A DNA stretch of 60,216 bases, the filler included. It is 8 parts of 8 records of this genome, joined end to end, with 100 filler letters (N's around TTAATTAATTAA, not from the genome) between each part and the next. Parts side by side here need not be neighbours in the genome. Positions count along the whole stretch, not along the records: positions 54,524 to 60,216 come from SRR31147125_17939; 7 more parts are not named here. The stretch is one strand, 5' to 3'. The notes below the pieces were generated by a model. The model did not search any database, was not told the DNA's origin, and saw only the letters and a program-made list of their open reading frames with translations. Both the position numbers and the translations under genes were made by a program. Each line of letters begins with the position of its first letter. Position 1 is the first letter of the stretch. Positions 1-60,216 of this stretch are shown here, one piece after another.

Positions 1-451
1 TTTTTGCAGCGTTTCCACCCTTACTTCCTTTGGCTGTCGGTCTTTTTACGACAAATGATTTGTTTTTCTGTCTGTTCCGCACCAGGTAATTTTCCAGCCT
101 GTCCTGCGGTTCTGGAGGAGCAGAACAGGTAACAGCCCAGTAGGTTTTCTGGATATCACGCGTTCGAAATATCTCACTGAGACGGGTAAGAGCCTTTCCG
201 GTTTTTGCAAACAATACAATTCCACTGGTCGGCCGGTCCAGCCTGTGCGGAATTCCCAGAAATACATTGCCCGGTTTTCCGTAGCGTCGTTTCAAATAAT
301 CCTTAACGGTTTCAGCCAGAGTTTCATCTCCGGTCATGTCTCCCTGAACAATCTCGGAAGGCAGTTTGTTCACCGCGATAATGTGATTATCTTCATAGAG
401 AATTCTTGACTCAACAGCTGTACCGCGCTGTCCGGTTTTTTCTTCACTCAT
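1..451 (-). CDS. RluA-family RNA pseudouridine synthase (3'-truncated at window start; not in ORF track)
   Basis: Manual translation from ATG 451: MSEEKTG...ILYEDNHIIAVNKLPSEIVQGD...FLGIPHRLDRPTSGIVLFAKT; HRLD catalytic motif; GGAGG upstream; ATG overlaps the repaired parC stop (TGATG). Confidence 0.93.
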   Translation of the reverse strand, partial: MSEEKTGQRGTAVESRILYEDNHIIAVNKLPSEIVQGDMTGDETLAETVKDYLKRRYGKPGNVFLGIPHRLDRPTSGIVLFAKTGKALTRLSEIFRTRDIQKTYWAVTCSAPPEPQDRLENYLVRNRQKNKSFVVKRPTAKGSKGGNAAK

Positions 452-2372
452 CAGGTTTTCGTTATCCTCCTGATTTTCGCGGCAGCAATATCTTTAGTGG
501 TCAGACGTACACCGCCGGATCCAACTCCCTTAACCAGATAGTCATGGAAGAAAAATGATTCCTCCAGAATCTTCAGGCGCGGTTTGGTTTGTACTGTATA
601 TAGATTTCGGCATCTTCCTTGATGGAGAATGCGTACAGTCTGCAGCTGGAGGGAACAAGCTCATATGACTTTTTCAGAATATACTGGGTAACTTTGCAGC
701 GCTTAATGTAGAGATCACCGTTCTTCGTATTCTTGAACAGAACCGTAATTACCTGGTTTTCCAACTCTTCCTTATCTGCCAGACAACAGTGACGCATTGT
801 CTTGCCGACAAACAGTTTCTCCTCAACAGAAGTCACAAAATAGGTCCCTGTTTTCTTAACGACCAGAATTCTGTCGTAGTGGGATACCTTGAACTGTTCC
901 TTACCGCTTTTCAACCCATAACCGAGGTAGCCGGTCACCGGATCGTACCGTAAGGTCTGGTCACGTACTGCGGCCTCCCTTACATCAACCTTATCGAAGC
1001 TGATCATCTCCGTCCTGCGCTTTATCAGCTCCGGGTTTACCGCTTTCTTCATGTCCTCAATATTTGCCAGAGCATACTGGATGATATGTGCCAGATGGTA
1101 TTCAATCTCTTTCAGCCGGGCATGAATCTCTTCAATCTCCTCTCGTGCTTTGTTGATATCGTACAATGATATTCTTCGGATAGGGATCTTCAGGAGACGT
1201 TCGATATCCTCATCGGTCACTTCCCGCTGCAGCTGCTCAAGAAAGGGTTTGAACCCGCGGTGTACGGCTTTGAATACGCCTTCGCGAGTTTTCTGAGACT
1301 CAATTTTCTTATATATGCGTTCCTCAATAAAAATCCGCTCAAGAGTCCTGGCATGCAGCTTGTCCAGCAGCTGCTGTTTTTCCACTTCCAGTTCCCGCTT
1401 CAGAATTTGAACCAGCATTCTTGCGTGATAATAGATTGCCTCGGTCACGGTCATTCGTACGGGCAAATTGTCCCGTATCACCAGCAGATTTACGGAAATA
1501 GACTGTTCACAATCGGTAAAGGCATAGAGAGCATCGATAACATCCCGGGTATAGGTTCCCCTGGCAAGTACGATTTCAATATTTATTTTCTCACCGGTGA
1601 AATCATTGATGCTGGATATTTTCAGCTTGCCTTTTTTGGTGGCATTCTCAACGGATGTGATAAACTTCTCGCTGGTAACACCATAGGGCAGCTCCTCAAC
1701 AATAATTCGCTTTGGGTCCTTTGTATTAAGCTTGGCCCTGACAAGCACCTTACCCTGCCCGTCCTCATACTCGGAAACGTCCATAATGCCCCCGCCGAAG
1801 AAATCGGGAAACAGCTGGAAATCGTCTCCCCTGAGGGCCGCGGCGACAGCGTCCATCACTTCCATAATGTTGTGGGGAAGCGCTTTTGTTGCCATACCAA
1901 CCGCAATTCCTTCGGCACCCTGCACTAGAAGAGTTGGAATCTTGGCAGGAAATACAATCGGCTCCTTGTTTCTTCCGTCATACGATTCCTGAAACTCGGT
2001 CAGGTTCGGATTGTACAGCACTTTCTTGGCAAAGGGCGTTATACGGCATTCGATGTATCTTGCCGCGGAAGCTACGTCTCCGGTAAGGATATTGCCGAAG
2101 TTCCCCTGCTTCTCGATGAACAGCTCCATGTTCGCAAGGTTCACCAGGGCTTCATAGATTGATGAATCCCCATGGGGATGATATTTCATGCAGTGCCCCA
2201 CCACGTTGGCAACTTTATGAAATTTGCCGTCATCCAGTTCCAGCATGGAGTGAATGATTCGACGCTGTACGGGTTTAAGACCATCATCAATATCGGGTAT
2301 GGCCCGCTCTTTAATTACATAGGAAGCGTACTCAAGGAAATTATTTTTAAAGAGTGTTTTCGCGTATGCCAT
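451..2372 (-). CDS. parC: DNA topoisomerase IV subunit A (GyrA/ParC family); 1-nt indel near 583-585
   Basis: DGLKPVQRR, HPHGDSSIYEAL, AARYIE active-site Tyr; track ORF stops at 573 but adding one A gives ...YKPKPRLKILEESFFFHDYLVKGVGSGGVRLTTKDI...KT* ending at 451. Confidence 0.88.
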
Positions 2373-4180
2373 TATACCAGGTTCTCCATAATAAACTGTC
2401 GTCTTTCAGGGGTGTTTTTACCCATGTAAAACTCCAGGGTTTTACGCACTTCCTGAATCGCCCGCACACTGATTGGCACAAGGCGGATATTTTCACCGAT
2501 AAACTGTCCAAACTCCTTGGGTGAAATCTCTCCCAACCCTTTGAAACGGGTAACTTCTACAGCCCCGGACAGACGTCTACGGGCTTCATCCCGCTCCTGA
2601 ATATTATAGCAGTAGATGGTCTCTTTTTTGTTTCGCACCCGGAAAAGCGGAGTCTCCAGAATGTAAAGATGTCCGGCATGGATGGCGTCCTCGAAGAAGT
2701 TGAGAAAGAAGGTCATGAGGAGATTGCGGATATGGAATCCGTCAAAATCGGCATCCGTTGCTATGACGATTCGTTCGTAGCGCAGTCCTTCCAGGCCGTT
2801 CTCTATACCGAGGGCCATCATTAAGTTGTAGAGCTCTTCGTTTTTATATATTTCGGTTCTCTTCTTACCGTAAACATTAAGCACCTTGCCGCGCAGGCTG
2901 AATATTGCCTGATTATACACATCGCGGGCGGAGATCATCGGTCCGGTTGCCGACTGCCCCTCTGTCAGAAAAACCGTAGGCTGATTCACCTTCTTGTTGG
3001 TGTCCCCGTAATGAAACTTGCAATCCTTGAGGTTCGGTATCTTCAGGGATATCTTCTTCGCGGCTTCGCGGGCACCCTTTTTAACATCGTTCAGCTCTTT
3101 CCGCAGCTTCTCATTGTTGATGATCTTCTCCGAAAGATTCTCCGCCGCCTCTTTATTCTTCATGAGGTAATCAATGACTCCCTCTTTCACCTCTTTAACG
3201 ATCCAGCCCTTGATATCGCTATTGCCCAGCTTATTTTTCGTCTGGCTCTCAAAAACCGGTTCCATCAGCTTGACCGCTATAGCTCCGGCCAGACCATCGC
3301 GCACATCCACGCCGGAATAGCTTTTTTTATAGAATTCGTTGACACCCTTCAGAATTCCTTCACGGAAAGCACTGAGATGCGATCCGCCGGCACTGGTGTA
3401 CTGACCATTCACATAGGAGAAGTAGTCTTCACCGTAATTATTCGTATGTGTCAGCGCGAATTCCAGCTGACTGCCCTTGTAGTAAATCATTTCATAGAGC
3501 CGGTCTGATCCGACTTCACTCTTCAGGAGGTCATACAGGCCGCGGCGTGACACATAAGCCTTACCGTTATACTCCATAACCAAACCGGTGTTGAGATAAG
3601 CGTAGTTCCAGACCCGCTGTTCTATAAAATCGGGATTGAATTCATAGCTGCCGAAAATATCGATGTCCGGTATAAACTCAACAAGTGTTCCAACCGGCTG
3701 ATCGCTTCTCCCTTTCTTTTCAGAGATTTTCTTTCCCCGTTCGAATACCGCTTCGGCATATTTCCCTTCCCGATACGAAACAACCCGGAACCATGACGAG
3801 AGCGCGTTTACCGCTTTGGTTCCCACACCATTGAGTCCGACCGAGAACTGAAAGACCTCACTGTTGTATTTAGCACCGGTATTGATGATCGATACACAAT
3901 CGACAATCTTGCCAAGCGGTATACCCCGACCGTAGTCACGAACTTTCACCAGCTCCTCATGGATTTCAACCGTTATGCGCTTACCATGCCCCATGATGAA
4001 TTCATCTATACTGTTATCGACGACCTCTTTCAGCAGGATATAGATTCCGTCGTCAACATTGGACCCGTCTCCCAGGCGACCGATATACATACCTGTCCTG
4101 AGCCGGATGTGTTCCAACGAACTGAGCGTTTTTATCTTGCTTTCGTCGTATATATTTGAAATTTTTTTCTCTTTTCCCAT
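2372..4180 (-). CDS. parE: DNA topoisomerase IV subunit B (GyrB/ParE family)
   Basis: EHIRLRTGMYIG, EVVDNSIDE, GLNGVGTKAVNALS, TEGQSA, SLRGK, ATDADFDG, RFKGLGEI; 602 aa; stop overlaps parC start. Confidence 0.9.
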   Translation of the reverse strand: MGKEKKISNIYDESKIKTLSSLEHIRLRTGMYIGRLGDGSNVDDGIYILLKEVVDNSIDEFIMGHGKRITVEIHEELVKVRDYGRGIPLGKIVDCVSIINTGAKYNSEVFQFSVGLNGVGTKAVNALSSWFRVVSYREGKYAEAVFERGKKISEKKGRSDQPVGTLVEFIPDIDIFGSYEFNPDFIEQRVWNYAYLNTGLVMEYNGKAYVSRRGLYDLLKSEVGSDRLYEMIYYKGSQLEFALTHTNNYGEDYFSYVNGQYTSAGGSHLSAFREGILKGVNEFYKKSYSGVDVRDGLAGAIAVKLMEPVFESQTKNKLGNSDIKGWIVKEVKEGVIDYLMKNKEAAENLSEKIINNEKLRKELNDVKKGAREAAKKISLKIPNLKDCKFHYGDTNKKVNQPTVFLTEGQSATGPMISARDVYNQAIFSLRGKVLNVYGKKRTEIYKNEELYNLMMALGIENGLEGLRYERIVIATDADFDGFHIRNLLMTFFLNFFEDAIHAGHLYILETPLFRVRNKKETIYCYNIQERDEARRRLSGAVEVTRFKGLGEISPKEFGQFIGENIRLVPISVRAIQEVRKTLEFYMGKNTPERRQFIMENLV

Positions 4181-4443
4181 AACCAGATATTGTATACCTA
4201 AACGGCAATAATATCAATTTATCCGGCCTTATCCAAAAATATATTCAGACTGAAGTCGCGCTATAACTGGTGCTTTTAGGGTTTAGTTGCCTAACTGCAT
4301 GCTATGTATACTGTTAATATTTGTTGAGTGGTTGATGCACAACTTTTTGCATGCGTGTACCTCTTTCAAAGAAACATTCCAGATAGACGATGGCTTCTAT
4401 TTTTTGTATACTTTCCCAGTATAAAATGCTTCTGGAGGACATA

Positions 4444-4842
4444 ATGGGCGCAAAACAGCATATGGTTGCGGATTTTTATAAAGACAGGTGGAGAACGGTC
4501 AACGATGACGGTACGGAAATTCAGATCGGTTCCGGATCAGGCAAGGCAAAACCGTATGATCTGCTGCTTGGAGCATTAAGCGGTTGTCTGTATGCAACCT
4601 TTGAATCGATTCTCGAAAAGATGCAGGTTGGAGTCAAGGGCACTCGATACGATATACGCGGCGAAAAGCGTGATGATAAAGTTGCGACACTAAAGACGGT
4701 TCATATTGATGTCGTGGTTATCGGTGCCGAAAACGAATCCAAGGCAGAGAAGGCTATGGAGATAGCGGCACGCTACTGTTCGATTTATCAGACACTGAGC
4801 AAAGTTGCCGAAATGTCCTGGAATATTTCATTCGAGGATTAG
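4444..4842 (+). CDS. OsmC/YhfA-family protein
   Basis: KPYDLLLGALSGC...ARYCSIYQTL two-Cys OsmC pattern; GGAGG 6 nt before ATG 4444 (track start 4390 likely too long). Confidence 0.85.
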   Translation: MGAKQHMVADFYKDRWRTVNDDGTEIQIGSGSGKAKPYDLLLGALSGCLYATFESILEKMQVGVKGTRYDIRGEKRDDKVATLKTVHIDVVVIGAENESKAEKAMEIAARYCSIYQTLSKVAEMSWNISFED

Positions 4843-4882
4843 GGAAGCCGTTTACTCCCATTCATTACAGCCAAATTATTAC

Positions 4883-5069
4883 TCACCCAAGCAGGTGTTT
4901 CACCCCTGCGGTCACTTCTTCGAGGATAACTGAAGTTCTGCCCTTTCCCAGCTTTGCCGCTCTCGTAATAATCTCTGTGAAGTAGGAACCCACAACGGCA
5001 GCATGGGCATGCCCCATTAATGCAGCTATATGTTCCGCGCTGCGTATTCCAAAACCACAGTAGAGTTTC
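4883..5069 (-). CDS. trpA: Tryptophan synthase alpha chain, C-terminal fragment (contig edge)
   Basis: Manual translation KLYCGFGIRSAEHIAALMGHAHAAVVGSYF...LLG*; GFGI and VVGS motifs of TrpA. Confidence 0.8.
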
Positions 5070-5169
5070 NNNNNNNNNNNNNNNNNNNNNNNNNNNNNNN
5101 NNNNNNNNNNNNNTTAATTAATTAANNNNNNNNNNNNNNNNNNNNNNNNNNNNNNNNNNNNNNNNNNNN
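5070..5169. other. Artificial contig spacer
   Basis: 100 bp: N-run + TTAATTAATTAA (stop in all six frames) + N-run. Confidence 0.99.
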
Positions 5170-5171
5170 AA

Positions 5172-7583
5172 GAAATTACACCTTATTTTGATGATGAACG
5201 CGGCTTGTACCTGAAGAACCGCGAAACTGGGGAAATGGAATGGGTGCACCCATCGGAAGCAGGACACGGAATTGAAGGCGTGAACCGAAAAATTATGGCA
5301 TTGGTTGAAGATGCTGCCTTTTTATACTGGTATACCGGCGATAAAAAATACGCCGAATTTGCTGCTCCGGTTTTCGATACCTACATGAAAGGTATGTATT
5401 ACCGCGAAGCTCCGGTGGATTTAAATAACTCTACCCAACAAAAAATATCGGGGCTGGCAACCTTCGAAGTTATCCACGAACAAATTGTAGTTTCGTTAAC
5501 GCTCACTTACGATTTCATGTTCGATTATTTAAAGGAGAACGAATACGATATGGATATTTCTGTGGGAGTTTTTCAGAAATGGGGCGATCAAATTATTATA
5601 AACGGAATTCCCGATAACAACTGGAATTTCTTTCAGGCAAGGTTTCTCACCTATATCGGCCTGGCGCTCGACAACAACGAATACTACGAAAATGGCAAAG
5701 GCCAGCAGTATTATCTCGACCATACTTTCGAAACTACAACTGATAGGCAAATTGCTTTAAAGGAAGCCGTTGGAAATTACGATTACAAAAGCGGAATGTG
5801 GCCAGAATGTGCATCATACTCCATGCACGTTACCGAAACTTTGCTGAAAATTCTTACTCTGTTGGATAATGCTACCAATGCCGATGAGTTTAAAAATTAC
5901 TCGATAGTTGAAAAGGCTACTCTGGCTACTTTTCAATACCTCTTTCCCAACGGAGAAATTGTTGCTTTTGGCGATTCTCGTCATCAGTCGCTTCCGGCAG
6001 AAAGTTTTGAATACCTGATTGCCAACTACCGAAAATACAGTAAAGAAGAGAAAGAAAAGCAGATAACCGCCCTGTATCAAAGCTTATCAGAGAATGAGAT
6101 TGAAAATAGAGGAAAGGGCTTGTTCGAACTTTTTTTCTATGTCGATAATCTGGTAGAAACAGAAGAAAAGAATAAGGAAGAATTAATTGGCAGTTTAACT
6201 TCGTCTACATTTTATGCTCCCAATGTAAGTTGGTTTATGCAGCGAATGGGAAGCGGCGATAATGCTACTGTAGTTTCAACATTTGGGGCCATGGGGAACC
6301 ATGCACACGCCAATGGTGTGGCAATAGAAATGTATGCCGACAACCAGATAATTGCCCCTGATATGGGGAAAGGCCCAAGCTACTGGCACCCCGATCACCG
6401 GGATTATTATTCGCGCTATCCTGCACATAATACCGTGGTGGTAAATGGCATTTCCAACAGCGGAGCAATGCGCGTTCGTCATCCTTTTAAAATGGAAAAT
6501 CATTTTCCTCAATCAGAAGATAAAATAAATATTTTTGGACAAGTAAGCTATTCGAACGTGTCGTTTGTTGAACCAATATCTTTAGCTAATCAACAAAGAC
6601 TTACCGCATTAATTAATGGTAAATCGGGCAAACCTTATGTCCTCGATATATTCCGATCGGAAAAGCCGGGAGCAGAAAAACAGAAACACGAATATTTTTA
6701 TCATAACCTTGCGCAATCGATTGCCTTTTCGGACGAAAATGGAGCAGCTGTTTCATTACAAGCTTCTAACAACTTAAACACCAAAGGCAACATCAAGGCT
6801 TATGATTATTTTACCGATGAAAAATCAGTCGCAAGCTCAAAAAATATAAATGCGCTTTTCGAGCTCGCAAGCCAGGGGAATTCAACAAAAATGATGAAGC
6901 TTTGGGTTAAAGGCGACAACAGCAGAGAATATTTTTCGGTGAACGGACCTCAATCACATGCATTAAATAAAGCTACTGTTCCTGCCGAAATTCGCGAAGC
7001 AAAAGTACCGGCATTGGTTATCCGTAAAAATGGCGAGGCCTGGATAAAACCTTTTGTCGTTGTGTTTAATCCATACGTTGATGGAGGGGAGAAAGTGATT
7101 GCGGATGTTAACTATCCTGAAATAGTAGAAAACAAAGCAGCCCAGCAAATTAATGTTACCCATAGCGATGGTGTAACAAAAGATTCGATTGTGGTTACAA
7201 CGTCCGAGAACGATGTTGTCGATTCGGAAGGTTTTTACCTGAAAGGATTGTTGAGCATTAAACGGGTAAACGAAAAAGATCAGCTTGATTTTATTTTTAC
7301 CTCAGGTATTACCCGTTACGCGGCTGATGGATGGGAAATTTGCACTTTTGGAGAGCCGGTAACTACTTCCATCGAAAGCTGCGAAGAGGGTTTCCAAATT
7401 CAGAACGATAAGCCTGTACTGATTGGTATGCCGAAGAAATTGAATCCCGACTATGTTGAGATTTATTCCGAAGGGAAACTGGTTGAGAAACGTAAAGGAT
7501 ATTTGAACCGAAATAATCCAGAAAGAATTGATTTCAAATTCGAAGAACCTTTTGAAAAGGCAGTTATTGTTTTAAAGAAATAG
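5172..7583 (+). CDS. Heparinase II/III-like polysaccharide lyase (5'-truncated)
   Basis: Frame open from contig edge; PDNNWN, AFGDS, GNHAHANG, DMGKG and AHNTVVVNG motifs typical of heparinase II/III-like lyases. Confidence 0.8.
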   Translation, partial: EITPYFDDERGLYLKNRETGEMEWVHPSEAGHGIEGVNRKIMALVEDAAFLYWYTGDKKYAEFAAPVFDTYMKGMYYREAPVDLNNSTQQKISGLATFEVIHEQIVVSLTLTYDFMFDYLKENEYDMDISVGVFQKWGDQIIINGIPDNNWNFFQARFLTYIGLALDNNEYYENGKGQQYYLDHTFETTTDRQIALKEAVGNYDYKSGMWPECASYSMHVTETLLKILTLLDNATNADEFKNYSIVEKATLATFQYLFPNGEIVAFGDSRHQSLPAESFEYLIANYRKYSKEEKEKQITALYQSLSENEIENRGKGLFELFFYVDNLVETEEKNKEELIGSLTSSTFYAPNVSWFMQRMGSGDNATVVSTFGAMGNHAHANGVAIEMYADNQIIAPDMGKGPSYWHPDHRDYYSRYPAHNTVVVNGISNSGAMRVRHPFKMENHFPQSEDKINIFGQVSYSNVSFVEPISLANQQRLTALINGKSGKPYVLDIFRSEKPGAEKQKHEYFYHNLAQSIAFSDENGAAVSLQASNNLNTKGNIKAYDYFTDEKSVASSKNINALFELASQGNSTKMMKLWVKGDNSREYFSVNGPQSHALNKATVPAEIREAKVPALVIRKNGEAWIKPFVVVFNPYVDGGEKVIADVNYPEIVENKAAQQINVTHSDGVTKDSIVVTTSENDVVDSEGFYLKGLLSIKRVNEKDQLDFIFTSGITRYAADGWEICTFGEPVTTSIESCEEGFQIQNDKPVLIGMPKKLNPDYVEIYSEGKLVEKRKGYLNRNNPERIDFKFEEPFEKAVIVLKK

Positions 7584-7606
7584 AATTAGAAAATTAAGAT
7601 ATTTCC

Positions 7607-10016
7607 ATGAAAAAGAGATTGTTACAAATTACTGTGCTGTTGTCGGTTTTGATAATTGGCTCGGGAATGAAAAAGAAAGAGGATTCGATCTACAAAAAGG
7701 TTGGATTGATTTCAATAAAAACGGGGTGAAAGATATTTTCGAAGATCCTGAACAAAAGGTGGAAGACCGGGTGAATAACCTGATTTCGTTAATGAATGTG
7801 GAAGAGAAAAGCTGCCAGCTGACTACTCTTTATGGCTATACGCGGGTTTTGGAAGATGAATTACCTAACGAAAAATGGAAAAGCCGTGTTTGGAAAGATG
7901 GAATTGCGAATATCGACGAGCATTTAAATACCATTCCCGGTCGCCCAAAAACGCACACAGAGCATGCCTATCCTTTTAGTAATCATGCCGAAGCAATAAA
8001 TATCGTTCAAAAATGGTTTGTGGAAGAAACCCGCATGGGAATTCCTGTTGATTTTACCAACGAAGGTGTACATGGTTTATGCCATAAAAAAGCCACGCCT
8101 TTACCGGCACCAATCGGAATTGGCTCAACCTGTAACAAAGATCTGGTACGCCAGGCCGGTGAGACTGTTGGTCGCGAAGCCAAAGCGCTGGGGTACACCA
8201 ATATTTATGCGCCAATACTTGATGTGGCAACCGACCAGCGTTGGGGACGTGTTGTAGAATGTTACGGTGAAGAACCTTATCATATTGCCGAAATGGGGAA
8301 ACAGATGGTAGAAGGAATCCAGTCGCAGGGTGTAGCTTCAACCATAAAACACTTTGCTGTTTACAGTGTGCCAAAAGGTGCGCGCGATGGCGATGCCCGC
8401 ACCGATCCACATGTTGCTCCGCGCGAAATGCATCAGCTTTACTTGTATCCTTTCCGCAGGGTAATTCAGGAATCGAAACCAATGGGCGTAATGAGTAGCT
8501 ACAACGATTACGACGGTGTACCGGTTTCTTCAAGTTACTATTTCTTAACTGAATTATTACGCCAACAATACGGGTTTACCGGTTATGTGGTTTCCGATAG
8601 CGAGGCCGTGGAATATGTATCAGATAAACACCACGTGGCGCCCGATTATAAAGATGCAGTGCGTCAGGTAATTGAAGCCGGATTGAATGTGCGTACCACT
8701 TTCCGCACTCCTGAATCGTTTATCGAGCCTTTGCGCAAGTTAATTGCCGATGGAGAACTGTCGATGAAAACGGTTGATGCCCGCGTTGCCGATGTTTTAC
8801 GAGTGAAAATCGAATTGGGATTGTTCGATAATCCTTATGTTGAAAATACAGCCGCAGCCAACGAGCTTGTACATACTGAAGCAGATGCAGCTTTCTCGAA
8901 AAAAATTAACCAGCAATCGTTGGTATTATTAAAAAACGAAAATAATTTGCTTCCGCTTGATATTAAAAAAGTAGACAAAATATTGGTTGCCGGACCTTTG
9001 GCCGACGAGGTGAGTTTTACTTTTAGTCGTTATGGTCCTGCCGACAACCCATCAACTTCGGTGTACCAGGAATTAAAAAATATGCCGGCAAAAGTGCACA
9101 GGTTGATTACGTTCAAGGTTGCGATATTATAGATCCGAACTGGCCGGGAAGTGAAATTATGTACACACCGCTATCGGAAGAAGAGCAGGCCGGAATTGAT
9201 GCCGCCGTTGAAAAAGCCAAACAATCGGATGTTATTATTGCCGTGGTTGGCGAAGATGAAAAACGAGTGGGCGAATCGTTGTCGCGTACCGGTCTTGATT
9301 TGCCAGGCCGCCAGGCGGAGTTGGTGCGTGCCTTGTATGCCACCGGCAAGCCTGTGGTACTGGTTCTTATAAACGGTCAGCCGCTTACCATAAACTGGGA
9401 AAATAAATATGTGCCGGCCATTTTAGAAGCCTGGTTCCCGGGAACAGAATGTGGAAATGTAATTGCAGAAACGCTTTTTGGTGATTATAATCCGGGAGGA
9501 AAATTATCGGTTACTTTCCCTAAAACAGTGGGGCAGATTCCATTTAGCTTTCCGTATAAACCGGGTTCTCATGCCGGTCAGCCGGGTGTTGGTCCAAATG
9601 GTTACGGAAATACACGCGTGGTTGGAGCTTTATATCCATTTGGTTATGGATTAAGCTACACAACTTTCGAGTACAGTAACTTGCAGTTAAGTACCAAAGC
9701 GCTTCAGTCGCAAGCCGATGTTGAGGTTAGTTTCGATGTGAAAAATACAGGCGAAGTTGCCGGCGATGAAATCGTTCAGCTTTACCTGAAAGATGAGGTG
9801 AGCAGCGTAACAACTTACGAATCGGTGTTACGTGGATTCGAGCGTGTATCTCTGAAACCGGGCGAAACAAAAACGATTTCGTTTACCCTTCATCCGGACG
9901 ATTTGAAGATTTTAGATATAAATATGAATTGGACAGTTGAACCTGGAAAATTTCAGGTTTTAGTGGGAGCTTCTTCAGAAGACATCAGGTTAAAAGACGA
10001 GTTTGAAATTTTATAA
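7607..10016 (+). CDS. GH3 beta-glucosidase/xylosidase with Fn3-like domain; two 1-nt indels (~7695, ~9069)
   Basis: Signal peptide from ATG 7607; WGRVVECYGEEP, IKHF, YVVSDSEAV, YPFGYGLSYTTF; track ORFs 7726-9132 and 9159-10016 join when one A and one G are restored. Confidence 0.92.
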
Positions 10017-10023
10017 CATATAA

Positions 10024-11193
10024 ATGAAAACAAATTTATTTATTGCACTAATTGTAGTTTTGTTTGCCTCATGCACAACGAACGAAACATTTAAAGTTGA
10101 TTCGAAAATTGATTATTGTGTGAACAAAGCAAAGAGCGCTGCTCAAACGCTGGATGCACCGGATAAATATCCACGAAATATTCCCGAAGGAGAAACAAAC
10201 TGGAAAACCAAAGGAGTTCGCGACTGGACAAGCGGATTTTGGCCGGGAACTTTGTGGTATGCCTACGAGGCTTCGGGAAATGAAGAAATTCGGAAACAAG
10301 CTGAAAAATTTACCCAGCCAATTGAATTGATTGCGAATTCTTCAGCAAGAAACCACGACATTGGTTTTATGGTATATTGCAGCTTTGGAAATGGCTACCG
10401 TTTAACCGGAAACGAAGCATACAAACAAACTATTCTTGATGCTGCCGACACCCTGGCAACGCTTTACAATCCTAAAGTTGGCACTATTTTGTCGTGGCCA
10501 AGAAATAAACAATACCAGCACAACACCATTATGGATAACATGATGAACCTGTAATTGTTGTTTTGGGCATCGAAAAACGGGGGAGATAAAAGTTTGTACG
10601 ACATTGCAGTGAAACATGCCGAGACTTGTATGACTACATTAATTCGTCCTGATTTCTCGTCGTACCATGTGGCAATTTTCGATACCATTACCTGGCAGTT
10701 TGTAAAAGGTGTAACACACCAGGGATATGCCGACGATTCGCAGTGGGCGAGGGGACAAGCCTGGGGAATTTACGGATACGCCATGTGTGCACGCGAAACC
10801 GGAAGAACAGATTTTTTGGAGACAGCTCAAAAACTTGCCGATGTATTTAATAGCCGTTTACCCGAAGATGTAATTCCTTTTTGGGATTTCGATGATCCGG
10901 CTATTCCCGATGCTCCCAAAGATGCTTCGGCGGCGGCTGTGGCAGCTTGCGGAATGTTACAAATTGCTGAATTAACCGAAGATGAACCTACAAAAGAGAA
11001 ATATAAAAATGCGGCTATCTCGTTAATTGAAAATCTTTCGAGCGAAAAATACCTGAGCGGCGATGCCAACCAGGCTTTTTTGATGCATTCAACAGGTCAT
11101 CATCCAAAAGGAAGCGAGATTGATATACCTATTATTTACGCTGATTATTATTATCTTGAAGCTTTGTTGAAGATGAAAAAGATGGAGAAATAA
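10024..11193 (+). pseudogene. GH88 unsaturated glucuronyl hydrolase lipoprotein with in-frame TAA at 10552-10554 (nonsense mutation or base-call error)
   Basis: DWTSGFWPG, HDIGF, DNMMNL*LLFW (family has MMNLELL), WARGQAW, DASAAA, YADYYYLEAL; both halves in the same frame. Confidence 0.85.
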
Positions 11194-11256
11194 TAAGAAT
11201 AGCTTTGACCAAAATAGGTAATTTGGACCTATGCGAAAATAAGCGCAGGATAGCTA

Positions 11257-11392
11257 TTTTGCACCGGGTTTTAACCCTGTGATTTTAGAAAACATGAGGG
11301 TTTGGCTTTAGCCTTTAACTGCCAGAGAATTAATGGCTAAAGCCGTTGGTCTTACAGTGTTTTAGACACCGGGCTAAAGCCTCGGTGCAAAA
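11257..11392. repeat. REP/BIME-like nested inverted repeat
   Basis: TTTTGCACCGGGTTTTAACCCTGTG (11257) vs CACCGGGCTAAAGCCTCGGTGCAAAA (11367), with inner GGCTTTAGCC (11304)/GGCTAAAGCC (11335). Confidence 0.75.
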
Positions 11393-11498
11393 AAAGATAT
11401 GAAAGAATAAGGTTTATAGGTGAAATTATAAACAAAAATTAATAGGCTCATAACCCGGTTGCTTTTTATGAGACAAGTAAAACTATAATATCTAAATT

Positions 11499-13187
11499 AT
11501 GAAAAAACGTATTACTCAACTTAGAACAAAACTTTTAAGTCTGGCTTTTCTTTTTCTGGCAATTACGATTTTTAGCTGCCAAAATAAAGCAGCAAAAGAC
11601 GATAATCAGTACAAGGCCGACGTTGTAATTTATGGCGGCACATCGGCTGCGGTAACGGCTGCGGTTCAGACGGTCAAAATGGGGAAATCGGTAATTGTGG
11701 TTTCGCCCGATAATCATTTGGGCGGATTGACAGCTGGTGGTTTAGGCTATACCGATACCGGAAATAAATCGGTAATTGGTGGCTTGTCGCGTGAGTTTTA
11801 CCACCGCGTTTGGAAGCATTACAACACCGACCAAGCTCTGGAAGTGGCAAAAACACAGCGAGTACGGAAACCGTGGTCAGGGAACTGTTGCAATGGATGG
11901 AGAAAATCGCACCATGTGGATTTTTGAGCCGAGTGTGGCGGAACAGGTAATGGAAGATTTTATTGCTGAAAATAATATTACTGTTTACCGTGATGAATGG
12001 CTCGACCGTGAAAATGGAGTGACCTTAGACGAAGGTAAAATTATTTCATTCAAAACGCTTTCAGGAAAAACCTATTCAGGAAAAATATTTATTGATGCCA
12101 CCTACGAAGGCGATTTAATGGCCACAGCCGGAGTTTCGTACCATGTTGGTCGAGAGGGAAATGATGTGTATGGCGAAACCTGGAATGGAGTTCAAACAGG
12201 AACCTTACATCACCAGCACTGGTTTTGGGAAGATATATCACCATACAAAATTCCGGGAGATCCATCGAGTGGTGTTCTTTATGGAATTTCATCCGAAGAC
12301 CCGGGGAAATATGGCGAAGGCGATAACAAAATTCAGGCCTATTGTTTTAGGATGTGCATGACAAATCATGACGAGAATCGTGTGCCATTTCCAAAGTCTG
12401 CTAACTACGATGCATCTAAATACGAATTGTTGCTTCGGTCGCTTCAAACCGGACGAAAGGATTTTTTGAGAAGTTTGATGCTATTCCCAATAAAAAAACG
12501 GATACCAATAACCATGGTCCGTTTAGCAGCGATAACATTGGTATGAACTACGATTACCCCGATGCAAGTTACGAGCGTCGCCAGGAAATTATTCAGGAAC
12601 ACCGCGATTACCAGGCCGGTTTCCTTTGGTTTATGGCCAACGACCCGCGCGTACCTGAAGATATTCGCACAGAAATGGCTACCTGGGGATTGGCAAAAGA
12701 TGAATTTACAGATAACGAAAACTGGCCACACCAGATTTATGTGCGCGAAGCTCGCCGCATGATTGGAGAATATGTTACAACAGAAAACGATGTGTTGTTA
12801 AAAAGAGAAGTTCCCCAATCAGTGGGAATGGGCTCGTATGCCATGGATTCGCATAATGTGCAACGCTACATTAAACCCGATGGCTTTGTGCAAAACGAAG
12901 GCGATATTGGCGTAAAGCCACCGGCCCCGTATGCTATTTCTTATGGTTCGTTACTGCCTAAAAAAGAGGAATGTACCAACCTTCTTGTTCCGGTTTGTGT
13001 ATCGTCGAGCCACATTGCTTTCGGTTCAATTCGTATGGAGCCTGTTTTTATGATTTTAGGGCAAAGTGCTGCAACTGCTGCAGTTATGGCTTTGGATAAA
13101 AATATTGGTATTCACGATTTGGCTTACGACGATTTAAAAGCTAAGCTGCTGGAAGATGGACAAGTGTTGGCATATAAAAAGAAATAA
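11499..13187 (+). CDS. FAD-dependent oxidoreductase lipoprotein (FAD_oxidored family); indels at ~11836 and ~12465
   Basis: Lipobox FSC; DVVIYGGTSAAV, HLGGLTAGGLG, FIDATYEGDL, YVREARRM, GSIRMEPVFM spread across three track ORFs. Confidence 0.85.
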
Positions 13188-13205
13188 TTATGTAGATTAA
13201 TTTAG

Positions 13206-13234
13206 CTCTGACAGAGTTTCAAACTCTGTCAGAG
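13206..13234. repeat. Perfect palindrome (REP-like or terminator) at contig end
   Basis: CTCTGACAGAGTTT-C-AAACTCTGTCAGAG. Confidence 0.75.
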
Positions 13235-13235
13235 A

Positions 13236-13335
13236 NNNNNNNNNNNNNNNNNNNNNNNNNNNNNNNNNNNNNNNNNNNNTTAATTAATTAANNNNNNNNN
13301 NNNNNNNNNNNNNNNNNNNNNNNNNNNNNNNNNNN
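13236..13335. other. Artificial contig spacer
   Basis: N-run + TTAATTAATTAA + N-run. Confidence 0.99.
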
Positions 13336-13445
13336 TTGGGTTTCCCTTCGACTCCGCTCAGGGTGACGTTCTTATTCGGTTTTGTTTGACAGGAATTTAA
13401 TGTAAAAACTGCGAGGGCTAAAAAAAGTATTGAAATGCGTTTCAT
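13336..13445 (-). CDS. N-terminus of a lipoprotein (possibly a sulfatase), truncated by contig edge; not in ORF track
   Basis: ATG 13445: MKRISILFLALAVFTLNSC-QTKPNKNVTLSGVEGKP; signal peptide II; 18 nt downstream of repaired GH105 stop. Confidence 0.7.
13344..13367. repeat. CCCTTCGACTCCGCTCAGGGTGAC short palindromic repeat, inside the lipoprotein CDS
   Basis: Matches from memory a widespread dispersed bacterial repeat (GTCACCCTGAGCGGAGTCGAAGGG on minus strand). Confidence 0.65.
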
Positions 13446-13463
13446 TATAATATTTTTAATATT

Positions 13464-14577
13464 CTATTTTCCTCCAAATAGTTTATAGATTTCAGAACCG
13501 GCACTTAAAAATGCTCCTGTTCCGTACACTTCTGTTTTGTCGGCCCAGGCTTTTAGGAGCGGCTCCAATAGGTTGTACATACCCCAACATTCCATCGTCG
13601 GTTACGTGGCTAACCATTGCATTCCATCCTTTTTTAGTTGCCGGCAAATAAGTGTCCTTGTCTAAAACACCATTGTTTATTCCCCAGGCCAGGCCAAAAA
13701 CATAAAACGACGAACCACTGGTTTCAGGAGTTGGATAAAATTTTTGCCCCAACAAACTCATTGCCCAGTGCCCTTCAGGAGTTTGGATTTCCAAAAGCTT
13801 TTTGGCCATTTTCTTGTAAATTTTCAGGAAATATTTGTGTTCCTTACTTGCAGGATCCAATTCGGCAAGAATATTGGCGAGCCCGCCAAATACCCATCCG
13901 TTTCCACGCGACCAGAATATTTTTGTCCCGTTATCTAATTTTCCCATGTAGCTTTCGTCGCGGTAATACAAATTCTCTTTTTTATCGAAAAGAAAATCGG
14001 TAGTGGCTTTGTATTCGGCCATCATAAAATCGATGTATTTGCGCTCGCCTGTTAAATTGTACAATTTTGCCCAAACCGGTGGCGACATAAAAAGTGCATC
14101 GCACCAATTCCAACGGTCTTGATGAAATGTAGTTCTCCAATTCAATACCGACTGCGATGGATGATACATGATAAATTCGAATTGTTTTTTCGTGGGCTCA
14201 ATCATTTTTTCATCCTTGTATTTGCGATATAATTCAATGTACATTTGCCCAACAGTGTGGTCATCAGCATGATATTGACGTCGATACAGCTTCCATTCGT
14301 TGTCTTCTCCTATTTTTTTCATCCACTCGTAATAGGTATCGTCATCGGCCATGGCAGCCCATTTTACCATTCCAACATACAGTGCTCCGTTGGTCCAGTC
14401 AAGCGGATGATGCGGCTTTTTTCTGCTGCTGTAACACTCGTTATAATGTTCAATTTGCCAGTCGGCAACTTTCTTCATTACCTGTTTTACTTCGGTAGGT
14501 TTTACTTCTTGCCCTTTTGAAGGCACTGAAATTAAGCCAAAAACGAGAATGGCTAAAAGAATTGCTGTTTTTTGCAT
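13464..14577 (-). CDS. GH105 unsaturated rhamnogalacturonyl/glucuronyl hydrolase; indel near 13552
   Basis: [37 protein letters not shown]; repaired end [28 protein letters not shown]. Confidence 0.9.
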
Positions 14578-14600
14578 TTTATAAGTTTTTTAGATTGAAT

Positions 14601-17753
<3,153 letters not shown>

Positions 17754-17771
17754 TTATAAGAATTGATTATA

Positions 17772-17779
17772 CAAATATA
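17772..17779 (-). promoter_or_regulatory. Bacteroidota -7 promoter element for the GH2-GH105 operon
   Basis: TATATTTG on minus strand (TAnnTTTG consensus) 30 nt upstream of GH2 ATG. Confidence 0.5.
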
Positions 17780-17863
17780 CTCAGCTTTTACAGAGAATGA
17801 GGTAAGATATTATTCATATAAGAGGTAATTTTATACAAAATTGAGCACAAGCCATTCCATCAA

Positions 17864-17980
17864 CCTTGGATTTTAGCCAAAAATCAATCTTTTAACCCTT
17901 GGATTTTAGCCAAAAAACCACATTAATCACCTTGGATTTTAGCCAAAAAAGGATTAAATTTACTTTGGATTTTAGCCAAA
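17864..17980. repeat. Four direct repeats C(C/T)TTGGATTTTAGCCAAA with exact 33-bp period
   Basis: Copies start at 17864, 17897, 17930, 17963; 13-nt non-identical spacers. Confidence 0.95.
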
Positions 17981-17988
17981 TAGAAAAA

Positions 17989-19299
17989 ATGAGGCGTGAT
18001 TTTTACAATGATTTACTTGAATGGAAAGACTCTAATATTAGAAAACCATTATTGGTAAGAGGAGCAAGACAAACCGGGAAAACCTTTATTGTAAGGGAAT
18101 TCGGGAAAAATGATTTTAGCAATTATATTGAACTGAATTTCGAACGTAATCCTGAATTTTCTGATATTTTTAGCTCGCGAATTCCTTCAGAAATTGTTGA
18201 AAGGATTGCACTTTATACCGGGCAAAAAATTAATACCGGAAAAACACTGCTTTTTATTGATGAAATTCAGGATTGTCCCGAAGCCATAATTTCGTTGCGC
18301 TATTTTTATGAAGAGATGCCGGAACTTCACGTAATTGGTGCGGGGTCGTTACTGGAATTTGCATTGCGTTCCGAGAACTTCAGAATGCCGGTAGGCAGGG
18401 TGCAATATCTATATTTGTATCCGCTATCGTTTGGAGAATTTTTGGATGCATTGGACGAATCAGTACTACGCAAGTACCTTCAGGAATATTCAAATTTGAA
18501 AAAATTGCCTGGTCCTCTTCACGAAAAACTTACCGAACTGGTTCGTAAATATTTTATTATTGGAGGAATGCCGGCAGTTGTTAAAGAATACGTTGCCAGC
18601 CGCGACATAAAAAAATGCAAGCGACTTCAACGTTCGGTAATCGATACTTATATCGACGATTTTGCAAAATACTCGAAGGTTGCCAAACACAACACTTTGC
18701 GAAATGTATTTAACGCAGTTCCGGCTATGGTGGGACAAAAATTTGTTTACGCACAAATTGACCGCAATATGAAGTCGCGCGAATTAAAGGAAGCACTTGA
18801 ATTATTGGAAACTGCTGGAATTGTAACACGAGTGCGCCAAACCAGTGGTGCCGGAATTCCGCTTGCCGGAGGGGTACACGAATCGTTTTTTAAAGTAATT
18901 TTTCTGGATGTGGGGCTGTTCCAGGTAGTTAGTGGAATGTATACTGAAACGGCAAAAGAAAAAGATTTGACAGCCATTTACAAAGGTGCTGTGGCCGAAC
19001 AATTTGCCGGGCAAGAGTTAATCGCCTGTCATTCGCGGCACACCAAAGCCGAACTGTTTTACTGGGGCAGAAAAGCGAAAAACAGCACTGCCGAAGTTGA
19101 TTACCTGATTGAAAAGGAAGGTGAAATAATTCCGATCGAAATAAAATCGGGCTCAATCGGCCGGATGAAAAGCATGCACATGTTTGTGGAACAATTTAAT
19201 ACACAAAAGGCGCTCAAGATTTCTCAAGCGCCTTTTGCCGATGGGAAGCCGATTATATCACTTCCGTTTTATGGGATAGAAAGTTTTATGGCAAAATAA
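17989..19299 (+). CDS. AAA_14 ATPase with DUF4143 / C-terminal PD-(D/E)XK-like domain
   Basis: GARQTGKT Walker A, LFIDEIQ Walker B, IGGMPAVV, AEVDYLI...PIEIKSG; likely start MRRDFY at 17989. Confidence 0.9.
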   Translation: MRRDFYNDLLEWKDSNIRKPLLVRGARQTGKTFIVREFGKNDFSNYIELNFERNPEFSDIFSSRIPSEIVERIALYTGQKINTGKTLLFIDEIQDCPEAIISLRYFYEEMPELHVIGAGSLLEFALRSENFRMPVGRVQYLYLYPLSFGEFLDALDESVLRKYLQEYSNLKKLPGPLHEKLTELVRKYFIIGGMPAVVKEYVASRDIKKCKRLQRSVIDTYIDDFAKYSKVAKHNTLRNVFNAVPAMVGQKFVYAQIDRNMKSRELKEALELLETAGIVTRVRQTSGAGIPLAGGVHESFFKVIFLDVGLFQVVSGMYTETAKEKDLTAIYKGAVAEQFAGQELIACHSRHTKAELFYWGRKAKNSTAEVDYLIEKEGEIIPIEIKSGSIGRMKSMHMFVEQFNTQKALKISQAPFADGKPIISLPFYGIESFMAK

Positions 19300-19310
19300 A
19301 CCTTTTGTGA

Positions 19311-19365
19311 TTTGGAATTATTTTTAACAATAATTATTTTTGTAAACAATAATTATTGTTAAAAA
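19311..19365 (+). promoter_or_regulatory. Bacteroidota promoter overlapped by an 18-bp perfect inverted repeat
   Basis: TTTG (19311)-N20-TATTTTTG (19335); TTTTTAACAATAATTATT (19321-19338)/AATAATTATTGTTAAAAA (19348-19365). Confidence 0.65.
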
Positions 19366-19374
19366 TAATATTCG

Positions 19375-20747
19375 ATGGAGTTCTTTAACCGACAAAAGGA
19401 AATTAACAGGCTTGAAAGACTTTTACGAAGCAAAAAAGCTGGATTGGGAATTGTTTATGGAAGAAGAAGGTGTGGAAAGTCCACTTTAATAAAGCATGTA
19501 ATAAAAAATAGCGACATCTATTTCCTTGCCCATCTTGCAAATGCAACTATCCAGCGAGCAAAACTTGCAACCTTAATTGCTGAAAAAATTCCTGGTTTCG
19601 ACCGGATTATTTACCCGGATTGGGAAGCTTTATTTACAAACCTTGAAAACACTCTGCAAACTCCTCTTACATTATGCATCGACGAATTTCCATATTTGGC
19701 AAAACAGTCACCAGGTCTTCCTTCGCTTATACAAAATATTATTGACACCCAGCCCAACCGGAAATATCACATTTTACTTTGTGGCTCTTCACAGCAAATG
19801 ATGCACAATCTTGTAGTTGACAGCAGTTCGCCACTATATGGCAGGGCTGATGAAATACTAAAAATTCAACCACTACAGGCAGGCTGGCTACCCGAAGCAA
19901 TTAAATGCAATTATATCCAGGCTGTTGAGGAATACTCGGTATGGGGAGGCGTGCCACGCTACTGGGAATTGCGTGCAAATGAAAAAAATTTTGAAGATGC
20001 AATTAAAAATAACATTCTCGACCGTTTAGCAATACTACACGAAGAGCCGATGAGACTATTTCTGGACGATATGCGCGAATCTGTTCAATCTTTCTCTATC
20101 CTGTCGATTATTGGAAAAGGAGTTAACCGATTATCTGAAATTGCGGCCCGACTGAACAAACCGGCAACCCAACTATCTGGTCCCATTGACAAACTTATTC
20201 AATTAGGTTATTTAAAACGTGAAATTCCTTTTGGAGAATCATCAAAGTCAAGTAAAAAAAGCCTTTATCGAATTTCTGATCCTTTCATGGCTTTCTATTT
20301 TAAATTCCTTGAGCCTAATATCTCGCGTTTAGAAATGGGCATGACTGAACAGGTTTATCAAATGATTGAGAAAAGTTTTAACCATTTTTTTCTGCGGAAT
20401 GGGAAAACCTTTGTCGCTTTTGTATTCCTTATGCTCCCATTAACGATACTTATTTCGATATTTCGTCGAGATGGTGGGGGACAAATACCGAGAAAAAGAA
20501 AATAGAACTTGACGTAGTAGCCGAATCGATTGACAAAAAATATTTACTTGTTGGAGAGTGTAAATGGTCTATAATTTCCAATCCAAACCGACTTTTGGAA
20601 GAATTAGAAAGAAAGGCAAACACACTTCCCTTCGCCACTAATCATAAAATTATTCCAATTCTTTTTGTAAAAGAACTGGAACAATCTTTACATAAAACAT
20701 CAGCAATTTTTAATCCTGAAGATGTTCTAATTCGATTGAAACAATAA
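19375..20747 (+). CDS. Archaeal-type ATPase (ATPase_2 + wHTH + DUF234); indel in T-run ~20385-20391
   Basis: FFNRQKE, YGRRRCGKST, CIDEFPY, WGGVPRY, YRISDPF; second frame continues RWWG...ELDVVA...VGECKW to TAA 20747. Confidence 0.88.
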
Positions 20748-20751
20748 AATT

Positions 20752-21245
20752 CTACTTCTTAAACGATTCCCTCAAGATTAAAACACACAATAAAGCGATT
20801 GCAAAGCTAACCGGCATTAAATAAATGGCTTTGCTGTAGCTTTCGAAAGTTTCGCCGCCAAACATATTTACCAGCGAGCCAAACAGTGGCTGTGCAATGG
20901 CTGCCATTCCCATAATTAAAACAGCGCTAAAACCGTTTGCTGTTCCTATTACCTTCTCGTCGTTCGATTCGGCAATTACAGGATAACCAATGGTTTGTGC
21001 GGCAGTGGTAAAACCAAGTAGCAGGAATAGTACGTAAAGCATACCCGAACCGGGCTCAGAGCTCACCATTATTATAATCATAATTACCAGCGAAAGAATT
21101 GCACCTGCCAACATTGGTTTTTTACGATTTTTCATTTGGTCGGAAAGAGCTCCCCACAAAGGCGTTCCAATCATGGTGCCTATAAAAATCATTCCGATAA
21201 CTGATGTTATAATTTCAGAACTTAACTCCGGATTTTTAAATACCA
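20752..21245 (-). CDS. MFS transporter, C-terminal part (contig edge)
   Basis: GALSDQMKNRK loop motif, multiple TM helices, ends LRES. Confidence 0.85.
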
Positions 21246-21345
21246 NNNNNNNNNNNNNNNNNNNNNNNNNNNNNNNNNNNNNNNNNNNNTTAATTAATTA
21301 ANNNNNNNNNNNNNNNNNNNNNNNNNNNNNNNNNNNNNNNNNNNN
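21246..21345. other. Artificial contig spacer
   Basis: N-run + TTAATTAATTAA + N-run. Confidence 0.99.
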
Positions 21346-21430
21346 CAATATACATCCCTGGTCTTTTTCTAACAGGCTCTAAACCTTCCAAGACTTGGAT
21401 TTGCGACTCATCATAAGATTTATTACTCAT
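21346..21430 (-). CDS. gyrB: DNA gyrase subunit B, N-terminal fragment
   Basis: [28 protein letters not shown]; downstream of recF-remB as in Firmicutes. Confidence 0.9.
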
Positions 21431-21546
21431 AAAAAATTCACGTTCCTTTCGCTTATGTATCTTGTAATAAATATATATAAACTTTATATTTAACTGAATC
21501 AAAAATCTTCTTTCAGCCGCTATATTTGCAGGGCTAAAAAAAGCTA

Positions 21547-21819
21547 TTAATTGGTATAACTTTTAAAATCACTCATCTTTGAGCGAGCCATTAATGTATC
21601 TGGTCTGATTGGGGAATAATACACAACAAATTTATCGCGTTTTTTTGCGATAATTACTGATTTTATATGTTCACTATCGATTATAATAGTATCTGTTGCT
21701 TTTAAAATGCTCTTTAAAAAGGTGCTATTGATTGGATTTTCTATGATGTTTTTATAATCCAAAATCAATTCAATATCTTTTAATAAAGCAGTATAATTTT
21801 GTCCCAAATGTATTAACAT
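21547..21819 (-). CDS. remB: DUF370/RemB-family protein
   Basis: MLIHLG...DIELILD...KSVII...[14 protein letters not shown]; canonical position between recF and gyrB. Confidence 0.75.
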
Positions 21820-22000
21820 ACGATATACCTTTATAGGTTATATTATATACTATTTATTGGGATTTATAAAGGGATATGATAAATATTTTTTTAAATAAGA
21901 GTAAATTTTGATGATTTAAGCTTTTTATGCTAGAACTGCATGGTGTGTATTTCGAAATATGTTTTTTTCTTAAATCAATTAAATTTTTAATATTTGGAAA

Positions 22001-23082
22001 TTAAACATAATTCGATATTTTTCCACCATCTATTGTGAAAGAACTGAATTTTTTTTGATGTTTAGTGGAACGGCTGTTGTTATAAAAACTTGGGTATCCT
22101 TGATATAATTAAAAACAGAGCTTTGCCTTTTATAATCTAGCTCTGAAAATATATCGTCTAAAATCAAAACAGGGGTTTCGTTTGTTTTGCTTTTTATAAT
22201 ATTTAGTACAGCAAGCTTATAGGCAAGCATCAATGTTCTTTGCTGTCCTTGAGAGGCAAAGTTTTTAGCATCCTTACCATCCAAAATAAAAGCAAAATCT
22301 TCTTTATGAGGACCAAATAGAGATTGTCTATAATCTATTTCTTTTTGCATATTATTATTTAACTTTTCTAAAAAAGCACTGTATACATCGTTTTTTGTTA
22401 CGCAAGGTTTATATATTATTTCGGCTTCTCTTGGCTGGTTTGAAATATCTTTATAGATGCTATTAAAATCATCTTTTATCTGCCTTACAAAGGCATATCT
22501 ATAATCAACAATATTTTTAACGCTAACCGCTATTTGTTCATTATAAACTGATAAAAGCTTACTTTGTTGGTCGTTTATATTAGATTTTAAAAGCTTGTTT
22601 TTTTCGGATAGAATTTTATAATACTTTTTAAGCTCGAAAAAGTATGTTTTACGTATTTTAGAAACTTCCACATCAATAAGCTTTCTTCTAAGCGATGGAG
22701 ATTCTTTTATTGCTTTTATGTCTTCTGGTGTAAAAGCTATGCAAGAAAAATTCCCAAACAAGTCTCCTAGTTTTCTTACGGGCATATTATTTATGCTAAA
22801 GCTCTTTTTACCGTCGCTTTTAACAATAGCGTTTTCGGTACTTGTTCCCATGTTTGTAACAAATTCTAAATTGATATAACAAAAATCCTTATCAAACTGG
22901 ATAAGGTTTTGATCAAACTTGGTTCTAAATGATTTTCCTGTGCTTAAAAAATATAGTGCCTCTACAATATTGGTTTTACCTTGCGCGTTTTTTCCATAGA
23001 TAATGTTGATATCCTTTGATGGCAAAAACTTTTGATGGCTATAGTTTCTATAGTTTTTAAGCTCTAACGATTTAATATACAA
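22001..23082 (-). CDS. recF: DNA replication/repair protein RecF; probable indel in A-run near 22049-22056
   Basis: GKNAQGKTN, GPHKEDF, ASQGQQR, LILDDIFSELD; adding one A gives end FSSFTIDGGKISNYV* (track ORF ends 22030). Confidence 0.93.
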
Positions 23083-23191
23083 TTTATTTTACCTGTTTAT
23101 TTTATTTGGTTATAATTTTATCACATAAATAAAATAAAGAGCAAACTTTATAAAAAGCTTGCTCAAAAATTTTTAATATTTAACTTTCAGC

Positions 23192-24667
23192 TTAACCATC
23201 TTCGTTAGGGTTTAAATAATAAACGCCCGAAAAGGCATCGTAGATATCAGTATATAAAAGTTCTGATTTTACTACGGTTCCTTCGCTATCCTTATATTGA
23301 CGATAAACATTTACTCTTTGTCCGTATGTATGCTCAATATACTCGTAAATCTGACCAGGTTTAATTTCGGTTCCTCCAGGAGTCACTTCTGCATAGTCAT
23401 AAGTTGGAGGAGATGGCATAGTTGTTTTGTATATCTTATTTGCAATTTCAACTTCATATCCATGTCCTGCTGGCTTTCCGTAGAAAGTGCAAGTACAGGT
23501 TCTCGCTTCAAGGTCTACAACAATACTCATGTATATTGGGTATGTTTTGTTATTGGTTATTTTCAAATCTGGGGTTTCACTGATTGTAGCATCCATACCA
23601 ATAGGTATATATGTTGATGGCAACGAGTGGTGGTGTCTTTCGTCTATTTGGAGCTCAGCAGCTAAGGCTGCTATATATACGGTAGATGAAACCTGACAAA
23701 CTCCACCGCCATATTGCAAATCATGCACACCACTTGTAAGACCAGGAGCTTCAAAAAATCCGTTTTCAGCTGTTCTCATACCGGCAACATCGTTTAGCGA
23801 AAGTTGCTCACCAGGGTAAATTACAGGCATGTTTTCACAGAGAAGCTGTGCCATTCGAGCAACGTTTTTATCTCTGTTTTCGCCTTTTATCTTAATCTGA
23901 GACGTATAAGTACCTATAGGCTGAGTGTTTTGCTGCATATCTTCAATGCTTGTAAAGGCTTGAACTTCTTTTGTTGGTGCAACAATAACAGAAGAATAAT
24001 CATCAGATTCAATTGTGCTTAATATCTCATTAGCAAAAGCTTCGGTGTCAATCTTAATACCAGGAGTTGGTTCTTGGTAGTAAAAGCGATCTTCTTCCTC
24101 TATAGCCCTTGGTTTAAATGTAATGCCATCACTGCTAGGAGGAATATTGATTTTCTCCGTAATTTCGTCAGACTGTAAAAATGTCATAACATCTGAAAGT
24201 GTTATTGCAGATTTGATTTCAAAGTTAATGCTGCCATCAGCATTAACGGTAACGCCGTCTGGTATTGTGCCGTTTGCAGAATAATCAAAAGCCTGTTTAA
24301 TAGTTGTATCCAAATCAGGTTCAGCGCCAATTTCTTGTATGTTAAATTGATGACCATCCTCATCCACAACAAAAGAAATATTTTTTCCAAAATACCAAGT
24401 TTCAAGAGTAGATTTTAAAGCCGCCCTCACTGATGGTTCGTCCATAGAAGAGACATCTACACCTTGAATATATATATTTTCGTTTAATATATTTGATTCA
24501 ACGATTGCCTCTATTGGTTGAGTGTCTATAACTTTTCTATTTTTAATAGCAAAAACACCAAGTGTAATAAAAGATATTATCAATACACCCAAGATGATAA
24601 AAAGTAAAGATAATAGCTTTTTGCTCTTTTGTATATTAATCATATTTATGAGTTTTCCTTTCATCAT
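23192..24667 (-). CDS. VanW-family membrane-anchored protein
   Basis: N-terminal TM, IYIQGVDVS, GGGVCQVSSTVY, ERHHHS, GMDAT, DLKITN. Confidence 0.88.
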   Translation of the reverse strand: MMKGKLINMINIQKSKKLLSLLFIILGVLIISFITLGVFAIKNRKVIDTQPIEAIVESNILNENIYIQGVDVSSMDEPSVRAALKSTLETWYFGKNISFVVDEDGHQFNIQEIGAEPDLDTTIKQAFDYSANGTIPDGVTVNADGSINFEIKSAITLSDVMTFLQSDEITEKINIPPSSDGITFKPRAIEEEDRFYYQEPTPGIKIDTEAFANEILSTIESDDYSSVIVAPTKEVQAFTSIEDMQQNTQPIGTYTSQIKIKGENRDKNVARMAQLLCENMPVIYPGEQLSLNDVAGMRTAENGFFEAPGLTSGVHDLQYGGGVCQVSSTVYIAALAAELQIDERHHHSLPSTYIPIGMDATISETPDLKITNNKTYPIYMSIVVDLEARTCTCTFYGKPAGHGYEVEIANKIYKTTMPSPPTYDYAEVTPGGTEIKPGQIYEYIEHTYGQRVNVYRQYKDSEGTVVKSELLYTDIYDAFSGVYYLNPNEDG

Positions 24668-24926
24668 TATACAAGGATTAGTATTGCTAAGTTTAAAAAG
24701 AATACAAAATCTTTGTAGATTTATGATATATCTATGTTGATATAGCTTTTATTATTTTATCTAAAAAGATATACAATGTAAACCTTTTATACGAATATTA
24801 ACAAAATAGACTAAAATGTATTTGATAGAAAGGATATATGTACTATAATATATATTAATAAAACAAGAGAGTATTGGCAGAAATAAAACTAACTTAGATA
24901 ACGAGAATAAACAGGCGGTTATAATA

Positions 24927-25391
24927 ATGAGAAGAAAAGACAAAGAGATAACAGAAAGAAATAGAATAGACGAGATTATAAAAGAAGGCGAATTTTTAAG
25001 CTTAGCTATGTGTGAAGGAAATATCCCTTATGTTGTGCCGCTAAACTACGGATATGATGGTAAATATATATATTTTCACTGTGCTAAAATGGGTAAAAAG
25101 ATAGATTTTATAAAGCAAAATGATAACATAAGCTTTAGCATAGTTATAAAATCCGATATAGTTTCTGATGAAGAGGATTGTGAATGGACATGCGATTATA
25201 TAAGTGTATGTGGCAGAGGTGTTGCTAAGATACTAAAAGATATTGACAAAAAAACTCATGCACTGGATATTATTATGAAAAACTATAGTGACAAGCAAAA
25301 GTATTTTTATCCGGCTAGTATGGTGGATAGAGTTTGCGTTGTTAGGATAGATATGATAGAAGTAACAGGGAAGACATCAAACATAAATTAA
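24927..25391 (+). CDS. Pyridoxamine 5'-phosphate oxidase/NimA-like flavin-binding protein
   Basis: MRRKDKEI, PYVVPLNYGY, YFHCAKMGKK, YISVCGRG, TGK end. Confidence 0.88.
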   Translation: MRRKDKEITERNRIDEIIKEGEFLSLAMCEGNIPYVVPLNYGYDGKYIYFHCAKMGKKIDFIKQNDNISFSIVIKSDIVSDEEDCEWTCDYISVCGRGVAKILKDIDKKTHALDIIMKNYSDKQKYFYPASMVDRVCVVRIDMIEVTGKTSNIN

Positions 25392-25435
25392 AACTTGTAT
25401 AATATAGAAACCTAATATATAAAGAAGAAACCATT

Positions 25436-25954
25436 ATGAACGATATTGTTAAGCCAAATATAATAGTAAGTAAATGCCTTTTGGGTGAAAAATGCAGATA
25501 TAATGGGGGTTGTAAGAAAAACGAGTTTGTTCTAAGCCTTTGCTGCTTTGCTAATATAATAGGCGTGTGTCCTGAGGTGGCTATTGGTCTTGGGGTTCCA
25601 AGAGATACTATTAGGCTAGCTTTTATAGATGGCGAGTATAGAATACTATCCAATAACGATGACAGTGATTATACGGACAGGATGAATGTATATTTTGATG
25701 AGTTTTTGGATGGGAAGCAAGTTGATGGAGCTATATTAAAAGCTAAATCACCTTCGTGTGGGTATGGCGATACAGATTTATTTGACCAAAATTACAATTT
25801 AATTACAAAGAATAGCGATGGGTTTTTTACGAAAAGAATGCTGGATGATTATCCAAGTGCTGTCTTGAAAAATGACAAAAAACTTAATAGCAAAGTTGCA
25901 GTAGAAAAATTTTATACTGAAGTGTTGTTAAAGGCAGAATTTGCTAAGGAATAA
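25436..25954 (+). CDS. DUF523 (2-thiouracil desulfurase-like) protein
   Basis: VSKCLLGEKCRYNG, CPEVAIGLGVPR, ILKAKSPSCG. Confidence 0.9.
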   Translation: MNDIVKPNIIVSKCLLGEKCRYNGGCKKNEFVLSLCCFANIIGVCPEVAIGLGVPRDTIRLAFIDGEYRILSNNDDSDYTDRMNVYFDEFLDGKQVDGAILKAKSPSCGYGDTDLFDQNYNLITKNSDGFFTKRMLDDYPSAVLKNDKKLNSKVAVEKFYTEVLLKAEFAKE

Positions 25955-26026
25955 GCGATTATTGTTAAAAATCATTAAGAGATGTTAAGATTCTAGTGAA
26001 AAAACTGTGAATGATTGGTAGGTAGG

Positions 26027-26055
26027 TTTACAACAATTGTGTATTCATGTATTAT
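26027..26055 (+). promoter_or_regulatory. Sigma70/SigA-type promoter for second VanW gene
   Basis: TTTACA-N17-TATTAT; GGAGG RBS before ATG 26099. Confidence 0.55.
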
Positions 26056-26098
26056 GTAAGAATATTAACATATATGGGGTGGAGGAACGTATAGGTAT

Positions 26099-27997
26099 AT
26101 GAGTCAATATAAAGGTAGAGCTCCTGTATCCAGGAGAGATTTAAATGAAATGAAAAAGAAGGCTAAGGCGGCAAGAAACAAAAAGATGAGCCAACAGTCA
26201 AAAAAGCCAATTAATAATAGAACTAAAAGTGCACCTGTCAGCACAAAAGATATAAAAGCAAAAAAACCATCAGGAGCAGGTTTGGATAAGAAAAAAATCA
26301 TTATAATTTCAGCAATTGCTCTTTTGCTAATTGCTATTATTGGAATGGTGTTTTATATTACAACACAAAAAAAGCCTTCTGAGCAAGAACTTATGGAGCA
26401 AGTAAAATCTGGCGTGTTTGGTAACAACATTACCATTGAGGGTGTGGATGTTTCGGGCATGACTATTGATGAGAGCAGAACCGCATTATCATCTACATTA
26501 GAACAAAAATACAGAAATACACAAATAACGTATAAAGTTAACGGAGAAGAGTTTACTAAAGATGCGTATGAGATGGGTCTTTTAAACGATGTAGAAGATG
26601 TTTTAATTGATGCTATACTCTTTGAAAAAACAGGAACCGTTTTTAATCGTAGTGAAAAGGAAAAGATTCTTGAAACTGAAGGAATGGCATATTCGGTTAA
26701 TATTTATGCAGAAGAACAAGAACTAAATACAGCGGTAAAGGCGTTTTTGCCAGCGCATTCTGTCGAGGCGATTGAACCTGCAATGACATTTAACCCTGAT
26801 GCTGAATCTGAAGAGAATTATTTTGAATGGACAGACGAGGTTGCTGGATTTTCTGTTGACGAAGCTAGTTACGTTGCAAAGGCTGTGAAGAGCATCAATG
26901 AAGGTATTTACGATTTTGGTGAAGTTGATATTGTTCCAATCGAGCCTGAGAAAACTAAAGCTTCAATGCAGCAAAACGTAGTAAAAATATCTGAGTACTC
27001 AACATTTTTTGGAACTGGAGACTTGGACCAAGACGAGCGTGTAGGTAATATAACTAAAATGGGAGAATTGATTTCTGGTACGGTTTTAAAACCAGGTGAA
27101 ATTTTTTCTATAAATGAAACAACGGGAGAGAGAACCGAAGATAAAGGCTGGCAAATGGCTCATGCTATCCGCCGTGGCGTCATGGTTGATGAGCTTGGTG
27201 GTGGAGTTTGTCAAGTTTCTTCTACATTATATAATGCGTTTTTAGAAGCAGAGCTTGGGATTGTTGAAAGACATAACCACACAATGCTCTCTGTATATAT
27301 AGATAGAAAGAGCAGAGATGAATATTATTATAGACATAGAGCTGCCGATGCTACTATAGATTACCCTAGAAAAGACTTGAAGGTAAAAAACACTTTATCT
27401 GATGATATATATATTATTTTAACTGTTGATAATGAAACAGATGACCATGAAGGTGTTACTGCTATGGTCTTTGGACCAAAGCCAGAACACGATTATGAGG
27501 TGTTTATAGCTACAATTGAGGATGAAACAAAAGCGCCAAAGGCGGGCAGCCCAACATATAAGGTTGCGGAAAATGGTCTTGCTCCAGATAATACGTATGT
27601 AAAAGTTGGTGAGCCATATGGATATCCAAGCACAACTGATGGGTCTTACTGGAGAACTTATAAGTACTATTATCCAAAAGATACAGAGCTTCAACAGGTA
27701 TATTCGGCAAGAAAAGTATCGGTTGAACAGGATGTTCTTTATAGCTGGGTTGGATATGATGGTGTTAACACTGAGTCGGGTGAGAGATTCAGACTAGAAT
27801 ATGAGGATGGCGGATATATAGATTCTATATTCCCAGCTCAAGACGGTTTATACTATTTAAACCCAGAAGATCCTATGGCTTACGAAATGGGTCTTGAAGG
27901 AGCAACGTATGACCCAAGCCAAGATACATCTGACGATGAAGAGCAAACAGAAAATGATGGTGAACAGGATGGAGATACTGAAACAGCTTCTGAGTAA
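26099..27997 (+). CDS. VanW-family membrane-anchored protein with basic N-tail and acidic C-tail
   Basis: TM helix, ITIEGVDVSG, FSINETTGERT, GGGVCQVSSTLYNA, ERHNH, DATIDYP. Confidence 0.88.
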   Translation: MSQYKGRAPVSRRDLNEMKKKAKAARNKKMSQQSKKPINNRTKSAPVSTKDIKAKKPSGAGLDKKKIIIISAIALLLIAIIGMVFYITTQKKPSEQELMEQVKSGVFGNNITIEGVDVSGMTIDESRTALSSTLEQKYRNTQITYKVNGEEFTKDAYEMGLLNDVEDVLIDAILFEKTGTVFNRSEKEKILETEGMAYSVNIYAEEQELNTAVKAFLPAHSVEAIEPAMTFNPDAESEENYFEWTDEVAGFSVDEASYVAKAVKSINEGIYDFGEVDIVPIEPEKTKASMQQNVVKISEYSTFFGTGDLDQDERVGNITKMGELISGTVLKPGEIFSINETTGERTEDKGWQMAHAIRRGVMVDELGGGVCQVSSTLYNAFLEAELGIVERHNHTMLSVYIDRKSRDEYYYRHRAADATIDYPRKDLKVKNTLSDDIYIILTVDNETDDHEGVTAMVFGPKPEHDYEVFIATIEDETKAPKAGSPTYKVAENGLAPDNTYVKVGEPYGYPSTTDGSYWRTYKYYYPKDTELQQVYSARKVSVEQDVLYSWVGYDGVNTESGERFRLEYEDGGYIDSIFPAQDGLYYLNPEDPMAYEMGLEGATYDPSQDTSDDEEQTENDGEQDGDTETASE

Positions 27998-28027
27998 TAT
28001 CTGTAGGATGTGTTAAAAAATGAATAT

Positions 28028-28074
28028 AAAGCAACTGTTTAAACGATATTATTTTGGACAGTTGCTTTTATTTT
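28028..28074 (+). terminator. Intrinsic terminator after VanW
   Basis: AAAGCAACTGT...ACAGTTGCTTT stem followed by T-rich tract. Confidence 0.7.
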
Positions 28075-28238
28075 CAACAATTATGTGTGTTCAATGATAA
28101 ATAATTGTTGAAAAGATGCGATGTTTATAATATCATTGAAAAAAAGAAGTTTGAAGACACATTATAACTATATGCAATTTTTACAAGAGCACTATAGTTG
28201 TGTTTTTATTATATAAATTAGAGAGGACGTTTTATGTT

Positions 28239-29420
28239 ATGGCAAATAGATTTTCTGAAAGAACAACATGGATTGAAGGAAGCGCAATAAGGGAGATATT
28301 TAAATATCTTGCAGACCCTGCGGTGATTTCTCTTGCAGGAGGAAACCCATCACCAGATAGCTTCCCTAAAGAAGACTTAGCAGAAATCGCTCAACAAGCT
28401 TTGGTTCAAGACGGCGAAAAAATACTTCAATATGGAATGACAAAAGGTATTCCTTCTCTTTTGGAAGAGATTTTAAAGATAGAAAAACAAAGAGGCGTGG
28501 ATGCTAAGACGGAAAACATCCTTATAACCACGGGCTCTGGACAAGCTATTGAGATTATGGCAAAGACCTTTGTTGATAAAGGTGATACTGTTTTAGTAGA
28601 AGCTCCAACATTTTTAGGGGCGCTTCAAACTTTTAAAAGCTACGGTGCTAACTTGGTAGAAGTTGATATAGATGAAGATGGTATTTTATTAGAAGATCTT
28701 GAGGCAAAGCTTAAAAAGCACAATCCTAAGTTTTTGTATGTTATCCCTACATTTCAAAATCCAAGCGGTGTAACTTTATGTGAAGAAAGACGACAAAAGC
28801 TAGTTGAACTTTGCTCTAAATATGAGTGTAAGGTTTTAGAAGATGACCCATATGCACAATTAAGATTTGAGGGCAGTGAAAAATCTCCGCTTAAAAAGTT
28901 TGATACTGACGGAACGGTTGTTAGATTGGTTTCTTTTTCAAAGCTAATATCACCAGGAGTTCGTGTTGGCGCTATGATTGCCGATGAAGAATGTGTTGGT
29001 AACTTTATAAAGATGAAACAAGGCATAGACTTACATACACCAAACATAACTCAAGTTATGGTTGATCAGTACTTAAAATCAGGTAAATTCGAGCCGCATT
29101 TGAAAGAAGTTATTGCTTCATATAAAGAAAAGAAAGACTATATGATAAACCTTATCAATGAAAACTTTCCAAAAGAAGCTAGGGTTTTAAAATCTGAAGG
29201 AGGGCTTTTCTTGTGGATAGAGCTTCCGGAGACTGTTGATGTTATGGCTATGTTTAAACAAGCGATAGAACAAGAAAAAGTAGCCTTTGTGCCAGGAACA
29301 CATTTTTATGCAAATGGAGGACACAATAATACTCTAAGGCTTAATTATTCAATGGTAACAAAAGAAAAAATTCATGACGGAATCATTAAGCTTGCTAAAA
29401 TTATCAAACAAAATATCTAA
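28239..29420 (+). CDS. PLP-dependent class I/II aminotransferase (LysN/Aro8-like)
   Basis: ISLAGGNP, YVIPTFQNPSG, EDDPY, SFSKLISPGVRVG, LRLNYS; RBS GAGAGG before ATG 28239. Confidence 0.92.
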   Translation: MANRFSERTTWIEGSAIREIFKYLADPAVISLAGGNPSPDSFPKEDLAEIAQQALVQDGEKILQYGMTKGIPSLLEEILKIEKQRGVDAKTENILITTGSGQAIEIMAKTFVDKGDTVLVEAPTFLGALQTFKSYGANLVEVDIDEDGILLEDLEAKLKKHNPKFLYVIPTFQNPSGVTLCEERRQKLVELCSKYECKVLEDDPYAQLRFEGSEKSPLKKFDTDGTVVRLVSFSKLISPGVRVGAMIADEECVGNFIKMKQGIDLHTPNITQVMVDQYLKSGKFEPHLKEVIASYKEKKDYMINLINENFPKEARVLKSEGGLFLWIELPETVDVMAMFKQAIEQEKVAFVPGTHFYANGGHNNTLRLNYSMVTKEKIHDGIIKLAKIIKQNI

Positions 29421-29496
29421 AGTCATCTAGGGAAAGCTACAAGGCAAAAGATATTTTTATATAAGTATTTATAATCTAAGGAGGAAATCAAAAGGT

Positions 29497-30189
29497 ATGC
29501 AATATTCCAGAGAAGTGGAAGAAATGGTTTGCGTAAAAAAAGGTCCTAAACACGGTCCTGCGCCAATCCCTTGTGAGGGTAAATGGGTTCAATCTAAACA
29601 AATTAGTGATATTTCTGGTCTAACACATGGTGTTGGCTGGTGTGCTCCACAACAAGGTGCATGTAAACTTACACTAAACGTAAAAGATGGTATTATCGAA
29701 GAGGCTCTAATAGAAACTTTGGGGTGCAGCGGTATGACTCACTCTGCTGCTATGGCAAGTGAACTTATTGTTGGAAAAACAATTTTAGAAGCTTTAAACA
29801 CAGACCTTGTTTGTGATGCAATCAACACTGCTATGAGAGAATTGTTCTTACAAATCGCTTATGGTAGAACTCAAACAGCATTTTCAGAGGGCGGTTTGCC
29901 AATCGGTGCTGGTCTTGAAGATTTGGGTAAAGGTCTTCGTTCTCAAGTTGGAACAATGTTTGGCACATCGGCTAAGGGTGTAAGATACTTAGAAATGGCA
30001 GAAGGATATATCATGGAAATGGGTCTTGATGCTAATGATGAAGTTATCGGATACAAGTTTGTTCAACTTGGAAAAATGATGGAAGCTATAAGAGATGGTG
30101 TTGATCCATCAGTTGCACTAGAAAAAAATATTGGAACATATGGTAGATTTGCTGACGCAGTAAAAACTATCGATCCAAGAAAAGAATAG
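29497..30189 (+). CDS. NifU/IscU-like Fe-S scaffold-related protein, partner of GGGtGRT
   Basis: GWCAPQQGACKLTLNVKDGIIEEALIETLGCSGMTHSAAMA...DLVCDAIN; AAGGAGG RBS. Confidence 0.8.
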   Translation: MQYSREVEEMVCVKKGPKHGPAPIPCEGKWVQSKQISDISGLTHGVGWCAPQQGACKLTLNVKDGIIEEALIETLGCSGMTHSAAMASELIVGKTILEALNTDLVCDAINTAMRELFLQIAYGRTQTAFSEGGLPIGAGLEDLGKGLRSQVGTMFGTSAKGVRYLEMAEGYIMEMGLDANDEVIGYKFVQLGKMMEAIRDGVDPSVALEKNIGTYGRFADAVKTIDPRKE

Positions 30190-30208
30190 GGAAAGAGGTG
30201 TTTATATA

Positions 30209-31204
30209 ATGGCTACATTTGAAGGTTATGATAGAAGAATAGAAAAAATCAATAAATGCCTTGCTGAATACGGCTTTGAATCATTAGAAGCTTGTGACGA
30301 GCTATGCAAATCAAAGGGTATTGACGTTGCTAAAATAGTTTTAGACGTTCAGCCAATTGCTTTTGATAATGCTTGTTGGGCATATACATTAGGTGCGGCG
30401 ATCGCAATTAAAAAAGGTTGTACTGTTGCATCTGGTGCAGCAGAAGCTATTGGTATTGGACTTCAAGCTTTTTGTATCCCAGGTTCTGTTGCGGATCAAA
30501 GAGATGTTGGATTAGGTCATGGTAACCTAGCTGCTATGTTGCTTAGAGAAGAAACAAAATGTTTCTGCTTCTTAGCGGGTCATGAATCTTTTGCAGCGGC
30601 AGAAGGTGCTATTGGTATTGCTAAAACTGCTAATAAAGTTAGAAAAGACGATTTGCTAGTTATTCTAAATGGTCTTGGAAAAGACGCTGCACACATTATT
30701 GCGAGAATCAATGGATTTACTCACGTTGAAACAGAGTTTAACTATGCAACAGGTGAACTGAAAACTGTGTTCGAAAATCCTTACAGTGAAGGCGACAGAG
30801 GTAAAGTTAAATGTTTTGGTGCAGATGATGTTGTTGAAGGTGTTGCTATAATGAAGAGCCAAGGTGTTGACGTTTCTATTACTGGTAACTCAACAAACCC
30901 AACAAGATTCCAACATCCAGTTGCTGGAACATACAAAAAATGGGCTATTGAGAATGATAAAAAATATTTCTCAGTTGCTTCTGGCGGTGGTACAGGCAGA
31001 ACACTACACCCAGATAACATGGCAGCAGGTCCTGCTTCATACGGTATGACAGATACAATGGGAAGAATGCACGGTGATGCTCAATTTGCTGGTTCTTCTT
31101 CTGTTCCTGCTCACGTTGAAATGATGGGACTTATAGGAATGGGTAACAACCCAATGGTTGGAGCAAGCGTTGCTGTTGCTGTTGCAATAGAAGAGGCAAA
31201 ATAG
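30209..31204 (+). CDS. GGGtGRT protein (function unknown)
   Basis: Literal SGGGTGRTLHPDN motif; 331 aa; GHESFAAAEGA. Confidence 0.92.
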   Translation: MATFEGYDRRIEKINKCLAEYGFESLEACDELCKSKGIDVAKIVLDVQPIAFDNACWAYTLGAAIAIKKGCTVASGAAEAIGIGLQAFCIPGSVADQRDVGLGHGNLAAMLLREETKCFCFLAGHESFAAAEGAIGIAKTANKVRKDDLLVILNGLGKDAAHIIARINGFTHVETEFNYATGELKTVFENPYSEGDRGKVKCFGADDVVEGVAIMKSQGVDVSITGNSTNPTRFQHPVAGTYKKWAIENDKKYFSVASGGGTGRTLHPDNMAAGPASYGMTDTMGRMHGDAQFAGSSSVPAHVEMMGLIGMGNNPMVGASVAVAVAIEEAK

Positions 31205-31228
31205 ATTTTATAAGACATTAATGTTTAC

Positions 31229-31268
31229 AACACACTTACAAGACGAAAATTTTGTGAGTGTGTTTTTT
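31229..31268 (+). terminator. Intrinsic terminator after GGGtGRT gene
   Basis: AACACACTTACAA...TTGTGAGTGTGTT followed by T-run. Confidence 0.75.
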
Positions 31269-31464
31269 GTTGATGCGGCTTAATTGCATACTTAGTATAT
31301 AAATAGTTAATGTTTAATGTGAAAAGTGTTTTGGAGGGAAAAGTTTGCCCCATTTGCTGTGCGAAAATAAGAAAAACAAGTCCCTTGTCGCAGAGGTGTT
31401 CACTGCATTAAGATGGGCAGTTAATAGTATCTTTGTTTTACTGTTAGATGGTTTGCTAAAATTA

Positions 31465-31899
31465 TTAGGAGTTCTTTTGGAACAAAAGCACTCCACCGAT
31501 CATTATAACGATAGATAATAGCTGTAATGAGTTAACTGGTGTTTTTTCAATGCCAAATAAACCAAAGTGCTCTATTAATTTTGATGTAACTAATTGAATC
31601 AAAACCGAAATCATAATAGTTACAACAGCGCCGTTAACGGTTACGCTCTTTGCTGTACAAAAAACTATAATAACGCCAAAACAACCTGCTATAATTGTCA
31701 TAATGTCTGGTCTAAATATATATCCTATAGAACGGTTATCTGACAAGATAAAATATACAATAAGTGCAGATATAAGCCCGAAAAGATGAATGAGTACAAT
31801 GGTTTCCAAAAAACCAAACTTTGTCCCCATCTTTGAACTAAATATACTTTGCAGAGAAATTGCAATCCCTGCTATAACTGGTAGAATTAAAAACGTCAT
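31465..31899 (-). CDS. DMT-family (YdcZ-like) membrane protein
   Basis: AGIAISLQ, QLVTSKLIEHFGLFG; likely start MTFLILP with AAGGGAG RBS. Confidence 0.85.
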   Translation of the reverse strand: MTFLILPVIAGIAISLQSIFSSKMGTKFGFLETIVLIHLFGLISALIVYFILSDNRSIGYIFRPDIMTIIAGCFGVIIVFCTAKSVTVNGAVVTIMISVLIQLVTSKLIEHFGLFGIEKTPVNSLQLLSIVIMIGGVLLFQKNS

Positions 31900-31912
31900 T
31901 TTTTTGCTCCCT

Positions 31913-32592
31913 TTAATCAAATTTATTGTCTTCATAGATATTCCCTCTAGCTGTTTTAATAAGCTTTTCTTTGTTTATAATTGATATATTCTTTTTTCTT
32001 TTTTAATAATGTCAAGTTTAATCAAATCGTTAATGCTTCTGTTTAAATGCCTATAACTTGTGCCAAGATAATCGCTTAAATCACTCATGCTTGCTACTGT
32101 TGTTTCGTTGTTGATATCTATAGTAGAAAGTAAATAGCTTGCAAGCCTTGTTTTAACAGGATAAATAACATGCAGTGAATTTCTCATACTGGTGTTCATC
32201 AGTTTTTTGCTCATGTGTTCCAATAAAAATTTATAAAAGACAATATTTTCAGTATAATTTTTATCAATATCGCTAAATTTAAGCTTAAAAGATAAAATGG
32301 GTTCAACAGCTATTGCAGTGCATGTTGCATGGGCTTTTGTGATATATTCGATATCACCCAATATATTTATTGGATTAAAAAATTGAATCAGAATTCTTTT
32401 TCCGTTCTCGTAGTTTTGAACAACTTTTGCTTTTCCAGACAATAAAAAGATAAAAAAATCAACAGATTGTCCCTCTTCTATTAAAATATCATCGGCATTA
32501 TATTTTTTAATTTCAATATCTTCTTTATTATGAACAACTAAAAAGTTATCAAGTAGAATATTTAAATTGTCCATATAGGTATTGTCACTCAT
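31913..32592 (-). CDS. Crp/Fnr-family regulator; indel in A-run near 31992-31997
   Basis: LLSGKAKV...NGK, ILGDIE, RLASYL, LGTSYRHLNR HTH; repaired end ...INKEKLIKTARGNIYEDNKFD*. Confidence 0.88.
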
Positions 32593-32727
32593 ATATACTA
32601 AAAATCCTTTCTTTATAAGGAGTATAACGTATATTGCCTTTGTTATACAGGACATATGTCATGTTTTTGTATTATGTTGTTTATAAATAACGCAAATGAG
32701 ACGATTTATATAATTTTTTAACCAGGA

Positions 32728-32794
32728 ATGTAAAGCTTGCTTGACACATAGCATATAATATAGTATTGTATATGTAAAGTGTGCTTTACATATA
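32728..32794 (+). promoter_or_regulatory. Promoter with two operator palindromes upstream of XRE gene
   Basis: TTGACA (32741)-N17-TATTGT; TATATGTAAAG-N4-CTTTACATATA (32769-32794) and a degenerate copy TGTAAAG-N4-CTTGACA over the -35. Confidence 0.75.
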
Positions 32795-32808
32795 TGCGAA
32801 GGGTAGCT

Positions 32809-33006
32809 ATGAAAAATATAATTAGAGATTTGCGACAGAAAAATAACTTATCGCAAGAAAAACTTGCAAATATCTTGGATGTAAGTAGACAAACGGTAAA
32901 CTCGTTAGAAAATGGTCGATATAATCCTTCTATTCAGTTAGCTTTTAAAATATCTAAGGTTTTTGAGGTGAGTATTGAAGAGATATTTATCTACGAGGAG
33001 GAATAA
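32809..33006 (+). CDS. XRE/Cro-family HTH regulator
   Basis: LSQEKLANILDVSRQTVNSLENGRYNPSIQLAFKI. Confidence 0.93.
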   Translation: MKNIIRDLRQKNNLSQEKLANILDVSRQTVNSLENGRYNPSIQLAFKISKVFEVSIEEIFIYEEE

Positions 33007-33104
33007 AATAAGCTAGGTAAATATCGATCAATAGATTTATTAGGTATTATTGGTGAATTAAGATTATCGCGTATTATTCGAAATTGAAAGGAATATTAAA
33101 GGAT

Positions 33105-33524
33105 ATGAATAAGGAATTTATTATAAAAGTATTTACAGTTATGACTATAGTAATAGTAAGCCTGTTGTTGATTGCGGGGGGAATTATATATATAAGTGCA
33201 AAAACAGAAGAATTAAAATCTATGAGCTTAGGACTGATGGTAGGGTCATTGGTTGGCGGTTTTATTGGTATTAAATATAAAATTAAAAAAAGGTATGCGG
33301 ATAAAGACGAGAGAACTTTGGTTATTGGTCTTTTATCAAACCTAATATCACAAACGGTATTTGCGCTTGCTTCATTTATATGCTTTGTTTTAACCGCTAT
33401 GGGGGTTATTGTTTTTGAACAAACTAGTTTCAATGGCAAATTTTTATTGTTTATTATGAGTATATTGCTGTTGACGATTTTGATAGAAAAGGTTACAAAC
33501 AAAATTATCAGCTTAAAGATGTAA
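33105..33524 (+). CDS. Four-TM membrane protein with DER motif (DUF2178-like)
   Basis: Hydrophobic helices flanking ADKDERT; usual partner of this XRE type. Confidence 0.6.
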   Translation: MNKEFIIKVFTVMTIVIVSLLLIAGGIIYISAKTEELKSMSLGLMVGSLVGGFIGIKYKIKKRYADKDERTLVIGLLSNLISQTVFALASFICFVLTAMGVIVFEQTSFNGKFLLFIMSILLLTILIEKVTNKIISLKM

Positions 33525-33651
33525 GTATCATTTTGCATGGCAAAAAACACTTTGAAAAAGACACAGTAAATTTACAACTACAGACTGAGTATCGTCTATA
33601 CACAAAATATATAGCATGATATAATTGCTAGGTTACAGATGGAGGACAATT

Positions 33652-34193
33652 ATGAATATTTGTATAATAAGCGGTAGCCCTAAAGGCGAAAAGTCTAATA
33701 CGTATGATATAGCTATGCGTGTTGTTGATAATTTAAGAAAATATGATGGCATAGAAACGACTGAGTTTTTTGCAAATAAGGATTTTCCAAACCCTTGTAC
33801 AGGTTGTTTTGCTTGTTTTATAAAAGGAGAACAAAAATGTCCGCATAGGGAAAAGGTAGAGCCTATATATGATGCTATGATGAAGGCGGATATTATTTTG
33901 ATGTTAACGCCAGTATATGTTATGTCGTGTTCGGGTCAAATGAAAACGCTTTTAGATCATTTTGGATATATCTATACTGCTCACAGACCAAGGATCGAAA
34001 TGATAAACAAAACGGCTATGGTAATTTCGACAACAGTAGGTGCTGGAGTAAACAAAGCTATGGCACCAATTGCTGAAAGCATGAAGTTTTGGGGCATACC
34101 CAAGATACTTAAGTTGGGTGTGAAATTTCTTGGCATGAGCTATGGTGATGTTTCGGTAAAGAAGCAAAAGAAAATAGATGCTATCTGTAAAAA
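33652..34193 (+). CDS. Iron-sulfur flavoprotein/flavodoxin-family protein (3'-truncated)
   Basis: ISGSPKGEKSNT, CTGCFACF...C, TPVY; GGAGG RBS. Confidence 0.88.
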
Positions 34194-34293
34194 NNNNNNN
34201 NNNNNNNNNNNNNNNNNNNNNNNNNNNNNNNNNNNNNTTAATTAATTAANNNNNNNNNNNNNNNNNNNNNNNNNNNNNNNNNNNNNNNNNNNN
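34194..34293. other. Artificial contig spacer
   Basis: N-run + TTAATTAATTAA + N-run. Confidence 0.99.
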
Positions 34294-34294
34294 A

Positions 34295-34327
34295 ACTATT
34301 TTTCTGATAGATCAGTAGAAAAATAGT
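34295..34327 (-). terminator. Hairpin downstream of symporter gene
   Basis: ACTATTTTTCT...AGAAAAATAGT 11-bp stem, about 20 nt past the stop. Confidence 0.5.
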
Positions 34328-34348
34328 CTGTTAATGTTAAACAAAGCC

Positions 34349-36182
34349 TCAGTCTGTTTCTTCCATTTTCACCTCGGTTGACAGGTGCCGGAACCAGAAG
34401 TAATATAATCCGACTGACAAGGCGATTAGAATACCAGCCAGCCATCCCAGGTTGTCCCATCGGCCCATGACAATCATCATCATGAACAGAAACAGAATAA
34501 CCTGCCAGGGGACAGCGAAAAAGGTCGAGATCATATCCCTTTTGTTCTCATTATTGATTTTACCCATGGTTGACGCCTGGATTTTTTCCTCACCGGATTC
34601 CAGTTGCCAAAGGGTCGTGTTTTTTTGTAAAAGTCCTCTAAAACAGCCTGATCTGTTGCCGGCGTGGTAAATGTACCGATAATCATAAAAATAAAGGAAG
34701 CCAGGGAGGCAAAGGTAAATGAAAAATACTCGGGCACATCCGGAAAGGTGGCTTTTTGAATAATGGCTGCAATCATACCACCGGCCGTACCCCAGGCAAA
34801 GCCGTATCCGTTTAATCGCCACCAGTACCAGCGGGCCAGCATGGGAATGAGTAATCCGGCGCCGATACTCATGGTAATCCAGCCCCAAATTTCATTGATG
34901 TTTTTTATAAAAAGAGTAAAAAACAATCCAAACAGAACGATCATAATAGATGCCAGACGGCTTTGAAACATGAGGGCTTTTTTACCGGCATCCGGTTTTA
35001 AATAAGCCTGGTAAATATCCTTGACCCAATAGGCGGCACCTGCGTTGACCGTCGAATCAAAGGTTGACATGGCTGCTGCCATGAGCCCTGCTACGAGCAG
35101 ACCTTTCATGCCGATGGGAACCAGCTCGTTGATAACCATTGGCAGTACCTTTTCCGGATCCATGGCCACTCCGCCATTACTACCCAGGGCAATACCCATC
35201 ATGGCAATGGCTGCGATGAATGGCCATCTAAAGGAAAGCAGAAATGTCCAGAACAGGGACAAGAGGCCGGTATCACGATCGCTTCTTGCTGCCATGTAGC
35301 GTTGCAGCATATAATTGCCGGTACCACCACTTCCTTCAAGGGTCACCTTGAACAGATAGAAAATAATGGCAATTCCAAACAAATTATAGATAGAGTAGGA
35401 ACTTCCCTCTGGTATGGATAACGTCCATTTTGGTATAATACTGGTCCATGCCTGGCGCGTTGTTTCAATGGCCTGGAACGTCCCATCCCGCATTGGCATG
35501 GAGATCATAAAAGAATCAGGTAAGCCAAATTTAACGACAGCCATAACACAGATAAAGACGATCGTACCGAAAATAATAAGACCCTGAAAAACATCTGTCC
35601 AGACAACACCATAGAGTCCACTGGCTACCGTGTAAATCATGGCCAGGACAATCATAAGTGTGGCAGCCCAAAACTCGGAGGAGAGGCCCCAAAAATCAGG
35701 TATACCAAGGAATTCACCGATAAACTTTCCTGCACCAATAGCAAAATAGGTGATCATGGCAATGGTCATAATAATGGATGAAATAGCTGCTATGAGGCGT
35801 GCCACATCGCCTTCTCTTCCTGTGCCAAAGCGGAAATGCATCCATTCAGCAAGGGTCATAACATGAGCGCGTCGATTCCATTTTCCCATAAAAATCATCA
35901 GAAACGCCATAATGAGTGTGACGCCGCCGCGAATTTCAATAAAAAATCCACTGGCGCCTAGGGCAAAGATAAAGGCGGTATTGATCATGGTACCGCTCAC
36001 ATCCAGATTGGACGCCATACCTGACGCGCCCAGGGCCCACCAGGGTAAGGTCCGGTCGCCAAGGAAAAAGAGTCTATTCCCTTTTGAGCACGACGTTGCG
36101 CATACAAACCGATGAATACAATTGCAGAAAGATAAATTATCGTGATGATGTAATCAATGAGTGTCACAGTGATATACCTCAT
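34349..36182 (-). CDS. Sodium:solute symporter (SSS family); indels near 36065 and 34585
   Basis: (F)LGDRTLPWWALGASGMASNLD, GVVWTDVFQ, QRYMAAR, AAAMSTFDS, RWYWWRLNG; three track ORFs join into one. Confidence 0.9.
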
Positions 36183-36304
36183 GTTTAAGTTGAATGAATT
36201 TTTTAATAATTAACCTCATAGACGCAAAGGCCGCAAAGAAAAAGTTGGGAATTCTTAAAATGAAAATTCTTTTTGTCTATATGGTTTATAAAAGCTAAAA
36301 CATA

Positions 36305-38347
36305 TTATTGATTCTGCGATTTTGAGAAACGAATTGCCATATTTATCTTTTTTAACAATGAGCTGATTTTTTCGTTGTTGGGTTGAGATCTTAAAGCCGT
36401 TTCTGCAACGATTCTGGCTTTTTCATATTGTCGTGTTTGGGCATAGGAAGCCGCTAACAGGTACCTGGCGTTATTCAGATCCGTTACGCTAAATTGACTG
36501 TTATTACGTCCCAGTGTTACCGCTTTTTCCAAAAAAGAGTGTGCTTTTTGTGGTTGATTTTGCCCCACATATAATAAACCCAGTTTGGCATAAGCGAAAG
36601 GGAGATTGGGACTGAATTCAAGACTTTTAAGATAAGCCTGTTCGGCTTCTTTAACCTTTTTCTGTGCATACAACAGATTACCCAAATAAATATAAGGATA
36701 ATAATTCATCGGCCGGATCTTGATAAGCGACAAATAGTAATTCTCTGCTTCATTAAACTGGCCCTTTTTCATCCAATAGTCAGCCAGTTGATAGCTGGCA
36801 TCATTCCATGACATACTATTAACCAGAAGTTTATCAACCACCTTTTGCAAAACAGACTCGTAATCGGTTTCACCTGGTTGACGCATGGTTATTTTGTTTT
36901 TAAACGGCCAGCGACTGGTAAGCTGCTGTATTCGCTTATTGGCCATTTCCATTTCCACATCTGTAACCAGGGCGTGTTGAAGATAATCGAAACCGGATAA
37001 ACTGTCAGTGGTAATCTGTCGCTTATTATCAATCATAAATTGAAAATCTGTTATCTCTTTATAAAATGCTTCTGCCATAAGAGAATAGCCACGTAATGTA
37101 GGATGCAGATGTTCCAGGACAAGTTCATTTCCAACCAGGCCATCCCGGCTGTTCTTTTTAAATAACTCTTCTATTTCCGCAACAGGTACCTGCTCTTCCT
37201 GACAAACATCCCGAATAACCTCATTAAATTCGGTTGAGGCACGGAAGCGCAAAGCATCAAGATCACGAGCTCTCAGGTAAAAATGTTTTGCTCTTTGCAC
37301 ATCGCCAAGATTTTGATAACATTTGCCCATTCTATACGCAAGAATGGCTGGCATACTATCCACAAGCGCCGTCTCGTGAAACAGTTTCAACGCATTATCA
37401 AAATCGTTTTTTGTTTCTGCTGTTTTTGCTTGCAGAAACAGATTTTTCCATTGGGTTGTGTCAACAGTCGCTTCTGAAAAAACGGACTGGAAAGGCTCAT
37501 GATCCCGAATGTTACTCACCAGAGTTCCGACCAAAACGGGTATATTCTGTTTTCTGATAATGTGTAACGTTTCATCAAGATTTGCCTGGAAATTCTTCCT
37601 GGCAACTTTATATTGATCGGACTGAAAGCGAATAATATCGTTACCGACCATGGCTTGCATCAGGGTCGTGGATTCGGCTTTTTTGCTTCCTGAGGGGATG
37701 ACCTTTTTAAGCTGGGATAACGAATTCCCCAACAGTTGAAATAACCGAAAGGAACGGCATTTTAAATAGAGCTTGACAACGGCGCGATTCTGCCCAATAC
37801 CCTGTGTTGATGCCACGCCAAATGCACCGTAAAACTCATTATGCCCCATGTAAACAAGAAAAAGATCCGGCTCATATTGGACCAGCTCTTTTGTTATATC
37901 CAGCACAGAATAACTGTTTATGGCTGATATACCAAAATTAATAACCTCAAAATCTTTCTCCGGGAACATGACCTGAAGTCGATCACGCAACAAGCTGGGA
38001 AAGGTGCCGTTATAAAGAAAGGGCCAGCCAGCGGTTGTAGACCCACCCAGACAAAAAATTCGAACGGTTGAAGATGATTTCTGTACCCGGAACACATCAT
38101 TGCGGGCATCCGGTATGGCAATGTGTCCACCTGTAAAATATTTATGCGCAATCGTTCGATTGATAGTGTAATACTCTTCACCCTGAATATCAAGGTGCTG
38201 GACAACGGAATAGTCGTTGCCATACCCGGCAATACGTAATCCAAACTCAAAGATAGCCAGGATTAGAAACGGCAGCAGGAAAAGGAGGAGATAAAAATAG
38301 ACTGGATATTTTTTCTTTTTTAATTCGTTTGCGGTCATAAAAATCAC
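36305..38347 (-). CDS. Membrane-anchored SGNH/GDSL hydrolase-TPR protein
   Basis: IFCLGGSTTAGWP, YMGHNEFYG, EHLHP; TPR helices. Confidence 0.8.
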   Translation of the reverse strand: MIFMTANELKKKKYPVYFYLLLFLLPFLILAIFEFGLRIAGYGNDYSVVQHLDIQGEEYYTINRTIAHKYFTGGHIAIPDARNDVFRVQKSSSTVRIFCLGGSTTAGWPFLYNGTFPSLLRDRLQVMFPEKDFEVINFGISAINSYSVLDITKELVQYEPDLFLVYMGHNEFYGAFGVASTQGIGQNRAVVKLYLKCRSFRLFQLLGNSLSQLKKVIPSGSKKAESTTLMQAMVGNDIIRFQSDQYKVARKNFQANLDETLHIIRKQNIPVLVGTLVSNIRDHEPFQSVFSEATVDTTQWKNLFLQAKTAETKNDFDNALKLFHETALVDSMPAILAYRMGKCYQNLGDVQRAKHFYLRARDLDALRFRASTEFNEVIRDVCQEEQVPVAEIEELFKKNSRDGLVGNELVLEHLHPTLRGYSLMAEAFYKEITDFQFMIDNKRQITTDSLSGFDYLQHALVTDVEMEMANKRIQQLTSRWPFKNKITMRQPGETDYESVLQKVVDKLLVNSMSWNDASYQLADYWMKKGQFNEAENYYLSLIKIRPMNYYPYIYLGNLLYAQKKVKEAEQAYLKSLEFSPNLPFAYAKLGLLYVGQNQPQKAHSFLEKAVTLGRNNSQFSVTDLNNARYLLAASYAQTRQYEKARIVAETALRSQPNNEKISSLLKKINMAIRFSKSQNQ

Positions 38348-40392
38348 TTGTTATTATTGGCCACTTTTGAGGACCTTTTGAGACCCTGGAGAAATGCTCC
38401 GAGTCCGGGATAATTGGGATTTATGCTGGCTAATTTTTCCCCTGTTGCGATGGCTTTTTGTTTGTAACCAGACATAAAGTAGGCACCTGAAAGATTATAC
38501 ATGGTTTGCTGATCATCTGGATCCTGCCTGTTCGCTTTTTCAGGAATGGTAATGCCTTGGTGGTTCGTCCCTTGTTCAAAAATAGTACCAATCCATTTAT
38601 TAGCATAAACAGTCTCTTCCGCAAGAAGGGATTTTTGCAGAACAGGTAATGCTTTGTTGAATTCCCCCTGTTTGATAAATATTTCAGCCAGGTGCTGATA
38701 AGGGGAAACATTATATGGCGTTCCAATAATGAGTGCCTGATATTCCTCAGCCGCTTTATTTAAATCATCTTGTTTGAGATAATAATCAGCCATTTGCACA
38801 TGAACCATCTCCCAATTGATTTCATGGTGCTGCCATTTCCACATCATTTTTTCTATAAAGGATTCCGGTTTAAATTGCAGCGCCTTGTTGACGACATTCG
38901 TTTTCTGAAATGGCCACCCGCCTTTGAGAATTTTTATTTTATGCTCAGCTGCCAGCAGGTCAATTTCTGTTACACCGGATAAATTTATCAAAACAGAATC
39001 CTGGAGTGCTAATTCCGGCTTCCATTCCGGAGAGATCATTTTTTGATTTTTCATGGTCAGAAAAAATGAGCGTGCTATCAAGGAAAATCCCTGTAAATTG
39101 GGATGCAGATGATCTGTCATCAGACTATCACCCACGAGTCCGTTCGGTGATGCTTTTTCAAACTCTTCTACAATTGAAACGAGCGGCACAGAACATTTTT
39201 CACAGACAGATCGCAAAACCTCATTAAAATCTTCAGACGCTCTAAATCGAAGCCCGTCTCTGTCTTTGGCCCGGTAGTAATTCACTTTTGCCGAATCTAC
39301 CTGGTTTAATGCTTCATAACACTGCCCCATCAGGTAATATAACAGGGCTGGTTCCGGATCTATTTTTTTTGCCTGGTAATAAGCATCTATCGCTTTTGGG
39401 TATAATTCTTTTTTTTGATCGCTGAGTCCGTGCTCAACGATATTAATCCATTTTTTCTTTTGGCTCTGATTCGTATGTATTGAAATAAACGGTTTTTGAT
39501 CGCGACTATTTGCAACCAAATCACCGATAAGAATGTCTATCTCGTGTTTTTTAGATATATTAATAACATCAATCAGATTTTCTTTAAAAAATTGCAGAGC
39601 GCGATGATATTTTTCGCTCTGATAAGCAATGTCCTTATGGCGTACCATTCTTTCCATAAGGGTGCCGCTTTCCTTTTTAGCGTCAGGATCAGCAGCAATA
39701 AAAAAATCACGGGTCTTTACGATAACATCTCTAAGTAGTCGTGCCGTTCGGTATCGTTGCAAAAAAAGATAAAGCTTTATAACATTTCTGGATTCTCCCA
39801 ATGTTTCGGTAGATCCGACCCCCAGGGCACCATAAAATTCATTATGACCGGTATATAAAAGAAAAGCATCCGGTTTATAATGGACGAGTTGTTTGACAAA
39901 ATCCAAAACGGTAAAGGTATTAACAGCAGGCATGGCCGCATTCACGACTTCGATAATTTTATCAGGAAATTGAGCCTCAAGTCTGGTTCGAAGCATGCGG
40001 GAAAAAGCACCGTTGTGCATATAGGGGTATCCGGCTGCCGAGGATCCTCCTAAAACAAAAATACGATAGGCGTTTGCTGGTTTTTCTTTTAAAAAGACAT
40101 CGTAAGATATAGCTGTGGTAACTTTGTATTTCGGAAAGTAGACTTTACCAATCTCGTAATTCAAACGATAGAATCGACTGTCTGATTCATTTTCTAAAAC
40201 TAATTTAGTTTCACCACCATAATTAAAAAGAGTTAAAACAACTTCTGCACCTATAAAGAACAGGATTGGCAGAATGAACATGATAAGCGTGAAAACGATG
40301 GTTTTCACTTTTTCATCTTTTTTTGACGTGGCTGGAGCTATTGAGCTTTGCGGCTTTTTGTTTTTTGACTTTAGATTATTTTTCTCTGGCAA
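38344..40392 (-). CDS. Membrane-anchored SGNH/GDSL hydrolase-TPR protein (paralog); local compensating indels ~38540-38585
   Basis: IFVLGGSSAAGYP, YTGHNEFYG, DHLHP; TPR helices; segment FLNKGRTTKALPFLKK lies in another frame. Confidence 0.8.
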   Translation of the reverse strand: MPEKNNLKSKNKKPQSSIAPATSKKDEKVKTIVFTLIMFILPILFFIGAEVVLTLFNYGGETKLVLENESDSRFYRLNYEIGKVYFPKYKVTTAISYDVFLKEKPANAYRIFVLGGSSAAGYPYMHNGAFSRMLRTRLEAQFPDKIIEVVNAAMPAVNTFTVLDFVKQLVHYKPDAFLLYTGHNEFYGALGVGSTETLGESRNVIKLYLFLQRYRTARLLRDVIVKTRDFFIAADPDAKKESGTLMERMVRHKDIAYQSEKYHRALQFFKENLIDVINISKKHEIDILIGDLVANSRDQKPFISIHTNQSQKKKWINIVEHGLSDQKKELYPKAIDAYYQAKKIDPEPALLYYLMGQCYEALNQVDSAKVNYYRAKDRDGLRFRASEDFNEVLRSVCEKCSVPLVSIVEEFEKASPNGLVGDSLMTDHLHPNLQGFSLIARSFFLTMKNQKMISPEWKPELALQDSVLINLSGVTEIDLLAAEHKIKILKGGWPFQKTNVVNKALQFKPESFIEKMMWKWQHHEINWEMVHVQMADYYLKQDDLNKAAEEYQALIIGTPYNVSPYQHLAEIFIKQGEFNKALPVLQKSLLAEETVYANKWIGTIFEQGTNHQGITIPEKANRQDPDDQQTMYNLSGAYFMSGYKQKAIATGEKLASINPNYPGLGAFLQGLKRSSKVANNNK

Positions 40393-40545
40393 AATCTTTT
40401 TCCCAAAAATGGATTCGTTGAATCTCCGACGCTAAATAGCCATTTACTATGTTCTGGTTCTTGAAAAGGTTTTATAATCAGAGGACCGTTCTCATTATCA
40501 AAACGATCCATGCAGTAATTGATTGACTTTTAAAGTAAAGATAAG

Positions 40546-40582
40546 AAAAACCCCCATTTAACACAAATAAACGGGGGTTTTT
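40546..40582 (-). terminator. Intrinsic terminator
   Basis: AAAAACCCCC...GGGGGTTTTT, 12 nt past the stop at 40595. Confidence 0.7.
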
Positions 40583-40594
40583 GGGAGAAAAAAA

Positions 40595-40849
40595 TTATTT
40601 CAATAAAACGAGACGTTTGTTTTCAACAAAATCACCGGCTTTCATCTGGTAGTAATAGACACCACTTGAGAGGTAACTATTACTTATTGTGTCCCAATGG
40701 ACGCTATAGCTACCTGCTGGTTGAGTTTCATCAACCAGTCGAGCTACTTCCTGACCGATTCTGTTGTAAACAATAATACTGACGTGGCCTGCTTGTTTCA
40801 GGGAATAATCGATCGTTGTTGTGGGATTGAATGGATTCGGATAATTCTG
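40595..40849 (-). CDS. C-terminal secretion/sorting domain (T9SS type A/FlgD-Ig-like) of a truncated secreted protein; not in ORF track
   Basis: QNYPNPFNPTTTIDYSL...VYNRIGQEVARLV...SSGVYYYQMKAGDFVENKRLVLLK*. Confidence 0.88.
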   Translation of the reverse strand, partial: QNYPNPFNPTTTIDYSLKQAGHVSIIVYNRIGQEVARLVDETQPAGSYSVHWDTISNSYLSSGVYYYQMKAGDFVENKRLVLLK

Positions 40850-40850
40850 A

Positions 40851-40950
40851 NNNNNNNNNNNNNNNNNNNNNNNNNNNNNNNNNNNNNNNNNNNNTTAATT
40901 AATTAANNNNNNNNNNNNNNNNNNNNNNNNNNNNNNNNNNNNNNNNNNNN
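40851..40950. other. Artificial contig spacer
   Basis: N-run + TTAATTAATTAA + N-run. Confidence 0.99.
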
Positions 40951-41060
40951 CCCCTTCCTCCTAAAAATCTGCGGTTTCTGTATAGTTAAAATCTAGTAGT
41001 AGCATTATATAGGCTTCTTTTTAATAAATACTTTTGAGTGAACCTAAATTGACAGACAGA

Positions 41061-43751
41061 ATGTATTTGAACTTCAAGATTGTAAATTTTAAATTAGCTC
41101 TTCTTTGTTTAACATTAATTTCGAGCATTTCCAGTGCACAAGTTAGCCAACAAGACAAAGAATCCTTCTTTCAAAAAATAAAAACCGAAAAAATTGAATC
41201 CGACCAATCGTTTGAATGGAGAAATTTTGGCCCGGGAATGTCGGGTTATTGCGAAGAATTCTGGTGTCACCCAACGGATACAAATGTAATGTTTATGGGC
41301 CCCGATATGCATGTTAGTTTCGGAACCTGGGATGGCGGTAAATCGTGGCACACCATAAAAGATTCCGATGGATTGGGACAAGATATGAAACGTGTTCTCG
41401 ACATTGAATTTTCATTGCAAAATCCTGATTACGGAATGGCACTCGACTGGAACGGCTGGATTTACGAAACCTTCAACCGTGGTCGCAACTGGGAAAGAAC
41501 AGGAGCATTTGGGAAAAGCTATAAAGATTTTGGGATAGATCCGAGTGGCGGCGATGCTTTTGCCAAAGGTTGGTATTACGAACAAAAAGGAACACGCCAT
41601 AGCGAACTGGCCGTTGACCCCACAAACGATAATGTTTGGTACGTGGGAGCCGGCGATTTTTGGAATGTAAAAAGCAATCATCGTTCGGCGGCAAAACCTA
41701 ATGGAGTTCATTTAAAATATGCTGCGTACGGTTATATTTGGAAAACTACCGACAAAGGAAAAAACTGGACAAAAATTACCAACGGATTACCTGAAAACCT
41801 TGAAGTTGGGAAATTAATTGTCAATCCGAATAACACCAACGAAGTTATAATGTGCGCCAACACCGGCCTTTTATTGAGCAACGACGGAGGTTTAACCTGG
41901 AAAAACAATGCCTTAGGTTTGCCAAACAATTTACCCCGCGACCTTACTTCGTTTTACGATGCTGAAACCAAAGAATTTGTTTTGTATTTGGTTGAGCAAA
42001 CAGTGTATGAAGAAAATGGAAGTAAGGTAAAAAGCGAAGGAGGTGTATTTAAAAGTACCGATGCAGGAAAAAGCTGGAACAGCATTACCGGGAACCTGAC
42101 TTTCGATTTAAATAAAGTAAGTTTTTCGCCAGAAATTGACCGTTATCACCGCGCCATATCATATTGGTTTGGTATTTCAAAAGACGAATCGAAAAAGAAA
42201 TTCACCAAACTGCCAAAGGATGTTTTACCGGTATTTAACCGACTGGTTGTAAATCCACTTAACAAAAATGAGATTTACATTTCTTTCAATAAAAAACACG
42301 ATTTAACTTTTGGCCCCAGCGATGTTTGGCATACCGAAGATGGTGGCAAAAACTGGTTTGCTTGTGCACGCCAGGGTGCGTATTGGAAAAGTGGAAAAGA
42401 CAAAGCTTATTGGCAAAGCAGAAATAATCCAACAGGAACAAATATTGAGTTTGCTCACTTGCAAGTTTATATGGACAACCAGCCGGCTCGTTCAGGAAAT
42501 CGTATGATGGAAATAAATTCGGCAGGACAGGTTTTTATTGGAATAGACCAGCAAACTTTAAAAACAAGCGACAACGGAAAATCGTGGAAACAGGTTGACG
42601 ATTACGAAATTTCGCCGGGAAGCAACAAGTGGATTGGCCGCGGCGGAAGTAACCTGCCCGGCAGATACATGCTGCACGAAACCGGAATTAAGGGACGTAG
42701 ATTACTTTGCAGTGGCGAACACGGCCTTTGGCAAACCACCGATTTAGATGGCTGGCTAAACAAACAAGCCGTTGCTGTTGAGCAAATCGAGGGTCAGGTA
42801 CACGACCACAGCGGAAATCATGGTATGCACTCGGTATCAACTGTTGCTGTTCATCCAAACAACCCGAATACCATTTATATTTTAGGATGGCGACAAGAAC
42901 ACCGTGGTAATTTACGCAGAACTACCGATGGAGGGAAAACCTGGGAAAATATTGCTAAAATTTTCGATAACAATAGTCCTGAATATCGAGGCATTGCGGC
43001 GCAGAACTCATTGTTAATAGATCCTGTAAATCCGAAAAACATGTACTTCTGTGCTACGTGGCAGCAGATTTCTGAAGTTGGCGGCGGGCACGGTCCCGAA
43101 CTAACCTTAGGCGAATATGGTGTTTATCGTTCGTTCGATGGCGGTTATAACTGGGAACCTGCAAACAAAGGTTTTCATAAAGGTGCCAGCATTCGAAGAA
43201 TTGTTCTTCATCCCGAAAATCCTGAAATTATTTACGCCGCACTAAACGACAACAATGGCGGTTTGTACAAATCGGAAGACAAAGGAAGCAACTGGCAAAA
43301 AGTCAAAATTCCATCGGTAATAAAGGCGGTTAACAATGTATTTATCGACCGCAATACCAAACATATTTTTATTTCAACGGGGCGCCGAAGTGGAAGCTAC
43401 GAAGAAGGTGGTGTTTGGCGAAGCAAAAACGAAGGCAAAAGCTGGGAACAAATTTTTAAAGCGCCTTTTGTTTGGCAATGCGAAACCTCTCCTGTTAATC
43501 CCGATTTAATGGTAATTAGTGCAGCCGGACAAGCTGTAAAATTAGCTGAAGACTTTATGAATCCAGGAATTTACCTCTCGAAAGATGCAGGTGAAAGCTG
43601 GACAAAAATCAACAAAGGACTAGGTCAGCCCGATAAAATTGTGGATGTAAAACCCGACCCGTTTAATGAAGATGTGTTGTGGTGTGCATCGTGGGGATGC
43701 GGTTGGTTTGTGACTTATTTAAATGAAAACACTGAAGGTTGGAATAGATAA
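41061..43751 (+). CDS. Secreted BNR/Asp-box (VPS10/GH74-like) beta-propeller protein
   Basis: Many SxDxGxxW boxes (TTDKGKNW, STDAGKSW, TTDGGKTW, SFDGGYNW, SKDAGESW); signal peptide. Confidence 0.82.
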   Translation: MYLNFKIVNFKLALLCLTLISSISSAQVSQQDKESFFQKIKTEKIESDQSFEWRNFGPGMSGYCEEFWCHPTDTNVMFMGPDMHVSFGTWDGGKSWHTIKDSDGLGQDMKRVLDIEFSLQNPDYGMALDWNGWIYETFNRGRNWERTGAFGKSYKDFGIDPSGGDAFAKGWYYEQKGTRHSELAVDPTNDNVWYVGAGDFWNVKSNHRSAAKPNGVHLKYAAYGYIWKTTDKGKNWTKITNGLPENLEVGKLIVNPNNTNEVIMCANTGLLLSNDGGLTWKNNALGLPNNLPRDLTSFYDAETKEFVLYLVEQTVYEENGSKVKSEGGVFKSTDAGKSWNSITGNLTFDLNKVSFSPEIDRYHRAISYWFGISKDESKKKFTKLPKDVLPVFNRLVVNPLNKNEIYISFNKKHDLTFGPSDVWHTEDGGKNWFACARQGAYWKSGKDKAYWQSRNNPTGTNIEFAHLQVYMDNQPARSGNRMMEINSAGQVFIGIDQQTLKTSDNGKSWKQVDDYEISPGSNKWIGRGGSNLPGRYMLHETGIKGRRLLCSGEHGLWQTTDLDGWLNKQAVAVEQIEGQVHDHSGNHGMHSVSTVAVHPNNPNTIYILGWRQEHRGNLRRTTDGGKTWENIAKIFDNNSPEYRGIAAQNSLLIDPVNPKNMYFCATWQQISEVGGGHGPELTLGEYGVYRSFDGGYNWEPANKGFHKGASIRRIVLHPENPEIIYAALNDNNGGLYKSEDKGSNWQKVKIPSVIKAVNNVFIDRNTKHIFISTGRRSGSYEEGGVWRSKNEGKSWEQIFKAPFVWQCETSPVNPDLMVISAAGQAVKLAEDFMNPGIYLSKDAGESWTKINKGLGQPDKIVDVKPDPFNEDVLWCASWGCGWFVTYLNENTEGWNR

Positions 43752-43852
43752 AATTAAAATTTACGCCGCAGTATTGTAGCAATTTACCGCCCTTAATTGT
43801 GGTGTAAAATTGATTACTTCGAAATATATAATTGAATAAGAAAAAGAACCAA

Positions 43853-44674
43853 ATGAATAAATGTTTTTGGATTTTAGCAATCATCTTTTCATTCCAATTT
43901 AATAAGGTTTTTGCACAGCCAACCGCACCAAATGGAATGAAATGGAAAGCGGTTTCCGAATTAAGCGATGAGTTTAATTACTGGGACAATTCGAAATGGG
44001 AAAAGTCGCTTTGGAATTACGATGAACCGGTGCAAATGAAGGCAAAAAATTCAGGGATTGCCAACGGAAAACTGTGGATAAAAGCAACACTAAATGATGG
44101 CGCGGTTCGTTGGTTCGAGACCTCGCGGGTAATGTCGAAAGCACAAATAAGTTACCCCATGTATACAGAATGTAAAATAAAAGCAGCACACATTTCGGCC
44201 TATAATACATTTTGGATGAACAATGGGAACAGTCGTAACCGAGATGAAATTGATGTAATTGAAAACAACTCGAAACCATCTTGTAACTGCCAGCCCGATT
44301 TCCCGTGGCAAATGAATTCGCAGTATTTTTTGGTTATTGACAACGACACAGAACGAAACAAAGGCAACTTCGACACCCGCAAACTTTCGGACGACAATCC
44401 GCTAAAAGGGGTAAAATGGAACGAGGCTTACCACACCGTTGGCGTTTGGTGGAAAGATAAAAACAACATTCAGTTTTATTTGAATGGAGAACCGGCAGGA
44501 AGTGTAAAAACAAAACGCGATTTTACCCGCTCACTGCATATTATTTGGGATTTATGGACAAAAGATGTCGACTGGTTGGGTGGAATTGCCGTAAAGGAAG
44601 ATTTGAAAGATGGTAAAATTAACACGATGTATGTAGATTGGATTCATACATATTCGCTGGTGAGTGATGAATAA
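43853..44674 (+). CDS. GH16 glycoside hydrolase (agarase/porphyranase-like)
   Basis: LSDEFN, DEIDVIE catalytic ExDxxE, YHTVGVWW, MYVDWIHTY; signal peptide. Confidence 0.85.
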   Translation: MNKCFWILAIIFSFQFNKVFAQPTAPNGMKWKAVSELSDEFNYWDNSKWEKSLWNYDEPVQMKAKNSGIANGKLWIKATLNDGAVRWFETSRVMSKAQISYPMYTECKIKAAHISAYNTFWMNNGNSRNRDEIDVIENNSKPSCNCQPDFPWQMNSQYFLVIDNDTERNKGNFDTRKLSDDNPLKGVKWNEAYHTVGVWWKDKNNIQFYLNGEPAGSVKTKRDFTRSLHIIWDLWTKDVDWLGGIAVKEDLKDGKINTMYVDWIHTYSLVSDE

Positions 44675-44702
44675 GAAAATAAAACAATAAACCAACAAAA
44701 CG

Positions 44703-45905
44703 ATGAACAAGAACAAGTTAATAATTCTAACCATCGCAATGTTATTTTGCGGTGTTTTCAGTGCCAATTCGCAAACAATTCCTTTTCTGAACATCATAGA
44801 TTTTGGTGCAAAAGGCGATGGCAAAACCGATGATACACCAGCCTTACTAAAAGCAATGGAAGCTGCAACCAAATCGGAAGGAACGGTTTATTTTCCGCAT
44901 GGAAATTATTGTATTCATCCGGTTGAAGTTCCTAGCCACATTACACTTTTGGGATATTCGGCATGGAGTTACGCCAACAAAGACAAACGCGACGAAGATT
45001 ACATAGGAAAAACAATACTTACTGCACTTTCGGGCGATGCTCGTGCTTTGCTCGATTTGGGGAGTAACCGGGGCGTTCGAATTTTTGGGCTCACGCTCGA
45101 TGGCAAAAAATTGGGCGATGGAATGCACGGTGTTTATTGTCGTCATTTAGGCTGCGAACAAAACAATTGTATTGAAGACTGCCGAATCCAAAATTTCAGC
45201 GGCTCAGGAATTCGGCTGGAACGCTCGTGGGTATTTTCGGTGCGCCGCAATTTGCTAATGTTTAACGATGAACATGGAATTGATTTAACCGGAGGTTACG
45301 ATGGATGGGTGATTGACAACCAGCTAACAGCCAACAAAGGTTACGGCCTGTTTGCTCGCGGTGTTCCTAAAGAGGGAATGACCGAAGAAGAAATTAAAGA
45401 CCTGAAGTTTTTCGGAACCGCATCGGTAATGGTTACTGCCAACCGCATTGAATGGAATAAAAAAGGAGGTATCTACCTAAATGGTTCTAATTCGATGCAA
45501 ATTACGGGTTGTGCCATCGACCATAACTTTGGCCCCGGTTTAAAAATAAGCAATGGTACAGCGCACACGGTTACCGGAAATTTATTCAGAAGCAGTGGCG
45601 TTGACGCCAAAGGCGACGAATGCAGCCAAATATGGCTCGAAAACGTAAAAGGAGCATCGGTTACCGGAAATAGCATTTGGGGCTGGTACAACCGTAAAGA
45701 ATACAAGTTTTCGTACCCGTATCCGTTTTACGGAATTATTGCTAAAAACCTGAAAGGCTGTGTGGTATCGCAAAATGCCATGTACCAAAGTTCCAGCAAA
45801 GAAGGTGTTAGCGACCGAGGAGGAAACGAAAGTTCAATTATAAAAGATAACGCATACGTTAAGCCTGAGATTGAGGAAACTGAAGGCGGATTTCGGGTGA
45901 AATAG
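44703..45905 (+). CDS. Right-handed beta-helix protein (pectate_lyase_3-type N-terminus)
   Basis: NIIDFGAKGDGKTDDT, VYFPHGNY, repeated parallel beta-helix turns. Confidence 0.82.
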   Translation: MNKNKLIILTIAMLFCGVFSANSQTIPFLNIIDFGAKGDGKTDDTPALLKAMEAATKSEGTVYFPHGNYCIHPVEVPSHITLLGYSAWSYANKDKRDEDYIGKTILTALSGDARALLDLGSNRGVRIFGLTLDGKKLGDGMHGVYCRHLGCEQNNCIEDCRIQNFSGSGIRLERSWVFSVRRNLLMFNDEHGIDLTGGYDGWVIDNQLTANKGYGLFARGVPKEGMTEEEIKDLKFFGTASVMVTANRIEWNKKGGIYLNGSNSMQITGCAIDHNFGPGLKISNGTAHTVTGNLFRSSGVDAKGDECSQIWLENVKGASVTGNSIWGWYNRKEYKFSYPYPFYGIIAKNLKGCVVSQNAMYQSSSKEGVSDRGGNESSIIKDNAYVKPEIEETEGGFRVK

Positions 45906-45916
45906 GTTAAAATTAA

Positions 45917-45985
45917 ACGCTGACAGGTCTGAAAGACGCTGTCAGGTTTGAGTCAAATAACCTGTCAGCGTACTTGTACCTGACA
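45917..45985. repeat. REP-like CTGACAG/CTGTCAG palindrome cluster at contig end
   Basis: ACGCTGACAGGT (45917)/ACCTGTCAGCGT (45960) perfect IR plus further copies; same core as 13206-13234. Confidence 0.7.
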
Positions 45986-46085
45986 NNNNNNNNNNNNNNN
46001 NNNNNNNNNNNNNNNNNNNNNNNNNNNNNTTAATTAATTAANNNNNNNNNNNNNNNNNNNNNNNNNNNNNNNNNNNNNNNNNNNN
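45986..46085. other. Artificial contig spacer
   Basis: N-run + TTAATTAATTAA + N-run. Confidence 0.99.
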
Positions 46086-46154
46086 AAAAAAGCTATTATG
46101 GCACCATTTCCAGGTCCCGTTTTTCGAATAAATCCATATCCTATATAACCGACA

Positions 46155-48432
46155 TTAATTTTTTTGCCATTTTTCTGCATAAATGACATTTTGATGTCTT
46201 GCTTTCGGATACGTCTCAAGTTTTGACAGTTTTCCGTTTTTAACCTTTCCTTGTACGATCGTATTATCATTAGCTCGTAGTTTAAAATAGACATTCCATT
46301 TTTGCGGCCATGCTGGCAGTAAATAGATATTCTCATTTTCACATTGCATCAGCATCCTTTGCAGGGCGATCATACCAACCTCACCATGATCCTGATCTGG
46401 CACCCAGTCAAAATTTGGACCCCAAAAAGCTGGAAATCTACAATCCTTGCATGAGGAACTGAAAAGCTCTGTGATGCGATGGGTGGCCTCATCTGTCAAT
46501 CCCAGAATAGCGGCCTGAATGGGATCCTGTGTCCAGCCACCGGTACGCTTTACCAAACGACGATCCCAGGTTTCAAGCGCCACATCATAGTCCGGTTTGT
46601 ATTGTCCATAAAGACGATACGGAAAAATGGCATACAATTCCGGATTTTCAGAATTACTTTTTCTGTTGAAAGATTCAGCTGGCAAAAGAAATTTCCTGCC
46701 ATTTTTCCTCTTTGATTGGAATTTCCGGCAACAGTTTTAAGAAGGTAGCCCACTTTATTTTTTCATTATTCGAAATATCAGGTAAGACCATCAAACGGGG
46801 TAAAATAAAGTGTAGACCGGCTATCTCCGGAAGCGGATCCGTGGCCTCGTGCCACGTTTCCAGAGACATGGCAGGATAAAATCGTAATTTCCCTGTATCT
46901 CTATTCACCGGCCAGTGTAAATAGAAAAAATCCATAATATCTGTTGCAAGTGGTCTCAGGTAATTTTGGACAAATTCATCATCCCTGGTTCGATCATAAT
47001 AATCCAGCATAATAGCCACTAACTCCAGGCCTCCGGACCAGTAGTATCGGATATAGTTATTCACCGTTGTATATTTCGGATTACCCCAGCCAAAGTCAGT
47101 ATTGCCATAGGTTCCCCAGAAATACATAGTTTCCGGAAAAAATGCGCCATCATGACCATAATATTTCTGACAGATATCCCGGGCCAGTGGCAGAGCTCTT
47201 TTATACATATCAAACCACGGTTTCATCAAATCAAAATCTCCGGACGACAACATGGACCAATAGATCAATCGGGTATTTTGAAACCAATACATGCCTCCCC
47301 AGCGACGATAATCCGCATTAAATCCTGTCAGTTTCGCAATAGTGACATTTTTCAGGTCAAAATTAAAAATACTGCCATTAAATTTGATTGGCATATTTCC
47401 CCTGCCTGCACAGGCATTAATATAACGCTGTAAGACATACCCCCTCGTAACAATCTCTGCGTCTCTATCCCCCTCAACAAATATCCAGCTACGATCCCAG
47501 AAATTCTGCCACCATTGTTGATGAGCCTTTCTGGCTGATTTTATCGTTTTATTATCAGCTTCAATGATATTCTGTAGAGATGTTGACCATTCATTTATGG
47601 TCGCTGTTTTTTTGGTCAGCACATAAATAGTCACATTAAATTTTTTACCTGGCTTTTGCGACTTTAGTGTTTGATCATCCACACTCTGCATGCCCTCACC
47701 AATAATGGCACCACCAAAAGTATTATTTTTTAATGGATCAGGGTATTTTTCTAACAATTCAAAGAGGTGTTGATTTTTTAAGGTAACCGGGTAACAAGAG
47801 GTACTATTGCGATGATACCAATATAAACCGTTCTCCCGGGCAGGTAAGACTGTGTCCGGCTCAACAACGATAGAATAAATATTTTCGAATTGATCATTAT
47901 TAATTAATCCGCGGGCGCTGTTTTTTTCACCCGGATCCGTTATTTCACGTTTCTCTGTGCGCCACATCTCCAAAGAAGCTTCAATGTAAATTTTTTTGCT
48001 ACTCGTCGCTTCAAGTCGAATTGCCGGATAATTGGCATCCACCCATAACCTTAAATCAATGGCCGGTTTTCCCAATGTGATTCGTATTTCTCCTTGTTGA
48101 AGCTGTAGTTCCTGTTTAAAAAACATTCCGGATTTAATTGGGTTAGGAGAAAATTTTACTCTCACGCGTCCCAGTTTAAGCAATCTGCCGTTCCCACTCC
48201 ACGCATCTGTTTTGCTGATATAAAAAAGCAGATCCCCGTTCTCTTCAACCCAGACATTCAGTCCAATGTCACCATTACCAATGGGCATGGAACCAGCCGA
48301 ATTCTGACTGGGTGTAGTCCACACGACATTATAGGAATCCAATTTATTCTTTGCGGATAGAGGTTGAAGGAAAGATAGTAACACAATTACGACCAGAAAT
48401 AATTTCATACTACTGACTATCACATAACGCAT
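46155..48432 (-). CDS. DUF5703 / GH95-like glycoside hydrolase; indel near 46703-46707
   Basis: SMPIGNGDIGLNVW, PIKFNGSIF, YWFQNTRL, NSENPELYAIFPY, PAFWGPNFDWVPDQDHG, LLPAWP. Confidence 0.8.
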
Positions 48433-48471
48433 AATTACAGGCCCATTGTCAATTATTAAATCCTCAACACA

Positions 48472-49548
48472 TTAAAAAGATTTTCGTAAAACTTCCACTG
48501 TGTCAAAAATAGCGGTAATTTTCTCATCCGTAACTTTTTCATCCATATTAATACAGCACACACCAGTCAGGTAGGGATTGCCGGATGCGTGAACCAAATC
48601 TGTTATGACAGTTCGAATTTCTTCGACAGTTTGGGTCGCGATTTCAACCGGACTGAGACGGATGTTTAAAAATGTATTTGGCAGATACTCTCGTAGCGTC
48701 TTCACATCTCCTCCCCAGCCCACATCAAAAAAATCAAGATTCGGAATTTGAGAAAAACTCTCGACATGGCGATGCGGATCTACTCCACAATAATGAATAC
48801 CAAACGGACGAAATTGTTGACTCCAGGAAATATCAAAGGGTAGCAAATAATTTTCATAATCGCTGCTGGAAATCATGGTATGAGAACATTCGGAATGTAA
48901 AAATACGGGTTTGGGAATGTTACGAACATTGCGATTGACCGAAATGGAACTGCTTCCTGTCTGAGGCTGAATACCTTTGACAAATTTTGTTATAATATTT
49001 TGAATGGTATTAAAATAATTTTTCGTGTCATCCGGTTGAGTGATCATATCAATAAAAATATTCTCACCTCTCAGGTCCATTGCCAGATTTAGAATACCAC
49101 TCCAATTCACGTCACCACAGAGATACCCATATTTCTTTTTTAATTTTTCCAAAAATGATTCAAAATCCTTGAACGACCTGGAAGAAAATGCCGCATCATG
49201 ATCTAGTAGCAGATCTTCTCTGTTTTGTGATATGACATTGGGAGGATGATTGTCTGAATAAATCACCTGACATCCCATCATCTCGGACAGGAGAAATCCG
49301 GCAGCCAGGTGAACAGCCCCTATTTCGGGACGGGTTTCCGGATTTTTTTCACCCAAACCAAATTTGCCCCATCGCTCATAGAGCGCTTTCTCCATTTTTT
49401 GTTCGTCTTCAATGCGGCGAACCGGATGAAAAAAATAATCACGATCAAATGTAATGTTTTCATGTTTACTCCACCATTCCGGTGCAAGCACAATATCAAC
49501 GGGTAGGAGATTATCGCCGATTTTTGGATTTTTTAAATACTGACTCAC
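48472..49548 (-). CDS. Uroporphyrinogen-decarboxylase/MtaA-like TIM-barrel protein
   Basis: GILNLAMDLRGENIFIDM, HSECSHTMISSSDYENYLLP, GIHYCG (HxC); GTG start. Confidence 0.6.
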   Translation of the reverse strand: MSQYLKNPKIGDNLLPVDIVLAPEWWSKHENITFDRDYFFHPVRRIEDEQKMEKALYERWGKFGLGEKNPETRPEIGAVHLAAGFLLSEMMGCQVIYSDNHPPNVISQNREDLLLDHDAAFSSRSFKDFESFLEKLKKKYGYLCGDVNWSGILNLAMDLRGENIFIDMITQPDDTKNYFNTIQNIITKFVKGIQPQTGSSSISVNRNVRNIPKPVFLHSECSHTMISSSDYENYLLPFDISWSQQFRPFGIHYCGVDPHRHVESFSQIPNLDFFDVGWGGDVKTLREYLPNTFLNIRLSPVEIATQTVEEIRTVITDLVHASGNPYLTGVCCINMDEKVTDEKITAIFDTVEVLRKSF

Positions 49549-49583
49549 AATTAAATCCTTTTCTTCTGATAGTTTTGTTCTAA

Positions 49584-52433
49584 TTAGTTTGCATCTGTTT
49601 TGAATAATCCGGATATGTCATTCATATCCAGTTCAGTCCGGGGATCAAACGAATCACTCTTTATATAGTTCAGCAGACTGGCTAACAACTGTTTTGCTAC
49701 CGGACGATGTTCCACATCATTCTGCAGATCAATACTGGCCACGAGTAATTTTCCCTTGCCTGCTTTTGCTTCGAAGACAAGGCCCAGGCGTCGATTTTTA
49801 TTCCAGTCATCGATCACTTGAATAATAGGTCGAAGGTCAGGTGGCAGCTTGTCCAGGATCATGGATTTTGAATTGTGGATCAAATCCCACCATTGCCAAT
49901 TGCTGTGATAATCGGTTGGAAAATCAGCAAGTGCCGGGTGTTTTGGATCACACAAAACACCAAGAGTATGCGGAGGTTGTTGCCGTGTCCAGGCTGTGTT
50001 CCAGAATATTGTCGAAAATCCAGGGGGAACATCACTATCAACCGTATTTAATTCCGGTATTAATAGTACATTTTCACCATTTTCCAAAGCCTTTTTTGTG
50101 CTTTCATTAAAATGATGTGATATCACGATCTCTTCAGATGGAACTATATTCATATTCGCTGGATAAATCCACAAATCCCATTGATTGATAATGGATGTTC
50201 CCTTGATTGACAAAGTCAGCAACAATTTCGCAGGTGCATTTTCATGACTCAATGGAACATTAATATCCCCCAATTGAATCCCATTGCCAATGGGTATATT
50301 TATCGTTTTCAACTGTCCTGAGGCAACAACAGATCCGTTCTCCCTTTGTAATTTCCATTCGGGAATGGCATCATAAAATGGATCCCTGCCAAAATGAGCT
50401 ATTTCAGCATGTGCCTCGAATGTTTCATTTGTGGTCCATACACATTTTTCCATTCTGAGCAAAGGTACGGTTTCATTGCAAAAGTGACTGAATTCGTTCG
50501 CAGAGATATAGCCTTTTTCACCCCAGAAAGCATTAAGAATTCCGATCAGGGCTGTTCCCTGGCCCGGGAAATCATGCAGATCGAGGAGTTGAAATCCTCC
50601 AAAACCGGGTGTGCGTAAAGCGGATTCAATTTCTTCTTTGTAAAGCAGAGCCTGAAGCTTGCCAGATGCCAAAAGAAAGTCTTCGGCCTGATCGAGCATA
50701 TGGTTTTCCTCAAGTTGATCGCGCACAATCTCAAAATTTCGGGCCTTGAGCACACCCGTGTACTTTTCAATTTCCTTGATATCCGGAAAAACACACCACT
50801 GACCAATCTCGTGACTGACTATTGGGACGTTATATTTTTCTACATAATCTTTATAATCTGTTATGGTTTCATACGGGCTCGCATTCACCCGTGAGTTCAA
50901 TTTAGCACCCCATGCATGAATACGAGGTTCCGGTATATTTTGATACTGATTTTCATCTAAAATCGGCCATGCAGCTGCCCCGGTATATATACGGCGGGAA
51001 TCTTTACCTTTCCAATAGTTAACCAGATTTACGAGATACTCTTTTTGATTTTTACCAGCAGGTTCATTGCCATAAGCAAGCATACAAAAAGAAGGATGAT
51101 TTCCATAACGTTTGAGAATGGAATCGCCTTCATTGTATACAAACTGGTCAACAGAGAGTCCATCACCAATACGTGCTCCCTGGTTTGCCCACACACCGCA
51201 TTCGACCTGAAAGATAATCCCCATCTGATCGGCGGCATCAAATGCCGCTTCAGGAGGACACCAGGAATGAAAGCGAATATGATTTAATCCATGGTCTTTA
51301 ACAACATTCATAATTCTCACCCAGGAGTCTTTATCGGTGGGTGGATATCCGGTAATCGGATAACCGCCGCAATCCAGAGTTCCACGCAGGAATATGGTGC
51401 GATCATTTAAGGTGAATTGCGATCCTTTAGTCGAAAATTCGCGCATGCCAAACCGGAGACTTTTGCTATCCTGAAAATCCTTTCCACGAATCGTGACAGT
51501 CAATTCATATACATTTGGTGAGAATTCATCCCATAACAGGACATGTTCACTCATGGGATAAACAAGTTCCACCTGCGTTTGATTCGACGAAACAGATAAA
51601 ATACGCTCTAAAGAAGGAACAGTATGTTGTGTTTCGCAAAAAGGCAGTGTATGCGCTTTCAGATTCACACGGACTTTTGAAATATTGTTTACACCGCCAA
51701 CGTTTACACGAACCGTTGCCGTTTTATTTTTTATATTGGGATAAACCTGGACATCTTTAATCCACGTTTTATCGGTAACCTGAAGTGAGATATCACCGAT
51801 GATGCCATTCCAGTTGGTTTGCGTGTGATCGGATACACTATGTGCATTTTGTCCAACAGCTATTTTCACCCGATTATCAACACAAATTGTGAGTCGATTT
51901 TCACCTACTTTAACATACCCGGTGAGATCATAAACATGCGGTGTACTCAAACTGTTTTGAATTCCAACCTTTTTATTTTCAAGCCAAACCTGTGTTTCCC
52001 AATGGCACCGTTCCAAAGAGAGTAATATTCGTTTATCCTTCCACTCTTGTGGAATGGTAATTTTCTTTTGGTACCAGGCAGCTCCGATATAGTGCTTATT
52101 TGGAGTCAGCCAGAATGGTAATTTGACGTTACCGGGCTGGCGATATTTTTCATATCTTTTCTCAAAAAACCAGGAACTGTCCAGAATACTTCCAGTCCAT
52201 TCAGTATTAACAGTGATGTCAAAACCATAACCATTTTCATTCATAGATCCCGGCAATGTGATGGTTTTAGCCAGTGTCGTTGAATACCAGCTCTCATTTT
52301 TACCTTTATCATCTGGATCCAGCTGAAAAGCCCACTGACCTGAAAGATCAATACTTTTATAATCCATGGCAAAAGCCGTCATAACCAAACCTGACATTAA
52401 AAGAATCAGAACGATCGTTATTCTTCGGAACAT
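49584..52433 (-). CDS. GH2 glycoside hydrolase
   Basis: HYIGAAWYQ, TQTNWNGIIG, FLRGTLDC, HIRFHSWCPP, AYGNEP, SHEIGQW, DFPGQGTALIG. Confidence 0.9.
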   Translation of the reverse strand: MFRRITIVLILLMSGLVMTAFAMDYKSIDLSGQWAFQLDPDDKGKNESWYSTTLAKTITLPGSMNENGYGFDITVNTEWTGSILDSSWFFEKRYEKYRQPGNVKLPFWLTPNKHYIGAAWYQKKITIPQEWKDKRILLSLERCHWETQVWLENKKVGIQNSLSTPHVYDLTGYVKVGENRLTICVDNRVKIAVGQNAHSVSDHTQTNWNGIIGDISLQVTDKTWIKDVQVYPNIKNKTATVRVNVGGVNNISKVRVNLKAHTLPFCETQHTVPSLERILSVSSNQTQVELVYPMSEHVLLWDEFSPNVYELTVTIRGKDFQDSKSLRFGMREFSTKGSQFTLNDRTIFLRGTLDCGGYPITGYPPTDKDSWVRIMNVVKDHGLNHIRFHSWCPPEAAFDAADQMGIIFQVECGVWANQGARIGDGLSVDQFVYNEGDSILKRYGNHPSFCMLAYGNEPAGKNQKEYLVNLVNYWKGKDSRRIYTGAAAWPILDENQYQNIPEPRIHAWGAKLNSRVNASPYETITDYKDYVEKYNVPIVSHEIGQWCVFPDIKEIEKYTGVLKARNFEIVRDQLEENHMLDQAEDFLLASGKLQALLYKEEIESALRTPGFGGFQLLDLHDFPGQGTALIGILNAFWGEKGYISANEFSHFCNETVPLLRMEKCVWTTNETFEAHAEIAHFGRDPFYDAIPEWKLQRENGSVVASGQLKTINIPIGNGIQLGDINVPLSHENAPAKLLLTLSIKGTSIINQWDLWIYPANMNIVPSEEIVISHHFNESTKKALENGENVLLIPELNTVDSDVPPGFSTIFWNTAWTRQQPPHTLGVLCDPKHPALADFPTDYHSNWQWWDLIHNSKSMILDKLPPDLRPIIQVIDDWNKNRRLGLVFEAKAGKGKLLVASIDLQNDVEHRPVAKQLLASLLNYIKSDSFDPRTELDMNDISGLFKTDAN

Positions 52434-53050
52434 AATTTACCCTTTTTAATAAGTTCATATAGAACAATTCTTTCAATTTATTTACACATGACAATCTGGT
52501 ATTTCATTAACACCGGCCGAAAACTCGAAAATTGTAGTATGGTCTCGCACATTTATCACATTACAAGTGGAAATACCTGTATGTAAAAGGTTCAACGTCA
52601 CACAAATAATAGTCATTTTAAATACAAAATAAAATGTTTTTACATTTTTTAAGACTGTTTTTTGTGGATATAACCTGAATTTGTCCACACCTTTACTTTT
52701 ATTACCACTCCTGATTTGATATTATCTCTCTTTTTTTAAGACATCAGTCGTTCCCACTGTTTTTACTATAAGACAATCCGTCATTCCTGATCCTCATGAT
52801 TCAGATAGACTTGAGAGACGCATAGAAAATTCTTCATTTAATGATTCAATGTAACTATCGACTTTTTTTCATAATCCATTTTTAATTGTATCAAAATTGT
52901 AGGAAAAATTCGAATTATTGTTATATTTTTATTCAAGATTTTCTCACCCTTTTGAGAACTAAAATAATCTTATTATAAAAAAAGCACATGCCAGTGCCAC
53001 ATTTATTAAAGTGACGCTAAAACATATGCAGAAAGGACAATATCACACTT

Positions 53051-54423
53051 ATGGTCACAAGAAAATGGATAACGTGCCTGATCGCCTGCATGATTCTAAC
53101 AAGTCACTTTCTTGTTGCAGAAACGAAAAAGGAAATTCAAAATATGAATTGGGATAACTATTTTAATTTAGATACAACAAAAAAAGAGCCGGTAGATTTT
53201 GTCAACATGAAAATTGGCGCGATCAGCCATACACTCCAGCCAACCCGGCCAACTATACATTTGCCCAATAGCATGGTCCGTCTGTTACCAGTATGGACGC
53301 CTGGTATTTCGGACTGGTATGCAGCGTCAAAAATCTATGGATTTTCATTAAATGTGCCAGCTCATCGCGGCCAGGCAGTGACAACGCTTATGGCCACCAC
53401 AGGTGATTTGACTTTGGATAAGGAAAAAATTGCTTCTAATATCGATCACGATTTTGAATTACTATCACCCTACCATTATGCTGTATTGCTTGAAGATAGT
53501 AAAATTATCGCCGAATACACACCGGCAGCCAGATCAGCACTGTTTCAATTCATGGCTACAAATAATGGTATCACAAACATTATATTCAGATGTAAAAAGA
53601 ATGGATTTATCGAATGGCTGGATGATTCCACTGTTCGCGGTTTCGAAGTATATCATGGTACTAAACAATATTTTTACGCCAAATTGAGTCGTTCAAGTTC
53701 GGACCTGGCAACTTTTTCTCAGGATGCTCTATTGCAAAAGGATAAAACTATAGAGGGCGACTCTATAGGAGCTGTCTCCAGAATTCCACTTTTAGCTGGT
53801 GACAAGGTTTTAGTAAAATCTGGTATTTCATTTATCAGTATGGAGCAAGCAGAAAAAAACGTAAAAACAGAACTGCCAACCTGGGATTTTGAGTCAGCAC
53901 AAAATAACGCCAGGGATATATGGAATGAAACACTTGGTAAAATAAGTATCACTTCAAAAAATGAAGCACAAAAACGTGTCTTTTACTCGGCATTTTATCG
54001 ATGTTTCGAAAGAATGGTAAATATCACTGAAGACGACCAGTATTATAGCGCCTACGATCAGCAGATACACCAGGATTCCCGTCCTTTTTACGTTGACGAT
54101 TGGGTATGGGATACATATCGGACAGTACATCCGTTACGGTTGCTCCTTTTTCCGCAATTGGAACAAGACATGATTCAATCCTTCATTCGCATGTACGAGC
54201 AAAGTGGCTGGATGCCCACTTTTCCGCAGATTTATGGAGATATGAAAGCCATGATCGGCCACCATCAGGCAGCGCTGATTGCAGATACTTATTTGAAAGG
54301 TTACCGTGATTTTGATATTAAAAAAGCTTATGAAGGTCTGAAAAAAAATGCCACAGAAGGAACAATGATCCCATGGAATGAGGGTCCTGCAACGGAGCTG
54401 GACAAGGTGTATCGGGAAAAAGG
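53051..54423 (+). CDS. GH92 alpha-mannosidase-like protein (3'-truncated)
   Basis: PVDFVN, GISFISMEQA, FYSAFYR, WDTYRTVHPL, GWMP...MIGHH. Confidence 0.87.
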
Positions 54424-54523
54424 NNNNNNNNNNNNNNNNNNNNNNNNNNNNNNNNNNNNNNNNNNNNTTAATTAATTAANNNNNNNNNNNNNNNNNNNNN
54501 NNNNNNNNNNNNNNNNNNNNNNN
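54424..54523. other. Artificial contig spacer
   Basis: N-run + TTAATTAATTAA + N-run. Confidence 0.99.
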
Positions 54524-56554
54524 TTTTCTTTTAAATATGGTCGGGTATTGTTTGTTTCAATTAACAGTAATTATCAGCTTCACAATGCCACGCAAATTGA
54601 ATGGCTTGACAGTCTGTTAAGCAATGCTCAGCAAGATAGTACTATAGATTGGATAATCTCATTCTGTCATCATCCCGGGCATAGCGAATTGTGGCCTGAT
54701 GGAAATACAGTGTATATTCAAGATTTGGTAATCCCTACATTAAATAAATACAGCAAAGCAGATATTATTATGTACGGTCATTCGCATAATTATGAAAGAG
54801 GAACCGTACCGGATGGCAACCTGCGACTTTTATTACAAGGTGGTGCCGGTTCCAATCTGGATCGCTGGGGAATGTATGGTAACCAACAAAATTATCCGGA
54901 AATTCAGAAATCCTTTGACCATTATGGTTATACAATTTTTGATATAGATATTGCCAATAAACGTTATACAGCAAAATCTTACAGTTTTGGGCATACAAAT
55001 ATATTCTTTGATAACCTCCTTATTGATGAGTTTTATCGGGATAAAAAAGACGAAACGCAACCGGATAAACCAGCACTTTTATCTCCGGAAGCAGGTACAG
55101 AAGTGGCATCTTCCGTTTTGCTAAAAGCGTCATCTTTTACTGGTTCCCATCCCTTTATGAGTTCACAATTTCAGGTTACTAAAAATAAAGGTGATTATTC
55201 AACTCCTTATATGAATGTTATTAGGGATTTTGAAGACATTTTTTGGGATGATGGAACTGTGGATTACACACCCATAGACCTGAATGTTGATGTTGATTTA
55301 ACCGAAATCCAGTTTGAAAGCAAAAATGAAAAGCCTGGGACAAAATTCTGGTGGCGCGTACGATATCGTGATAAAAATGTGCAGTGGTCAGAATGGTCTG
55401 AGGAAAAGTCCTTTTCTTTACAAAAGAGGACTGATTCGGGTGAACCTAATGATTCGCCTCAAACAGCATCAACCTTATTTATTGCAGATAGCTTGTCAGC
55501 CAGTTTTGAATCTGCATCAGATGTTGACTGGTATCGGTTTTATTTTGATGCGCTGTGTATGTATTATTTCACTTCAATTGAGAGTACGCCCGGAGTGGAA
55601 CCAGGTATCGAATTATATCATGAAAGTGATTTAACTACAAACATGTTATCTACATCAGTAAGTGGACTTAATGATGCCGGTGATTTTCGTCTCGCAGGAT
55701 TTTTTCCCTCAAAAGCTGGTTATTATTATGCGAAAGTAACCAATACCAAAGCGAATACGGGAAATTATAAAATAAGACTTGTAGGCGGCAGATCAACAAA
55801 AGAATTATTTGTTAATGAATTCGATAATTCTCCCTCAGGCATAATGGATAAACCGGCATTTCTGCCAAATGATACTCTGGCTGCTGCTATCTTTCCCAAA
55901 GACGATGCCGATTATTACAGGATTGAGGGTCAGCAGGGATGGTGGTTTGAGGTTGGTACAACACCGGTTTATGGCCTTGGCAATCGCGATACTGATACAT
56001 TTATAACGTTGTTTGATGAATCACAAAATCAACTTTACGAAAATGATAACAGGGGAGAGGAGACTACACCAACTGGAGAGACACAGGAAAATACATTTTC
56101 AAGGATCCAGGGCGTTTTTCCTTATACTGGTTTATACTTTTTAAAAGTTCGATCCAGATATAACGCAGATAATAGCGAGAATGATGAGGCACATCCGTTT
56201 TTAGGCGAATATGGTGTTTATTTTAAAACATCTCAGGAAACCGGCATTGAGTTGGATGAGAGTTACCAAACACCAACTACTTATCAACTTTATCAAAATT
56301 ATCCAAATCCTTTTAATCCTGAAACGCAGGTAAAGTTCGATTTACCAAAGAATTCCCATGTTATTTTTAAAGTTTATGATGTCATGGGACGTGAAATACA
56401 GACTCTTCGGGATTCCGAGCTGCAAGCCGGGATTCATGCCATTACATGGAATGGTACAAATGTAAATGGAGAACACGTGACCAGTGGTATTTATATTATT
56501 AGAATGTCAACTCCCGAGTTCTCTAAATCCATCAAGGTGACCCTGCTTCGCTAG
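54524..56554 (+). CDS. Secreted purple-acid-phosphatase-like metallophosphoesterase with Fn3-like and PPC-like domains and C-terminal sorting domain (5'-truncated)
   Basis: QIEWL, FCHHP, YGHSHNYER, GGAG; WWRVRY...WSEWS; EPND...DVDWY and DADYY repeats; YQNYPNPFNP...SGIY tail. Confidence 0.8.
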   Translation, partial: FSFKYGRVLFVSINSNYQLHNATQIEWLDSLLSNAQQDSTIDWIISFCHHPGHSELWPDGNTVYIQDLVIPTLNKYSKADIIMYGHSHNYERGTVPDGNLRLLLQGGAGSNLDRWGMYGNQQNYPEIQKSFDHYGYTIFDIDIANKRYTAKSYSFGHTNIFFDNLLIDEFYRDKKDETQPDKPALLSPEAGTEVASSVLLKASSFTGSHPFMSSQFQVTKNKGDYSTPYMNVIRDFEDIFWDDGTVDYTPIDLNVDVDLTEIQFESKNEKPGTKFWWRVRYRDKNVQWSEWSEEKSFSLQKRTDSGEPNDSPQTASTLFIADSLSASFESASDVDWYRFYFDALCMYYFTSIESTPGVEPGIELYHESDLTTNMLSTSVSGLNDAGDFRLAGFFPSKAGYYYAKVTNTKANTGNYKIRLVGGRSTKELFVNEFDNSPSGIMDKPAFLPNDTLAAAIFPKDDADYYRIEGQQGWWFEVGTTPVYGLGNRDTDTFITLFDESQNQLYENDNRGEETTPTGETQENTFSRIQGVFPYTGLYFLKVRSRYNADNSENDEAHPFLGEYGVYFKTSQETGIELDESYQTPTTYQLYQNYPNPFNPETQVKFDLPKNSHVIFKVYDVMGREIQTLRDSELQAGIHAITWNGTNVNGEHVTSGIYIIRMSTPEFSKSIKVTLLR

Positions 56555-56572
56555 GATGTGATAGTGATATAG

Positions 56573-57849
56573 ATGCATTGTTTTCTGTTCGGTGCCTGCA
56601 GTATGTGGCCGGCGCGTAAAAAGGTGAAAGATCAAGTTAAATTAGTGAAATCCAAAACGCCAACAATAGATCGAGTACGATACGAATCCTTTGGTGGAAT
56701 TGTGTCCTGTCTGGATCCACCTTTCCTTGCCTGGGTGGATCGATCGTTTATGAAAAATATCGGGTACAATCATTCATCCATATGGGATAACGATGATAAT
56801 GGTTATCTTTCCGCCCCAACAGAAGTCCATTTTGCCGTAACAAACACGTGTTCTCAGGGCTGCCAGGGCTGTTATATGTCGTCCCGGTCAAATAATGAAA
56901 ATGAGCTGTCACTCGAACAGATCAAAAATATTTTATTAAAATTTCGGGAAATGGGTGTTTTTCATGTTGCGCTCGGTGGGGGGGAGGCATTTGAAAGAAC
57001 CGATTTTGGTGAGATTGTTGCCTATTGCCGTCACATCGGATTAGTACCGAATTTGACAACGAACGGCCAGAATATTGGAGAGAAAGAACTCAATATCTGC
57101 AAACAGTTGGGCCAGGTGAATATATCCATGGATGGTCTGGATGAAATGTATTCTGTAAATGGACGGCAAGGTGGTTTTGAAATAGCCGATAGCGCCATTC
57201 AAATGCTCAGATTATCAGATATCCCGGTTGGAATAAATTGTACTGTCTCGAAAAAGAATTTTAATCACCTGAAAGAGATTATCGCGTATGCTGCAAAACG
57301 CGGTTTAAACGAAATTGAGTTTCTAAAATACAAACCATCGGGCAGGGGAAAGAGTAATTATAACGAATTCGCACTTTCGCAGGAAATGATTCGGAGTTTA
57401 TATCCTTTACTTATGCAGTTTGGCGATTTATACTCTGTTGAAGTAAAAATTGATTGTTCCTTTATACCTGCACTGGTTTTTCATCATCCTCCAAAAGATG
57501 AGCTGGAAAAACTGGCTGTGACCGGATGCGATGGTGGAAATTTGTTGCTTGGCGTAAAAAGTAATGGCATGTTCTCAGCCTGCTCTTTTGTCGAGAATAA
57601 CGAGGACGTAAATAATATTAATTATTTCTGGCATTCGTCACCACATTTAAGATTTTTTCGAAACTGGACGTCGACAGCACCAGAACCATGCAGATCCTGT
57701 GACTATCTCATGATCTGTCGGGGAGGCTGTCGTGCCGTGGCCCTGCATCTCACAGGCAGTTTTGAAAACCAGACCCGGAATGCCCTTTTGTTTATGATTA
57801 TTTATTAGAAAAGAAAAGCAATGAAAGACACAAAACTGGAACTCCCTGA
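56573..57849 (+). CDS. Radical SAM/SPASM enzyme; 1-nt indel at ~57765-57770 (start may be a GTG at 56624 or 56645)
   Basis: CSQGCQGC, GGGEA, TTNG, ISMDG; SPASM GCDGG...ACSF...CRSCDYLMICRGGCRA; restoring one base gives PDPECP and a stop at 57849 (track ORF ends 57808). Confidence 0.92.
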
Positions 57850-58009
57850 GGGCGTTTTAAAAATTAAAAAAGGGTATAATCCAAATTCCAGCAGTATCGG
57901 TACGATATTGTATTCATTTCCTTTGGTATTATCCGCTCTTGGCGCAATTTTATCCGCAATTGTCGTTTTCCTTAAAAAAGACAAAAAGAAACAACATGAT
58001 AAAAATTAG
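57821..58009 (+). CDS. 62-aa peptide: GYNPNSSS motif + TM helix + basic tail; candidate radical SAM substrate
   Basis: MKDTKLELPEGVLKIKKGYNPNSSSIGTILYSFPLVLSALGAILSAIVVFLKKDKKKQHDKN; overlaps both neighbours. Confidence 0.72.
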   Translation: MKDTKLELPEGVLKIKKGYNPNSSSIGTILYSFPLVLSALGAILSAIVVFLKKDKKKQHDKN

Positions 58010-59396
58010 ATTTTTGATTTTCCTGAGCTTTTTAACAGGATTTATTTTTACTTACAAATCAGATTGTATGGCACATGCACCGATAGAAACTGATGTGGTC
58101 AAAGATTCTTTATCCAAAAATATCGATGCAGAAATTATAAAAGCTTTTAAAAAGCCTTTCCCATATTGCCGGGCAAAGCAACATCTCACACTTTTACATC
58201 TACTTGAAAGGGGAAATGTTCCTTCCAAATTTATTATTTCTGCTGATTCTCTGGAAAACCTCATTGAACCTGTTGTAGCAAATAAAAATATCCAAAAGAA
58301 TTTTATTAATAATATTTTATTGTTTTCTCTGACGCAAGATGAATCCAGTGACAGGTCCTGTAATGCCCTTATAACAGCTGCTGGTATCGCGCAACATAAT
58401 ATGTACGATCCTGAATTGGCGTTAAAAATTTACGAGCTGGCTGATAAAAATGGATGCGATGCAGCACAAGATTCCATCGTGGTTGTCAAAAAGTATATGC
58501 ATGATAATAGTCACATAATCAATATTCTAAACGTCAATTATGTGCAAAACAATACAGCAGAATTGCAGGATTATTTTAAAGCATTGGAAAAATCCTTATC
58601 TGATTATTCCAATAGCGATCTTTTGGATGAAGTTAGACTACGACTGGGCGATATTGCCTATATACTAAATGACCATAAAGGAATTGTTAAATATTATCGC
58701 CAGGTCATGAGCAGCAATCTCGAGTCTGAAAGAGCAAAAGAAATATCATCAAGATGTGAGTTAGCCATAGGAAAGATTCGCCACCAGCGGCTTTCATTCT
58801 TGTTTATTGTCGGATATATTTTATCTTTTTTTATTATGCTACTCCGTTTTAGAAATGGACAAGGATTTGATACAGCATATTTTATTAAAAATACAGTGAT
58901 TTTATTATTTATCTATATTTTATTAAGCATCCTTGTTCTGGTATTAGATCAAAAGTTGTCTGCAGGTTTTTTGTCAGGTTGGCTGCAATCGGAGAAGGTG
59001 GTTTTAAAAGAACCGATCATTTTATTGAATTTTTATGAAATCCTTCCGCAAAAGATTTTGATAAACATGCTATTATTAGGATTTATACCGGTTCTATATG
59101 CCCTTTTTTATATTTCTTTTAAAAAATCACATTCAAAAATATTATTGTTATCAAGCCTTATAATTCTTGTTTCATCCATCTGGCTTCATTTTTCTCTAAA
59201 TTATATTTTTGATGACAAAATGAATCCCAAAGGTATTATGACAACGTCACGATTTTATTTCAATGGGAACATTGATCTCATTATCGACAAAGATCCCGGC
59301 ATCCTGATAAACGCTGTAAAAAATGAGCCAGATGAAGTAAAGATGAAAGTGAAAAGAATGATCGAAAAACACTTGGCGAAAAAGAAAGAGGAATAA
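57996..59396 (+). CDS. Hypothetical exported helical/TPR-like protein with ~4 C-terminal TM helices
   Basis: Signal-like MIKIRFLIFLSFLTGF; DYSNSDLLDEVRLRLGDIAY...YY TPR-like segment; four hydrophobic segments. Confidence 0.7.
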   Translation: MIKIRFLIFLSFLTGFIFTYKSDCMAHAPIETDVVKDSLSKNIDAEIIKAFKKPFPYCRAKQHLTLLHLLERGNVPSKFIISADSLENLIEPVVANKNIQKNFINNILLFSLTQDESSDRSCNALITAAGIAQHNMYDPELALKIYELADKNGCDAAQDSIVVVKKYMHDNSHIINILNVNYVQNNTAELQDYFKALEKSLSDYSNSDLLDEVRLRLGDIAYILNDHKGIVKYYRQVMSSNLESERAKEISSRCELAIGKIRHQRLSFLFIVGYILSFFIMLLRFRNGQGFDTAYFIKNTVILLFIYILLSILVLVLDQKLSAGFLSGWLQSEKVVLKEPIILLNFYEILPQKILINMLLLGFIPVLYALFYISFKKSHSKILLLSSLIILVSSIWLHFSLNYIFDDKMNPKGIMTTSRFYFNGNIDLIIDKDPGILINAVKNEPDEVKMKVKRMIEKHLAKKKEE

Positions 59397-59573
59397 AAAA
59401 AGGAAAATCAGATAAAAGGTCCTGTTTCTCTTGAGTAATTGACAAGTTGGTTTAAAACTCGACGCTATTATCACTGAACACCGATTTTTCTTTATTATAA
59501 ATTGGTAAACCTTCCTGGTTTAAGAGTCTTTCACTTTTTTATCAAACAAATCCCTATTAGAGGCTTCCTATCG

Positions 59574-60216
59574 ATGAAATTCGTTCTTTCAATTGATCAG
59601 GGAACAACAGGTACAAGAGCTCTTTTGGTTAGTGAAAAATGTGAAATTCTTTGCAGTAGCTACAAAGAGCACAGACAAATTTATCCACAACCGGGTTGGG
59701 TTGAACATGATCCAATGGAAATTTGGGAAAATACAAAACAGGTTGTGGAAGACGTTCTGAAAGAGGCAAATTCTTTTGGTATAATTATGGGAGATATCAA
59801 AGGTATTGGTATTGCCAATCAGGGCGAAACCGTCATGGTATGGAATAAAAGGACCGGGCTGCCGTTGTATAATGCCATTGTATGGCAATGTCGGAGAACA
59901 TCCACTTATGTAGATCTGCTTAAGCAGTGCCCTGGTTTTGAAAAATTGGTTAGAGAAAAATCCGGACTTGTTCTTGATTCTTATTTTTCGGCCTCAAAAA
60001 TAAAATGGATCATTGAGAACGTCCCTGGAGTTGCAAAAGGTATAGATGAAAACAGGGTTCTTGCTGGAACGCTGGATTCATGGCTTATTTGGAAAATGAC
60101 CGGGGGAATATCATTTTTAACAGATCCTTCCACAGCATCGCGAACAATGCTATTTAATATCAATTCGCTAAAATGGGACGAAACGCTTCTAGTGTCATGT
60201 CAAGTTAAATATGTTG
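59574..60216 (+). CDS. glpK: Glycerol kinase (3'-truncated; not in ORF track)
   Basis: MKFVLSIDQGTTGTRA, QIYPQPGWVEHDP, NQGET, NAIVWQCRRT, YFSASKIKW, GTLDSWL, TDPSTASRTMLFN. Confidence 0.92.
   Translation, partial: MKFVLSIDQGTTGTRALLVSEKCEILCSSYKEHRQIYPQPGWVEHDPMEIWENTKQVVEDVLKEANSFGIIMGDIKGIGIANQGETVMVWNKRTGLPLYNAIVWQCRRTSTYVDLLKQCPGFEKLVREKSGLVLDSYFSASKIKWIIENVPGVAKGIDENRVLAGTLDSWLIWKMTGGISFLTDPSTASRTMLFNINSLKWDETLLVSCQVKYV

Follow-up and report, generated by a model that had tools for sequence, protein, structure and literature searches.

The window, the whole 60,216-nt stretch of DNA analyzed here, contains on its plus strand three ORFs that overlap end to start: a gene for a radical SAM (rSAM)/SPASM enzyme, a 62-aa ORF, and a gene for a 466-aa TPR-like membrane protein. 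ORF calls (56573 or 56645..57849, 57821..58009, and 57996..59396) bear out the three same-strand overlapping genes described in an earlier note on this DNA, with overlaps of 29 nt between the rSAM and peptide genes, once the rSAM frame is restored, and of 14 nt between the peptide gene and the third gene. The rSAM ORF covers 56573..57808 (+) in the deposited sequence and 56573..57849 (+) when its frame is restored as in a run-derived contig; GTG 56645 is its more likely start because the homologs begin MKSKTPTIDR. The ORF is preceded, at a distance of 18 nt, by a gene for a purple-acid-phosphatase-like metallophosphoesterase with a C-terminal T9SS sorting domain (54524..56554, +; Pfam matches to the C-terminal end of Metallophos, to FlgD_ig, and to Por_Secre_tail), which is cut at the start of its contig, the contig boundary being the linker at 54424-54523. 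A promoter and terminator scan was uninformative, giving 20 promoter-like sites vs. 11.7 expected and a single terminator-like match inside the peptide ORF.

As deposited, the rSAM sequence is one A short in the run at 57765-57768. After ~57766, the +1 frame reads KPDPECPFVYDYLLEKKSNERHKTGTP up to a TGA stop at 57847-57849, and the nearest homolog, P0001 (91% identity), ends ...FENPDPECPFVYDYYLEKRSDER; the tail of the +1 frame and the C-terminal end of P0001 therefore indicate that the earlier reading, in which one restored base repairs the gene, is right. A contig from sequencing run X1 agrees: it spans the whole of 57300-58300 at a mean word depth of 34.9, and its sole difference over 1001 nt is an extra A behind 57764, found at depth 34.9 of 34.9, the homopolymer at 57764..57768 (+) being A4 in the window and A5 in the contig. 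Run X1 is the probable source sample and hence not independent of it; run X2 yielded a 165-nt piece of the stretch, which does not cover position 57764. A5 restores ...FEKPDPEC... and the last SPASM cysteine. Placement of the missing base in the CC run at 57769-57770 was rejected, as the X1 contig places it in the A run. The rSAM frameshift is an assembly error, not biological, and the genes of the cluster are real and intact.

The enzyme belongs to the radical SAM superfamily (PF04055, 63.2 bits vs. a cut-off of 29.5). Its CxxxCxxC motif is CSQGCQGC, and eight Cys are invariant in 77 aligned rSAM relatives (C69, C73, C76, and five in the C-terminal half, C271, C295, C313 ... through C380); with the last Cys given back by the run-derived contig, the full SPASM Cys set claimed earlier is upheld. 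SPASM membership, defined by a C-terminal domain with 7–8 Cys for two auxiliary 4Fe-4S clusters, is indicated by the ortholog at locus L061 (TIGR04085, 44.2 vs. 27), by the invariant C-terminal Cys, and by the restored last one, while PF13186 scored 13.4 on the deposited, frameshifted ORF (cut-off 21.5). Scores against characterized families in NCBIfam lay far under their cut-offs: MftC was best (TIGR03962, 128.2 bits for the window ORF and 145.4 for the L061 ortholog vs. an equivalog cut-off of 265), followed by the GeoRSP system rSAM (TIGR04303, 121.7 vs. 400), AhbD (TIGR04545, 106.2 vs. 500), PqqE (TIGR02109, 102.5 vs. 381), NirJ (TIGR04051, 94.9 vs. 515), and MoaA (74 vs. 325). The enzyme thus falls outside NirJ/Ahb and the other curated families, one of which might have claimed it according to the earlier note. 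Neither the enzyme, which passes at the superfamily level with PF04055, nor the mini-protein encoded by the 62-aa ORF is covered by an NCBIfam or Pfam family model, and their listed homologs are labelled 'radical SAM protein' and 'hypothetical protein', respectively. The nearest solved sequences were PqqE, SkfB, and SuiB, with PqqE at the top (E 1.3e-19), and the best fold match to the enzyme model was SuiB, in an alignment that includes the N-terminal sheet. The AF2 model of P0001 (pLDDT 96.2) shows an enzyme with a predicted RiPP-maturase fold.

The 62-aa ORF (57821..58009, +) encodes a single-pass membrane mini-protein of type B with 59 close homologs of 55–75 aa. A basic N-terminal segment is followed by an invariant loop, a TM helix at approximately residues 26–52, and a Lys-rich tail; the codons of the G-Y-N-P-N-S-S-S loop, the presumed modification site, lie at 57872..57895 (+), an exact match to the back-translated pattern. 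The shared motif is K-x-G-Y-N-P-N-S-S-S-x-G, then one TM helix, and K16, G18, Y19, N20, P21, N22, S23, S24, S25, and G27 are invariant columns. Across 91 ORFs, NPNSSS is invariant or nearly so and the flanking positions are conserved as well (K(-4) and G(-2) in 91/91, Y in 86/91, G(+7) in 90/91), with every synonymous codon family in use; the codon data suggest a tighter constraint on S23 and S24 than on S25. Invariant residues combined with free synonymous codon use point to selection at the protein level, and a profile search returned 508 representative clusters of the mini-protein, so that the ORF, whose conservation the earlier note had treated as decisive, is on comparative evidence a real, conserved gene. 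Nor is the GYNPNSSS motif there by chance: the back-translated pattern is matched exactly at a single site in the window, at up to two mismatches there were 2 matches vs. 0.17 expected, and in five genomes of 4.7–7.7 Mb it gave 9 matches in total vs. 0 for the reversed control, with the genomic matches falling in such modules only.

In line with the earlier view that the peptide fits no recognized precursor class, no NCBIfam 20.0 family matched it at E up to 0.1, the sole Pfam-A match was a sub-threshold chance match to CcmH (12.6 vs. 25), and its orthologs at L009 and L061 had no curated family matches. Leads for the mini-protein from an atlas scored ≤0.86 and pointed to unnamed or TPR-labelled clusters. 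The motif appears in no searchable paper; supplements of RiPP-mining papers may list the family. Cys is absent from the mini-protein, and F, V, or T stands in place of the Tyr in 5/91 ORFs, so no well-known SPASM chemistry can be assigned to it. The conserved block lies 4–20 residues from the N-terminus and abuts the TM helix. Net charge of the N-terminal segment has a median of +5 (range +1 to +9 in 75 sequences); the Fibrobacterota-type peptides are basic at both ends (N +6, C +3), so their topology is less certain.

The third gene (57996..59396, +) begins at ATG 57996, the same start as that of P0180 (82% identity). According to its AF2 model, the 466-aa product comprises an N-terminal signal or anchor helix, TPR-like helical repeats at ~43–240, four TM helices, and a helical C-terminal tail; pLDDT is 66.5 overall and 80–93 in the repeat domain, the TM half being of low confidence, and the structure alignment had eight rows, a word-based homolog search having given two proteins. 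Foldseek found no PDB match to this model at E up to 0.001, and its weak matches included the TPR proteins SprE, BamD, and LapB (E 0.03–0.05), with E of 0.03–0.2 for the best TPR matches. The window protein has no Pfam match; relatives from other phyla match TPR_2, TPR_1, and TPR_8 near threshold, and the family profile matches that of the other-phylum TPR+TM family (hhalign 97.7%, E 2e-12), which is present at most loci. Atlas leads scored ≤0.90, again to unnamed or TPR-labelled clusters. We rejected the idea that the protein is a hydrolase with a Ser/His/Asp triad: S380, W396, and H398 are invariant in eight Fibrobacterota-type sequences but, by eye, are not kept in the other-phylum family.

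Enzyme and mini-protein recur together. In 71 of 80 loci, from more than a dozen groups at phylum level, a relative of the rSAM is accompanied by a same-strand NPNSSS mini-ORF, and in two more this ORF is cut off by a contig end; the mini-protein gene lies downstream at all seven Fibrobacterota-type loci (L001–L007), the same order as in the window. The question raised earlier, whether an NPNSSS ORF adjoins close homologs of the rSAM, is thereby answered in the affirmative. No mini-protein was present within the fetched DNA at five loci that have usable flanks and an rSAM relative of ~44–46% identity (L023, L044, L051, L062, L066), and the genome of L023 had zero GYNPNSSS matches. Among 352 sampled genomes, 14 of the 14 with an rSAM ortholog also carry the mini-protein. 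Five of these belong to one class of 201 genomes, all among the six with the mini-protein (ortholog threshold at least 490 bits, the next best match being 200 bits), and nine to a Fibrobacterota-related phylum sample of 151 genomes, all among the ten with the mini-protein; with seed genomes left out, co-occurrence was 4/4 in the class and 5/5 in the phylum sample. Sequence comparison thus shows the two genes co-occurring and adjoining across phyla. Relatives of the rSAM were found in 332 of 400 candidate stretches of a species-genome collection, and the system is also present in the cultured strains Desulfobacter curvatus DSM 3379 and Geomesophilobacter sediminis Red875. Apparent fusions (P0230, P0185, P0265) were set aside as probable over-extended ORF calls.

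The mini-proteins form three subtypes (A, B, and C), each tied to a fixed partner encoded directly downstream: a TPR+TM protein in 37/91, a TlpA-like protein in 18/91, and the rSAM in 21/91, the overlap with the partner gene being mostly 4 nt. The TPR+TM gene follows directly also in the window's subtype; the third gene, earlier designated a partner, is a conserved one. Recurrent neighbor clusters of the 80 loci included no protease or exporter, which extends to the whole set what had been noted for the window, and no separate PqqD/MftB gene. Metallophosphoesterases of at least 300 aa recur in 47/80 rSAM loci, and the window's own matches those weakly (best tblastn E 6.8e-9, 30% identity over ~140 aa); it may tentatively be linked to the system as an accessory part. 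The best reading of the cluster is that it represents a Fibrobacterota-type, minimal form of a widespread, so far unnamed system. The three-gene set appears to be an unstudied protein-modification system that recurs in anaerobic bacteria of many phyla. The modification system proposed in the earlier note is thus supported, none of the three tests meant to refute it (adjacency, ORF conservation, and enzyme family) having done so, and its scope was understated, as the system spans many phyla and has extra modules. TlpA/CcdA-like, HupE/UreJ-like, and TonB-receptor genes make up the accessory modules.

On balance, it is probable that the enzyme modifies the cytoplasmic NPNSSS loop of the mini-protein and that the product stays in the membrane. 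In this, we infer the mini-protein's role as substrate, its N-in topology, the position and nature of the modification, and membrane retention. A cytoplasmic radical SAM/SPASM enzyme would recognize the short basic N-terminal segment of the single-pass membrane mini-protein (GVLKIKK in the window, G-R-I-L-K-I-K in other phyla), which probably binds as a beta-strand against the small three-stranded sheet at the enzyme's N-terminus. Radical modification would take place in the invariant N-P-N-S-S-S loop, which would lie on the cytoplasmic side immediately ahead of the TM helix; the invariant Ser triplet suggests Ser C-beta oxidation as one candidate chemistry. The product would be neither cut out nor exported but kept in the membrane, where the modified mini-protein would cooperate with the product of the next gene downstream, which in the window is the TPR+4TM protein. 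We propose the N-in topology because of the positive N-segment charge, and retention because the gene overlaps that of its partner and because no protease or exporter recurs among the neighbor clusters. A single enzyme is often accompanied by two or three paralogs of the mini-protein, each tied to a different envelope protein. An extension that we regard as distinctly doubtful is that the modified mini-protein is a never-released, membrane-anchored, peptide-derived prosthetic subunit, produced by the rSAM at the cytoplasmic loop and then passed on to various envelope machines, with each paralog serving its own co-translated partner (either TPR+TM or a purple-acid-phosphatase-like enzyme with a fused TlpA / CcdA-like thiol-redox module).

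The arrangement of paralogs with different envelope proteins would also fit an adaptor rather than a substrate. Under such a reading, which we consider unlikely, the mini-protein is a membrane tether or specificity subunit whose loop docks a soluble rSAM at the membrane beside the TPR+TM protein (alternatively, the TlpA/CcdA-phosphoesterase module); the target of the enzyme there would be something else, for instance a lipid, a quinone-like molecule, or the partner protein. The three subtypes with fixed partners, the further mini-protein and partner modules that lie away from the rSAM at L088, and the presence of the lipid-acting rSAM GDGT-MAS among the fold matches (Z ~20) are consistent with this; however, the closest sequence and fold relatives are the peptide maturases SuiB, SkfB, PqqE, CteB, and anSME, the N-terminal sheet is similar to the region of SuiB that binds the peptide, and an invariant loop of 10 residues would be more usual at a modification site than in a docking tag. 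There is a slim chance that the system makes a classical released RiPP, its modified N-terminal or loop region being cleaved off the TM helix to give a diffusible product or cofactor like PQQ or mycofactocin. MftC and PqqE, although far under their cut-offs, are the best NCBIfam matches in its favor, but the 80 loci have no recurrent protease, PqqF/MftE-like peptidase, or exporter, the conserved block sits close to the N-terminus and directly against the TM helix, and the Tyr is not invariant. That the window copy is a decaying pseudogene cluster, with a real frameshift and a system inactive in this organism, is very improbable: the deposited 1-nt deletion does remove the last SPASM Cys, but the contig from X1, probably the source run, shows the additional A at full depth and is otherwise identical, and the remaining two genes are intact, with full-length alignments to relatives. 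It is scarcely credible that the enzyme is a NirJ/AhbD/MoaA-type cofactor-biosynthesis rSAM with the small ORF as a coincidental neighbor, since these families appear in the NCBIfam match list but with scores far too low (AhbD 106, NirJ 95, MoaA 74), enzyme and mini-protein co-occur near-perfectly, and the recurrent neighbors include neither heme nor molybdopterin genes.

Pairs of an rSAM/SPASM enzyme and a small peptide have repeatedly yielded new chemistry or cofactors, including PQQ, mycofactocin, streptide, and sactipeptides. The pair described here, part of a system in no curated family model or searchable paper, is unusually well defined by a (nearly) invariant ten-residue block, a single TM helix, and an occurrence that follows one enzyme family almost perfectly. 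If the membrane-retained modification that we favor is correct, a substrate kept in the membrane and connected to envelope proteins would put this class of enzymes to a new use; if the prosthetic-subunit extension holds, anaerobes of many phyla would share an unrecognized coupling of cytoplasmic radical chemistry to periplasmic or surface enzymes.

The streptide system (SuiA/StrA and SuiB/StrB; PDB 5v1q/5v1s/5v1t) provides the best fold match (Z 31.4, rmsd 3.5 Å over 368 residues, model 4–382 vs. chain 2–439), and it shares with the present system the full SPASM arrangement with two auxiliary clusters, an N-terminal peptide-recognition region that overlaps the model's three-stranded sheet, and a small peptide gene adjoining the enzyme gene. 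SuiB/StrB-type substrates carry a Lys...Trp motif, and streptide is a secreted macrocycle, whereas the window mini-protein has no Trp, possesses a TM helix, and is accompanied by no leader-cleavage or export genes; the enzyme is only 17–18% identical to SuiB (phmmer E 2.3e-8) and its N-terminal domain of ~50 residues is not a full RRE, which places it outside the streptide-type maturases. Mycofactocin (MftA/MftB/MftC) and PQQ (PqqA/PqqD/PqqE) likewise pair an rSAM/SPASM enzyme with a small ribosomal peptide encoded alongside, but the enzyme scores here (128 and 103 bits) are well under 265 and 381, no separate PqqD/MftB gene recurs, and the peptide has, instead of a C-terminal Gly-Val-Tyr or a Glu...Tyr pair, an N-terminal loop and then a TM helix. 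In anSME the N-terminal sheet is missing (the alignment begins only at residue 56 of the model), the mini-protein has no (C/S)-x-(P/A)-x-R, the anSME target motif, and no sulfatase is encoded nearby; the SPASM fold is nonetheless shared (Z ~24), and anSME too has as its target a protein that is retained, in which it acts on the Ser or Cys of a short conserved motif. QhpC, the gamma subunit of quinohemoprotein amine dehydrogenase, is matured by the rSAM/SPASM enzyme QhpD, which forms Cys-to-Asp/Glu thioethers, and is exported to the periplasm. The mini-protein differs from it in having no Cys, in being membrane-anchored, and in having no dehydrogenase subunits encoded nearby. QhpC is nevertheless kept in a larger envelope complex and is not a free natural product, and by this description it resembles our proposal in being a small rSAM/SPASM-modified protein that stays as a subunit.

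Between a radical SAM (rSAM)/SPASM gene and a gene for a TPR-like membrane protein, all on the plus strand, the window encodes a 62-aa mini-protein (57821..58009) that belongs to a conserved family. Scanning one genome per species gave 400 candidate stretches, 332 of which encode a relative of the enzyme. Among the best 80 of these 332, an ORF with NPNSSS lies on the enzyme strand in 71 loci (91 such ORFs altogether), as the earlier note's proposal requires of close rSAM homologs. The copy is cut by a contig end in L037 and L038, contig ends lie too near the enzyme in L071 and L080 to judge its presence, and no NPNSSS ORF occurs within the fetched DNA of L023, L044, L051, L062 and L066. By record title, the loci come from Fibrobacterota and Chitinivibrionales, Ca. 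Raymondbacteria, Desulfobacterales, Geobacter relatives, Nitrospirota and Thermodesulfovibrionales, Acidobacteriota-type MAGs and Aminicenantes, Planctomycetota, Spirochaetales, Clostridia, Bacteroidales and Cytophagia, Lentisphaeria, Kiritimatiellota, Myxococcota, Elusimicrobia and Hydrogenedentes.

All 91 ORFs encode small proteins that are built alike: a basic N-terminal stretch leads into K-x-G-Y-N-P-N-S-S-S-x-G, after which come one hydrophobic helix and a short tail. K(-4) and G(-2) occur in 91/91 and G(+7) in 90/91; at the position ahead of NPNSSS, 86 ORFs have Y, three F, one V and one T. The invariant residues are encoded by all or most of their synonymous codons, and the third base is identical in only 43% of same-residue codon pairs, which indicates selection on the protein rather than on an RNA or DNA element. 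Within SSS, the first Ser is TCN in 91/91, the second AGY in 86/91 and the third drawn from both codon sets, a partition hinting that constraint is tighter on the first two Ser than on the third. In a profile search of the kind that the earlier note had suggested, 75 members matched 508 representative clusters at E ≤ 0.001 (241 at E ≤ 1e-10) among 1.84 billion proteins, with lengths of 54–130 aa in nearly all of the best 150 of these 508. The mini-protein has no model in NCBIfam 20.0 or Pfam-A.

Enzyme and mini-protein also travel together. Among 201 sampled genomes of the class of Desulfobacter curvatus, six encode the mini-protein and five an enzyme ortholog (490–576 bits; next best match 200 bits), all five within the six; among 151 genomes sampled from the phylum of L001, the mini-protein is found in ten and the enzyme in nine, all nine within the ten. 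These samples contained one and four seed genomes, respectively, and with the seeds removed the enzyme was accompanied by the mini-protein in 4/4 and 5/5 cases. Both genomes in which the mini-protein stands alone are drafts, and one of them has its match 1.6 kb from the end of a contig. Occurrence is thus patchy (about 3–7% of sampled genomes), yet enzyme and peptide are paired. In five whole genomes, a back-translated motif pattern had 3, 0, 2, 1 and 3 matches (reversed control, 0), and the two additional copies outside the main locus likewise lie in modules of the same kind.

The enzyme gene of the window is very probably intact in the organism. As deposited, its ORF (56573..57808, 411 aa, with CSQGCQGC and a Cys-rich C-terminal half) has an odd end, ...SFENQTRNALLFMIIY, and the +1 frame reads KPDPECPFVYDYLLEKKSNERHKTGTP to a stop at TGA 57847-57849. 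Because the nearest homolog (P0001, 91% identity) and remoter homologs terminate in ...F(D/E)xPDPECP..., the earlier note was right to restore one base; with the frame restored, the three genes overlap end to start as it described, by 29 nt (rSAM/mini-protein) and 14 nt (mini-protein/third gene). Of the sampled words of 57300-58300, 97% occur in the public sequencing run X1, which probably represents the source sample. A contig assembled independently from X1, and so independent of the assembly only and not of the sample, covers all of this segment at a mean word depth of 34.9 and differs from it solely by an extra A behind 57764, a site that a second run, X2, does not cover. The added base makes an A run five long, reads ...LTGSFEKPDPECPFVYDY..., and regains the last SPASM cysteine; the frameshift is an assembly error. 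Since homologs open with MKSKTPTIDR, the counterpart of which starts at GTG 56645, this codon rather than ATG 56573 is probably the true rSAM start. The third gene (ATG 57996, end 59396, 466 aa) starts in agreement with its homolog P0180 (82% identity).

Seven pairs of 44-N runs, each pair around the identical 12-mer TTAATTAATTAA (5070-5169, 13236-13335, 21246-21345, 34194-34293, 40851-40950, 45986-46085 and 54424-54523), constitute an artificial six-frame-stop linker, so the window joins at least eight separate draft-genome contigs end to end, genes across a linker are not true neighbours and ORFs entering N runs are truncated. One such ORF (53051-54423, 474 aa) is cut at its contig end. The system-bearing contig begins at 54524, with no true neighbour upstream of 54424; downstream, the ORF at 59502-60216, which opens MKFVLSIDQGTTGTRALL and which we take to resemble glycerol kinase (FGGY family), is probably unrelated to the system.

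By sequence, the rSAM ORF passes PF04055 (63.2 vs 29.5) and falls below every curated NCBIfam cut-off, including MftC (128 bits vs 265), GeoRSP (122 vs 400), AhbD (106 vs 500), PqqE (103 vs 381) and NirJ (95 vs 515), which speaks against the assignment to NirJ/Ahb or another characterised family that the earlier note had considered. A word-based search (3960 candidates) recovered 1054 proteins at E up to 0.001, and three radical-SAM Cys plus five more Cys are invariant in 77 aligned relatives. The solved structures nearest in sequence are PqqE (1.3e-19), SkfB (2.1e-18) and SuiB (2.3e-8). AF2 modelled P0001 with very high confidence (pLDDT 96.2), placing before the core a small N-terminal unit of three beta-strands (10-14, 17-23, 26-32) and short helices. 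By fold, the model matches SuiB best (Foldseek E 5e-20; VIA-align Z 31.4 and rmsd 3.5 Å over 368 aligned residues, model 4-382), with SkfB second (Z 27.9). The N-terminal unit is included in these two alignments alone; those of PqqE, CteB, anSME, ChlB and TigE begin at about residue 50 of the model, and the enzyme thus looks like a peptide maturase with a reduced recognition element.

All-against-all clustering of the loci ORFs defined recurrent neighbours: a TPR plus multi-TM protein some 420 aa long (61 loci), a mixed thioredoxin-like and metallophosphoesterase cluster (52 loci; a member of at least 300 aa in 47), a protein some 205 aa long that weakly matches DUF2950 (27 loci) and a HupE/UreJ_2 membrane protein group (25 loci), the last two named from Pfam on one representative each. 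The window's third protein clusters solely with Fibrobacterota-type relatives (six loci, window included), and its family profile aligns with the TPR+TM family present in 61 loci (hhalign probability 97.7%, E 2e-12, 202 columns). In its AF2 model, a signal or anchor helix is accompanied by a confidently modelled helical-repeat domain (residues 43-240, pLDDT 80–93), four TM helices and a helical tail; the Foldseek matches, to the TPR proteins SprE, BamD and LapB, are all weak.

Three subtypes of mini-protein occur, and for each the gene that follows is constant and usually overlaps by 4 nt: type B, that of the window, precedes the TPR+TM gene (37/91), type A a TlpA/ResA-like gene (18/91) and type C the enzyme gene (21/91); one precedes a HupE-like cluster member, and 14 are at contig edges or have no resolved downstream gene. 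The full operon of D. curvatus runs mini-protein A, TlpA/ResA-like protein, 796-aa fusion, mini-protein B, TPR+TM protein, enzyme and 205-aa protein, its type-A module lying at L061 422-3435 (strain DSM 3379). The TlpA/ResA-like protein carries WCNYC and, to judge from its sequence, a lipoprotein-like signal, and the fusion joins a purple-acid-phosphatase-like domain to a thioredoxin-like segment and a CcdA/DsbD-like TM domain, in which the sequence reads as CPFC and as GLNPC... and FTCTGQ, respectively; such fusion of a phosphoesterase to a thiol-disulfide membrane transporter is unusual. The window holds the minimal trio. The gene directly 5' of its rSAM gene, cut by the contig boundary, encodes a purple-acid-phosphatase-like metallophosphoesterase bearing a C-terminal T9SS sorting domain, which resembles the system phosphoesterases weakly (best E 6.8e-9, 30% identity) and is possibly part of the system. 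Elsewhere in the genome of L067, a second, different rSAM/SPASM gene (L089 1341-2742, minus strand, part of it reading as N) immediately precedes an additional type-A mini-protein together with a TlpA-like gene and a metallophosphoesterase. Geobacter- and Nitrospirota-type loci (L011 6177-7409, L047 7968-10382, L043 2507-3136) additionally encode a HupE/UreJ_2 membrane protein whose N-terminal domain is large, a TonB-dependent receptor and a small secreted protein whose C-terminus resembles a PEP-CTERM tail, which hints at a connection with metal uptake or with the envelope.

We propose that the mini-protein is the enzyme's substrate. The enzyme has no evident signal sequence, its fold is that of a peptide maturase, and its N-terminal sheet in the model resembles the SuiB region that holds the precursor; the N-segment of the mini-protein has a strong basic character (net charge in 75 sequences: median +5, range +1 to +9), which favours an N-in topology that puts the invariant loop at the cytoplasmic face of the membrane. 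On these grounds, the G-(R/V)-(I/L)-L-K-I-K stretch would pair with the N-terminal sheet, hydrogen would be abstracted at a residue of N-P-N-S-S-S, and the modified mini-protein would probably remain anchored and act with its co-translated partner. The earlier note had found no adjacent protease or ABC exporter, which extends to the recurrent neighbour clusters, none being a protease or exporter; the membrane retention that it suggested stays a prediction drawn from this pattern. The main rival, suggested by the occurrence of several mini-protein paralogs with one enzyme, is that the mini-protein is an adaptor bringing the enzyme to different membrane machines. Under the substrate reading, possible chemistries within the loop are Ser oxidation, epimerisation and a C-C/C-O cross-link; a Tyr-derived quinone or Lys-Tyr link as the universal reaction is argued against by the replaceable Tyr, and thioether chemistry is ruled out because the mini-protein has no Cys.

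SuiB, MftC, PqqE and QhpD likewise work as rSAM/SPASM–peptide pairs, and the window system falls outside the membership criteria of all four. In full-text searches of articles, NPNSSS returned no paper and YNPNSS, NPNSSSIG and GYNPN only one unrelated antibody paper; nothing among the results of a keyword search on SPASM, TM-helix and TPR systems describes the window system, and PMC10352776 concerns other Bacteroidales clusters. This analysis contributes the demonstration from a run-derived contig that the frameshift is artefactual, the division of the peptides into three subtypes with fixed partners, the module of thiol-redox and phosphoesterase proteins, and the counts of enzyme and mini-protein co-occurrence from genome samples.
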